Shown in pieces: positions 1 to 64,000 of a DNA stretch of 64,000 nucleotides (position 1 is the first letter of the stretch; each line of letters begins with the position of its first letter). Position numbers and translations under genes: made by a program. The notes below the pieces were generated by a model. That model worked only from the letters and a program-made list of their open reading frames with translations. It ran no database searches and had not been told where the DNA came from. Source of the DNA: Chiloscyllium plagiosum (taxonomy: Eukaryota); NCBI RefSeq assembly GCF_004010195.1, contig NC_057748.1, positions 1,749,276 through 1,813,275 of the forward strand, in the 5' to 3' direction.

Positions 1-183
1 CGCTCCCTCAGCACTGACCCTCCGACAGTGCGGCGCTCCCTCAGCACTGACCCTCCGACAGTGCAACGCTCCCTCAGCACTGACCCTCCGACAGTGCAGC
101 GCTCCCTCAGCACTGACCCTCCGACAGTGCGGCATCCCTCAGCACTGACCCTCCGACAGTGCGGCGCTCCCTCAGCACTGACT
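1..183. repeat. 33-bp minisatellite (unit ~GCACTCCCTCAGCACTGACCCTCCGACAGTGCG), running off the window start
   Basis: About 5.5 tandem units are visible. The ORF repeats with an 11-aa period (RSLSTDPPTVQ). Confidence 0.9.
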
Positions 184-759
184 CTCTGTCACAGAGTCAA
201 AGAAATATACAGAGAAACATACTGTACACATGTAAATACATACAGCCAGAGACATAAGCGTGCACTCACACAATCCCACACACAGCGAAACAGACACAAG
301 GAGACCCAATCTCTCTCTTGTACACAACGGAGACAGAAAGGAAAATTTGAAATTGTTGTGCTTAGCTGTCAAGTGTCCCAAATTTACAACAATGACAGTT
401 GTTCACAAATACATCACTGGCCTGTGACATCCTGAGGATGTGAAAGGTGCTACCAAAAGACAAGATCTTCCTTGTACTCTCAGAATTTCCTCAAACCACC
501 CATTGCCTTCATTATCACTCACCAATCGACCCAATGACATGTCTGCTCTGTAACAGCTGCTATGACACTGTAATGGGATCACCTTTGGGCACCATAGAGT
601 CATAGAGATGTACAGCATGGAAACAGATCCTTTGGTCGAACATGTCCATGCCGACCATATCCTCAGCTCTAGGTGTCCGAACTTAATACTCCTCACTATT
701 ATACACAGCTCCCAGAAACATCCATCCCTGAAATTATTTCCTAAAGAAGTTGTAGATGT

Positions 760-1000
760 CTTGCTCATCCCTAGTTGCCCTGGAGAAGGTGGGAGTGAGC
801 TGTCTTCTTGAACCATTGCAGTCCACCTGATTGACCCACAATGTCCTTAGGGATGGAATTCCAGGATTTTGACCCAGCGACACTGAAGGAACGGCAATAT
901 ATTTCCAAGTCAGGATGGTGAGTGGTTTGGAGGAGAACTTGGAGGGGTGTTCCCATGTATCTGCTGGACATGACCGTGGGTTTGGAAGGTGCTGTTACCA
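760..1000 (-). mobile_element. LINE 3' fragment (same family as 55986-56260)
   Basis: Shares 'gagctgtcttcttgaacc...ccaggattttgacccagcgaca...caggatggtgagtgg' with the copy at ~56070-56260. Confidence 0.6.
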
Positions 1001-1203
1001 GTGGATCTGCACACCAGTAGGTCACCAGGCCAGGAGATCACTATACTGGTAGATCACCATGCCAGTAGATTGCCACACCAATAAATCGCTGGTGGATCAC
1101 TACACTAGTGGATCACTACACTAGTAGATCACTGTGCTGGGAGATCACTGCATTGGCAGTTACTGCGCCAACAGATTGCTGCACCAGTAGATCACCACGC
1201 TGG
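998..1203. repeat. Degenerate ~17-18-bp tandem array (CACCAGTAGATCAC-like)
   Basis: About 11 recurrences of a (C/T)AGT(A/G)GATCAC(C/T)-like core at regular spacing. Confidence 0.65.
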
Positions 1204-1367
1204 GGTTCAATGTAAATATAAACAGTTGTAAAGCGGCAGTCCTCATAGTAGTACAACAACAACAACCTGCAGAATCCCCATTTTGCTATAATAAAGGGTC
1301 ATCAATCTTTGAGGAGCAAGGGCTTAGGGACTCAGCACCATCAACATGTATAAACAACCCCAACAGA

Positions 1368-2430
1368 GGCATGGGATTGAGGGTGATTTAGCAGTTTGGA
1401 TCAGAAATTGGCTAGCTGAAAGAAGACAGAGGGTGGTGGCTGATGGAAAATGTTTATCCTGGAGTTCAGTTGCTTGTGGTGTACCACAAGGATCTGTTTT
1501 GGCACACTGCTGTTTATCATTTTTATAAACGTCCTGGATGAGGGTGTAGAAGGACGGGTTAGTAAATTTGCAGATGACACTGAGGTCGGTGGATAGTGCA
1601 GAAGGATGTTGTAGGTTACAGAAAGACATAGATAAGCTGCAGAGCTGGGCTGAGAGGTGGCAAATGGAGCTTAATGTGGAAAAGTGTGAGGTGATTGACT
1701 TTGGAAGGAGCAACAGGAATGCAGAGTACTGGGCTACTGGTAAGATTCTTGGTAGTGTAGATGAGCACAGAGATCTCTATGTCCATGTGCACAGATACCT
1801 GAAAGTTGCCACCCGGGTTGACAGGGTTGTTAAGAAGGCATACAGTGTGTTAGCTTTTATTAGTACAGGGATTGAGTTTCGGAGCCATGAGGTCATGCTG
1901 CAGCTGTACAAAGCTCTGGTGTGGCTGCACTTGGAGTATTGTGTACAGTTCTGGTCACCACATCATAGGAAGGATGTGGAAGCATTGGAAAGGGTTCAGA
2001 TGAGAGTTACGAGGATGTTGCCTGGTATGAAAGGAAGGTCTTATGAGGAATGGCTGAGGGACTTGAGACTGTTTTTGTTAGAGAGAAGGCGGCCGAGAGG
2101 TGCCTTAATTGAGACATACAAGATAATCAGAGGGTTGGATAGGGTGGACAGTGAGAGCCTTTTTCCTCGGATGGTGATGACTAGCCCAAGGGGGCGTAGC
2201 TTTAAATTGAGGGGTGATAGGTATGGGACAGATGTCAGAGGTAGTTTCTTTACTCCGAGAGTAGTAGGAGTGTGGAACGCACTGCCTGCAACAGTAGTAG
2301 ACTCACCAGGTTTGGTGGCATTTAAATGGACGAGAATGGAATAGTGTAGGTTAGATGGGCTTCAGACTGGTTTCACAGGTTGACACAACATTGAGGTCCG
2401 AAAGGCCTGTATTGCGCTGTAATGTTCTAC
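1368..2430 (+). mobile_element. 5'-truncated, frameshifted CR1-clade LINE (RT C-terminus and 3' tail)
   Basis: ORFs 1346-1528 (WIRNWLAERRQRVV...GVPQGSVL) and 1568-2344 (LQKDIDKLQSWAERWQMELNVEKC; LYKALVWLHLEYCVQFWSP) match CR1 RT motifs. The FADD motif is at ~1567 and the 3' tail 'ccgaaaggcctgtattgcgctgtaatgttcta' is present. Confidence 0.9.
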
Positions 2431-2537
2431 ATCTGTTTAACAGAACCAACTGGGATTGGGATTCATGGATGAGTAGAGGAGCTGGGACAAGGTGCAGAGA
2501 GAAGATCAGGACAGAACACTGGCGATCGGTTACTTAC

Positions 2538-2581
2538 TTTGGGGGCCATCCTTTCCACTTCACAAAATATTCCACTCTACC
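2538..2581 (-). CDS. CBX7: Chromobox protein 7, coding exon 2 (GRVEYFVKWKGWPPK); downstream exons lie left of the window
   Basis: Minus strand reads ttgacag|GGT AGA GTG GAA TAT TTT GTG AAG TGG AAA GGA TGG CCC CCA AA|gtaagt. The exon is 44 nt and joins exon 1 in phase. The chromodomain cage tryptophans are present and WPPK is CBX7-like. Confidence 0.9.
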
Positions 2582-2654
2582 CTGTCAATCAAACAGAAAA
2601 CAAAGTGTCATCAGGTGGGTACAGTACACAGCACAGCTCATTCACAGCACCGCT

Positions 2655-2780
2655 CATACACACAGAGTGCGCACACACACACGGAGCGTGCACACACACA
2701 CGGAGCATGCACACACACACGGAGCACGTGCACACCCACACAGAGCGTGCTCACACCCAGAGACCTAGCCAGCACACACA
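2655..2780. repeat. Imperfect (CA)n/CACACACACGGAGC repeat just upstream of the CBX7 exon-2 acceptor
   Basis: About 5 units of CA-run plus GGAGC(A/G)TG. The tract is UG-rich on the pre-mRNA strand. Confidence 0.7.
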
Positions 2781-3007
2781 CTATCACTACAGCCTGTAGC
2801 TGACGCCTTTCACCCACATTCACCGTGCGTTTCACAGAAAGGCAGCCTCCAGCCAGCTGGCCACAGTTCACAGTTACCTCCCTCAAAGATGTGATGTTGT
2901 GTGAACTGAGAGTCAGGAGACTTCATACTGATCACAGGCCAGATTGCTAAATGGAGGAATATTAAACTGGTACAATCCTGGAAAGAAACGTGGCACATGC
3001 ACACACT

Positions 3008-3232
3008 ACCTAACTCCATGCTGTCTCTGTCCTGGGAGTGTTTGATGTGGGACAGTGTAGAGAAAGCTTTATTCTGTATCTAACCCCATGCTGTCCCTGT
3101 CCCTGGGAGTGTTTGATGTGGGACAGTGTAGAGAGAGCTTTACTCTGTATCTAACCCCATGCTGTCCCTATCCCTGGGAGTGTTTGATGTGGGACAGTGT
3201 AGAGGGAACTTTACTCTATATCTAACCGTGTC
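3008..3232. repeat. ~70-bp minisatellite (CTGTCCCTGTCCTGGGAGTGTTTGATGTGGGACAGTGTAGAG...TTTACTCTGTATCTAACCCCATG) x3
   Basis: Three tandem units. Related units occur at 5283-5345 (reverse) and 21800-21935. Confidence 0.85.
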
Positions 3233-3732
3233 AACCCAATCTTGGCTGTATTTCTAATAATATTATCAATTTAGACTGTTTATGCTGTGCACATGTCTGA
3301 AGGAAATCAGGGAGTTTGGAAATTAAGATTGTTTTAATTCTGTCAGAGATGTGGGTGTCACAGGCAAAGACAGGATTTTCTGCCCATAGTTGCCCTTGAA
3401 CTGTGCATCTTGAGGCCATTTGAAAGGGGAGTGAGGAGTTAACCACAGTGCTATGGGTATGGAGTCACATGTAGAGCAGACCAGGATCGATGGCAGATTT
3501 CCATACCTAAAGCATATTAGTGAACAGGATTTCTTTGACAGCAATCAATGATAGATTTGTGTTCACCATCATTCAGACTTGGTGTTGTATTCCAGACTTT
3601 ATAACTGGATCGACATTCACATTTCACCACCTAAATGTGAACCCACGTCCTCAGAGAATTAGCCCACAATCCTCAGGATTACCAGTGCAGTAACATGAGC
3701 ACTTCAACACCAACTCCAAGACAGCATGGTGT

Positions 3733-5237
3733 TCCCTCAGCACTGACCCTCTGACAGTGTATCACTCCCTCAGCACTTACCCTCCGACAGTGCGGCACTC
3801 CCTCATCCCTCAGCACTGACCCTCCGACAGTGCGGCACTCCCTCAGCACTGACCCTCCGACAGTGCTGCACTCCCTCAGCGCTGACCCTCCGACAGTGCG
3901 GCACTCCCTCAGCGCTGACCCTCCGACAGTGCGGCACTCCCTCAGCGCTGACCCTCCGACAGTGCGGCACTCCCTCAGCGCTGACCCTCCGACAGTGCGG
4001 CACTCCCTCAGCGCTGACCCTCCGACAGTGCGGCACTCCCTCAGCGCTGACCCTCCGACAGTGCGGCACTCCCTCAGCGCTGACCCTCCGACAGTGCGGC
4101 ACTCCCTCAGCGCTGACCCTCCGACAGTGCGGCACTCCCTCAGCGCTGACCCTCCGACAGTGCGGCACTCCCTCAGCGCTGACCCTCCGACAGTGCGGCA
4201 CTCCCTCAGCGCTGACCCTCCGACAGTGCGGCACTCCCTCAGCGCTGACCCTCCGACAGTGCGGCACTCCCTCAGCGCTGACCCTCCGACAGTGCTGCAC
4301 TCCCTCAGCGCTGACCCNNNNNNNNNNNNNNNNNNNNNNNNNNNNNNNNNNNNNNNNNNNNNNNNNNNNNNNNNNNNNNNNNNNNNNNNNNNNNNNNNNN
4401 NNNNNNNNNNNNNNNNNNNNNNNNNNNNNNNNNNNNNNNNNNNNNNNNNNNNNNNNNNNNNNNNNNNNNNNNNNNNNNNNNNNNNNNNNNNNNNNNNNNN
4501 NNNNNNNNNNNNNNNNNNNNNNNNNNNNNNNNNNNNNNNNNNNNNNNNNNNNNNNNNNNNNNNNNNNNNNNNNNNNNNNNNNNNNNNNNNNNNNNNNNNN
4601 NNNNNNNNNNNNNNNNNNNNNNNNNNNNNNNNNNNNNNNNNNNNNNGCGGCAATCCCTCAGCACTGACCCTCCGACAGTGCGGCAATCCCTCAGCACTGA
4701 CCCTCCGACAGTGCGGCAATCCCTCAGCACTGACCCTCCGACAGTGCGGCAATCCCTCAGCACTGACCCTCCGACAGTGCGGCAATCCCTCAGCACTGAC
4801 CCTCCGACAGTGCGGCAATCCCTCAGCACTGACCCTCCGACAGTGCGGCAATCCCTCAGCACTGACCCTCCGACAGTGCGGCAATCCCTCAGCACTGACC
4901 CTCCGACAGTGCGGCAATCCCTCAGCACTGACCCTCCGACAGTGCGGCAATCCCTCAGCACTGACCCTCCGACAGTGCGGCAATCCCTCAGCACTGACCC
5001 TCCGACAGTGCGGCAATCCCTCAGCACTGACCCTCCGACAGTGCGGCAATCCCTCAGCACTGACCCTCCGACAGTGCGGCAATCCCTCAGCACTGACCCT
5101 CCGACAGTGCGGCAATCCCTCAGCACTGACCCTCCGACAGTGCGGCAATCCCTCAGCACTGACCCTCCGACAGTGCGACAATCCCTCAGCACTGACCCTC
5201 CGACAGTGCGGCAATCCCTCAGCACTGACCCTCCGAC
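3733..5237. repeat. Large 33-bp minisatellite array interrupted by an N-gap (4318-4646)
   Basis: More than 30 near-perfect 33-bp units. The array explains the repetitive ORFs on both strands. Confidence 0.95.
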
Positions 5238-6094
5238 GGGGGGTCGGGGGAGAGGGCAACATGACAGGAACACTTTCATGTAAAGCTCCCTCTACACTGT
5301 CCCCCATCAAACACTCCCAGGACAGAGACAGCACGGGGTTATATACAGAGATCTGGTTTTGAATTGTGTACTGTCTGACAGTGACATCAGATACAACTAC
5401 TGCCAGTTGTTTTGCTGTCAGCCTGTGGATACCTGTCAGGTGAGAATTTAACCACTGGGACCTTGTCAGGGAAAATAAGCATTCCCTGAGGCTGTGAGTC
5501 ACCAGAATTCACTCAGATCAGAAATCCACCCAGGAAAAGTAGCCTCTCGCCCCAACACAACATGCTAAAGCAGTCTGTGAGCTCCCACACTTACACCATC
5601 TCACACTGCCTTCTGGTGCAGTGGGGGGGGGGCAGGGAGGGAGGCTGAGAATTTCAGGGGGAACTGGGAGCATTGGGGGCTCAGATTGTTGGGTGAGAGC
5701 AGGTTTAATATCTTCAGCTCCTACTGCACAGGCAGAGCTGCTGACAGGTCTAGGACCATTCCAGTTTTACTAACATTCAGCTCTCCATCTCCCAGAAGGT
5801 CAAGGAACGTGATTCCTAATCAGTACAGCCTCCCTATACAAATCCTCAACCTGAATACAGGATGTTGGGGGGCTGGGGGGGAAACGGTCTATAGGAGGAA
5901 GACAATCCTCTCTAAAGTGTCCACACACACACAATCCCAGCACGAGTCAGTCTCTGTAATCCAGAAGGGGAATCACTCCGTGCTGCTAACGCTGTCTAGC
6001 CCTGTGTAGCTCTGACAGTTTCCTTTCTAACAGATACGTGCCGATATAATTCAGGGCTGTGTGATTTCAGAGCAGCCAGGAAGCAGCTTCAAGC

Positions 6095-6197
6095 ACAAAC
6101 TGAAATAAACAACGCCACGAAGTGCTGGAGAAACTCAGCAGGTCTGCCAGCATCTGCAGAGAGGGAACGCTTTGAATCGGATAAGACTTCAGAACTA
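6095..6197 (-). repeat. Short interspersed repeat, 'gctggagaaactcagcaggtctgccagcatctg' family (Penelope-type terminal-repeat derivative)
   Basis: Related copies occur at ~7757-7840, 14905-15110, 47805-47910, 53700-53815 and 57390-57470. Confidence 0.55.
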
Positions 6198-6957
6198 AAG
6201 AACACGGTGTGATGGGGACTGGTACAAACAATCGTGAAGATTCTTGGAATAAACATGACCAAAGCTTATGTGTAATAGTGATCTCATCCTGTCTCCGTTT
6301 GTACATTGAGTTTCTTTCCCTGTCTGTACCCCATGTACTATGATTGTTATTAACTGTCCAGTAATTTCTCGTTTACTAATTAGATTTGGGTCACAAGCCT
6401 GCTTTCTTGTTACTGAAATCTCCCTGTAAAATTGCAAGTTACTTCTTACAAGAAACAATTAATTGGATTATGTTTCGAATAAACAGACTGAACAACTCAA
6501 ATCCCTGCCGGACTCTGCCCTTTTACAGATAAGTACAAAAGATTTGCAACTTCCAAAAGCTGCCTCACTGACTGAGCAATTTTAAACTCCCTCAACGCTC
6601 GCAACCTCATCCTCTCAGTCCATCCTCAGTAAGGAATTTTAACACTTTGTAATTATTCCAGTTCAAATAACCCTCCTACCCCTCTCCCTTCCCTCGGTAG
6701 CTGGGCAATGCATGAATTTTTGTCTTGCATTATTTATGTAATTCATCGTTTAATTATTGAGTTTAACACAGCAGCACTGTCCCTCCTGCTCTACATCTCT
6801 TCCGGAGCTTCTGCACCAGCTGACGGCGTGTGGCCAGTTTTGAAAGCAGTCATTTATTTTATTATTGGGGAAGGGGGTTGGGGAGGTTTATTAATTGCCT
6901 TCAGTGGTTTTGGAAGTTGTTAAGGCTAGAGGTGTTTTGTATTTGTCGCAGGATTAC

Positions 6958-7026
6958 CTTTCTGATGCGCTTCTTGCTGATATTCTCCACGGCAAACACT
7001 TGCTCTCCTATTGCAGACAGCTCCAT
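6958..7026 (-). CDS. CBX7: Chromobox protein 7, coding exon 1 (MELSAIGEQVFAVENISKKRIRK)
   Basis: Minus strand reads ATG GAG CTG TCT GCA ATA GGA GAG CAA GTG TTT GCC GTG GAG AAT ATC AGC AAG AAG CGC ATC AGA AAG|gtaatc. The exon is 69 nt, phase 0. It matches the CBX7 N-terminus MELSAIGEQVFAVESIRKKRVRK as recalled. Confidence 0.92.
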
Positions 7027-7310
7027 AAAGGCAGACTCACAGCTTTCTTCCTGCGCAACATTTTCACCAGCGCGTCCCCGACACTCTCTCTCTCTCTGTT
7101 AGTTCACCCGTGCACGCGCACAGCCATACGCGCTCCCCACCCCGTGCATGAGCGCCCCCATTGCACAGGAACGCGCCCCGGTCCCACACGCAAAGTAATT
7201 CTCACTCGTTCACACAGAACTTTCGAAGTGAATAAAAACACCGGGGGGAGCTCACCCTTTCACGGGTTCACCCCCACCTTATGCAGCACTTGGTGCACTT
7301 TAAGATTAAA
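7027..7310 (-). promoter_or_regulatory. Probable CBX7 5'UTR/proximal promoter (small CpG-rich patch)
   Basis: CpG cluster immediately upstream of the ATG, with an NRF1-like TGCACGCGCA at ~7111. Confidence 0.45.
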
Positions 7311-7430
7311 GTGAAATTGCAGCAACACTCTTATAGCAGGAGGCCATTCATCCAGAGGGACTAGGAGCAGGGGGAGTTATTCAGCCTCCCCCAGTTATTA
7401 GATTCATGGCTGACCATCACATGCAATTCT

Positions 7431-7750
7431 CAGGACAAGGTAAGAAGTCCCTCAATATTAGGCTATAGTCCAACAGGTTTGTTTGAAATCACAAGGTTTC
7501 AGAGCGCTGCTCCTTCGGTTGGTGAACTGTCTGCAATAGGAGAGCAAGGGGTTGCAGTAGAGAATATCAGCGAGAAGCACATCAGAAAAATAACCTGATG
7601 TAGTGTGACTTCTGACTTTGCCCAGTCAGTTATTTTATTATTGGGGAAGGGGGTTGGGGAGGTTTATTAATTGCCTTCAGTGGTTTTGGAAGTTGTTAAG
7701 GCTAGAGGTGTTTTGTATTGTCACAGGATTACGCAGGCACCTCCACATCT
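7431..7750. mobile_element. Palindromic Penelope-type short repeat carrying inserted copies of CBX7 exon 1 and intron 1
   Basis: Left arm is 'ggacaaggtaagaagtc...tatagtccaacaggtttgtttgaaatcacaag' and right arm is 'taacctg...gtgtgacttctgactttg...ggcacctccacatc'. Inserts are at 7527-7588 and 7623-7732. Confidence 0.7.
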
Positions 7751-8029
7751 TGGCAATTCTGAGGAGGTATCATTGAACCAGAAACATTAACTCTGTTTCT
7801 CTCTACGCAGATGCTATCTGACCTCCAGCAGTTTCTGATTTGGGGTGTTTCAGACCCAAAGTTCTTTTTTGGATTTTGTTCAACTCGGCACCACTGTTCC
7901 TGCATATCCTCATACCCTCTGATCCATGTAGCCCCAAGAACTCCTTCCGGAAAACATTCAATGTTTTGGCCTCCACCACTTTTCATGGTAGAGAATTCCA
8001 CAAGCTCCCCACTCTCTGAGTGAAGACAT

Positions 8030-8365
8030 TCACAGAATCCATACCATGTGAAAATAGGCCATTCAGCCCATTGCATCCACACCAATCCTCTGGAGAGCAT
8101 CTCATTCAGACCCACCCCTACCCTATCCCTGTAACTTTGCATTTCCCAGGGCTAACCCACCAAGTCTGCACATCCCTATGTCACTATGGGGCAATGGAGC
8201 AAGGCCAATCCACCCTAACCTGCACATCTTTGGACAGTGGGAGGAATCACACACAGTTACAGGGAGAACATGCAAACTCCACACAGACAGTCGCCTGAGA
8301 TTGGAATCGAACCTAGGTCCCTGGTGCTATGAGGCAGCAGTGCTAACCACTGAGCAACCATACTG
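8030..8365 (-). mobile_element. HE1-like tRNA-derived SINE, diverged
   Basis: Reverse complement of the SINE at 8902 ('gaacatgcaaactccacacagacagtcgcctgag...gaggcagcagtgctaaccactgagc'). Confidence 0.8.
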
Positions 8366-8901
8366 ACCTTGTTTCAATCCTAATAACCTATCCCATTTCC
8401 TCAGACTGTGACCCCCTGGTTCTGGACTCCCTAGTCATCAGGAACATCCCTCCTGTGTTCATCCTGTCTAGGCCTGTTAATGTCCACACTAGCTCACTGC
8501 TATGACAAGCTTAGTTTCTCTCCCCCACCTTTGTAATCTTGAAAATCTTCAAGGAATTCTCCAATTCTCCTTCTTAAAGCTAGTTGAACCTGCACCCTCA
8601 GCGCAGAGAGATACCATGGTCTGTGGGTTTTTACCTCAGAGAAGTGAGAGGAATTGCTTGAAGTGTACAGAGTTCTCAGGGCCATGGGTGAGGTAGAATG
8701 GGAGAAACCTTGCCCCTTAGCTGATGGATCAAGAAACAGGCGGCATGGTAAGGAACAGAACGTTTAGATGGAATTTGAGGTTTTTTTTCCCACCCAGAGG
8801 GTATCTGGAACTCACTGCTTGAAAAGGCAATGAGGAGAAAGTAGGAACAGTGCTGCTGAGTCCGACAAACTAAAATATAAAACCCAGAGGCAGAAACCTC
8901 T

Positions 8902-9230
8902 GGCGGCACGGTGGCACAGTGGTTAGCACTGCTGCCTCACAGCGCCAGAGACCCGGGTTCAATTCCCGACTCAGGCGACTGACTGTGTGGAGTTTGCGGA
9001 GTTTGCACATTCTCCCCGTGTCTGCGTGGGTTTCCTCCGGGTGCTCCGGTTTCCTCCCACAGTCACAAAGATGTGCGGGTTAGGTGAATTGGCCATGCTA
9101 AATTGCCCATAGTGTTAGGTTAAAGGGGGTAAATGTAGGGGTATGGGTGGGTTGCGCTTCGGCGGGTCGGTGTGGACTTGTTGGGCCGAAGGGCCTGTTT
9201 CCACACTGTAAGTAATCTAATCTCTAATCT
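8902..9230 (+). mobile_element. Full-length HE1-type tRNA-derived SINE inserted in a CR1 remnant
   Basis: Pol III A box (TGGCACAGTGG) and B box (GGTTCAATTCC), V-domain-like core, and a CR1-like tail ending taagtaatctaatc. The flanks gaaacc(c)tc look like a TSD. Confidence 0.9.
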
Positions 9231-9729
9231 GAAACCCTCAGGACATTTAAGAAGAATTTAGATGAGCATTTGAAAATCCATTGCATACTAGACTACAGGT
9301 CACGTGCTGAGGCATGGGATTGGAATGGATTGATGTTTGATGACCAGCACAGACAAGATGGACTGAAGGGCCTCTTTTCATTCTGTAAAAACACTAACAC
9401 TGTCAACTGCCAGAACCTCACCACTCACTGCAGAAAGCTGTCCTTCCTGGAGTTGCACAGGATTCCTTTGCCAATCCCCTCAGATCGATACTGTCTGGCT
9501 CTTGATCTTTTCACTGGAAGAATTTCTCTCTTTCCACACTGTCTGGTTCCCCCATTATCAAACTTCCTCTTGCCCCTCTCTTTCGGTAGGACTATGGTTG
9601 ATTCTTAACTTCTCTCTTAAAAAGCCAATTGACACGATCAGTTACTGAGTATTTAGAGATGTCCGTGACATCCACGTAAACACAATGCTCCAGTTCAGAC
9701 CGAATGGTGTTTTATAAAGGTGGAAGTGG

Positions 9730-9848
9730 GTACTGCAGATGCTGAAGATTAGGGTCAAGATCAGAGTGGTGCTGGAAAAGCACAGCAGAGCAGGCAGCAT
9801 CTGAGAAGGAAAATCAACGTTTTGGGCAAAAGCCCTTCATCAGGAATG
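9730..9848 (-). repeat. Penelope-type terminal-repeat fragment with degenerate hammerhead core
   Basis: Reverse complement reads attcCTGATGAagggcttttgcccAAAAcgttg, with GAAA mutated to AAAA. Confidence 0.65.
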
Positions 9849-12800
9849 ACTACAGGTGTTTTATAAAGGTTCACCATAATGTAACACCATAAGGACATAG
9901 CAGCACAAGTGGTGTTATGTATGGTGACTGTTCATAAAACATGTATATAGGTTAGCAGGCAGCAGATCTGCTATTTCACCTCCATAAGTTAGAGCTTAGG
10001 CTATCAAACACTAACAGTGCTCCTTCTGTAAGAGATTTAATGGCAATGTTAGTACTGGACCTGAGAGAATGTTAGAATCAAATGAGCAAGGTTAAAAGTG
10101 GGATTTAATGGATGTGGCCATCATGGAGTTTCCACTGACTGGAGGGTTGCTAACCAGAAGGCAGAGATTTAAGTTTGGCGGTGGAACTAGAAGGGATTTG
10201 AGAGGAATGTTCGAGTGTGGTGAGTTATGATTTGGAATGCACTTCCTGAAGGGGTGCAATAATAATTTTCAAAAGGAAACTGAATAAAACCTTGAATATT
10301 TTAGTAGAGTTATGGAGAAAAAGACAGAAGGGGGAACTGGAACAAATTGGATATCTCTTGCAAAGAGTCAGCACTGACGCAATGTACTTATGGTTTAATA
10401 TACACACACGCCTGTTACTAACTCACTGATTTGAAATCTCAGGTTTCAGATGAGGTTCATAAACAACCTGCGTGTGGGGCTTGTGAAATATAACAATGTC
10501 ACACAAACCACTTGATAACAAAGCTCCATTGTGTCAAGTTGCTCGGTGCAGCCTACAGTACAGTACTGGTTTGCTCAAGGACATGTAATTTACATATGGA
10601 ATGCTATTACATTGGCTGCAAACTTAGTCACTGTACAATTTGCAATATGTGACTCAGCTTTAGCTAAAGACAGCATTATACAGTGACACCCCAAAGTGGT
10701 AGCATCACAAAACGGTCGTACCCACATGAACCCTCCCTCCAGTGAATACATCAGCAAAAAGTAAACAAGGTATCTTATTTATACAGAAGAACTGATTGAA
10801 ATTGCTCACGTTCTGAGCAGAGCAGATGCACAGATTTAGAGCAATTAAAATTTCAGAATGGAGTACTAACGCTTTTTGAATATCATGTCGATTTATCTCA
10901 CCCTTTTTAACATAGTACAATGACCTGGGACATTATCAAACCAAGTTTGCATTAGAATTAGGGCAGAATAACCAAACACTCAGTTTGAGCTTCTTTTGAG
11001 GATGGTTTTGGGTGGAAAGGAAAGCAGATGGATCGAAGTAGGGAATCGAAGAGTGTGGGGCCCAGGCATGGACCAGGAGAATGGGTGCACGTACAAAGGT
11101 TTGGACTCTCCGAGCACTGCCATTCCCGAGTGCAGATTCGTGGGACTCACGACTCACAGACAAGCAATGTGAGAGTGCGATGTTGCAGTGAGAGGGAAAG
11201 CCTATCTGGTAACATCCAACATGCAGCTGTGATTTGTTTTAACGTCATGATGCCATAAATGCTTACCCCAACTCTTCAGGAATGTGTCCCAACCTCATCA
11301 CTACTAAAATAACTAGTGGACTGTATCCCGTCACCAAGTCCCCTTTTATTAACATGTGTAGACACTGATCCAGCTCAGAGTGAATAGAACCCCTAACACT
11401 CCTGTTTAACTTTTTTTAGTGTGTGCAGCCGTATTATCAAGATATCTCAATAACCACACTGGTGAGTTTTTAATTCTGAGAGATGTGGGCATTGCTATCT
11501 ACACCAGCATTTATTGCCCATCCCTAAAACCCCCAGAGGGCAGTTATAAGAGTCAACAGATTGCTGTGGGTGTCTGAAGTCACATGTAGGTCAGACCAAG
11601 TGAGGATGGCAGATTTCCCCCCACCCCCCAAGGACATTAGTGAATAACAATTGACAGTGGTTGTATGGTCCCACCAGGCAAGCTTTCAACTCTTAAGACT
11701 GGCATTAATTAAAATTTCACCATCTGCCAGAACACATGCCCTTGTTCTCTGGATTACTAGCATGTGCCACTATGACACCACCACCTCATTTGGTACGTGA
11801 TGGGATCTCTGTTGAAGGTGCAATACTGTTTATGGGTCATTGTTATTAAAATACCAGCAAGTTGTGGAAACCAGGCAATTTTTCATGCCCGTGGTATCAA
11901 CCACTGTAATTGCTAACTTCCACCCAAAACCTTTAATTGTAACCATTTTATAAATCAATGTTAGACTGTCCCAGCTCTAGCTCCAGTTCAAAGAAAGAGT
12001 TAGAAACTTAAGTGTGCTGCCAAGAAAAGTTTAATAGTGACTTTTCTTAAATACAGCCATAAACTCCTTAATATTACACATTAAGGCCACACAAAAAAAC
12101 TATTAGTTTCATATTTAAACAAATTAATGGAAGATTTTATTCAAACAATATGGGTTTTGTTTTCCATTCACAGACACAACACAAAATAGGCTGAAGGGTC
12201 ACGAGGCTGGCAGGCAGAAACTCCATTTCTGGGACCTGAGGAATTGTAACAAAAATGACCCTGACACAATTACCCGAACATATAGTGTTTATTATACAGC
12301 ATTGCACTGTTCATCCCTCTCCCAAACCGAAGGGATAACTAATAGCGACCAGATGTCAATAATGTAAAAATACAACTGATTTCCTTTTTGCCTGCAATCA
12401 TGCCAGGTTTCTGTGATAACTAAGCAACAAAGTTATAATCTTTAAAGTGCAACAGAGGCAGTAGAGATACACACGTTTGCAGAGCCCCTGTTGACGTCTA
12501 CAAACAGGGTCAGTGTTCCTTGCTTCAAATCTCATTACTGGAAAAAAGTAGCAACATTGGATTGGGGGAGATTGCAAATGCAACAAACTTTGGCCAATTC
12601 TCTGAACATATGAACTCAATAACTTCATCTAAAAAAGGACGGCCAGAACTAATCCAATCCCTTAATTGGACACTATGTTGGCAGAAAGGCTTTCCTTCCA
12701 GTTCATGCTGCTGACCTGTATCAGAGAAACAGATGAAAGTTGCAGAAATGCTGCAGTATGCCTGCAACTTTAGCCACAAGGGGTTTATGGGCATTTCTCT

Positions 12801-14237
12801 TCATCAGGACAAGTGCAACCTGCTTTGCATTATTGCATTTTCTTTACTTAATAGTTTCCACAACCTACAAATACCACCTCCAGAACCCAAAACCTACAAA
12901 TACCACCTCCGTCTTGAGACTCCAATAGCATGTCCAAAACTCCCACAACCTACAAATACTGTCTTCAAAGCTTGGTTTCTATGTAAAAGCAAAAGGGTAA
13001 ACTTGTGGAAATTCTTACCTCCCGTGCAAATCTGATCATTCATCGCTATCCCAGCGGCTATAGGATGTTATAATACTCTGGTCAAGTGTAAGAAAACTTT
13101 CCATCTACATCACAAAACTTTGGAATGAGAAAAGCCTCCAGTTGCACATTTCCCTTAGTCATTCATCTTTGGTAACAAGACCAGGCTCCCCGGTCAGATT
13201 CAGATTCTCAAAAGAGACACTCTTCAGATTTCCAGATCCAGTTTTTAGAAGTTTGAACCTGATGGTTGTTGGAAAATGCTGATGCAATGTCAACCCCCCA
13301 CCTGGAATTTCCAGCATATGTTCTCTGTGGATGCAACTGGACTGGGCCTGTGTCTTACCCCTCCTTTTTACTGCAGGTGCAGAGAGCCAGTCAACAGACT
13401 CACAATTTGTTTCCATCATTGCTTTCGCAAATGTCAACTCGGCATTTGATTGTTATCACACAATTAAACTGGGCACTACATCTGATGGGATGGGATAGTC
13501 CCTCAATGTTTCCCCTTTGGTCCCAGTATACATGGTGTTGCTTTCCCACCATGGCCTTCCTGTTTCTTTCCCCCTCCCACACCCATCTTTGAAGTGGTTG
13601 CCAGACTTGAGTGCTGAATGATTACATTTTCAAGGTTTAAAACCATGAGGAGGGCCAGGCCCTTTGGCAAGACGCCAGTTACTCTGCAATCCCCCAACTC
13701 ACTACAAACCTGTGAAAACAAAAATCCTTGCAGCAGCATCATGGGAATCTCAAAGCATTACCTGGACCAGAAAAACACATCCAACAGACTGCTTTACCAA
13801 CTTACAAGCCTGTGCTTTGAGATCACCCACCTGTAACTCCCTAGGTAACTACAATTGAACTCAAGGTCAAACCAAGCTCATCACTAGCAATTCCACCATT
13901 TGAATGTTGTACCAAGGAGACGAACTTGGCTGAAATGAGATGCATTTTCTCATCTTTTTTTCTTGGAAGTGCAATTACAAAATTCAAATCATTTCAGTTT
14001 CCAGCCAACTCAAACTCTTGGCCAAATCCAACATACTCCCTTATTCCAGGCAGCAGTCAGTATGGGCCATGTGAGGCTATTGCGTTTATAAAGCCGATTC
14101 TTCCATGACAAGTGTTAACACTTCAAAAGCACTTTGGAGTATCCTGAGGTTGTGAAAGGTGCTTTGGAAATGAATGCTATTCTTTCCTTTATTAAGATCC
14201 ACATCCCTACCCTCTGTTTGGGCACACATTTTAAAAT

Positions 14238-14737
14238 NNNNNNNNNNNNNNNNNNNNNNNNNNNNNNNNNNNNNNNNNNNNNNNNNNNNNNNNNNNNNNN
14301 NNNNNNNNNNNNNNNNNNNNNNNNNNNNNNNNNNNNNNNNNNNNNNNNNNNNNNNNNNNNNNNNNNNNNNNNNNNNNNNNNNNNNNNNNNNNNNNNNNNN
14401 NNNNNNNNNNNNNNNNNNNNNNNNNNNNNNNNNNNNNNNNNNNNNNNNNNNNNNNNNNNNNNNNNNNNNNNNNNNNNNNNNNNNNNNNNNNNNNNNNNNN
14501 NNNNNNNNNNNNNNNNNNNNNNNNNNNNNNNNNNNNNNNNNNNNNNNNNNNNNNNNNNNNNNNNNNNNNNNNNNNNNNNNNNNNNNNNNNNNNNNNNNNN
14601 NNNNNNNNNNNNNNNNNNNNNNNNNNNNNNNNNNNNNNNNNNNNNNNNNNNNNNNNNNNNNNNNNNNNNNNNNNNNNNNNNNNNNNNNNNNNNNNNNNNN
14701 NNNNNNNNNNNNNNNNNNNNNNNNNNNNNNNNNNNNN
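14238..14737. other. Scaffold gap of exactly 500 N (placeholder size)
   Basis: Counted N run. Confidence 0.95.
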
Positions 14738-15186
14738 AAGAACTAATGAAAACCCCACTTTGGTTTGATAATGTTGTTCTTTGAATGGAGATTTGGAATC
14801 TACAACCACAGCTTTATAGTTTTATGGTACTACACTGAATATGTGGGTATGGTTCTGCAGGCTGTCACCACCACCTGCCTGTGCTACAAAATGAGAGTCA
14901 GTGAAAACACAACACTGGAAAAATTACCAGAACTCTGGAGAGAGAGAAACCGAGTCAGCATTTCAAGTCCGTTTCATCTGAGCTGGTCCTCTGAATAGGA
15001 ACCTCCTGAAGGACAGTTGTTGGGCTCAACATTTAACAGTTTCTCTGTCCAAAGATGCTGCCAGACCTGCTGAGTTTTGTTGTTCTTTCAGCATCCATAG
15101 TATTTTGTATTTTTTGACTTTTTTTTTGTTGCTGTCTCATGGTGATGTGTCAATCATTAATTGTCTCTGTCTCTTCCCTCCAACAG

Positions 15187-15297
15187 TGGCTCCCCCCTTC
15201 CACTCTTTCAGTGCGGCTGATGCAGCTGTGACCGATGAGTTCTCTGTGTTCAGCCATCTCAGGGGGTCACCCAGAAAAGTGGAAGGCCAGGGCACGG
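15187..15297 (+). CDS. Epsin-family gene, internal exon (APPFHSFSAADAAVTDEFSVFSHLRGSPRKVEGQGT)
   Basis: Polypyrimidine tract plus caacag| acceptor and G|gtaagc donor. The exon is 111 nt, phase 1-1, and joins 17381 in frame. DEFSVFSHLR resembles the epsin D(E/D)FS(D/E)FDxLR motif. Confidence 0.75.
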
Positions 15298-15763
15298 GTA
15301 AGCTTTCTTCCACCAGGCTGTGTTTTTCTGACTAGACTCATGTCGGGGAATGTAGGTTTGTTTTGTATTACTGTGGCGGTAGCGGAGAGGCTTCAGCAAT
15401 GCTGCAGGTCCCTTACACACAAGAGAGTCTGCTCAGAAACAAACCCTGAGACAGAGAGAGGGAGCGAGGAAAAAGGAAGCTTCAGAAAACTGAGTCCCAG
15501 GGGAGAAAAATTGAATCGATTTAACCAAATAATCAATTATCCGAACGAAATAGCGTCCGCCCATCTCGTTTGGATAATCAAGGTTCCTCTGTGCTTGGCT
15601 GTGAAAGCTGCTAGAAGGAGTTTGCGTGTGAATATTGGGTGAAAACTGGTTCAGGACTGTGCTGACATGCACTTCCCTCTGTCTCTTCCCACATTTCCGC
15701 GAACATTGAACTGCCAAAGAGGAACACGTTGAGGTGAACGATGAAGCTGTATCCCAGGAAAAC

Positions 15764-15826
15764 ACTCCTCCTCCTCCTCCTCCTCCGCCTCCTCCTCCTC
15801 CTCCTCCGCCTCCTCCTCCTCCTCCT
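15764..15826. repeat. (CCT)n microsatellite
   Basis: About 21 CCT/CCG units. It creates spurious poly-P, poly-G and poly-R ORFs. Confidence 0.9.
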
Positions 15827-16779
15827 ACAGCAGAGCAAGGGGAAAAACTTCTCAAACTGCCCCTTGTTGACAGTACAATAAATCCTGATTTTGTTTTGCA
15901 AAAATGTTGTTTAAAACAGGGCAATATAGTAATTGATGTTGCAATTTTGTTCTGTAACTTTGACCCCAAGAGTGTCTGTTGCTTGGCAGATCCCAAATGT
16001 GCATGGAATTTTCTTCCTCCTGTGGGTTGTGGGGTTGGTGCCCCAATGCCAGGAAATTCTTCAGCTTCTCCAGCACCAGATTCTGACCTTGGATGGTGCA
16101 CTGTTGTTCCACCACCAAACAGTTATTGAGGGTCATCTTGTGTACAACTGTAAATCTTTCTTATACATTTATATGTTACTTTAAAAGTTATTTCTCTTAC
16201 CAATGTAAGAATTTAGGAAGATACAGCATTTCAACTTGTTTTTTCAAACCATTAACCACAGTGTAAACCCAACCCTGTCAGACAGAAGACTGGTATTCCT
16301 GCTTGTACTTTTCCTCTAATGAGCAATATCTAAAGGGAACTTAACTACAGCTTTTATGTTGGTTGTGCTGGGAAAAGTATGATTTCACTTCAGATTGTTT
16401 CATTTAAAGTCACTCTTTTAGGCTTTTTGTAGCACAGTGGTAGTCTCCGTACCTCTGAGCCAAGGATGCCTATGTTCAAGTTTCACCTGCTCCAGAATTA
16501 CATAATAACATCCATGAACACCTTGAAGTCACACTTTTCAGGAGCCCATTGATGATGATGTGAGGAATTACTGCTTTGATTTTTAGCATTTTAGAAACGT
16601 GTGTAAAGGGGACAGAGAGGCTGATCCAGTGGTTTATTTATTTGACGTGTGCTGCATTAGATGGATTTGAGTTGCAGAAAATCTTTCACTTCTGAGAGAG
16701 ATAACAAACCAGTCCAGGATGGAGCAGCCCCTTCAACTCAGTCAACCCTGAGCCTGCTCCACACCAGGCTGCCGTGTTC

Positions 16780-16902
16780 CCACCTGATGAAGGAACAGTG
16801 CTCCAAAACCTCCTGATTTCAAATAAACCTGTTGGACTAGACCTGGTGGCGTGAGACTTATGACTTTGTTGACCCCAGTCCAACATGGGCACCTCCACAT
16901 TA
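16780..16902 (+). repeat. Penelope-type short repeat arm with degenerate hammerhead core
   Basis: cacCTGATGAaggaacagtgctccAAAAcc...aataaacctgttggact...cccagtccaaca...cacctccacat. Confidence 0.65.
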
Positions 16903-17380
16903 TGATCCCATTCCAAGTACAGCATCTTCAGATCGTGCTGATGCCTCGGTTTGACCTATTCCCAAGGTAGTGATTGACCGAGTCAACATTATTTCACTCA
17001 AATGTTAGTGATCAACATTTTGTCTTTGACATTGTGACATCACTGTCAGCTCGAGGTCCTGTACCTCCCAGACACATAGGTGGTATATTCTGCCATGTAA
17101 CCAGGGCTGCTTGAATCTATCTATTTCAGGGCTGGCATGGAGTTGGAAAACATGTCGGCCCCTGGAGGTGAGAATGCAGCAAACCGTTGGGAGCTGAAAT
17201 CGTGACATTTTCCCACCAATACTGCGGGGGAATTTGTCAATAATACAGCGAACCTCTGTGCCTGCTTTCCCTTCCGCATCTGATTTTGAGATTTGTTTTG
17301 TGATGTTTACTGTTTGTTATCATGCAAGTCTCATTCTTAAAAATTAATCTACTTGTTGGCTGTTCTGTCCTACTCCTCAG

Positions 17381-17635
17381 GTGGCCGGTTCGAGGTTCTG
17401 GGTGATGGTCTGACCACTCCAGCCACGTCTGTTGTCACAGGCTGCTCCGACGTCTTTGACATGCCCTCCATGTCGAGCACTGTTCCATCCAAGCTGCCCA
17501 CCCCGAAGCACCAGCCAACCACACAAAAGAACCCTGAATCCTTTCTGGGCCCCAATGCTTCACTTGTAAATCTGGATACCCTCATCACCCGCACAACGCA
17601 CCCAAATGTGAGCACCAACCCCTTCCTGGCACAGG
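17381..17635 (+). CDS. Epsin-family gene, penultimate coding exon (KNPESFLGPNASLVNLDTLI...STNPFL)
   Basis: ctcctcag| acceptor and G|gtgagt donor, 255 nt. Carries the epsin signature PESFLGPNAxLV(N/D)LDxL (clathrin-box region) and the first NPF. Confidence 0.9.
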
Positions 17636-17854
17636 GTGAGTACCACGTTCTGCTATGGGCACCGACCATCCATCAGATGGGGTTCCTGATTGGTATGATT
17701 ACCCGTGTAAATTCAGTTCAAACTGACGTCAGTGCTTTCAAAAGGACATTGGAGCAAACGGGGTTTTGGCTGTGGTGGGGTTTAAACGAATTGTCGTTAT
17801 TCGTGCTGAGTTGTGACCTTGCTTCTCTCTCCTTCCTCACCTCCCTTTCCACAG

Positions 17855-18135
17855 CTGTGCCTGTTGCCTCTGCCAACCCCTTCCACAGCACTCCCACACA
17901 AATGTCCAGCTCCGTGATAGCCGTGACCCAGACTCCGTTTGGACCTGTCGACGTGACAGCCACCTCCTTTTCCGCAATGCCCAGGGTCGGGGCTGCTCCC
18001 ATGGTAACCATGCCTGCGATGCGGATGCCACCGAGCACAGGCATGCAAGGAATGATGGGGTCAAACTACGTTGCAATGGCAGCCCCTCCACCCACTGGTC
18101 AATCTGCAAGCTCCACCAATCCATTTTTATTATGA
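17855..18135 (+). CDS. Epsin-family gene, last coding exon (ANPF...STNPFLL*)
   Basis: Strong polypyrimidine tract plus ccacag| acceptor. Contains the second and third NPF motifs and ends in NPFLL-stop, as epsins do. Confidence 0.9.
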
Positions 18136-21100
18136 TCCTTGTCTCAGCTTTGTGTTTAACTAATCTGTTTTGTATTTGATTCCTCTCTCTTCCTCTGCAC
18201 AATTCCAGTGTGAAAGTATCCTGCCATTTTCCTTTGTTTTGGACAATTGAGAGAATGTCATTAATGCTGCAGATATTCCAGGCGTCTGTTTGTACTAAAT
18301 AACTTGCAGCCACTGTGGACTGATCTGTATCTGAGTGAGCAGTTCAGTAAGTTGTGAGAGGCTCTCTGGTGTTGGTTGGAAAGCTGCTTGCATTTCCACC
18401 TTTGCTTCATCAGACTGACCAAATCCAGTTACAGTTGAGCCAAATTCTCCCTCCCCACAGTCGTGGGGGTCATAATGCTGGCAGTTGGTTGATTTTTTTA
18501 GTGAAGCTACGTTGTCATGATGGTGGTTGCTGGGCCGGAGGCTTCAGCACAGTCCCCTTCTTGTTCTGTGATTTCAACAAACAGTGGGTGAGCAGGAAAT
18601 AAAAATGGCAACCTGTGTCAAGGTGCCCATTTCTCAGGGCTGCCTGTCTGATCACCATGCACTCAGCTGCTCCATTCCTGTGAATCGAGGTGGGGAATGT
18701 GGTTGTTTTGTAGGGAGGCCAAGGTACAAGACTGCATATCAGTTCCTTCCAGAGCCTTTGAAGTCCTGTCCAGGTTTGGGCACTTTCTCAGCAGACTGCT
18801 CCTCATTGCATTCACTAAATGCAGCCACTGTATTTGGATACTGCTATCTCTGTGCCCCTCCTCTTGGGTTTTACTGGGGACTGACTGTCGTCTCTGCCAC
18901 TCATTCTACAGCACAGTGAACCTGCAGTATTTCCATACTTTGTGAACCTTGGTTTTGCACACACTACTCCATACCAGTCGCACTGTTCCAAAGAGCTCTG
19001 GCCTCGCCAGTTAATGATGCTGTTGTAGTTGAGTAGCTGCATTGTTTTCCAGCTGAGTTGCCGGCAGTGCTTTCAGACTGTCAGTTTGGGGTTTTTTTTT
19101 TTGTCACTCTCCACTTCTGGGGGAACCTGACTACAGGGGTGTGTCCCTCCATTAACTCCCTCCATCAGGCTCCTCTTGCAAACTGTGGAATGTTTACAGG
19201 CTGTGAGGCCCCAGCAGTTGGGACCTGAGATTTTACAGCTCGATGCTGGAGAATGTCCAGCGTGAAGTTTCTCGTAATTTTCTTTTTGATTTAAAATGTG
19301 TTTTTTTTTGTCTTTTTTTTGCTGCAGTGTGGTTACTAACTGCCCTGTTCCATCAGTTCCAGTGAGGAGGGCCCAGGCATTGGTGATACTGTTGGGATGA
19401 ACAACATCTGCAGAGTTGTGCTCCCACAACCAACCCCCTCCTCCCCAACCCAAATGCTACTCATTACTCTGGAAGGATCTGTTTCACTGTTTGCAAAGGG
19501 GGAGTCATTGTGTCAAGGCTGCTAATTGGGGCAGGGGGCTTTGACAAATTGAAGGGAGTTGCAGAATGCAGCTCTCAGAACACTAGCTTGATTTTCAGTA
19601 ACACTAAATGAAGAACCTTAATTTTTTATTTTGAGTGGTTCAGTGGGGCAATGCAAAAATGCTCCAATTCTCATCTGCCTGTCGTTTGTGCCTGTCAGCT
19701 TATTGGAAGTGGCCAATCCTGGTACCACTGGTGCTGACAGACTTTCAGCTATAGTAACACAGGCACCTGCTTTACATTGAATCACATTTTGGAAAGGTAC
19801 TGAATTTGTACTGAATCTGTTCCAGAGTTACTAATCCACTGGCTTGCTGACGGCAGTGTCTCTCCTAACCTGCCAAGAGGCCTCCGTGGTACTGCCTCAA
19901 GTTTACCCCTCCTCCCATATTATGTCACTGCCACGTCAGATGTTAATCAATAAGAAATTTCACCTTCTTAAATTTTCAGATAGCTGTCTGAATTTAGTGC
20001 TTTTCATAAGCCCTTGATTTCCAGATTCGTACAAGAGCACGTGTGAGAGACGATTGAGAGGCTCTGTACTAGTTTTATTTCAGCATTAGATTGGGGGTTG
20101 GGGGAGCGACATTAGTTTTTGCATTTCTGGGAGCAGTATGAGGTATAAAATACACCTGTTCTTCTGAAGACCATCTCACTGTCATCACTGAGCAGGGAAA
20201 TGCACCCTTAGCATTAACCCTTTGGTCAGGATTTATAGTTCTTTGTGTGCGCACAGTAACCAGTCTTCCAAGAGTGAGTGACTGACAGCTGTTCAACACT
20301 GAACACACCCAGAGCTCCCTTCAGACAGTGACTTCCTGCTGAGATGTTTTTATTAATGTCACGTTCTCCTACAAATGTGTTTGGGCCAAATGTATTCTTT
20401 TGAAGTTTGTTTGGAATTTGACCATTTGTGGAGCCTCTCCTTGGAGATTTCCTCCAAACCCCTGATTCTCCACGCAGCCGTTCAGTACCACACTTCCAGT
20501 GCCCACTCCCAACACCATCCAAAGTCCTGTGGTGGAACTACAAGGTGAACAGTCATGCTGAGGTCTAGTCAAGTATTGTGCAGGAACTTTTTTGAAGTTT
20601 ACAAACACTAATTGTGTGTAGGAAAAGGACTGAGAGAAGAATTTTGTGGATCTTTTAAAACCCTGAATTGCTTCACTGCAATTAATCTTGTGGAGTCAAG
20701 ATGGGAGTTTGTAGTTTTCAGTGATGCTTCTCTGCAGTTACAAGAAAGGCAAATTACAGCAAACTTTCATGCAAAATTAACTAACGTTTTAATTAGTCAG
20801 GATATTTTAATTCTGGGCTTAAAGTTTTACAAAAAAAACTAATGAAGTGAAAATTACTTTAATAATTCCAGTCAAGATCAAATACATAGAACTGTCAACC
20901 CAGAAAAAGTTAATTTCTGCCTCAGAATTAAATGTCCTCTGCAGTATTACTGGTCTCTGTATATAGTAACCCTCTGCAGTATTAGTTGTTCCTGTACAAA
21001 AACCCTTTTTGTGTTTTTAATGATCTGAGTACAGAATATTTCTTGATACCTTCCAACAAACTACAGAATGTGATGCACAGCATTGGAAAAGTCAATGTTT

Positions 21101-24100
21101 TGTTTTTTTTTTCTCTCCTATTACTGGAACCAGTTCTCTGGGGACAAGTATCCAATCTATCTAGAGAACCATGCTATCCTGGGCAAAACTGAAAGACACT
21201 AATGACTTGGTGCAGTAATTTTAAATATTGGTATTGAAGCAATGTTGTATTTATGTTCTGACTAAGACTATATTTGTTTACAGGAATTTCCATAAAGATG
21301 TTTACCACTCAATTTCTTTACATCTATCCTTACTAGAAGCCTCTTTATTCTGAAGCACAGAATCCTTCCTGGTCTTGCCCTGTCCACTGATCTCTGTCAT
21401 AAGCTATAGCCTCTGAATGATGTCCTCTCAAGCTCACAGGAGGACTTTGGACCTCTTTGTCAAATTTGAATTTAAAAACTGTCTACCCTCCAGTGCTTAG
21501 TTTCTGAGGTAAATTGAGCCTCGGACTTTCTAAAAGCAGTTCCATGTCCAACGCTTGATCTTTATTTTCTGAATCATTTTAGATACCTTGGATAATAACT
21601 GTGAAAGGAGGTGTAGCCCTTAACTCCTTAAGTGTGTTGTCTGGGGCTACTGGATAGTTCACTCACCCTGACCTTCCACCTTTTTGAATTGGTGCTAATT
21701 CATTCACAGGTATCTACTGTGGGAAATGTTTCACTGGAGCTTTGGGCAGAGACATGAGGCAGAAGCCTCAGTGTTTTTATTGTGCCGAGCCTGGGCTGTA
21801 CTTATCCTGACAGTGTTTGAAGACAGTGTAGAGAGGGCTTTACTCTGTATCTAACCCAGCGCTGTCCCTGTCTCAGGAGTGTTTTATGGGGTTATTGTAG
21901 AGGGAGCATTACTCTGGATCTAATCCTGTTCTGTATCTTGCCCAAGGAGAACTGGGAAATGCTATTATTAGGTGGTTATGATCAGAATTCATTGAAGCAT
22001 AATGTCTCTCAAATTAACAAATACAAACTTCTGGTTTAAATGTAACATTGAAGTTTGAAGTACATTCTGTGATAATGAAAGAGGAGGACATGATTGTGCA
22101 GAAGTTGCTGCAAGTGTTGGCAGATGTGATGTTGTATTGACCCCAATCTTTAGGGTAGTTGGTAGTTCTAATGAAGGGGACTAAAAGCATATCCATATTT
22201 GGGATTAAATGTATGTGTGCACATGTAGAGATAAGGATGGGTTCTGTGGTTTTCTCTCTGAACATGTCTGACATGGAGTCTGGCCCACTGGCAGCTGTTG
22301 CTCCAGTGTTGCAATACTTGAATATAAAAGTGTGACTGGAATCTGGAAACAGTCCAGTGTGGTCTCCAATGCAGTTGACAGGGAAGAGTTTAAAACCTAG
22401 AGCAGGTAAAATCAGAGCCTGTGGGAAATGTAACAGTCAGCAGCTGAGAGACCTGTCATAACAGCCAATTTTAAAGAGTTATATGTTTTGGAGAGCTGAA
22501 TGTTGCAGGAAATGGGGCCTGAAACAGTTGCTGCATTGTGTATCTTGCAGCTCAAATTGGTGTCAAAGCAAAGTCATGATTTTTTTTTTGAGTAGTGAAG
22601 GTAACATTAACTGATCTTTGAACCAGGCTGTCAAATCGAATCTGCTAAAGGGCAACTTGGCCAATTTTGAGTGGTGACTCCTCATATGCCCTGTGGTGTA
22701 ACGGACTTTGTAAACAGACCTATATGCTGGTTTCTATGAAAATGAATTATTCCCATTCCGTCCTGATCACCTTACCTGCAAAGCACCCCTCTCGATCTAT
22801 CCTGTTTGATGATCTTTCTCCTCTTATGTGTAGGTTTCTGATTCATGAATGCCTCTACAGCAATAGAGAGGCATTCAGATTCTCTTGGAAAATCTGCTCT
22901 GTACCTCCTTTTACTTCATGCACTGCACTGCAGTGGTTCAGAAGATATGTTCTGTGTTTTATTTTTGTAAAACTTTACAACATTTGAAGGGACCTGGACA
23001 TCATCTGCCATGTACACACTTGTGTCTGTGCTGCGGTATTGTGCAGAAATGGAGGTTACTAAGAGCCATCAATTTAATTTCCTGCCCCTGTGTTGAAAGC
23101 AGCCACTGGTCTAAACTCCTTTGGCCAAGTGAGGGAAAGGCCTAAACTGTTCAGACCAGTAGGACCCTTAGCTTCCCAGACTGTGCTGGTTTAGCTCATC
23201 CGTCAACTGTGGGCAGCAGGTTGGGATGGAATAGCAGCCCAGATGGGCACATCTCATCCTGGCTTTCCATGTTGCCATCAGCCAGTGTCAAGACTCTTCA
23301 ACTCTCGATATCTGTTCAATGGCTGTCTCCTTCCCACACGTATCATTTGCTTTCTTGAGTTCACGCAGGGCAAAGTCTTCCACAGGGTCAGAGGTGCGAA
23401 TTGCAATCGCTTGGAGATGAACAGGTCCCTTCAATTTAGACATTGGTAAAATTTAGACATCCAAAGAATTTATTTTGTAGTGTATCATATGCATTAATTT
23501 ATTATTCATGAGTATTTATGTATAAATATATTTTACCGTATTGTAACCTGGAGTACAAGAATCAACACTCATTTTTACTTGGTGCAGTCATAGTGTATTC
23601 TAACATAATTGGACTTTGTGTCCGTATACAAACTATGCATGTGGAATTATTTAAGAACTGGTTTATTCCTGAACCCCATTATTGTTTTCTTAGATGATGC
23701 CATGAGTATTTTGGAAGGATTGTTTATACTCACTGCTAGTGTTGCTGTACAGTGTAGTTAATGTTTCTAGTATTGTTGATGCATTGGCTCTGATATTTCT
23801 GGACTGTAGCAAGTGTTATTTGGTGCCCAGTTGCTGTTGGTTTGAACTATGGTTGAGGGATAGACTGTTACTATAATATGTTGGGGAATTGTCTGTTATG
23901 AAATAATTCAGTAATTATGAAAATGGAATGTTACCCTTCCCTTTGCTGCACTGTTAATATTCATTAATCCTTATCTGCTGCCCTGTTGTCCTGCAACAGT
24001 ACTTAACCAGTGTCAGATCGCAACCAGACCCCATACAAGTTGAGAGAACTGCATGTGGGTTGTGGAGCAATAGCTTTAAGCAGTAATTCAGAATTTGATT

Positions 24101-24280
24101 TTAAATCCCACTGTCTCCTGCTCTACACAGTGCCATATTTCTCTTGGGCACCAGAATCATTGCTACAGTCCTCATCTTTTACTGTAGATATCCAGTTGTT
24201 TTTTAAAGAAAGTATTAAACCACTTTGGCCAGATTAACTGTACCTGCGAAAATAAAATTGTGAACCTGTCCTATATCAAT
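18136..24280 (+). other. Probable long (~6.1 kb) 3'UTR of the epsin-family gene
   Basis: Repeat-poor, U/GU-rich stretch after the stop, ending at AATAAA 24251-24256 followed by U-rich sequence. Confidence 0.5.
24251..24256 (+). terminator. Candidate polyadenylation signal AATAAA (epsin-family gene)
   Basis: AATAAA lies at the end of the repeat-poor region, with downstream U/GU-rich elements. Confidence 0.5.
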
Positions 24281-24677
24281 GCTTCTTTTAACTTAAAACC
24301 AGTTTTGGCAGAATTTCGGTGGTGTTTTAATGCAGGATGCACCTGTGACTGCTTTATTAGTGGGGTGTGTTCATTTTAAAAAAAAGTCAATAGTGGTACT
24401 GTACAGTGTTTTTGTGGCAGATCAGTTTACCTAGCAGCATCACTAGACACCTGAGAGATCCGTGCAATATCACCTAAATGATATTCCCATTCTTTACAGT
24501 TATGATATTAGTTTGTTTATTTTTAAATCTTATTAAAACAGCCTATAATTTGTACTAGCCCTGTTTTTTCCCCCCCAGTAGTTGTACATCTTAGTGAAAA
24601 GTGACATGCCTGGAGTAGATGCAGTACTCCCACTTGAGGCCCAACCAATTTTTTAAGCTCAACATTGATGTCCTTGT

Positions 24678-24985
24678 GCACAGTAGCTAGCACTGATGCC
24701 TTACAGCGCCAGAGACTATTCCATCCTCGGGTGACTGTCTGTCTGCCTTGAGTCTGCATTCTCCCCCTGTTGCTATGTGGGTTTCCTCCCACAGGTCAGA
24801 GCTGTGCAGTTAGATGGATTTGCTATACTCAATTGCCCATAGTGTCCAGCAATTAAGCAGGCTGGGTGGATTAGCTATAAGAAATGCAGGGATAGGGTGG
24901 GAGGCTAGGGCTAGATGGGATGCTGTTTGGAGGGTCAGTGTGGACTCAATGGGCCAAATGGTGTCCACACTCTAAGGATTCTATT
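24678..24985 (+). mobile_element. HE1-like SINE, diverged
   Basis: gcacagtagctagcactgatgccttacagcgccagagac...tgggtttcctcccacag...gggtcagtgtggactcaatgggccaaatgg. Confidence 0.75.
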
Positions 24986-26201
24986 GTATATGCTATTCTA
25001 CTGTGTGTCCCTATTCATAAGCATCTTAGGCTTTATTAACCATACCCTCATTCTGCCAACTTTTAAGGAATGATTACACATGGATGAAAAAGCAAGGTGG
25101 TAATGAGTAACCGTTTTAAAACGAAGTGATTGTAGAAGAAATTCCAGAACTTGGGGCCTAGGCAATTGAAGGTACAGCTGACAAGCTTGGACCAATTTTA
25201 TTTGGGAATGCATGAGAGAACAGAAAAAAAGGAAGTGAAAAGAGTGTGTTCTGGTGCTAGAGAAGATGAGAATTTTAAACCAAGACTTTCTTTGAAGAGA
25301 GTCAACATCTATCATTGAACACAAGGGAGATAGCTTTAACTTGTGTTGCTCTGAAGTCAGGCAATGGCTCTGGGAGGGTAGACTGCAGAAGGCCCACAAT
25401 TCATTTCTTCCTGCACAACTGCCACAAATCCATTTATGCACAATGCTGTCCAACTTGAGTTACTGATACCAGCTACACTTGCAGTTTCAGTAGAAACCAC
25501 CAAATATTCACACACACTGCTCATGTGCAATATTTCCCCATGCAGCCACTGATTAAAAACATAGCATCACCATAAACAAATTTCCACACATTCTGCAGCT
25601 AGTACTGACTGTGACCCCCAAATATTCAAAGCTGTTTAGTCAATACAACAGGCTACCATTGGGTCAGAGATATCATAACATTCAAATAGGTATTTTCTCA
25701 TAATAGGCCTCCTGGCGCAGAGGTAGGGATACTACCACTGCACAACAGCCCTTCCAAGGAAGTAGACACTTTTTTTATTAACAAAATCAACCTGTTCAGG
25801 GATGTTAACATAACTTTAGTGCCGCTGAGACTCCAATGCGGGCCTCTAGGAATAGAGATGCCTGTGCCACAAGAGTCAAAAGTGTGGAGCTAGAAAAGCA
25901 CAGCAGATAAGGCAGCATCTGAGCAACAGGAGAATCAATGTTTTAGACAGAGGACCTTCATCAGAAATGTGCCAAAAGAGCCTTTCAGGGGTATGGAAAA
26001 TCCTACTGTCTAAATACTTTTCTGATAGATCAGTGGACACATTAGAAGTTCATTGAAATAACTAAACAAAACTGCACCTCAAGTGGCAAATGGATCAACC
26101 TCAATGAAGCAGAATTATTTTAATGATGAACATAGCACAATGCCCCACAGTAAGAACAAAGGGAAAGACTGACACCTTCAGGTTGTGTCAGTTCTCCATG
26201 T

Positions 26202-26495
26202 CTAGATCAGAGTGGTGCCACAAAAGAACAGATCAGGCAACATGGAGGAGCAGGAAAATTGGTGTTTTTGGTAAAAGCCCTTCAGCTGGAATCCCCTGCT
26301 TCCTTTGGCTTTGTTATCGTGCTGCTTGTTAAAATACAGTGTTGCACATTGCTGTATTTTTTGAAAATTCCTGATGAAGGGTTTTTGCCCCAAACACCAT
26401 TTTCCTGCTCCTTGGATGCTGCCTGACCTGCTGTGCTTTTCCAGCACCACCCTAATCCAGACTGATTTCCAGCATCTGCAGTCCTCACTTTTGCC
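26202..26495. repeat. Inverted pair of Penelope-type terminal repeats (degenerate hammerhead cores)
   Basis: The left arm 'tagatcagagtggtgc...' mirrors the right arm 'ttcctgatgaagggtttttgcccc...cagcatctgcagtcctcacttt'. A further arm is at 25880-25968. Confidence 0.6.
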
Positions 26496-26790
26496 CAGTT
26501 CTCCATGTGCCTACAGAACTACAAACTACTTCAGGAAGGATGTTGCCAGAAGTGGAGGGTTTGAGCTATAGGGATAGGTTGGGGCCATTTTCCCTGGAGC
26601 AAAGGCTGAGGGCTGACCTTATAAAATCATGACAGGTATGGATATGGTAAATAGCCATGGTCTTTTACCTGGGTGGGGGCAGAAAAAAAACAGTCTGAAA
26701 CTAGAAAATAGGTTTAAGATGAGAGGAAAGATTTAAATCTGGAGGGGTACATGAATAGGAAGGGTTTAGAAGGATAGGGCCAAATGTTGT
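26496..26790 (+). mobile_element. Degenerate CR1 LINE fragment
   Basis: 'aggaaggatgttgcc...gagggtttgagctatagggatagg...ggctgacctt...tataaaatcatg' is typical of the CR1 RT 3' region. Confidence 0.6.
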
Positions 26791-29046
26791 AATCAGGCCC
26801 CACAGGAATTAGATACCAACTCTGGTTGTTTCCCCTACTATGAACTTCACACTATTTTAAAGTTGTTTCAAAACTCACTGCACAATATGATGCAAAATAT
26901 TGACGGATTCTTGTCAAATCAACACCTCAGCTCTGTTGCTCGGGTAAGTAAAAGGTTGATCATTGATCTGAATGTTACTTTATTTCCTTTGTCTACTCTT
27001 TTATTCTTTCACAGGTTATGGGTAACAGTTGTTGCCCTGTACAAAATAGAGGTATGAAAACTTCAATGATAGCCTTGAGCAGAACCTGAAAACCAGAACA
27101 TTTCTAACATTGGGAGAGAAGTTCCTCTTCATGGATAATGCATAATAGAATTTCAGACTTATTTTTAAACTTCACCAGTAGTGCTCCACCCTTGCCACCA
27201 TCACCCACATCTTTATTTAAAAATGTTCTCTTTCCTTTCCATTCCACTCCTACTCTTTCTTCCTCTTCCAAATAAAGAAAGCATACACACCAGTATTATA
27301 GGATGGGCTGAATGGCCTGTTGTATATTTTACATAATCCTGTGGAAAGTTTACCTTTGTGTAAATTGTTACATGTTTACAACGTACATGCTTGACATCTA
27401 GTGACAGAATGGAATACACTGAACAAGATGGGTTTGAACATTTGAGAGAATGAATTCTTCCAACTAGAGTCTTGTGGACCAAGAGTTAAAACAGCCAATT
27501 ATTTAAATGTTTATATTATGAGAGAAAAACCAAACATTTGTCTTGGCACAGAAGATCACTAAAGGTGGCAAGTATTTCAGGTAAAGCATCTTTAATTAAC
27601 TGGATGCTTGTTACACATACCCTGAAAGAGGAATACACACCCTTCCATTACTCTTCAAATTGACCAACCTAGTTTGGCACCAGACAAAAGGATTACAGAG
27701 GCCTACTGCTCATATGGGAGCAGTAGAATTTCTTCATGCTTTTCTTCCCCTGAATTTTCTCAATAGCTGCTTTGGTAGAGACAGCCAAGGTGCTTATAAA
27801 GTTGAAATGGGAGGTTTTTATACAGGCTAGGGAGAGAATGGCCCGGGGTGGGGGGGAGGGGCAGATCAAGTTTGATGTGGGGACAGGTGAAAACTAATGA
27901 ACACTAGAACCAGGTCCCATGACATCCAATGTGAGGAGACCAAGACCTGGTTCAGTGGGCATTAAGTTTATTCTCCTGAACAAGACTGTCGTTCAACTCA
28001 TCCAACCAACACAAAAGTCAATTATGTTTGAGGGTGGGGAAAAAAATTCACATTTCAAGCAATGTTAACCCAGTCCCAGATGTAGATATGATCAGTTACG
28101 AGTTGAGATTTGCATGCCAGCTTCACCTGTTCATGCTCACATCTAAACAAGCTCTAAATAACATCAGGACAGACATTAAAAATGTTTGAACAGGGAACGC
28201 ATTCGAAAAGATTTAGGGCACAGCAGTCTCAAAAAAGCTTTTATGGACATCCCCCAGATTTACTCACTTTGCTACAGAACAGGTTTGAGGCAAGATTGTA
28301 CCATCTTTAAAAACAGACATGAGGATGACAAAGCTGTGTCTGCACTTCCTACAACCAATGATATGGCTACAAGATCCCAAACACCAATTGGGAGTTGATT
28401 TTTTTTCATAACTTAACATGACAATAGATTTGTCATCCTCTCTCAGCAACAGACTTAGTTTATTGACCTTAATGCAGCACCTATTACAGGGATCTCTCAA
28501 TAATACCTGGAGCTTGTTGACCTCATTGGCAATTCAAACCAAAAATCAATAAAACCAATAATTTATAATTTATTTAGATCACAGCCAAGCAATCGGCAAG
28601 AGACCAAATGAACCAATAGCCAGGCCCAATCTAATTAAAAGACAAGGGAAGGAATAACTTGTAAAATTGAATACTGAGAGAGAGAGCACGCATGACAGCC
28701 TGGTTGCATTTATCTTGCACATTTTCAGCTCAACCAAAGCAAACTTTTGATTATTTTTAACTTTATATTAAAAAAATGGTATATGCATAAAATTCAAAAG
28801 ACACATTAACAAGCTTGAAATGCATCAGTCACTGTTTTCAAATGGTTTAAAATGTAAAACCCATTCAAAAAATGCTTTTAAGTAAAACAGAACAGTGTCC
28901 ATGTCACTTCCTGATTGGCTCCAGACACTTCCATAATTCTTTAGGATAATCAGAGAGGGAGGGAGATAGAGAGGAGGGGGGAAAAAGCAAGGGAGAGAGA
29001 GAGAGTTTCTCCTTGTGTTGCTCCTTGCTGTAGTCCTGTTTTGCGT

Positions 29047-29136
29047 CTAGTAGCCGCTAGCTGGAGTCACTGCTGCTCCCTGTGATTTCACCTTGTGTCG
29101 CTGGCCTCCCCGTCTTCTCCCTCCGCCACCTTTGGG
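29047..29136 (-). CDS. GTPBP1: GTPBP1 last coding exon ([29 protein letters not shown])
   Basis: ccaatcag| acceptor. Matches the conserved C-terminal [16 protein letters not shown]. The TAG stop is at 29049-29047. Confidence 0.92.
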
Positions 29137-29861
29137 CTGATTGGAAATCAGAGATTTGTTAAAACACCAAGAATTCTTTTAATGAAGCTCATTTGTCCAG
29201 CAGACAGTAGACACCAGTAAATTAAAGACCCCTTCCTCACCTGAGCACTTTTGCCAAACACACTTAGTAACAGCTGTGCACCCCTGTCCCTATACAAATA
29301 TCAGCACTTACTTTGGACACTCCCCAGGACTCTGTCACAAAGCATCACCAGTCGAGTGTCTCATGTTTCTGACTCAGGTCTATGCTGGAAATCTTAAAAC
29401 CTAATAAGCCTGCCCCCAAATAAGTTACAACTCCGTTTTATTCATGTCAGATGAATAATTAACTTTGACTCTATCTTTTATAATTTACTGGTTTTATTAC
29501 AAATTTTTAGCAAATGCAGCATTCTGCTGTTTTAAAAAAAAGTGCTTCACATTCTTTCCCCTCCTTTCCAAAAGACACTTCTGCTTTGATAGAGTACAGA
29601 ACAGCCACAATGGGCTGAATGGCCTCCTGAATCTCTCCTTATCATATGCTGGAGGGGAACATCAGAATCCTGCCTGATTTTGCTGCAGTTTTTCCCAACT
29701 CCACAGCCAGCTGCAGGACATTACTGACATCAGCACAGACTGGGAATGGATTCCCCCCCCCTTGCTTCACTGACTTTGAGGAGGAAGCTGACTGCAGGTT
29801 TCTCGATCAATGGAGTCTGGCCAAACCATTGTGCTAACACCACACAAATCCATGCAGCTAC

Positions 29862-29912
29862 CTTGTTTTTCTTATTAATATCTGGATTCTGTTTATCCTC
29901 TTCTGAAGGCAT
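29862..29912 (-). CDS. GTPBP1: Candidate extra/cassette GTPBP1 exon (MPSEEDKQNPDINKKNK), 51 nt, phase 0-0
   Basis: Long polypyrimidine tract plus tttcag| acceptor and AAG|gtagct donor. Frame-preserving between exons 11 and 12. Confidence 0.55.
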
Positions 29913-30148
29913 CTGAAAGCCGTGCAGCAAGAGAAAGCAAAGAGACAGACAACATGAGCAGACAAGACAGCCAGAGACAAAACCTGCAACAATCACCAAC
30001 AAAAATTTGGATGCATCAGCACCAGTGACGCTTTTACTGTGTTATGGCACAGGCTTTAGTGAGTGTGCACAGCTTGGAGCTTTGCATCACTGTTGGGTGT
30101 AAAATATAGCAATGCAACCTGAAAGAGTTCCAGGGCACCCTGACCTAC

Positions 30149-30328
30149 CTGCGTTTGGCTCAGTGTGTACAGAGCTGGCACCTGTCCCGAAGACAGACCC
30201 TCCTCGGCAGTTGTACCACTTGCTGCCGACACTTCCTCCTTCTTCAATAAGGCCCCTTTCTTTGTTGACTGCATCTTCAGCTGGAGTGGTTTGGTGTTCG
30301 ATGGTGATGTGTTCGTGGTCTGGATTAA
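30149..30328 (-). CDS. GTPBP1: GTPBP1 exon 11 (LIQTTNTSPSNTKPLQLKMQSTKKG...SQTQ)
   Basis: ctag| acceptor and CAG|gtaggt donor. KMQSTKKG is conserved. Confidence 0.88.
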
Positions 30329-31224
30329 CTAGTTTTCAAAATAAACCCGGGTGAACAGTTATAATCTACTCCATTTGGTCAATTAGGACATTTCTCAGTA
30401 GTTTATCCAATGCTGCTTCCTGTTCCCCGAGATCTAGGTTCCTCTCTCAAATCCATAACATGCTTAAACAACAAACACGAGTCACCTCATCCAGGGGATA
30501 ACAAACCTACAGGAACCAGATACAATATTTCCACCCCATTTTAGTCCAGTCAGGTATTTCAACTCAAATGAAGGTTATTGCAGTAACAGAAAATGTTGAA
30601 TTAAATAAATTGTCACAATGATGTGTCAATCAGCTGATTCAGCTCTGTGAGCTAGATGAGAGACTGTAGGTAACCTTTGTTCCTGGTGTGGTATGGGATG
30701 AAACAGTGATAGCACCCTTTCACAGATTAGTGAAAATTGTGCCCAGTCACAGTCAGGGTGGTCTTCAAACTGGGGTTCAGAGGGTTAAACTGAGGACAAG
30801 TTGTACAAACTCGCCCTCTATTCCTTCAAGGTTAGAGTTCGACTGGCAATCTATGGCAGGAGTTTAAATGTTACTAATGGTTTGAAAGGGGGAAATCACA
30901 AATGAGAACAGAACATTCCAACGCAGTACAGGCCCTTTGGCTCTCGATGTTGCGCTAACCTGTGAAACTAATCTGAAGCCCATCTAACCTACACTAATTT
31001 GAACCACAAAGCTCTTCACTAACAAGGCAAACGGAAACACTTCCTGGCAAAAAGCCAGCACTTGGAGACATAGAATAACTACAAATAGGAGGGTAAAAAT
31101 CAGTCCTCTAATCAAATGGCAGTTTAGGCTTTGAGGGGCTGAATGGCCTTTTTTTCCTAGTGATGCTGTTTGGGTTTAGGGCAGGAAAAGGGAACCAAAG
31201 AGCTTCCTTCAAACAATCAAATAG

Positions 31225-31670
31225 AGAGTCATACAGCATGGAAACAGACCCTTTGGTCCAACCAGTCCATGCTGACCATAATCCCAAACTAAATTAGTCT
31301 CAACCATCTGCATTTGACCCATATCACTCCAATCTTGCCTATTCATGAACTTATCCAAATGTCCTTTAAACATTACTAAACATCCTTTGGAAGTTTATTC
31401 CGTGCATGACCCACCCTCTGTGTTTAAAAAAAAATTTCCCCTAGTGTCTTATTGAAATCTCTCTCCTCTCACCTTAAAAACATGCCTCTAGTCTTGAAAT
31501 CCCCCATCCAAGGGAAAAGAAAAACCACCTGCCATTCACCTTTTCTAAGTCCCCCATGACTTTATATACCTCTAGAAGATCACCCCACAACATTTTATGC
31601 TCCAGTGAAAAAGGTCTCAGCCTTATAACTCCAACCCTCCACACCCAGCAATATCTTGGTAAATCTCCTT
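31225..31670 (-). mobile_element. CR1 LINE 3' fragment
   Basis: Begins with the reverse-complement tail 'gagtcatacagcatggaaacagaccctttggtccaacc', followed by CR1-like sequence. Confidence 0.7.
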
Positions 31671-31766
31671 GGGAGCAGGACTACAAACCAGAGGCTGATA
31701 AAGGCCTCTTCAGAGCCTAGAAAACATCACATTTGGGGCTGCTGCAATGAACAAATGGGAGATTTA

Positions 31767-32198
<432 letters not shown>

Positions 32199-32658
32199 TC
32201 AAAGCACTTTACAGCCAAGAAGTAAAGTGTATTTAAAGTGTAGACATTAGTTGTTTTGTGGAAACACCGCAGTCAATTTATACAAAACAAGATCCCACAA
32301 AGTGTCAGTGCTTATCATTTTTCCAAAACTGATACTGGATATTAAATATTAGGCAGAATACTGAAAATCTTCTTCAAAAATAGTGCCATAGAATCTTTCA
32401 CATGCACACAAGACAACAAACTGGGTCCACACTTCAGTGTTTCACTAAAACACAAGAATGAACTTCAGTACTGTGCCAAGGCACGGCAGCCTGCATGATG
32501 ATGTGGTCATATTTCTGGAGTGGGCTTGATGTGACCCCCCTCATTGTGGATCATTAACTCCTCCCCCCTTTGAGTCACCAAAGGAAGTTGATGAGAAATG
32601 TTAATTTCTGAGAAGCAGTACACTCAGCACACAGAGGTTCCACCTCCAGTTGGCTTAC

Positions 32659-32794
32659 CCATAGCCTGGTAGCGAGGGCTGATGGTTGTTGGATGGTGCA
32701 ATACAAGAATTTCTCCCTCGAACTCCCAGGACGCCTGAGGATTAAGTTTTGGAGAAACCATCACCATTCCCTTTCTGATGGATGAACGCTTAAT
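32659..32794 (-). CDS. GTPBP1: GTPBP1 exon 9 ([15 protein letters not shown]...PRYQAM)
   Basis: Within ORF 32624-32923; ccccag| acceptor and G|gtaagc donor. Confidence 0.95.
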
Positions 32795-33281
32795 CTGGGG
32801 GTGGGGGAAAGAGGAATTAGGTTCCATATCTTTGGACAGTGGTGGGAATTTTGTTAAAGCACAAAGTGCATTTGTTTCAATATTCTCAGAATACAGACAA
32901 AAATTATCTGCACAGAATGGCATATTTTAGGTTATGATTTTTTAAAAATAAAACTCCTTCAGATATGGGGTGTTGCTTGCTGGGCCAGTATTTATTGTCC
33001 ATCCCTAGTTGCCTTGGGGAAGGTTCTGGTGAACCACATTGAACTATTGCAGTTCACCCTGATCCACACAGTGAACCACTTGCAACATGGGGGAAGACGA
33101 AACCTCCCATCCCCTTTACAAATTCACTTCCAAATGCCTTTTGATTTGTGTCCTGCCTCATTAGGCAACTAAGTTAAACGTCTTATTAACTGCAAATATT
33201 CGTAACTTCCCTATGTGTTGATCCTCACTTTGTAACACAATATACTTCAGTTTTAGGCCTTTCAAGCTGGCACAGTGGTAA

Positions 33282-33412
33282 TTCCTGATCAAGGGCTTAT
33301 GCCCAACATGTCGACTCTCCTGCTCCTTGGATGCTGCCTGACCTGCTGTGCTTTTCCAGCACCACACTTTTCAACTCTGACTCTCTAGCACCTGCAGTCC
33401 TCACTTTCTCCC
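33282..33412 (+). repeat. Penelope-type terminal-repeat fragment (degenerate hammerhead)
   Basis: ttcctgatcaagggcttatgcccaacatgtcgactctcctgctccttggatgctgcctgacctgctgtgc. Confidence 0.6.
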
Positions 33413-33447
33413 AGTGGTAATGTCACTGGACTAGCAATCCAGGACAA

Positions 33448-34030
33448 TCATACCAGCATGGAAAGACCCTTCCGTCTAACTAGTCCACGCCAAGCATAAT
33501 CCCAAAACTAAACTAGTCCCAACTGCCTGCACTTTGGCACATGTCCCTCCAAACCTTTCCTATTCATGTATTTGTCCAAAAATGTCTTTTAAATGTTGTA
33601 ACTGTATTCACATCCACCACTTCCTTTGGCAGTTCACTCCATACACAAGCGACATAAAATAATTGCCCCTCGTGCCTTTTTAAAAATCTTTCTCCACTCA
33701 TCTTAAAATTGTGCCATCTAGTCTTGAAATTCCCCACTCTGGGGAAAAGACACTTACCATTCCCCTTCTCCATGCCCCTTGTGATTTTATAACCCTTCAA
33801 CCTCCTGCATACCAGTAAAACAAGTGCCAGCCTATCTTGTAACTCAAAACCCTCCATGCCCAGCAACATCTCTTCTGAACTCTCCATCTTAATAACATCC
33901 TTACTATAACTGGGTGACCAGAACTGGACAGAGTACTCCAGAGGAGGTCTCACTAACATCCTTTACAGCCTCAACATGACATCCCAATTCCTATACTCAA
34001 AGGTCTGAGCAATGAAGACAAGTGTACTGA
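33448..34030 (-). mobile_element. CR1 LINE 3' fragment
   Basis: ORF 33564-33959 (LVRPPLEYSVQFWSPSYSKDV...CLFPRVG...WSELP) matches the CR1 RT C-terminus. Confidence 0.85.
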
Positions 34031-35011
34031 ACACCTTAACATTAGTTCGGAGAATTGATGGAGACAATTGAATTCAACAAAATCTAGAATAAAAACTGGC
34101 TCAATGTGGACCATGGAACTACTGTCAATAATTATAAAACCTACCTGGATCACTAACATTCTTTTGCTAAGAAAATCTCCTGTTTGTACCTGGTCTGGCC
34201 TACATAAGACATCAAGAGCAAGGTGGGTGATTCAAACTGTCCTTTGTGGATGATGTATCTTCCTCATTTACGTTTTCCCTTTGGCAAAGTTTCTCCTTTG
34301 GACGTTTTATTAAACCAAACCAGAAATGGTTGCCCTGGCCAACCTATCCTTTGAGTCCAGGGCTAGCAACAAGGGTTGATCCTCAGGACCATATTGGTCA
34401 ATATCATGATCCAACTATTCATAAACAGCTACCATAACTGGAGAGGTTATGGCTGTCGGGAAATGATCCATTCAATCCGTCTCCTCTTATGGAGAAGACA
34501 GCCGCAGGCCAAGTGGTGATTTAAGAGTAATATTTAAAATTTTGAAAGAGGTTTGACGGGGTAAAGAATCCAAAATAACAGCTAACTTCTAAAAAGATAG
34601 TCACTGATGAATTCAATCAGGAATTCAGGAAAAAAAAGTCTTTCCCTAGAGGAATCGGTGAGAAATGTGCAAATAGCTACCATAGGGAATAGGCAAGGAA
34701 ACTAACCAAGCAGGTAAATGTCAGCTCAATCATCAGGAGGGAGGGCAAGAGAAGAGGCTCACATAGAACACTGACATGACCATGCATCAGTTCAGCTGAA
34801 TGACCTGTTTGTGTTGTAAAATCTCTAGACTTTTGTAATTTTTATTTAAAAAAAAAGGAGTTGTATGGTGCTGCTTGTATGGATTAGTAACTGTATAGTA
34901 TTGAGAAAATGGGCATTTGATCTGTTTACATGAATAATTTCTGGAGGGACAAGACAGAACATTAACAGCAAGCAGTAACCAGAGGAGAGAGAGAAAAAGT
35001 GTGTTTTGTAC

Positions 35012-35194
35012 CTTCTTCAGAGCGAAGGATGCAGTTTGGCCACCTCGTACTTCCCGGACTGGCATTCGTTTCCTGTGGATTGATTTTACCGCGATGGGCA
35101 TGAAGTTCCCCAGTGGGTCAGGTCCTAGAAGTAATGTGTCATTCAAACGGATCAAACCTCTTAGCGTTGTTCCAGATACCACTGTCCCAACGCC
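35012..35194 (-). CDS. GTPBP1: GTPBP1 exon 8 ([13 protein letters not shown]...[11 protein letters not shown])
   Basis: Within ORF 34787-35182; ttccag| acceptor and AAG|gtacaa donor. Confidence 0.95.
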
Positions 35195-36525
35195 CTGGAA
35201 AATATAGTGAAACGGGAAGAGATCATGGTTTATCCATCTGGAATCAAATAAACTTCAACAATCAAAATCCATATTCTTGTTTTTTACTCATGAAAACAAG
35301 TAAGAATTCTGCCAATTTTAATTAGAACTGGTTTATATTTGATCTACCCATGGATGCAAGGAAATCTTGTATGTGTACAAAACAGTTTGGTTGCATTCAT
35401 AAAGCACTTATCCTCAATGTTCCAAACACAATGTATCCCTATTGAAGCCTAAACTGTTGTCAAATAGGCAAACAGTAATTTGTGCATAAAGATCCCACAA
35501 TAATGATGAATTAATATTCCCAGTTGATGTTTACTGTTCCTGCTGATTTGAAACACCAGTCTTCCCTTTTGAATTACGTTATGATCTCTTATTTACTCAA
35601 ACTGAGCTGTGGTTTAACATTATTATCTGAACGACATGGATTGCTGCATTACTTTGTTTACCAGCATCCAGAACGAGATGACTTCCCACCCGCCCACCAC
35701 GTCACACACTTGTTTGTCCAGTAAGTTGAGGCATGCAAACAGGGCAGTGTTTGGGATGTAGTGATAAAGTCTCTGGACTGATAGTAGACGTTGAGTTTAA
35801 TGGATTTAAATCCCACCATTGCAGCTGTGCAAAAGGACTAGAATTAAAACAAAGCCACCGTCACAGAGACTATTATCGATTTGATTTGTTGTAAAGACCC
35901 ATCTGGTTCATCAATGTCCTTTAGGGAAGGAAATATTTTTAAAAATAGGCTGCAGGACAAAGGCACTAGCGGAGTTGTTCTTGCAGACAGCCAACACACA
36001 CGCACGCACACACACAAAATGGCTCCCTTCTGCACTGTAACTATTCTATGATTCAGACAGGTCAGAGAATCCCAGATTAGTCCTTGAACTTTGTCAGTTA
36101 GGTTTGAATGGACAAGTTAGTGGTAGTGTTTCCATTTGCATGCAAGTCCAAAATTACAGCTCATAAACAGTCACTAATAAATCTAATCAAAAATTCAGAA
36201 GAAACGGGCAATAATCGGTATGTTGCAATTCACTCACGTTTGATTCTCATAGATGACTATTAAAACTGACTCTTATTAGCCAGGCCTTCAGCTATCTAGA
36301 CACCAAGCTCCAGTTCTAATCTTCCCTGACTTCCTTCAAAAGGCTCCTTAAAGTATACTTCCTTCTAGGTGGCCTTAATCAGAGTCATGTTACTACTTTA
36401 AAGGAATTGAACAAATGACTGATGTAATGGAGGACCAAAATGTGGAACTCCTCTGCAAGCTTAATACTTGGAATTAATACAAAGGCCGTTTAGTCGCAGC
36501 CAGTCCCCATTATACAAGATCTCAC

Positions 36526-36670
36526 CGGGACAGAGTACGTGTCGTCAATCTGAAACTCTGCCGGCTCATCCTCCTTGAAACTTGTCCTTGGTGACAGCAG
36601 GTTCAAAAACATCTTCAGCAGATCGAGGTTCTCCCCAGTGACGTTAGAGATCTGGAAAATTGGGCACATC
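36526..36670 (-). CDS. GTPBP1: GTPBP1 exon 7 ([28 protein letters not shown]...[10 protein letters not shown])
   Basis: Manual translation; gtctcag| acceptor and CCG|gtgaga donor. Confidence 0.95.
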
Positions 36671-37500
36671 CTGAGACAAAGGAAAACATAAGGACTCAGT
36701 TATAAGGAGACACACACTCACATTTGACAGTCTTGCCTCATCGAGGACAAACACCAGGGACACTGGGCAGGCACCTTTTGGGGAGTTAATTGGTCAGGGT
36801 GCAGAATACCTCCTGAGTGGTTCAGTGTTCATGAATCCTCATTAAGCACACCACCACTCTCAAGGGGGAAGTAGGGTATGGTCAACAGATGCTGGCTCCA
36901 GACAGAGATGTTCACATCCACAAATGAATGAAAAAAAACCTAATCTTCCTCCAAATCAGTTACAAACACCTGCGTTGAAACCCTCCACTGTTTATCCTGC
37001 TATAATTAAACTCCCCAAGTTTCTAGTCTCACATCAAAAAGCTACCCAAGGGAAGCATGTCCCATTTCACTTTGGTATCAAATGCTTCGTGGGAGCCTCG
37101 GCATAGTCACTGAATTTAGGGCAGCAGCGAGGACACTGACTCGCTATAGGATGAGGAAAGGATTACAAAAAACACAATACCTTAGCTCCTGTGATTGATT
37201 GAAGCATACATGCTGGCCTAGTGGACAAAAAAAAAGTGTCTTGGACTAGGTAGGTGCCTACAAAGGGAAGCAGTTCCTCTTGCACACAGCCAGCACAGAA
37301 ATTACACATCGAATGGAGTTTTCCATACTGTAACAATTCTACAAAAGAATTTGAGCTGACAATGCTGCCCAACCCAATCATGCAACTCGATGATGCTAAT
37401 TGTGGGAACGACAGAAACTATATGGCGGCCAGACGCACTTTCACAGAAAAGGTGGAAAAATATCAAAAAAATGCTTTTATGGGGAGTGTGAAGCCCATTA

Positions 37501-37620
<120 letters not shown>

Positions 37621-38808
37621 TCAATAAAGACAGACAAACAAACCCATCAGCCATTGGACAGTTTATCATAAGTAATGAACTGGAGCACTGTACAGCCACC
37701 CCACAACCAGAGAGTTCTATTGTCCAGACTGTGTCACTACTTCCTGCCCTCAGAAACCTGCACTAAAGGTTCCCATTTTAAGGTTTTGCTTCTGCCTTTT
37801 CACACCAGCTGACTGGTCTTCACATTCACCAAGATATTCACCAAGATATTCCTCATGTTAGAGCAAGGTGCTAAGGATTTAATCACTTTTCATTGTAATG
37901 AACTTTCCTGTTAACAATTGAGTGATTTCACTCCAGCACATTTGGCACTAATCATATATACCATTGACAAAGGATGCAGACAGACTGGAGAAAATGTAAA
38001 AGAAAATTTACAAGGACACTACCAGAGCGGAGAACTCGAGCATCCAGGAGGGACTGAATAGGTTTGGGCAAGAAAAATAAACTTAACAGGTGGCCTGCTA
38101 AAGAGGCTATTAAACTAATAAATGGAGTTGGTCAGGGAGGATATTAAGGAAGATAGTTCCATTATGGGAAAGCAGACAGTCACTAATAAATCCAACAGAC
38201 ATCAGGAGGAATTATTTTTATTCACAAGTTGATTAGAATGTGGAGCTCACTACCAGAGTTAGATTGTTCCTTTTAAAAGTGCATTAGAAGGGTACCTGAG
38301 GGAAAGGCCACAAAGGAGCAAGTTGGGGATAAGAGATGGTTCTTATGGAATGCCAACACCACAAACAGACGAGCTCGGCCAAATGGATGATTTTTGCCAA
38401 TTGGGAATCCAGATCAATACAGGAAAACGGAGAAACAGATAGTCACTTCTCCAGAAATTGCAACACTGACATTGTATAGTTTGTACATGTTGTGCATTCT
38501 TTAACTGGAGAAAGAACAAAATGAAGGAGTGCGTTTTACCCCAAGTGGTTACTGAATGGCAGTGAATTGTGACTTACTTTTGTGTTAAAAATCTATAACC
38601 GTGGATTAAGTTTACCCGTGTTGTGGTCAAGAAAATTCCTACCCAAATTAGTGCCAATGGCCAAAATGGCATCATTATGGCCTCACCTAGGACAGCTCAG
38701 TTCACACACAAAATAGCAACTTCACCTGTCAGCACCTGATACAGGTGGCTAGAAAGAGAACCCACAAGTGTTTTCAAATCACTGACAATTTGGTACTTCA
38801 CCTCTTAC

Positions 38809-38932
38809 CTTGTAAGATATTAGCTGGACACATGTCTATCTTTGTCACCACAACAAACACAGGAACGTTGAGAGCCAGTGCAAGTCCCAGGTGCTCTTTG
38901 GTCATGCCCACAATTCCAGCATTACTACCAAC
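38809..38932 (-). CDS. GTPBP1: GTPBP1 exon 5 ([41 protein letters not shown]; G4 motif TKID)
   Basis: Manual translation; cctaag| acceptor and G|gtaaga donor. Confidence 0.95.
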
Positions 38933-39539
38933 CTTAGGAAGGCAAAGTTCATCCAGTCAGAATGAAAAAAAAGAGGTAGCTGACAATCAGAACTGAATAC
39001 TAAAATTCCTATTCTCTTTTATAGAAATCCTCAGCACATGCTGATTTATAACACAGCAGCAATTGGCTCGAGTGAGTTTTGGGATAGCTACAGCTTATGA
39101 AAGACTCAATAGAAATCCAAGTTTATTATTCTTTTCCCATTGCCTATCAAAGCACACCAAAGCCAGCGGCATTTTCTGGAAGTAACCAGTATAAGTAACA
39201 GCATCAACCAGTCACTGGTAGCAACAGGTTTTAAACATTGAGCTTCTCAGTGTGTGGCCTGTGCAAGTAAACTTGTTTCTGAATTGCGGCCTCAGGCTAA
39301 CTGTTCAAACACTCAGCCTACACTTGCTGATTCAGAGGTACACATTGTCTATCAACTCCATAATGGATAGGAGGCAGGGTACTTGCCTCACCGCTGGAAA
39401 CAAAAGGTCACTCAATCAGGTGTTATTGGGAGACTCCCTTCCCATACATCACCCCTCGTTTCTTCAATAAAGCACTTTCTGGCTACACAGTAGCTAAAAA
39501 TCACACACCAGTTTATAATCCAGCAGGTTCATTTGGAAG

Positions 39540-39574
39540 TACAAGCTTTCGGAGTGCTGCTCCTTCGTCAGGTA
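39540..39574 (-). ncRNA. Minimal hammerhead-ribozyme motif within a Penelope-type repeat (39497-39575), sense to GTPBP1 intron 4
   Basis: Minus strand reads UAC CUGACGA A GGAG-CAGCA-CUCC GAAA GCUU GUA. Core, stem II, palindromic AGCU stem III and a 3-bp stem I are all present. Confidence 0.55.
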
Positions 39575-40278
39575 ACTAGTGGAGTAGTATCATAGGATAC
39601 AATTTATAGCAAAAGATCACAGTATCATATACAGTTACTGGCTTTCACACCCTGGTCTACAGTCTGCAGAGGGAATTCGGCAGATGACGGCAGATTGAGG
39701 CAGCCAGACCCAAACCTTGCTGGTGGAGTGCACCTGTTAACAAGAGACAAGGACAGGACCAAGTCCTGTTCAAATACTACTTAGCCCATGCCTGAGCATC
39801 GTGTCTCACAGGGGAGCATGGCAGTGGGGTAGCAGGCACACTCGGTCTGAATGTCAGTGAGCCAGTGCCACAAGGCAAGCAAGAAGGCCAGGGGGTGGGA
39901 AAGGTCAGGGTTTAAATCCCATTCTAGAAATTCAAGAGCACATCCAATACTAGCACTGCAATAATCAGATAGTGCTGTGCTATCACAGCTGTCCTCTCTT
40001 GGACGCTGCATTAAACAGAGAGTGCCTCCTGTTTGGAAGATTACTTAAAAGTTTCCATAGCTCTAAGAGTGAAGTTCTCCTCAGGTATCCTGGGCCAATA
40101 GGACTTAGCTGAAGAGGAGACAGCTACTTCAAAGGAAAAACCAAAAATCAGTGCATTCAAGCAGGACTGACAGTGAAAGAAAGAGAGGGGGCTGAGGATA
40201 AGTATATTCCAAGAAAGATAAAGGCTTGCATTAGTTGCAAAATCCCTTCAGATGCCCCGAGGTAGCACAAAGTGCTTA

Positions 40279-40680
<402 letters not shown>

Positions 40681-41403
40681 TCATTACACATGACAAGCTT
40701 GACTGAATAGTGTTCGGCAGGGACCATTGACTAAACACTGCTGCGGTCATCTGCAACCAGAAGCCTCCCAGCTCTGCTACCAAAGAGAATTTGGCAAAAA
40801 ACAATTAGACTCCGTTTACAAAATATTCATTACAACTCAATAAATACCAACTGCAGATTCCATTTAACTCTATTTTGAATGCACCAGGGTAACACTTGGT
40901 GTTAATGCTTACCTCCGAAAGAACTAGGTAACAAGAGGAAGTGATTAAAAACAAAGATTATTAACATGAGCTTGTTCATTATATTCCCGATAGCCAGTGA
41001 AGGAAGAAACCAGAGCCAGTCTTTACTTGAAATAGACCTATTCACAGAGTCTAGCATTACGGGTATACAACGCCACAAAACTTCTAGGTTAGAAAAAAGT
41101 GTCTGTGTGCGCACTCAAGTGACCATCTAATCCTTCACTTCAGATGATGCAATTAAGAATTGTACCTGTTGTAGAACATATAGTAGGGCATTAAGTTTGG
41201 ACACAAAGACTGATCAATGGGTCAAGATACAAGGAGGTAACTGACTGGCAAGAAACTCAAAGCCTTCATGAAAGAAGCACTCACTTTCCTCACAGTCTCA
41301 ACAAATAAAAGGCATTGATGATTCCCACTCCTCTACAGGTTGAACACTATGAACATTTTCAGGTTTCTTTTATTTAAAAAATGTGACACTTCTAATGCCT
41401 CAC

Positions 41404-41584
41404 CTGACCTCCAAAAAGTCATTCTCCCCAACTCGCTTCCGCACCAGGTAATCGGCTACTTTTCCTCCTGCCTCCTGACGTTCTCGGAGGAGGATCAGAT
41501 CAGAATAGATCTGCTCAGCTAGACTTTTGACAGTCGCTACAGATGCTTCAATATCCTCATCATTTAGACCATACTTCTTGCCAT
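41404..41584 (-). CDS. GTPBP1: GTPBP1 exon 3 ([15 protein letters not shown]...ENDFLEVR)
   Basis: Within ORF 41400-41681; ttccag| acceptor and AG|gtgagg donor. Confidence 0.95.
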
Positions 41585-41842
41585 CTGGAATAAAGAGATC
41601 ATAAGGATTAAAATGCATACGTCTCATTACCCAGTTATTTTTATTCTGGATTATAAACTGCACAGGGTGAACTGACCACATTCACTGTGCTAAGCTTACA
41701 AATGCCAGGTGGGGACAACTTACAAAGTAGGAGAGCAGGAAGGGAAATGTTTGCACCTAAAGGACATAAAATGGAACAAGTTACTAGTAAAGGATATTAA
41801 AATTGATGACAAATACTGCATTTACCCAGAAACAGACTTTAC

Positions 41843-41954
41843 CTGATCCTTGTCCGATTACATAGATGGTCTCCCCACAACCCTCATCCATTCGCTCGCG
41901 CAACTGTTTCAGCAGGCAGTCATATTGCTCCAAACTTGGACTCACCAACACAAA
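41843..41954 (-). CDS. GTPBP1: GTPBP1 exon 2 ([37 protein letters not shown])
   Basis: Manual translation; gctttag| acceptor and G|gtaaag donor. Confidence 0.95.
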
Positions 41955-42514
41955 CTAAAGCAGAAAAAGGAGAAATGGGTTCAGTGGAAATTTTATGACG
42001 GCCTGAAGACACTTGTTAAAGTCAGGCTTAAACCAGCCAGAACAATGCTTTCCTGCCAATGGTCAGACTTGGAAATTAATTTAATGCCAGACTTTACAAA
42101 GTGCTGCCTTAACTAAACCAAGGAGCTGATCACGAGGTGGGAGTGGAGCACTTTTCTGTTAAAAAACCACTTGGAATCGTAATTGTATCAACAATCCAGC
42201 TGATGACAATTGTATGCTCTCACATTGTCAAGGTTTGCTGATTTGTTCTTTTGTCAATCAGAAAAACAAAGCTTTGGTATGCACAAAGAAGTTGTTATTT
42301 GGATTGTAACCATCACTACTTCTGATGAAGGGTTAAACCTAAATTGTAAACATGTATTTTCTTTTGAAAGTGGTGACTACATGCACATCTTAAATCAGTA
42401 CAAAAAGAGAACAGCTTTGTTTACAACATCCTAATCATTGCACAAACAATTCATTATGTATTGCACAACCAGGATGACATGAAAGTCACAATACACAAAT
42501 ATAAAATCTCTCTC

Positions 42515-42680
42515 GAGGAGAAAGTGAGGTCTGCAGATGCTGGAGATCAAAGTTGAAACTTTATTGCTGGAACAGCACAGCAGGTCAGGCAGCATCCAGG
42601 GAACAGGAGATTCGACAAATCTCCTGTTCCCTGGATGCTGCCTGACCTGCTGTGCTGTTCCAGCAATAAAGTTTCAACTA
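42515..42680. repeat. Penelope-type repeat forming a ~60-bp perfect-arm palindrome
   Basis: agttgaaactttattgctggaacagcacagcaggtcaggcagcatccagggaacaggagatt is followed after a short loop by its reverse complement. Confidence 0.8.
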
Positions 42681-43343
42681 AAATCTCTCTCTACATGCGT
42701 AAACACAAGTTATCAATTTCACCTTGCAATTTATCACAGCCCCGTATTCCTCTCTCACTTATTCATACAAACACAAAATCTACAAAAGGCTTACACTTTG
42801 GAATTAGTGACTTTAAAAGGTGTGATACAAACAAATTGTGGGTAAGTTTAGATACATTCAAATCAATCTTGATAATGATGCACAAATCCCACAAAAGATC
42901 ACATATAAAAAACAACATAATGCACATGGTTCCAGGATTTTAAGTCTGATTCTGAAGGAAGAGTAACATAATTCCATGTTCTAATTGCGTGTGGGTTGGA
43001 GAGAGTGCAGGTGAGGTGTTCTCATGCATCTGCTGTCCTTACCCTTCTAAGTGGTGCATGTTGTGGGTTTGGAAGGTGCTGTTGAAGGAGCTTGGCAAGT
43101 TGCTGCAGTGCATTGTGTAAATATTACTACATTTGAGTTGCAAATGGAACGGAACAGTACACGAATTAATGAATATCTCCACACCTCATATTATGATGTC
43201 GTAGCTGTATGTTCGCTGAACTGGGAAGGCAAACATACCTACAACTACAACAACTGGCAGCCAAACTACAAATGTTTATACAAATCTTGATAACCTGAGG
43301 ATGGAGGGAAAAGGACACTGGCTAAGCAGCTAGGCCTAGAACA

Positions 43344-43558
43344 CTGGATCAGTGGTGCTGGAAGAGCACAGCAATTCAGGCAGCATCCGAGGACAGGCAA
43401 AATCGACGTTTCGGGTAAAAGCCTTTTATTCCTGATGAAGGGCTTTTACCCGAAACGTCGATTTTGCCTGTCCTCAGATGCTGCCTGAATTGCTGTGCTC
43501 TTCCAGCACCACTGATCCAGAATCTGGTTTCCAGCATCTGCAGTCATTGTTTTTACCT
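43344..43558. repeat. Head-to-head Penelope-type terminal repeat palindrome; the plus arm has an intact-looking hammerhead core at 43428-43463
   Basis: ~80-bp inverted arms. Plus strand reads AUUC CUGAUGA A GGG-CUUUUA-CCC GAAA CGUC GAUU. 'taggcctagaacact' flanks both sides like a TSD. Confidence 0.75.
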
Positions 43559-44999
43559 TTTAGGCCTAGAACACTGCCTGGAAAAATTTGCACAGTGATG
43601 CTCAAGTACTGAGCAATTTGTCTACAATAAGCACAATTCTCTTCTTGCTATGAATGACTCCAATCAAAGTGAATTACCTCAGTTCCTATGGACTCCAGTT
43701 TTACTAGAAAATATACACACTAAAATTACATTTTGAAAATGATCTAGTTTTGCTTTGAGTGAGTGTATAGTCCACATCAAATCTATATCTACACTGCAAA
43801 CTACAAACCTGTCAAGGCCACTTAGTTCACAAAAAGGGACAGCACAGGCAGTATGCAGCAAACCGATGAACAGAACAGAAGACGATCCAGCCCCTCAAAC
43901 CTGTTTTACCATTCACTCGATCACCTGTACGTCAGGTATTTACCCACCAACTCTCCACAATTTCTCAACACTTTATCCAGCATAAGCAGATACTGTGGAT
44001 GCTGGATATCTGAAAGTTTTTCAAACTCTGTTTCACTGTTCATAGTTGCTGCCTAATCTATTTGAGGATTTTCTGAATTTTTTGCTTTCATTTTTTAAAA
44101 AGCTCTAAATCTCATGTCTAAACACTGCAATTTGCACTTCCCTACTTGAAAAAGTATTCTGATTTTATCTGTGAATTGACAATTTCATGAAATCGTTTAT
44201 CCAAACAATTTAGATGTATTCATTGTTAAAATAAAATCACACAACACCAAGTTATAGTCCAACAGTGCTTCCAAATAAACCTGTTGGACTATAACTTGGT
44301 GTTGTGAGATTTTTAACTTTGTAACCCCAGTCCAACACTGGCACTTCCAAATTGTGATGTATTCATTAGCTGCAAAATGCATTGGGCCATTCCACATTCA
44401 TGGAAGATGCCACAAAAATGCCAGTGTTCCGTAATTCTACTTAATTTTCAGATTTTAACTCCACCAAGTAAACGATCCCTATGGCGTGCATCTAAACGCC
44501 TCAATCTGATTAATTCCTTTTTAGTTTAGAAGTTTGAGGCTAATCAAGCACTTTGGATGAAGGGGTGTGAACCCTTGATACCTCTCATGACCATAACATC
44601 CCCATCTCCAACCATCTACCTCCCATTCCCAACCTCTATACACCCCCAACCATCCTTCACACACACTCAATCCCTAACCCGCAACTTCATCTCCCCCCCC
44701 CCCACCATTGCCCCCAATCCCCAATCTCCNNNNNNNNNNNNNNNNNNNNNNNNNNNNNNNNNNNNNNNNNNNNNNNNNNNNNNNNNNNNNNNNNNNNNNN
44801 NNNNNNNNNNNNNNNNNNNNNNNNNNNNNNNNNNNNNNNNNNNNNNNNNNNNNNNNNNNNNNNNNNNNNNNNNNNNNNNNNNCCCCAATCCCCGAGTGAA
44901 CCCATTAACATCTCACCAGCAGTTTGTCCCAGGTCTCTTCCCATCCTTTAGCCGCTCTCCCTGGCCACCCAGCTCCCATCATGGCCCCTACCACCCTCA

Positions 45000-46099
45000 C
45001 TTCACCCGCCGGTCCGCTGTCACTGTTACCACCCCCACCTCAGCGGCCCCACGTCTCCGTTTACCTTGGAGGCCAGGTCGGGCTCCAGCTCTCCGTTGAC
45101 ATTCTCGCCGACCTCCCCGTCCAGCTCCGGGGCGAAGATGCTGGCCAGCTCGCCGGCTCCGGGCGGCATCGGGCTTCCCGAGCCCGAGGGCGGCGGGGAC
45201 TCGCAGTTGGGGGAGGCCGCGGGCCGCCTGGCGGCGCCTTTCACCATCGCGGCGACCGGCCCGGGCCCGGCCCCGGCCCCAGGCCCAGGCGCCACCACCG
45301 GCGCCGACATGATCGGGGCCTATCAGCAGGAGGAGCCCGGCCCCTTTAAACAGACGTTAAAGGGAATAAAGATCCGCCGGAACAAAAACAATTCCCGCTT
45401 CAGCAGTTTCAAACCCTCCCCCCCTCCGGCAGTCGTTAGGTAAACAGTTTCAAGGAGCCCCGCCACGGGAATACCCTCGATCGGACAGTTTCAAGGACCC
45501 CCCCCCCGCCACGAGAACCCCTCAATTTGACAGTTTCAAGGACACCCCCACAATCTGACAGTTTCGAGGCCCCCCCTCCACCAGTACCCGTTGGATGGGC
45601 AGTTTCAAGAATCTCGCCCCTGAGCTGTCAGTTTCAGGACCTCCCCTCCAGTAGTTCCAGTGGGGTCAGCCGTTTTAAGTCTCCCCGGTCAGCCGTCTGT
45701 TTCACGAATCCCTCCCCCCCGGTCTGGCTTTAGCAGCAGTTTCAAGTTTCCCGCAGCCGGCAGTTTCAAGGTCTTTTCCGCCTCCAGCCGCCGTTTGGAA
45801 TCACTGGCTCGAAGGCCGCAACGTCAAGGGGAGTCTGACTATTCGTTTTTTTAAAATCAAATGTCTCCAAATCTATATTGTTCCTTTCTCTCCTGCCCCC
45901 CTCCGCATTATCGCTTTGAATTAAATCGCTCGCGGACCGTCCGGACAAACTTGCCGCGCTGGGGGCGGGCCCTGGAAGGGCTGGCTCTACAAAATCTATT
46001 CAATGGCAGCGCGGGGGGACGCATGATGGACGTGTACCCGGACCAATCGTAGCGGATCGCGCTTGAGGTGGGAGGGGCCTGGTGAGCCCACGTGGTCTC
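45000..46099 (-). promoter_or_regulatory. CpG island/promoter and 5'UTR of GTPBP1
   Basis: Very high GC and CpG content, a GC box GGGGCGGG at ~45962 and CCAAT at ~46043. The region abuts the gap. Confidence 0.75.
45065..45310 (-). CDS. GTPBP1: GTPBP1 exon 1 coding part (MSAPVVAPG...ASIFAPEL...DLASK)
   Basis: AAG|gtaaac donor, phase 0. ASIFAPE and DLASK align with the recalled human ASMFAPE and DLTSK. The start codon is ambiguous: a second ATG with a better Kozak context gives MVKG. Confidence 0.85.
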
Positions 46100-46599
46100 N
46101 NNNNNNNNNNNNNNNNNNNNNNNNNNNNNNNNNNNNNNNNNNNNNNNNNNNNNNNNNNNNNNNNNNNNNNNNNNNNNNNNNNNNNNNNNNNNNNNNNNNN
46201 NNNNNNNNNNNNNNNNNNNNNNNNNNNNNNNNNNNNNNNNNNNNNNNNNNNNNNNNNNNNNNNNNNNNNNNNNNNNNNNNNNNNNNNNNNNNNNNNNNNN
46301 NNNNNNNNNNNNNNNNNNNNNNNNNNNNNNNNNNNNNNNNNNNNNNNNNNNNNNNNNNNNNNNNNNNNNNNNNNNNNNNNNNNNNNNNNNNNNNNNNNNN
46401 NNNNNNNNNNNNNNNNNNNNNNNNNNNNNNNNNNNNNNNNNNNNNNNNNNNNNNNNNNNNNNNNNNNNNNNNNNNNNNNNNNNNNNNNNNNNNNNNNNNN
46501 NNNNNNNNNNNNNNNNNNNNNNNNNNNNNNNNNNNNNNNNNNNNNNNNNNNNNNNNNNNNNNNNNNNNNNNNNNNNNNNNNNNNNNNNNNNNNNNNNNN
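46100..46599. other. Scaffold gap of exactly 500 N
   Basis: Counted N run. Confidence 0.95.
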
Positions 46600-48035
46600 G
46601 GACAGCCCTGGTTGACTCTGGTTTCAGCTTATTCTCTGGCTCCCATTGATCTATTTTCTTCCTGTTCTGAACCAATGTCTTTCCCTCTCTTTTTTCTCTT
46701 CCCAGTTTTGCCTATGGCTCTGTCACTTTTTCTTGGTCCTTACTCTCTTCACCGTGAAGGTCCAATCTCTCAATGCCGCTATCCCCCAGCAGGATGGTCA
46801 GACGATTCTCTGCTCCTCCCTTGAACAAAGACACGACTCCCATCAACCTGCTCTCCTCTGCTGGAGCTGAGCTCATTCTCACATTGAACAACTTCTCCCC
46901 TAACTTAACGCACATCCTGCAAACAGAAGCATCACTCCGAAAGCTTGTGATTTCAAATAAACCTGTTAGACTGCAACCTGGTGTCATCTGACTTCTGACC
47001 TTGTCCACCTCTTCCAACACTGGCACCTTCACACAATATCTAATCATAACCTCTTCCATTGCTCCCATCTCTGAGACCATATATTGCAAATTACCTATTG
47101 TCATTTACTCTTCTCTCTTTACCCCAGAACAGCCAATTCTAAAATGGAGGTTTGGACCCCAAATGGGGTCACAGAGTATGATTTTTAATGTTATGAGATC
47201 CAAGGAAGGAATAGATGCTGTGGAGTTTGGACCAAGTTACATTTGCCTTTTTGCTGCTCTGACAATCTCTCATTTCTCATTGAGAGGTCATGACAATTTT
47301 CAAGACTTGCAAAGGGGTGACTGTGGGACAGTGCTTGGGAAACTCTGCACTCAGAGGTAGTGCTGACTTTGAACAATTTTTACAAATCCATCCTCATTTC
47401 ACTCCAATCAAAGACTATCACCCCATCATCGAGAGAACATTTGAACCAGGAGCAGGAGTAGGCCTTTCACCCTTTTGAACCTGCTGAAGTAGATATTGGG
47501 CCATGAAGGTTTGTAGGACGTTTAACATTTGTTTAAAATGCTTACATAAAATAACAACATTTAAATGGCATCTGGATGGGTATGTGAATAGTAAGGGTTT
47601 AGGGGAATGTGGACCAAATGCTGGTTAGTGGGACTAGATTTATTTAGGATATCTGGTCGGCATGGACAAGTTGGACCAAAGGAACTGTTTCTGTGCTGTA
47701 CAGCCCTATGACTCTATGACAACTTTTTAATATTGTATGGTTGGCTGTGAAACACTTTTGGAGTCCTCAGTCTTCAGCTGTGACTCAGGAGTTAGCATGT
47801 TTGCCAGTTCTGAAGATGACTCATATCAGACTTGAAATGTTAACTTTGCTTCTCTCGCCACAGATGCTGCCAGATCTGCTGAGTTTGTTGAGCACATTCT
47901 TTTGTCATTGCAGGTTTACCTTGTTCCCCAAAAGATAGAGGATGTAGTGCCCAAATCTAGATTTCACCCCCATCAGAGATGTCAGATCCAGGATCCTGCC
48001 TGCTTTCCCAGGTAGATATCAAACATCCCATGGCA

Positions 48036-48237
48036 CTATTGAATAATGAGGTCACCAAGATGACAGCGATGGAGTAGGCAATGTCCGGACTCCTCAGCCT
48101 GGTGCTTGTCGCCGAAGGGCCTGTTTCCACACTGTAAGTAATCTAATCTAATCTAATCTAATCTATTGAATAATGAGGTCACCAAGATGACAGCGATGGA
48201 GTAGGCAATGTCCGGACTCCTCAGCCTGGTGCTTGTC
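48036..48237 (+). mobile_element. 52-bp SINE/LINE 3' tail insertion flanked by a 75-bp direct duplication
   Basis: 48036-48110 equals 48163-48237. The insert is gccgaagggcctgtttccacactgtaag(taatc)n. Confidence 0.85.
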
Positions 48238-49644
48238 CATTCCATTCACTTTTTTCTTTCTTTTCTCATTGTTCTTCTCCCTTTTATTAAGTTTTCTTTG
48301 TAGTGTTCTTTTAAAAAAGACTTAAATTGGAATGGTGGTGACATTAGTGGAGCTCCTGAGAAACGGATCAGAGTGGGCTGGAGGCCCGGAGCAGAGTGGG
48401 AATGGCCAGCGGGCTGGAAGACCAGAGTAGTGGGGAGACGGTTGTTGGACTGGTAATCGTGGTCAGCAGCTTGTGAGCCTGGTCAGACCACGTGCAGAAG
48501 CTCTCTGTGCTGATCTATTGCAGACATTTATACAAAGACTGTAATGCTTATCTTTTTAACTTTATTCTCATTTTTTCTAACTTATACAATGAACAACTGT
48601 AAGTAATGTAACTTTTTTTTTCTTTTTCCCTTTATTTTTATATTTTATATCTAAGCTCTGTCCCGAGGTACTGTGTGCCTAAGGTGGCACCATGTGGGGC
48701 AGACATTGTAAACTTTTCACTGTGCTCCTGTACTTCTGTATTTGAGTACACATGACATTAAATCTAATTCTAAGATCTTCCCCAGTGCCCTGAGGATAAT
48801 ATTTATCCTTCAACTAAAACAGACTGCTATTTGTATGATCTTGCTGAGTACCTTCAAAAAACACTTGATGACCTTAAAGCACTTTGTGATGTAATGAGGT
48901 TGGGACAGGAGCTATGGAAATGCACATTTTCCTGTTTCCCAATCTAGAGATCAACTTACTAGTTTCTAATCAGGTAGAACACATTTCTGTCTGCACTTTT
49001 CTCGTTCTTGTTTTCAATCTTCAGAGAGGAAGCTGACTTTCTGCGCACTCGGCTCAATCAGTGAGATACTGCAGTAATGATAGGTAAATAGTACCAAGGC
49101 AAATTATACAGTTCTTGGATGCTGACAGACCCTATAATCAAGTTTATTGCTAAAAATCTATAATTATCTTTCTGTCTTGCAGAGAACAAACACAGCTTTT
49201 TAAACCATTTTCTAATCCTTACTTCCTCTGGATTACAGTTCTTTCTTTAGATCTCCAGGTCACACATCTTTCACTGCTTGAAATGATGGGGAAAGGAGTT
49301 ATTCTCTAGAGCCTTCATTGAGTGGTTGCTGAGTTGCTACCCTTTCTCTCTCTCTCTCTCTCTCTCTTACGTGGTCTTTTCTGTGAAACTCTCACACACC
49401 TCAGCTGGATAATCATGAGACCCCTCAGACGAGTTGTTGCAATTGTGTGAACCTTGGCAATGGACTATTGAAATTATAAAATAAACTGCTTTAAAAGTCA
49501 GTTTAAACCTGATCTCCGTGGCAGGCATTGTAAACATCTGTTTGAACCCCCAATAATTAAAGTTCAGATTGTAGACTATCTGGAACCAAGGGTATATACT
49601 GATGCAGCTCTTGTTAGCAACAAGATGTTGATTGGTCTGTAGAC

Positions 49645-50320
49645 TAGTGACAGAGTCTAGATTAGAGTGGTGCTGGAAAAGCACAGCAGGTCAGGCAGCA
49701 TCCGAGGAGCAGCTAGAGGAGGGAGAAAGTTGCATAGAGTACAGTAGGTGAGTGGGGGGGGGGATGAAGGGGATAGGTCGGGGGCGGGTGGAGTGGATAG
49801 GTGGAAAAGAAGTTAGGCAGGTAGGACAAGTCATGGGGACATTGCTGAGCTGGAAGGTTAGATCTGGGGTGAGGTGGGGGAAGGGGAAATGAGGAAACTG
49901 GTGAAATCCACACTGATGCCATGGGGTTGAAGTGGTCCGAGGCGGAAGATGAGGCGTTCTTCCTCCAGGTGTGGGGTGGTGAGGGAGCGGCGGTGGAGGA
50001 GGCCCAGGACCTGCATGTCCTCGGCAGAGTGGAAGGGGGAGTTGGAATGTTGGGCCACAGGGCGGTGGGGTTGATTGGTGTGGGTGTCCCGGAAATGTTC
50101 CCTAAAGCGCTCTGCTAGGAGGCGTCCAGTCTCCCCAATGTAGAGGAGACCGCATCAGGAGCAACGGATACAATAAATGATATTGGTGGATGTGCAGGTA
50201 AAACTTTGATGGATGTGGAAGTCTCCTTTGGGGCCTTGGATGGAGGTGAGGGAGGAGGTGTGGGCGCAGGTTTTGCAATTCCTGCAGTGGCAGGGGAGGG
50301 TGCCAGGACGGGAGGGTGGG
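49645..50320 (-). mobile_element. Penelope-like retroelement 3' fragment (GIY-YIG endonuclease) with inverted terminal repeat
   Basis: Minus-strand peptide PGTLPCHCRNCKTC...FTCTSTNIIYCIRCS*CGLLYIGETGRLLAERFREH is a GIY-YIG domain with an in-frame stop. Downstream peptide EEERLIFRLGPLQPHGISVDF. A terminal repeat lies at 49655-49712. Confidence 0.88.
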
Positions 50321-51682
50321 TTGTTGCCCACACCTCCCTCATTGGGACTTTGGTGACAATTTCTGGAACAGTGGAGCCTGAATTCCACACACTATTTCCA
50401 GCTACATCCTGGCTCTAATTAGCTCCAATACTGAAATGATTACCTATTTCTGGACTTGTCACCAAACACGGGAAATAACTTTTTGCCTCCGTCTAGTCTT
50501 TTTATAATTTTAGATACTTCAATTAGATTGCTGTTCACTCTTCTAAACTCAGTGGAATTGAACCTAAACTTAGTTCACATGCCCTTGTAATTTTTTTGTT
50601 TTAGTCTTCCTTGAGAAATGGGTGTAGCTGACAAAATAGGCATTTGTACCCTATCCCTAACTGCCCCTTGCTTGGCATGCTAGGGCCAATTTAGAGGGCA
50701 GTTAAGATTCAACCATATCACAGTGGGTTTGGAGTCACATGTGGATCAGACCAGGTAAGGATGGCAGATTTCCTTCCCTAAAGGGCATTAGTGACCCAGA
50801 AATGTACTAAGTGTTTAATTGAACCCTTTCAGCCCCAGTTTTCCTGCACTCTTCTTCAAAGTGTGATTTTTATTTGAGTGAAGCGATTAGTTTGCAATTG
50901 AAATAGATTCTTTGTCGTGCAGTTTTGGCCCACAGCCTCCTTTACAAGTGAAACCTCACATCAGTGTTGAGCACCACAGGAAGCAGCTTAGCTGCACTCA
51001 GAACTTTGAATGCAAAAAGAAACCTGCCATCAAAAAATAAGCAGATTTCTGAGCAACGGATTCTGACAGTCGGACTGGAATTCCACACGTTGACAAGGGG
51101 AGAGTCCCCATTTTGACCCAGTACAGGCCAGTCCTGTGTGCGTCCTGCTTTGAAAATTGCATTACTGTGTGAGTGTCTGCAGGGAGTGGAGCTGTGTGAG
51201 AATCCCTTTGGCTAACCCTCTGCTTTAAGCATTTTAGATTGTGGTTTTCCTGGAGTGCAAGAAGAAATTGGCTTCAACTTTAACTATCATCTGACGAATT
51301 GCAGTCAAGAGGGGTGTTGGGCTGTGCTAGACACTTCTCCGTCTGCCTGCTAACTTATTGAGTGAGCATTTACAAATGCAAAAGGAAAACCTGTTTGAGA
51401 CCTTCCATCAACCAAAGATTGAACGCTGTTGAGAAAAGGTAATTTGTGTCTTGTCTCTGCACGTCTTCTGCGCCTCTACCCCAGCTCCCTCCCACCCTCT
51501 CTCCTCCCCCAGCTCGACCACTTCCCTACCAACGCCTCCCCCCCCCCCCCCCCCCCCCCCCCACCCCCTGCACGCATTCAGATGCCACTCCCGGAGCTGC
51601 TCAGTCACAGGAGATTCCTTCCCGTTTTCTCATTTGAAGGTTTTCCGGTCAATCTCTGACCAGTGGGACTCCCATTCAGGGA

Positions 51683-51760
51683 ATGGAGGCTGTGGCCAAG
51701 TACGAGTTCAACGGAGCTGGAGAGGATGAGCTGAGTTTCAAGAAAGACGACATCCTGAAG
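51683..51760 (+). CDS. GRAP2: GRB2-related adaptor 2 (GADS), first coding exon (N-terminal SH3: MEAVAKYEFNGAGEDELSFKKDDILK)
   Basis: 78-nt exon ending AAG|gtaact, as in the GRB2 family. MEAVAK..GEDELSF fits GRAP2 best, and the 22q13.1 neighbours support this. A possible acceptor is at 51638-51639. The next exon was not found in the window. Confidence 0.8.
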
Positions 51761-52743
51761 GTAACTTTTGTCTTTGTTGGTGGAAGTAACTTTTCTGACA
51801 TCCTGCCCGTGGTCACAGAGCTGGCGAGAAAATCAAGCTTCTCAAACCGGCCGCCTGGCCGCAGGGCAAATCCTGAGGAGAACCTAGAATTGGGGTTTTC
51901 TGTAAACTCGATCATTCATCAAAATGAAAAAGCGAGCGAGTCTCTGAGTTGGGGATCTTTGATCTGACAGAAACAATGCCACCAACATTGCTCATTTGTG
52001 GCAATGTATTCCCCCCACCCCCCCATCTCCTCCCGCTGTTTCCATTGAAAGGGGTACGATTTGAGGATCTGTGAAAGCCCCCATCCCAGGGTTAGAGAGG
52101 GCACCATTTTAACACATGGAGCTGGGGTGTTGTGGGGATTTGGTGGTGAAAACTCATCTCCTTTCTCACTGCTGTGCACTGACAACCCAACAATGTGGAT
52201 CTCGAGACCAGAGAGAGAGAGGGGTTGCTGGGTGGGAAGGTTGACTGATGCACAGCTTGATTCAAAATCTCTGGTGACACTCCCTGAGAACAAATGGGTA
52301 GTTTGGAAAGGCTCCTAGGGCACATGGTGCAGAGTTCTGAGGCTCCAAAGATGTACAGATTGGGTGGATTAGCCACGGTAGTTGCAGGGCTATGGGGATA
52401 GGGTGGGGGGCTAGGCTTGGGTGGGTTGCTGTTTGGAGAGTTGGTGCAAACTTGATGGGCCAAATGGCCTCTTTCCATTCTGTACGGATTCTATGATTCA
52501 AGAAGCACAAGTATTTCCAAAATAGTCATTTTGTTGACTTGTTCAGCTGCCTCTTTGTGTTAATTGCCAGTTAAAATGATCATCCTATTCCAAAGAAGCA
52601 GAAATGAAAATCTATAAGTTGTAGATAACTCAAAGGAATCTTAGCAAAATAATGATCCTACTGCCTGATGCCACAGGCACATGCTAAAACTAGCCACAAG
52701 GTGACTATTGATATCCCGTCAGGGAAGCACCGGGAATGTCTCG

Positions 52744-52780
<37 letters not shown>

Positions 52781-53229
52781 CACGGCTCCCAGCTTGTGCT
52801 GCTCCCCTCACAGGCATACTCAATCCCCAAAAAAACATTCAAAATCAACTTTCTCTCATACACACACAAGTCCTTAACTCATAAATGGCATGTTACCTTT
52901 CCTTTCATTTAATCGTATTAATTACAAATGAAACTTTGCTGACTGAATGTTTAACCTTGCCTCAGTTTCACTAAAGGCGATGTTCTTGAAAATAACGATT
53001 CTCAGTTCAAGAGGACTGTTCCCCTTTTTTATTCTTTCTCCCTCCATGTTTTTTCTCATCTCCCTTCCCCAGCTACACCTTTTCCAGTTTCGTACACCCC
53101 GCCCTTCCTGCAGTCCTCTCTGGTTCTTTTCCCGGATGAGGACAAGTAGAGAGAGCTGTTAATGAGGCACACAAGTAGGCTTCATTAATAGGGACATTGA
53201 GCAGGGAGGCTGCGCTGAACTTATAAAGG

Positions 53230-53670
53230 GTTAGATCTGCAGTGTTATGTTCAGTTCAGGGTGCCATACTATAGGAAGGATGTAAATACATAGGAGAGAG
53301 TGCAGAGGGGGTTAATGAGAATGGTTCCAGAGTGGGTGAGTCTGGACTGGGTGAATGGGAAGAATCTGTTCCCATTTGTGGATGGCTCGAGGCCAGACAG
53401 CAGCACTTTAAACTGATTTGCGAAGGAAGCAGGCACAAGGTGAGAAGGACCTTTCTCACGCAGCGAGTGGCTGGGTTCGAAATGTGTTGCCTCTGAGTGT
53501 GGCAGGTTCAGTTGAGGCATTCAAGAAGACACAGGGTGATTATTTGAACTGAAACAGTGTGCTGGGTTACAGGGCAAAGGCAGGAGATTGACTCTGAGTT
53601 AAAATACTCAGAGAGAGAGACAATGCAGACATGTTGGGCTGAATGGCCTGCTGCTGCTGCACTGTAACAT
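53230..53670 (+). mobile_element. Degenerate CR1 LINE 3' fragment
   Basis: 'gttcagttcagggtgccatactataggaaggatgt...gagagagtgcagagg' and the tail 'tgttgggctgaatggcctg'. Confidence 0.65.
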
Positions 53671-55985
53671 TTCTGTGCGATCTTACCCAGTGCTATAAAT
53701 GAAAACAAGAACTGCAGACGCTGGAGACCTGAAGCGAATAAAAAGCAGAAAGTGCTGGAGAAACCCAGCTAGTCAGGCAGCATCTGCTAAGTTTCTCCAG
53801 CAGTTCCTGATTTTGACTGTCTTATCCTTTGCTGCTCCATATTGCAACCCCAGCGCAGGGAGAGCCTGCCTGACTCGGGAGGCCAGGCTCAGTCCTGTAT
53901 GGGTAGTGACAGGGCTTCCAGCATCATTGTCTGGTGGTGATTAGGGGCAGAAAGAGGAATCAAGCAGAAGAATCCCCCAAAGAGGAATTGGAGCTGGGAC
54001 CACCATTGCTCCATATAATTCAACTAGATCACCACCTCCCACAGACTCTGGCGGCCTTGGACAGTGTTGCTGCGTGCCTTGCAGTGTTTACTGGAGTTTG
54101 CTGAGCTCGGTTGTTTCGACAGCTTCGCTGTGGTTCAGAACAACACCACCAGCCCTGAACTGACATGTTAATGGAGGCCTGACACTTTCCCTTGCCCTAC
54201 GTTTGCAGATGGGGCCCCTTCAAACTATGAACAATCGTCTCTCTCTGACAGAGAATGCTGTCTCTCTAATGGAGAAAGAAACCTGTGAGTGTTTTTGTAG
54301 ACAATGGATAATTTCCTAAAGGAATGTGCCCCCCTTGCAGGTACTTTAGGGCCCTCCAAATCCCTTTTTCGGCATTCCTGCATTTGGGATCAAGACCGTT
54401 TGACGAGGGTAATTTCAGTGATGAACAATTTCATGCATCCCTCTTGAACACGTCCCACGTATTGAGCACAATTGGTGCTGGGACTTGTGTCAAAGTTTGG
54501 AAAGCAGCAAGATTGCAGTTTACAACATGTGTTATTTCTCCTCATTCCAAATTAGAGGAGCCAAAGCATTCTGCTGAGGAAGTGTGATTTAACAACGTGC
54601 CTTTAAGTAGCACCCTTAATTTCGAAGAACATGCCAAGGCATTCCACCAGAGTATCATCAGGTGAGACTTTGACAACAAGCCACATAAGAAACAGTAGGA
54701 TACATGATTATTCGATCAGATTGAGAGACACTGCAGTTTAGGGAAAGGATTCCAGTCCTTAGAGCCCTAGTTTGCTGATGGCACAGATGCCAATGTTGGA
54801 GGAATTAAAGTCAAGGACGTGAATCTGGAATGCAAGGTTCTCAGAAGGTTGAGGGATTGGAGATTATAGAGGTTCGACAGGTGAGACCATCGAGGGACTT
54901 GAAAAGAAGGATGTGGATTTTAAAGTCAAGGCATTAACAGATTGGGAACTGATGTAGATCAGAGAGCGCAAGGGTGATGGGTCATCCAGCCTGAGTTCGG
55001 ACACAGGAAGGCGAGTTTTGAATGAACTGAAGATTATAGAGCGTGGGAGATGAGAGGTCAGCTAGAGGGCAGTTGGAATGGGCAAGTTTGGAAGTGACGA
55101 CAATGTTAGCAAGAGCTTAAACAAGAGACCCGTTGCTAGCCTCAAAACCAGCTGGGAAGCCGGGGTAAGGAGATATCGACAAGATACGTTCGGCAGCAGG
55201 AGAAGCTGTCGGCTAAAGTTCAGAGCCACAGAGTACAGAGTCAGTCAGTCAGTTTCTCTTCACTACATGAGAGCAGAGCACCCCAGTGTTCCTCGAAAAG
55301 TTTATTGGAAAAGTGAAGAGTTCCAATTAGTATCATTTTTAAAAAATGACAAGTAATCAAGAACACTTCATACACCTCCAAAATAGTATGTTATAAATGG
55401 TACATTTTACTTAATGAAAACTGCATTATTCACTTAAGGATTAAAGCTTATTAAGGACACGGGACGGATCTTAATAGGTGAAGTCTGAAGAAATGCAGAA
55501 TGTTTTAACTAAGTCTTTGAATTTCCGACACAGATAAGAAAGGAATAAGTTGACCGAGGATTTAAAACCAGCATCTGGCACCTGATTTAAGATGTTGAAC
55601 AGAATGCCAATAGCCACACGATAGGCCCAATGGAAGTGTCTCTCACTCATTAACATCTTTCTCCTTTCAGTTAGTGAAGTTCTGCTTTGTCACTTAAGAG
55701 TAAATGTAACCAGTAAATGTCAGTGATACACACAGTGATCAGCCATGCGGTGAAGGGTCTCGGCTAGATGCTGAGCTAGTATGTACTGAGAGTTCGGGGC
55801 TACCCCTCAACAACTGTCCTTCTTCCATCAGCAGTCGTGCAGTGGATAGAGTATTGTTCTCTGAATCAGTAGGTTATGGGTTCCCACTTCAGTGACTTGT
55901 GCATAAAAATCTAGACCGACACACTTGTACAGGACTGAGAGCAAGCTGTACTGTCATAGGTACTGTCTGTCAGATGATACCCTGC

Positions 55986-57370
55986 TTTTTTTTTATTCAC
56001 TTCAGGGGCATGGGCATCTCTGGCTGGACCAGCATTTACTGTCCATCACCAGTTGCCCTTGAGAGGGTGGGGGTGAGCTACCTTCTTGAACCGCTGCAGT
56101 CCATGTGCTGTGGATTGAGCCTCAATGCCCTTAGGGAAGGAATACCAGGATTTTGACCCAGCGACAGTGAAGGAACAGCGATATATTTCCAGGTCAGGAT
56201 GGTGAGTGGCTTGGAGAGGAACTCGCAGGGAGGTGGTGTTCCCATGTATCTGCTGCCCTGCAATGCATAACTCACCTCCTGATTCCCCAAAGCCTGTCCA
56301 CCATCTACAAGGCACAGGTCAGGAATATGATGGAATACTCCCCAATTGCCCTGGATGGGAGCAGCTCCATTCACACTCAAGAATCTTAACACCATCCAAG
56401 ACAAAGCAGCCCGCTTGATTGGCATACATCCACAAATATCCACTCGCTCCACCACCGACCCTCAGTAGCAGCAGTGAGTACTATCTATAAGATGCATTGC
56501 AGAAGATCACTAAAGATCCATAGACAGCACCTTCCAAACCCATGACTGCTTCCCTTTAGAAGGACAAGAGCAGCAGATACAGGAACACCACCCCCTGAAA
56601 GTTCCCCTCCAAGCCACACACCATCTAGACTTGGACGTATATCGCCATTTCTTCAGTGTCGCTGTGTCAAATTCCTCAAACTTTCTCCGGAACAGCATTG
56701 TAAGTCTACCCACAGCACATGGACTGCAGCTGTTGAAGAAGGCAGCTCACTCCCACCTTCTCAAGGGCAACTCGGAACAGGCAGTAAATGTTAGCCAAGC
56801 CAACAATGCCCATGTCACACTGGTGATTAAAACAACTTTTATTTTAAATTGATGGAAGTGGTCATGGGTTTGTAAGGTGCTGTCTAAGGAGGCTTGGTGA
56901 ATTTCTGCAGTGCACCTTGTACACACTGCTGCTACTGAGTGTCAGTGGTAGAGGGAGTGGATGTTTTTGGATGTGGTGCAAATCAAGCGGGCTGCTTTGT
57001 CCTGGATGGTGTGAAACGTCTTGAGTATTTTTGGAGCTGCACCCATCCAGGCAAGTGGGGAGTATTCCATCCTCACTAACGTCTTGTAGCTGGTGGATAG
57101 ACTTTGGGAAGTCAGGAGGTGAGTTACTCGCTGCAGGATTCCCAGCCTCTAACCTGCTCTTGTAGTCACTGTATTTATATGGCTAGTCCAGTTTCATTTC
57201 TGGTCAATAGTAACCCCCAGGCTATTGATCGTGGGAGATTCAGTAATGAATTGAATGTCAAGGGGCGGTGGTTAGATCGTCCCTTATTGTGGATGGTCAT
57301 TGCCTGTCATTTGTGTGGCATGAATGTTGGTTGCTACTTGTCGGCCTAAGCCTGGATATTGTCCAGGTCT
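55986..57370. mobile_element. Cluster of three LINE 3' fragments in alternating orientation (-,+,-)
   Basis: The plus copy encodes IYKAQVRNMMEYSP and, after a frameshift, LNTIQDKAARLI (RT C-terminus). The flanking copies are reverse complements of parts of it. Confidence 0.75.
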
Positions 57371-58619
57371 AGCAGAAAGACAGACACTTGCAGAGAAATT
57401 CAGCATATCTGGCAACATCTGTGGAGAGAAAACAGAGTTAATGTTTCAGGTTCAGTGACTCTGTTTCAGATCATGTGCGATACCTCAGGTAGTGAAGCAG
57501 TCCATATCTTGTTAGAACTGGCCCATTGCCAGCTGAAACAGAGATAAAGACATTTCAAAAGTGAATGGCAATCAATGCCAGAGCAAGGGGTATTGTCACA
57601 AACTTGCCCTCATTGTCACTGTACAGATCTTGTTGCATTTAAACATGAACTGCTTCGTTATCTGAGGAGTCACGAGTGGTGTTGAACATTGTGCAATCAT
57701 TGGCAGACATCCCCCCGTCTGACCTTATGATGGAGGGAAGGTCGTTGATGAAGTGGCTGAAGATGGTTGGGCCTCGGACAGTACCCTGATGGAACTCTTG
57801 CAGAGATGTCCTGGAGCTACGATGACTAACCTCCAACAACGATCCTGTTTTGTGCTAGTTATAACTCTTACCCGCTTGCCCTCTTGTTACTGTGAGAATT
57901 TTCTTCCTAGCTTGCAATCTGCAGCACATTTTGCTGAAAAAGTCACTGTGACTTACATGCTCTGAAAGATTCTCAGTGTCTGAGAGCGGAGAGTGGGAAA
58001 CGTTGTGGTTAAGTCAAACCAGCCTGGCAGAAACTTGAGACTGAACAAATCAACTTTTTTATTGTTTCATTAGGACTTTCCAAAATAAACGTCCTTTGAG
58101 CGATGGTGATGTAGTGACAATATCACTGGTTGAGTAAGCCTGGCTAATATTCTGGAGACATGCTTTCAAATCCAACCACAGCAGCAATTTGAACTCAGTA
58201 AAAATCTGGAATTAAAAGCCAGTGTAATGGTGGCTGGAGTTGTGATTAAAAACCCATCTGGTTCATTGATGCCCGTAAGGCATTTCAATCTTGTCTACCT
58301 GAGACTCCAGGCTCACAGTGTTGTAGCTGCTTCGGTTACAGTCAGATCAGGAAAGGTCAGGGAACATGATGAATGCTGGCCTTGTCAGTGATACCCATGA
58401 CCAATGAAAGAAGCATGTTTCAAATTTCTCCAGTAACAGGTTTTAAATGATTGTTGTATGATTTTCGTGACACTCTGTCACAAAACAAGTGATGGAAAAC
58501 AAGTGAAACTGCTTCAGTGATGTTGATTAGGCTAGAAAATTGGCCCCAGGAGAGGCAAATGGGGAGAATTCCCAGTTCCTCATTGAACAGTGTTATGGCA
58601 TTTTCTGATACGTGCTCCA

Positions 58620-59147
58620 TCAACATTGACCCTCCGACAGTGCGGCTCTCCCTCAGTACTGACTCTGACAGTGCGGCACTTCCTCAGCACTGACCCTCTG
58701 ACAGTGCGGCACTCCCCCAGCATTGACCCTCCGACAGTGCGGCACTCCCTCAGCACTTACCTCCGACAGTGCGGCTCTCCCTCAGTACTGACTCTGACAG
58801 TGCGGCACTTACTCAGCACTGACCCTCTGACAGTGCGGCACACCCCTAGCACTGACCCTCTGACAGTGCGGCACTCCCCCAGCATTGACCCTCCGACAGT
58901 GCGGCACTCCCTCAGCACTTACCTCCGACAGTGCGGCACTCCGTCAGTACTGACTCTGACAGTGTGGCACTTCCTCAGTACTGACCCTTCGACAGTGTGG
59001 CACTCCCTCAGTACTGACTCTGACAGTGCGGCACTCCCTCAGTACTGACCCTTCGATAGTGTGGCACTCCCTCAGTACTGACTCTGACAGTGCGGCACTC
59101 CCTCAGTACTGACCCTCTGACAGTGCGGCCCTCCCTCAGTACTGCAC
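58620..59147. repeat. 31-33-bp minisatellite of the same family as 1-183 and 3733-5237, embedded in a Deu-SINE-like remnant
   Basis: About 16 units of ...ACAGTGCGGCACTCCCTCAG(C/T)ACTGAC..., ending in 'cagtactgcactgagagtgtc'. Confidence 0.85.
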
Positions 59148-60664
59148 TGAGAGTGTCTTGTTGGATTTTTGACCCAAGTTGTGCTGGAGTGGGGCTTGTA
59201 ACCAGGACTTTCTAATTCGGAGAGTGCTGTCTAATCTGCAGCAACGTCTGAGGATATCAACTGAAAATAAGCAAACTAAACAGTTATAAATTGCATTCTT
59301 TAGAAAGGCAGAGATTTCTTCTCATGTCAAGGCAAATACTCATCTCCCAACCAGCACTTTATGGATCGATTTCTGTCATCTCAATATTTGAACCTTCTTC
59401 AGAATCCTCTATCTCGGTGACAGTAAGATGTGCCTTCCCGCACATTCATTTAGTTTCTTTCTGTGTGAGAGATTCAGATATGCATTAAGTTATGACAGGA
59501 CAGCGTCACACTGCATTTTCAGTGTAAGTACCTGACCTTACAGATCGGCTTCTGTTCATTGCTCTTCTGAGTTGTCTCTTTTGGAAAGAGTTCGTTCAGC
59601 TTTCTAGTTTTGAGGTGTTTATCCATTTTCTACGTCAACTCAATATATATTTCTGATTACTCTGTTCCTTTACATTTTTGCATTAAATGTTTGGAATAAC
59701 CCAATTAAGTGAATTTTCATAGTGTCATACAGTACAGAAGAGTCCCATTGGCCCATCAGGTCTGTACTGCCAAACCTATCCTTTGGAAATTCCTTTGTGT
59801 ATTCTTTGTCCAACCATATTCAAGTTACACAACATCAAACAGAGAGGAGTTGCCGTGAAGAAAAGTCTGTAACATTACCCTTTGCCTTGGCATTTGCGCT
59901 TGAAGTGTCTTTATCTCTGTTTCACCAGTGGGTCGGACACTGGGAACTGGGGTTAGAATAGATGGAGGTTTGATGACTGGCACAGATGAGATGGGCCAAA
60001 GAGCCTCCTTCTGTTCTGTAAAAGCTCTATGACATTCAACAGTGACTCTCATTGAAGGATGAGAAGGCTGTTAGCCCCCTTCGAGCCTGCCTGACCATTC
60101 AACTAAATTGTGACTGACTTTTGACCTCAGTTTCACTTTCCCACTATATCCACATATCTCTCGAATCACTTACCATCCAACAATCCATCGATCTCCATAT
60201 CAAACATCTTCAGAGACTGAGCACCCACGGGGCTGTGTGTTAGATCACTTGGAAAGATCCTCAACCATTTCACCTCATCTGAATCCTAAGTAACCAGCCT
60301 ATTATTCTAAGGCTCTGTCTCCTAGATTTAGACACCTAATCCAAGGGAGATACCATCCCAGCATCCATCCTGGCATTTGCCACAATAATTTTGTGTATGT
60401 CAATGGTCACTATATTTCAGGCAATGTACAAACGGAAGCATGAGGAATAACCCCTCAAGCCTGTTACATTATTCAATCAGATCTTGACTGATCTGATCAG
60501 ATCCTCGAATCCATTCTCCCACCATTCCTACCACCTTACAACCCGTTGGGTTTACCACAAATCAAGCCCCTTCTGCCTTAAAGAAGATTTAAAAACTCCA
60601 CCTTTTGAAAAAGAGAGTTCCAAATACACTCAACTCTCTGAAAGAAAAATTTTCTCTGGGTTTC

Positions 60665-61066
60665 ATAGAATCCCTACAGTGCGGAAGCAGGCCACTCAGC
60701 CCATCAAAACCACACCGACCCTCTGGAGAGCATCCCACCCAAGCTCACCGTATTTCCCTGCTGGGATGGAAAGATCCCATGATACTCTTTCAAAGAAGAG
60801 CCTGAAATTTCTCCCTGGTTTTCAAAACAGTACGGGGAATTGTCTTATGAGGAAAAATTGGACAGGCCTGTACCCACTGGGGTTAGGAAGGCTCAACCTG
60901 CATTTCCCATGGCCAGTCCACCTAACTGCACTTCTTTGGAGTGCAGGAGGAAACCAGAGCAAACCCACGCAAACTCCACACAGACAATCGCCCAAGGGTG
61001 AGATTGAATGCGGGTCCCTGGCACTGTGAGGTAGCAGTGTTAACCACTGAGCCACCGTGCCACCCC
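60665..61066 (-). mobile_element. HE1-like SINE (interrupted)
   Basis: The reverse-complement head 'gagccaccgtgccacc' is at 61050-61066 and the tail 'catagaatccctacagtgcggaagcaggcc' is at 60664. Confidence 0.7.
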
Positions 61067-61585
61067 AGCACGCTGTTTTGAATGGGCAACATCTGAATTT
61101 CAAACGGTGACCCCAACTTGTAGATTCTCCCAAAAGATGAAACATCTAAATCTAGAGCCCTTTAGGCTCTCTCTCTTTCAATCAAGTATCCTCTTAACTT
61201 TCTAAACCCCAGCAAATACAAGCCTGCCCAATCTTTCCTCTTAAGACAATTTCCCATTCCACATTTTAGTCTGGTAAATCTTCTTTGGACCGTAACTGCT
61301 CCATTCTACTTAATTTCTCCTCGTGGAACATCCTTTGTCCTCAGAGTCAGTCCAGTGAATCTCTGTTACTCTCCCTAGAAGGTTAGTGTGCCCTATGTCA
61401 GGAAATAAGGAAAATTTGCATTTGTGTAGCACTTTTCAGTAGAATCAGAAGTCTCCAGAGTGCTCAGTCATAGAGTTATAGAGTTCTACAATACAGACAA
61501 AGGCCCTTCAGCCCACCAAGTCTGCTCTGGTAAGAATAATCAGTGAACCATTGTAATCCCATTTTCCAGTTTGGCCATAGTCTTG

Positions 61586-61890
61586 TAAGGTCAGAAGTCA
61601 CATGACTCCAGGTTATAGTCTAACAGGTTTGTTTGAAATCACAAGGTTTCAGAGCGCTGCTCCTTCGGTTGGTGAACTGTCTGCAATAGGAGAGCAAGGG
61701 GTTGCAGTAGAGAATATCAGCGAGAAGCACATCAGAAAAATAACCTGATGTAGTGTGACTTCACTTCACTTCACTTCACACGGTGCTACGAAAGCTTGTG
61801 ATTTTAAATAAATCCTTTGAACTATAACCTGGTGTCATGTGACTTCTGACCTTGTCCACCCCGAATCTAACACCAACACCTCCACATCAT
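61586..61890. mobile_element. Palindromic Penelope-type short repeat carrying a CBX7 exon-1 copy
   Basis: 61622-61762 is identical to 7472-7612. The exon copy is at 61677-61738. Confidence 0.75.
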
Positions 61891-62382
61891 AGTTTTGTAA
61901 GTCTTGGCAGTGTAAGTGCGCATCTAAATACTCCTGAGGGTTTCTGCCTCTCCCCTTATGGGCAACGATGGTTCCAAATGCTTGGTAACAAACTAAATTC
62001 TTGTTGAAGTATAGTCACTGTTGTAATGTCGGAACCGTAGCAACCAGTTTATATTCCCACAAACAGCAAAGTGACAATGATCAGATAATCTGTTTCTTGG
62101 TGATTTGAGGGTTAAATGTTGTTTTAAAGACCAGGGAGAAATTTCAGGCTGCTCTTTGAAACTGTGTCAAGGGATCTTTCCATCCCAGCAGGTAAATAGG
62201 CCTCAGTTTAATTGCTCAAACTATACATGGTCTCCAGGTATGGTCTCACCAAGGCCCTGTACAATTGCGGCATTAATTTTTCACTCCTATATTTCTGTCT
62301 CTTTGCAAGGAATGCTTGCTTTCTTAATATCTTGCCATACCTGCATATTTATGTACAAGAACACTCAGAACCCTCTGAATGT

Positions 62383-62697
62383 GGGCGACACGGTGGCACA
62401 GTGGTTAGCACTGCTGCCTCACAGCGCCTGAGACCCGGGTTCAATTCCTGCCTCAGGCGACTGACTGTGTGGAGTTTGCACGTTCTCCCTGTGTCTGCGT
62501 GGGTTTCCACCGGGTGCTCCGGTTTCCTCCCACAGTCCAAAGATGTGCAGGGTCAGGTGAATTGGCCATGCTAAATTGCCCGTAGTGTTAGGTAAGGGGT
62601 AAATGTAGGGATATGGGTGGGTTTCGCTTCGGCGGGTCGGTGTGGACTTGTTGGGCCGAAGGGCCTGTTTCCACACTGTAATGTAATCAAATCTAAT
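62383..62697 (+). mobile_element. Full-length HE1-type SINE
   Basis: Near-identical to 8902-9230, with A/B boxes and a taatc tail. Confidence 0.9.
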
Positions 62698-63315
62698 ACC
62701 AACGTTGCTTTCCATTTGAAAATATTTTGCTTTTATGTCCTGAGTGAATAACTTTGCAGTTCCCCTCCAAGATCACGTCAGCTGTTTGTACCCATTGACC
62801 AATCTACTTTCCCAGCTAACCTTTTCATGTCATCAGATTTGGATACATTGCTCCCACCCCCTCATGGGGAGTCAGTGATATAGATTATCAATTGTAAATA
62901 CCTGAGATACAGACTCGAATCATCTCGTTACTCAGGCTCCATTCTTTGTGCACACTGCCCAATGGAACCTTGGCTCATTTGCTGCTGATGTTTCTTCCTG
63001 ATCCATATTCCTTGGCCATTTTGCTATTGCGTTTCACTCTCTGGAGTAGTCCCCAAGTTTACCTCAGGCAAAAATGGCTCTTGTGGTGCAGTGGTAGTGA
63101 TCCTCCCTCTGGACCAGGTGGCCTGGGTTGAAGTCCCACCACCTGCTTCAGAGGTTTATGGTGACATCCCTGAACGAGGAAGGCTAGGGAAATACCTAGC
63201 TCAGTCAGACTAGGAGGCTGCACTGTTGCCATTCTCCTGACTCTCACACTGCAGCTAACTGGCCAATCTGGAAAGCAGCCTAGTTATTGCTACTCTTTTT
63301 TTTATATATTAACCA

Positions 63316-63515
63316 GGGTGGCATGGTGGCTCAGTGGTTAGCACTGCTGCCTCACAGCACCAGGGTCCCGGGTTTGATTCCAGCATCGGGTGACTGTCTG
63401 TGTGGAGTTTGTACATTCTCCCCGTGTCTGCGTGGGTTTTCTTCGATTGCTTTGGGCTGAAGGGCCTGTTTCCACACTGTAGGGATTCTAATGTGATCTA
63501 TAATCTAATCTAATA
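63316..63515 (+). mobile_element. Internally deleted HE1-type SINE
   Basis: The tRNA head is joined directly to the 3' tail 'gggctgaagggcctgtttccacactgtag...taatctaatc'. Confidence 0.8.
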
Positions 63516-64000
63516 TAAGCCACGATTCAGTGTAATCGCCACTTGTGCAACATCCGGTCAAATACTTTTTGAAAATGTAAATACTCTACAACAACTGATT
63601 ACTGTTTAATTATGCTGCTAGTTACAACATCAATAGTTCAAACAGATTAATCAAAACTCAATTTGTCTTACATAAATCCTCTGAATAACATTATGATTTT
63701 CTAAGTGACCTGTTACCTTGTCCTAGACAAATTGATTCTAGTATTTCCTCCATTATTGATGCTAGAGAATTGGCCAACAGTTTCCTGGTTTCCGCTGCCT
63801 CCTGTTTTAAATGATGACATTAGATTTGTTTCTTCTACAGAACATAAGAACCAAGTGTAGGCCATTCGGTCCCTCGAGACTGCTCCATTTAATATGACCG
63901 TGGCTAATCTTATTTCAGCTTCAACTTCACTTTCTGCTGCTCTCTGTAACCCTTCAACCCATTACTGTTTAAAACTCTCTCTATCTCCTCCTTATATTTA

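What the first reader, a model, noticed from the sequence alone, without database searches (positions are those of the whole stretch)
7431..7750. CBX7 exon 1 and intron 1 copied into a palindromic repeat ~500 bp upstream of CBX7
Seen: 7527-7588 is an inverted copy of CBX7 coding exon 1 (56/62 nt identical by manual alignment), with the ATG and splice donor lost. 7623-7732 is a direct copy of the adjoining intron-1 start (6847-6957, ~3 differences). Both sit inside one Penelope-type palindromic repeat, with microhomology at the junctions (CAGTC; TAA.CCTG). Inference: this is templated capture of host-gene sequence by template switching or retro-transduction. Any minus-strand transcript starting upstream would fold back onto the CBX7 start-codon exon, and a plus-strand transcript would be an exon mimic.
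Basis: partly seen in the sequence, partly recalled or inferred. Interest (0 to 1): 0.7.

Follow-up and report, generated by a model that had tools for sequence, protein, structure and literature searches.

The report
Retroelement scar carrying two CBX7 fragments
An old jumping-gene insertion just upstream of the shark CBX7 gene, present in three related species, carries two short copies of that gene's first exon and first intron; they are likely harmless patches copied from the neighbouring gene while the insertion was being sealed.

Summary
7527-7588 copies CBX7 exon 1 inverted (56/62), and 7623-7732 copies the start of intron 1 directly (108/111). Contigs from three organism labels bridge the junctions, so it is no assembly chimera, and it predates their split. 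The pieces tile the source end to end and meet at the splice donor, with microhomology at all four joints. Best reading: template switching onto local sequence while the insertion was sealed. DNA or pre-mRNA as template cannot be decided; I slightly favour DNA. It is not transduction. The intron copy looks much younger than the element (3/106 against 13/94, p=0.007), which suggests gene conversion or a later patch. A second exon copy at 61.6 kb has no support in the runs laid and is likely a gap-filling error. No RNA test was obtained and no selection signal found. This scan has noted similar patches at Penelope junctions on other DNA. Verdict: new member of a known kind.

The parts
6958..7026 (-). 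CBX7 coding exon 1 (69 nt, ATG to donor); source of the exon copy
6847..6957 (-). First 111 nt of CBX7 intron 1 (GT at 6957-6956); source of the intron copy
2538..2581 (-). CBX7 exon 2 (chromodomain continuation)
7030..7250 (.). CpG-rich stretch (CpG observed/expected 1.07), likely promoter and 5' UTR
   Evidence: promoter role inferred
7423..7435 (+). Left copy of the target-site duplication (10-13 nt; the last 3 nt are shared with the arm start)
   Evidence: 12 of 13 identical to 7753-7765; 14 of 5000 random point pairs give 10 of 11 or better
7433..7526 (-). Inverted (tail-less) arm of the Penelope-like terminal repeat; hammerhead-like core mutated
   Evidence: 13 differences in 94 nt from the family profile
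7527..7588 (+). Inverted copy of CBX7 exon 1 (7020 to 6959), at the junction of the two arms, in place of the inner right arm
   Evidence: bridged in organisms A and B, covered in C
7590..7626 (+). 37-nt remnant of the direct arm and start of the tail; carries the microhomologies to both captured pieces
7623..7732 (+). Direct copy of intron 1 start (6847-6957), inserted in the tail; 7623-7627 and 7731-7732 are shared microhomology
   Evidence: right joint bridged in A, B and C
7731..7749 (+). Rest of the about 30-nt one-sided tail of the element
   Evidence: organisms B and C differ from A at 7733-7735
7753..7765 (+). Right copy of the target-site duplication
61622..61762 (+). 141-nt block identical to 7472-7612 inside another palindrome of the family (61587-61890); likely an assembly gap-filling chimera
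   Evidence: not supported by contigs

Best explanation
The unit at 7433-7752 is one old inverted Penelope-like insertion holding two copies of neighbouring CBX7 sequence, likely made by microhomology-guided template switching onto nearby chromosomal DNA while the insertion was sealed, and likely without function. Shown: the repeat anatomy, the target-site duplication, the microhomologies, the local source and the presence in three organism labels. Inferred steps: (1) the endonuclease cut both strands, and both ends primed cDNA on the element RNA, giving two like-stranded arms that cannot anneal. (2) The left arm's 3' end folded back onto the exposed plus strand of the left flank and copied 7020 to about 6950, which gave it a 7-of-8 match to the right cDNA end. 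(3) The right cDNA paused in the tail, primed on the same plus strand at 6957, copied 106 nt to CAGTC and returned to the element. (4) The direct 110-nt repeat has probably been homogenised with the intron since, by gene conversion; the 62-nt inverted copy has simply decayed.
For: One target-site duplication (12 of 13) brackets arms and both copies. Exon-copy divergence (6/62) matches arm divergence (13/94; Fisher p=0.62). The exon copy sits at the arm junction, where many other copies show deletions or fillers. Each piece has one short and one long microhomology. If the short one primes and the long one resolves, as PMC7165422 reports for templated insertions (passages), both pieces were read from the plus strand, which 5' resection of the left flank would expose. 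The only 7-of-8 match to the arm end on either strand of 900 bp lies at the donor, which explains why the joint is there. L1 insertions with genomic DNA templated from near the site are reported in PMC11702581 (passages). In vitro a Penelope-like protein cuts and extends both strands and starts at two sites that define the tail (PMC11167929, parts 1-2 of 4). Hints of homogenisation, read from contig ends: intron and copy share unbroken contigs of 90 (A), 100 (B) and 97 nt (C); in B both appear to share the short T run; run X1 carries the intron base at 7723 where the assembly, B and C do not. No selection signal: A-C 3/110 against flanks 34/607 (p=0.35); A-B 1/125 against 17/500 (p=0.14).
Against: The strand inference is symmetric: if the long microhomologies primed, both pieces came from the sense strand, which fits pre-mRNA. 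First-round polymerase theta tracts are rarely over 10 bp (PMC7165422), so 62 and 106 nt need another polymerase, such as the RT. A discrete target-site duplication suggests protected rather than resected ends (PMC11702581), and about 590 nt of flank must be exposed. The intron copy looks too young for the same event (3/106 against 13/94, p=0.007; against arm-arm 9/34, p=0.00015). Conversion is only hinted: Logan contigs pop bubbles, their depths are ambiguous (B 13.4 against single-copy 9.6-17.7; C 38.3 against 19.9-29.7), and 7723 is a CpG site that can mutate repeatedly. Local patches are not a family habit: 2 of 85 element clusters (this one and one flank pair) against 25 of 2430 control spans, and that test missed the exon copy itself.
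Confidence: 0.45

Rival explanations
1. Same single insertion event, but the template was nascent, unspliced CBX7 pre-mRNA (or the displaced sense strand of an R-loop). The right cDNA jumped from element RNA onto the donor region and reverse-transcribed the exon. The second strand then switched at CAGTC onto the intron part of the same tethered RNA and ran up to where the first primer sat.
For: The long microhomologies (7 of 8, and 5 nt) both point to the sense strand as template. The two pieces are adjacent, non-overlapping and opposite in orientation, like twin-priming products, whose internal breakpoints lie within 1-10 bp (PMC11702581, passages). The intron copy ends exactly at intron base +1 and the exon copy at the exon end. 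An RT is on hand, and the likely promoter is about 200-400 bp away. RNA-derived patches at breaks are described (PMC5110952, passages).
Against: 6956 is simply the first AC on the plus strand after 6860, so a DNA-templated tract would stop there too. The donor position is explained by microhomology alone. The two priming ends face outward, unlike classical twin priming. Germline expression of CBX7 was not tested.
Confidence: 0.28
2. Two separate events: the exon patch at or soon after insertion, and the intron patch much later, by repair of a break in the tail shortly before organisms A, B and C split. No gene conversion is needed.
For: Divergence is 6/62 for the exon copy and 3/106 for the intron pair (direct Fisher p=0.077; p=0.007 against the arms). 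The intron patch is a clean insertion that loses only 1-2 nt of tail. In A alone, 3/106 fits an origin just before the split (P=0.16 at 5.6% divergence).
Against: The two source segments abut within 1 nt, a coincidence for independent events. Identical runs of at least 60 nt in B and 61 nt in C are unlikely even for the youngest possible origin (P about 0.03 each at 5.6%; about 0.18 each at half that rate).
Confidence: 0.18
3. Whatever its origin, the unit is now a regulatory element of CBX7: an antisense sequence to the first splice donor on a divergent transcript, a pair of poly(A) signals that stop upstream read-through, or a fold-back partner of the start-codon exon.
For: Kept in three organism labels close to the promoter. 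The intron copy stays 97% identical and is predicted to pair with pre-mRNA from base +1 at -192.7 kcal/mol. It carries two AATAAA on the CBX7 strand. Between-species divergence is slightly below the flanks.
Against: The divergence deficits are not significant (p=0.35 and 0.14). Flanking dead repeats are kept just as well. Two plus-strand poly(A)-type signals lie between promoter and unit. The exon copy has drifted, with four amino-acid changes and no in-frame ATG.
Confidence: 0.06
4. Assembly chimera at 7.5 kb.
For: The assembly is fragmented (101,977 contigs) and probably does hold a chimera of this same block at 61.6 kb.
Against: Contigs from three organism labels, with their own substitutions, bridge the joints. 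A diverged target-site duplication brackets the unit.
Confidence: 0.02

Closest known systems
Inverted pseudo-LTR insertions of endonuclease-bearing Penelope-like elements (PMC8557442 and PMC3846280, passages; PMC11167929, parts 1-2 of 4)
   Same: Inverted 5'-truncated terminal repeats, a one-sided tail of about 30 nt, a target-site duplication, a hammerhead-like core in the family, and an RT-bearing frame in longer copies.
   Different: No ORF is left here. The inner right arm is replaced and the tail interrupted by host sequence from 400-780 bp away. Host capture in PMC3846280 concerns whole genes framed by terminal repeats or long spacers, not two abutting local patches.
L1 insertions with locally templated genomic DNA, twin priming and RT template switches (PMC11702581, passages; its Figs S9 and S10 not seen)
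   Same: Extra sequence from near the integration site; adjacent pieces of one template in opposite orientation; microhomology at joints.
   Different: A different element class, germline and fixed across species; no poly(A); the two pieces are separated by a 37-nt element remnant and point outward from it.
Polymerase theta locally templated insertions (PMC7165422, passages)
   Same: Direct and inverted copies of flanking DNA; one short and one longer microhomology per tract; more than one round.
   Different: The tracts (62 and 106 nt) are much longer than the usual 10 bp or less, and the source is 400-780 bp away; the enzyme is unknown.
Class 2 templated sequence insertion polymorphisms (PMC5110952, passages)
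   Same: A germline patch with microhomology and small deletions, proposed to come from RNA.
   Different: Those come from distant loci and lack a target-site duplication; here the source is local and the patches lie inside a duplication-bounded element.

Membership tests
Endonuclease-bearing Penelope-like element (host repeat) | Reverse transcriptase ORF linked to the terminal repeat | tested here: met
   In L080 an RT-like frame (22-624, RVT_1 E=0.025, below cut-off) lies upstream of the arm on the same strand. Two of six homologues of the L071 frame that were scanned carry RVT_1 above cut-off. Copies align over 1.2-1.4 kb beyond the arm.
Endonuclease-bearing Penelope-like element (host repeat) | C-terminal GIY-YIG endonuclease with CCHH motif | tested here: inconclusive
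   The L071 frame 1874-2692 shows by eye two cysteines before a YIG motif and downstream histidines (motif as described in PMC8557442), but Pfam gave no GIY-YIG hit.
Endonuclease-bearing Penelope-like element (host repeat) | Inverted 5'-truncated pseudo-LTR | tested here: met
   Left arm 7433-7526 is inverted against 7590-7626; the same layout appears in many other copies and beside the ORF fragment in L071.
Endonuclease-bearing Penelope-like element (host repeat) | 30-40-bp tail at one end only | tested here: met
   The left arm stops at profile position 265 and the right side runs to 295.
Endonuclease-bearing Penelope-like element (host repeat) | Target-site duplication | tested here: met
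   7423-7435 and 7753-7765, 12 of 13 identical; 14 of 5000 by chance for 10 of 11.
Endonuclease-bearing Penelope-like element (host repeat) | Hammerhead ribozyme motif in the pseudo-LTR | tested here: inconclusive
   The family profile has a CUGAUGA, hairpin, GAAA arrangement (core motif recalled, minimal forms described in PMC4209133). Rfam gave no hammerhead hit in 10 loci. At this locus the core is mutated in one arm and replaced in the other.
Endonuclease-bearing Penelope-like element (host repeat) | Clade (Penelope/Poseidon, Neptune, Nematis) by RT phylogeny | not tested
   No tree was built.
Retrotransposon-mediated transduction | Flank of a source element carried to a new, distant site in one orientation | tested here: not met
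   The source is the target site's own neighbour, the pieces are in opposite orientations, and the intron piece occurs at 2 places only.
Locally templated insertion at a break (polymerase theta type) | Copy of nearby flank with microhomology at joints | tested here: met
Locally templated insertion at a break (polymerase theta type) | Short first-round tracts, rarely over 10 bp | tested here: not met
   62 and 106 nt against PMC7165422.
Locally templated insertion at a break (polymerase theta type) | Dependence on polymerase theta | not testable with these tools
   Ancient germline event.
Twin priming | Two adjacent pieces of one template in opposite orientation | tested here: met
   6959-7020 inverted and 6847-6957 direct, with a 1-nt gap at 6958.
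Twin priming | Pieces primed by the two chromosomal ends and joined to each other in the middle | tested here: not met
   The pieces are separated by a 37-nt element remnant and neither touches the chromosomal flank.
Twin priming | RNA template | not testable with these tools
   No splice junction is crossed, and strand use is symmetric between the RNA and DNA models.

The most novel reading that the evidence does not exclude
A Penelope-like reverse transcriptase copied one nascent CBX7 pre-mRNA twice, on both sides of the first splice donor. The intron copy has since been kept matched to the living intron by gene conversion for tens of millions of years, so that a transposon scar now acts as a built-in antisense or terminator element for a Polycomb reader gene.
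Probability: 0.05. Interest if true: 0.75.

Novelty: new member of a known kind. Interest (0 to 1): 0.32.

Why it matters
As it stands, it is a well-preserved fossil of how Penelope-like insertions are sealed, a step that PMC11167929 calls unvalidated. Two abutting patches in opposite orientation constrain the intermediate more than single patches do, and point to one exposed local strand used twice. If pre-mRNA was the template, it would be a germline example of RT hopping onto a host transcript in this class. If conversion is real, a repeat is exchanging sequence with the first intron of a Polycomb gene. The 61.6-kb duplicate is a practical warning that these palindromes can attract gap-filling errors in this assembly.

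Tried and rejected
No RNA holder was listed for 6800-7900. The one RNA run laid (X22, about 6% read, on the 61.4-62.1 kb stretch only) gave 0 reads, which is no test. X5 lacks cover over both patches, which proves nothing.

I first read the X1 depth of 11.8 on 7482-7619 as two copies. I rejected this after X2, from the same sample, gave 7.94 on a 178-nt contig whose length fits the 7.5-kb locus. I first took the shared base at 6907/7683 in B and C as proof of conversion, then downgraded it because bubble popping and the unknown species tree allow a single mutation.

A paralogous CBX exon as source was rejected. One contiguous exon-plus-intron capture followed by an inversion was rejected, because it would leave the arm remnant on the wrong strand relative to the tail (reasoning). 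The idea that local patches are common in the family was not supported: 2 of 85 clusters against 25 of 2430 control spans (L061 was dropped as a duplicate of L006; limits were 30 nt, 85% identity and 3 kb; the test missed the exon copy). An earlier filler test was insensitive because the profile ran into foreign sequence. Rfam gave only sub-threshold hairpin hits. The protein atlas gave no result. No PDGF gene lies next to the window, so the upstream neighbour is unidentified.

For flank divergence I used three contigs per species pair and left out X10 record 9 (3/177, inside intron 1). Literature searches listed no paper whose title or abstract start describes this locus; I saw only the listings for most hits, and subscription journals are largely missing. 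No supplements were read; Figs S9 and S10 of PMC11702581 may bear on the DNA-or-RNA question.

Full report
Observation. The minus strand holds a 69-nt coding exon at 7026-6958 followed by GT. It is CBX7 exon 1: best PDB match CBX7 with 20 of 23 residues identical, exon 2 at 2538-2581, a C-terminal CBX box 18 kb downstream, and a second CBX gene after it on the same strand. 7527-7588 matches the reverse complement of 6959-7020 at 56 of 62 nt, and 7623-7732 matches 6847-6957 at 108 of 111 columns. Four paralogous exon 1 sequences match the copy at only 36-40 of 66 nt. Genome searches find the intron piece at 2 places and the exon piece at 3; they score the best candidates only.

Reality and age. 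Four runs were laid on 6700-8000. X1 (organism A) gives overlapping contigs through the unit with 0-1 differences each, apart from a short break in the high-copy arm. X10 (B) gives 7482-7652 and 7693-7854; X15 (C) gives 7509-7618 and 7690-7968. The arm-to-intron joint has 31 or more letters on both sides only in A. In B it is covered by 26-30 letters, and in C it is inferred from contig ends. X5 has holes over both patches, which is uninformative. Flanks differ from A by 17/500 in B and 34/607 in C (counts, three contigs each, X10 record 9 left out). The structure is therefore real and older than these species.

The host repeat. The family is abundant (25 clusters in 567 kb of sampled sequence). 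Longer copies run into an RT-like frame and a frame with a GIY-YIG-like cysteine and histidine pattern. Pfam support is weak for these frames but above cut-off for 2 of 6 shark homologues scanned. The locus has an inverted tail-less arm (7433-7526), a remnant of the direct arm (7590-7626) and a 30-nt one-sided tail (to 7749). A 10-13-nt target-site duplication (12 of 13; 14 of 5000 by chance for 10 of 11) brackets all of it. These features match endonuclease-bearing Penelope-like insertions as described in PMC8557442 and PMC3846280 (passages). The hammerhead-like core is mutated in the left arm and replaced by the exon copy in the right arm; Rfam did not recognise it.

Junction anatomy. The order on the plus strand is left arm, exon copy (CBX7 sense), 37-nt arm remnant, intron copy (CBX7 antisense), tail. 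The exon copy has an imperfect short match on its left and a 7-of-8 match on its right. That match spans the splice donor and is unique on both strands of 6500-7400. The intron copy has CAGTC on its left and AC on its right, and costs the tail only 1-2 nt. The two sources abut with one base (6958) between them. Whichever microhomology primed, both pieces came from the same strand. If the short ones primed, as PMC7165422 reports for templated insertions (passages), it was the plus strand, which resection of the left flank would expose. If the long ones primed, it was the sense strand, which fits pre-mRNA and resembles twin priming (PMC11702581, passages). The stop at intron base +1 looks like an RNA signature, but 6956 is also the first AC after 6860, so it carries little weight. 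I give DNA 0.45 and RNA 0.28. Both are inferred.

Ages. The left arm differs from the family profile at 13/94 and from the other arm at 9/34. The exon copy (6/62) fits that age (p=0.62). The intron pair (3/106, summed over two lineages) does not (p=0.007 and 0.00015). Either the intron patch came later or it has been homogenised. Three hints favour homogenisation, all read from contig ends and tables: long identical runs in all three species, an apparently shared short T run in B, and the intron base at 7723 in X1. Against: bubble popping hides differences, depths are ambiguous, 7723 is a CpG site, and the species tree was not determined.

The second copy. 7472-7612 is identical to 61622-61762 over 141 nt, inside another palindrome, and ends at a short microhomology with that element's own right arm. 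In one search every listed contig carrying the exon copy stops fitting at 61762. The lengths left over (47, 40 and 6 letters) are exactly those expected for the 7.5-kb locus. X2 depth is 7.94, against 4.6-7.7 for six of its seven other listed contigs (one 11.1). No listed contig bridges 61762 onward, though the table is cut. A gap-filling chimera is likely; a recent conversion private to the assembled individual is not excluded.

Function. None is shown. Predicted duplexes are strong, but no RNA test was obtained. Poly(A)-type signals lie in the way on both strands. The exon copy has lost its ATG and changed four residues, and divergence between species is not significantly below the flanks (p=0.35 and 0.14).

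Context. Local patches appeared in 2 of 85 sampled clusters, against 25 of 2430 control spans, so they are uncommon; the test was not fully sensitive. Earlier notes of this scan describe single patches at Penelope junctions elsewhere; I did not check them. They led me to PMC3846280 and PMC11702581.

Verdict. A real, old, doubly patched Penelope-like insertion: a new member of a known kind, interest 0.32. The unusual points are the two abutting patches around a splice donor and the young-looking intron copy.

Noticed in passing
window 61587-61890: A second palindrome of the family holds a 141-nt block identical to 7472-7612; contigs from three organism labels do not support it, so it is likely a gap-filling chimera.
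   Followed up: partly
window 7438-7444: The left arm carries a consensus-like plus-strand splice donor (AGGTAAG), made by one change from the family sequence; it could matter only if a divergent transcript reaches it.
   Followed up: no
window 7243, 7255, 7723, 7837: Run X1 of organism A differs from the assembly by a 9-nt insertion at 7243 and three substitutions; at 7723 it has the intron's base.
   Followed up: partly
window 7733-7735: Three adjacent bases next to the right joint differ between A and both B and C; the B/C state matches a family variant at 16.9 kb, so A probably had a multi-base change.
   Followed up: partly
window 60751-60829 and 62120-62198: A 79-nt inverted pair (88.6%), not seen in the other sampled loci, flanks the 61.6-kb palindrome about 1.3 kb apart.
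   Followed up: no
window 48036-48110 and 48163-48237: A perfect 75-nt direct duplicate with a short spacer; possibly another assembly or repair duplicate.
   Followed up: no
window 3733-5237 and 1-186: A 33-nt tandem repeat array in CBX7 intron 1 (with a gap of N) and the same repeat family at the window start.
   Followed up: no
L036 (G000:C39:1720926-1720994): A second CBX exon 1 lies 35 kb downstream on the same strand; likely CBX6 (naming from recall of vertebrate synteny). No PDGF gene lies near, unlike the recalled human order.
   Followed up: partly
L026 1360-1492: A 133-nt internally repetitive filler sits at the centre of a family palindrome with no local source found.
   Followed up: partly
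L005 1437-1476 and 1973-2011: A 40-nt direct local duplicate (92.5%) next to a family arm; a possible templated or duplicated flank.
   Followed up: partly
L051 758-991 and 2982-3212; L090 3719-3792 and 3845-3918: A 235-nt inverted pair (91%) and a perfect 74-nt direct duplicate, not seen in the other sampled loci.
   Followed up: no
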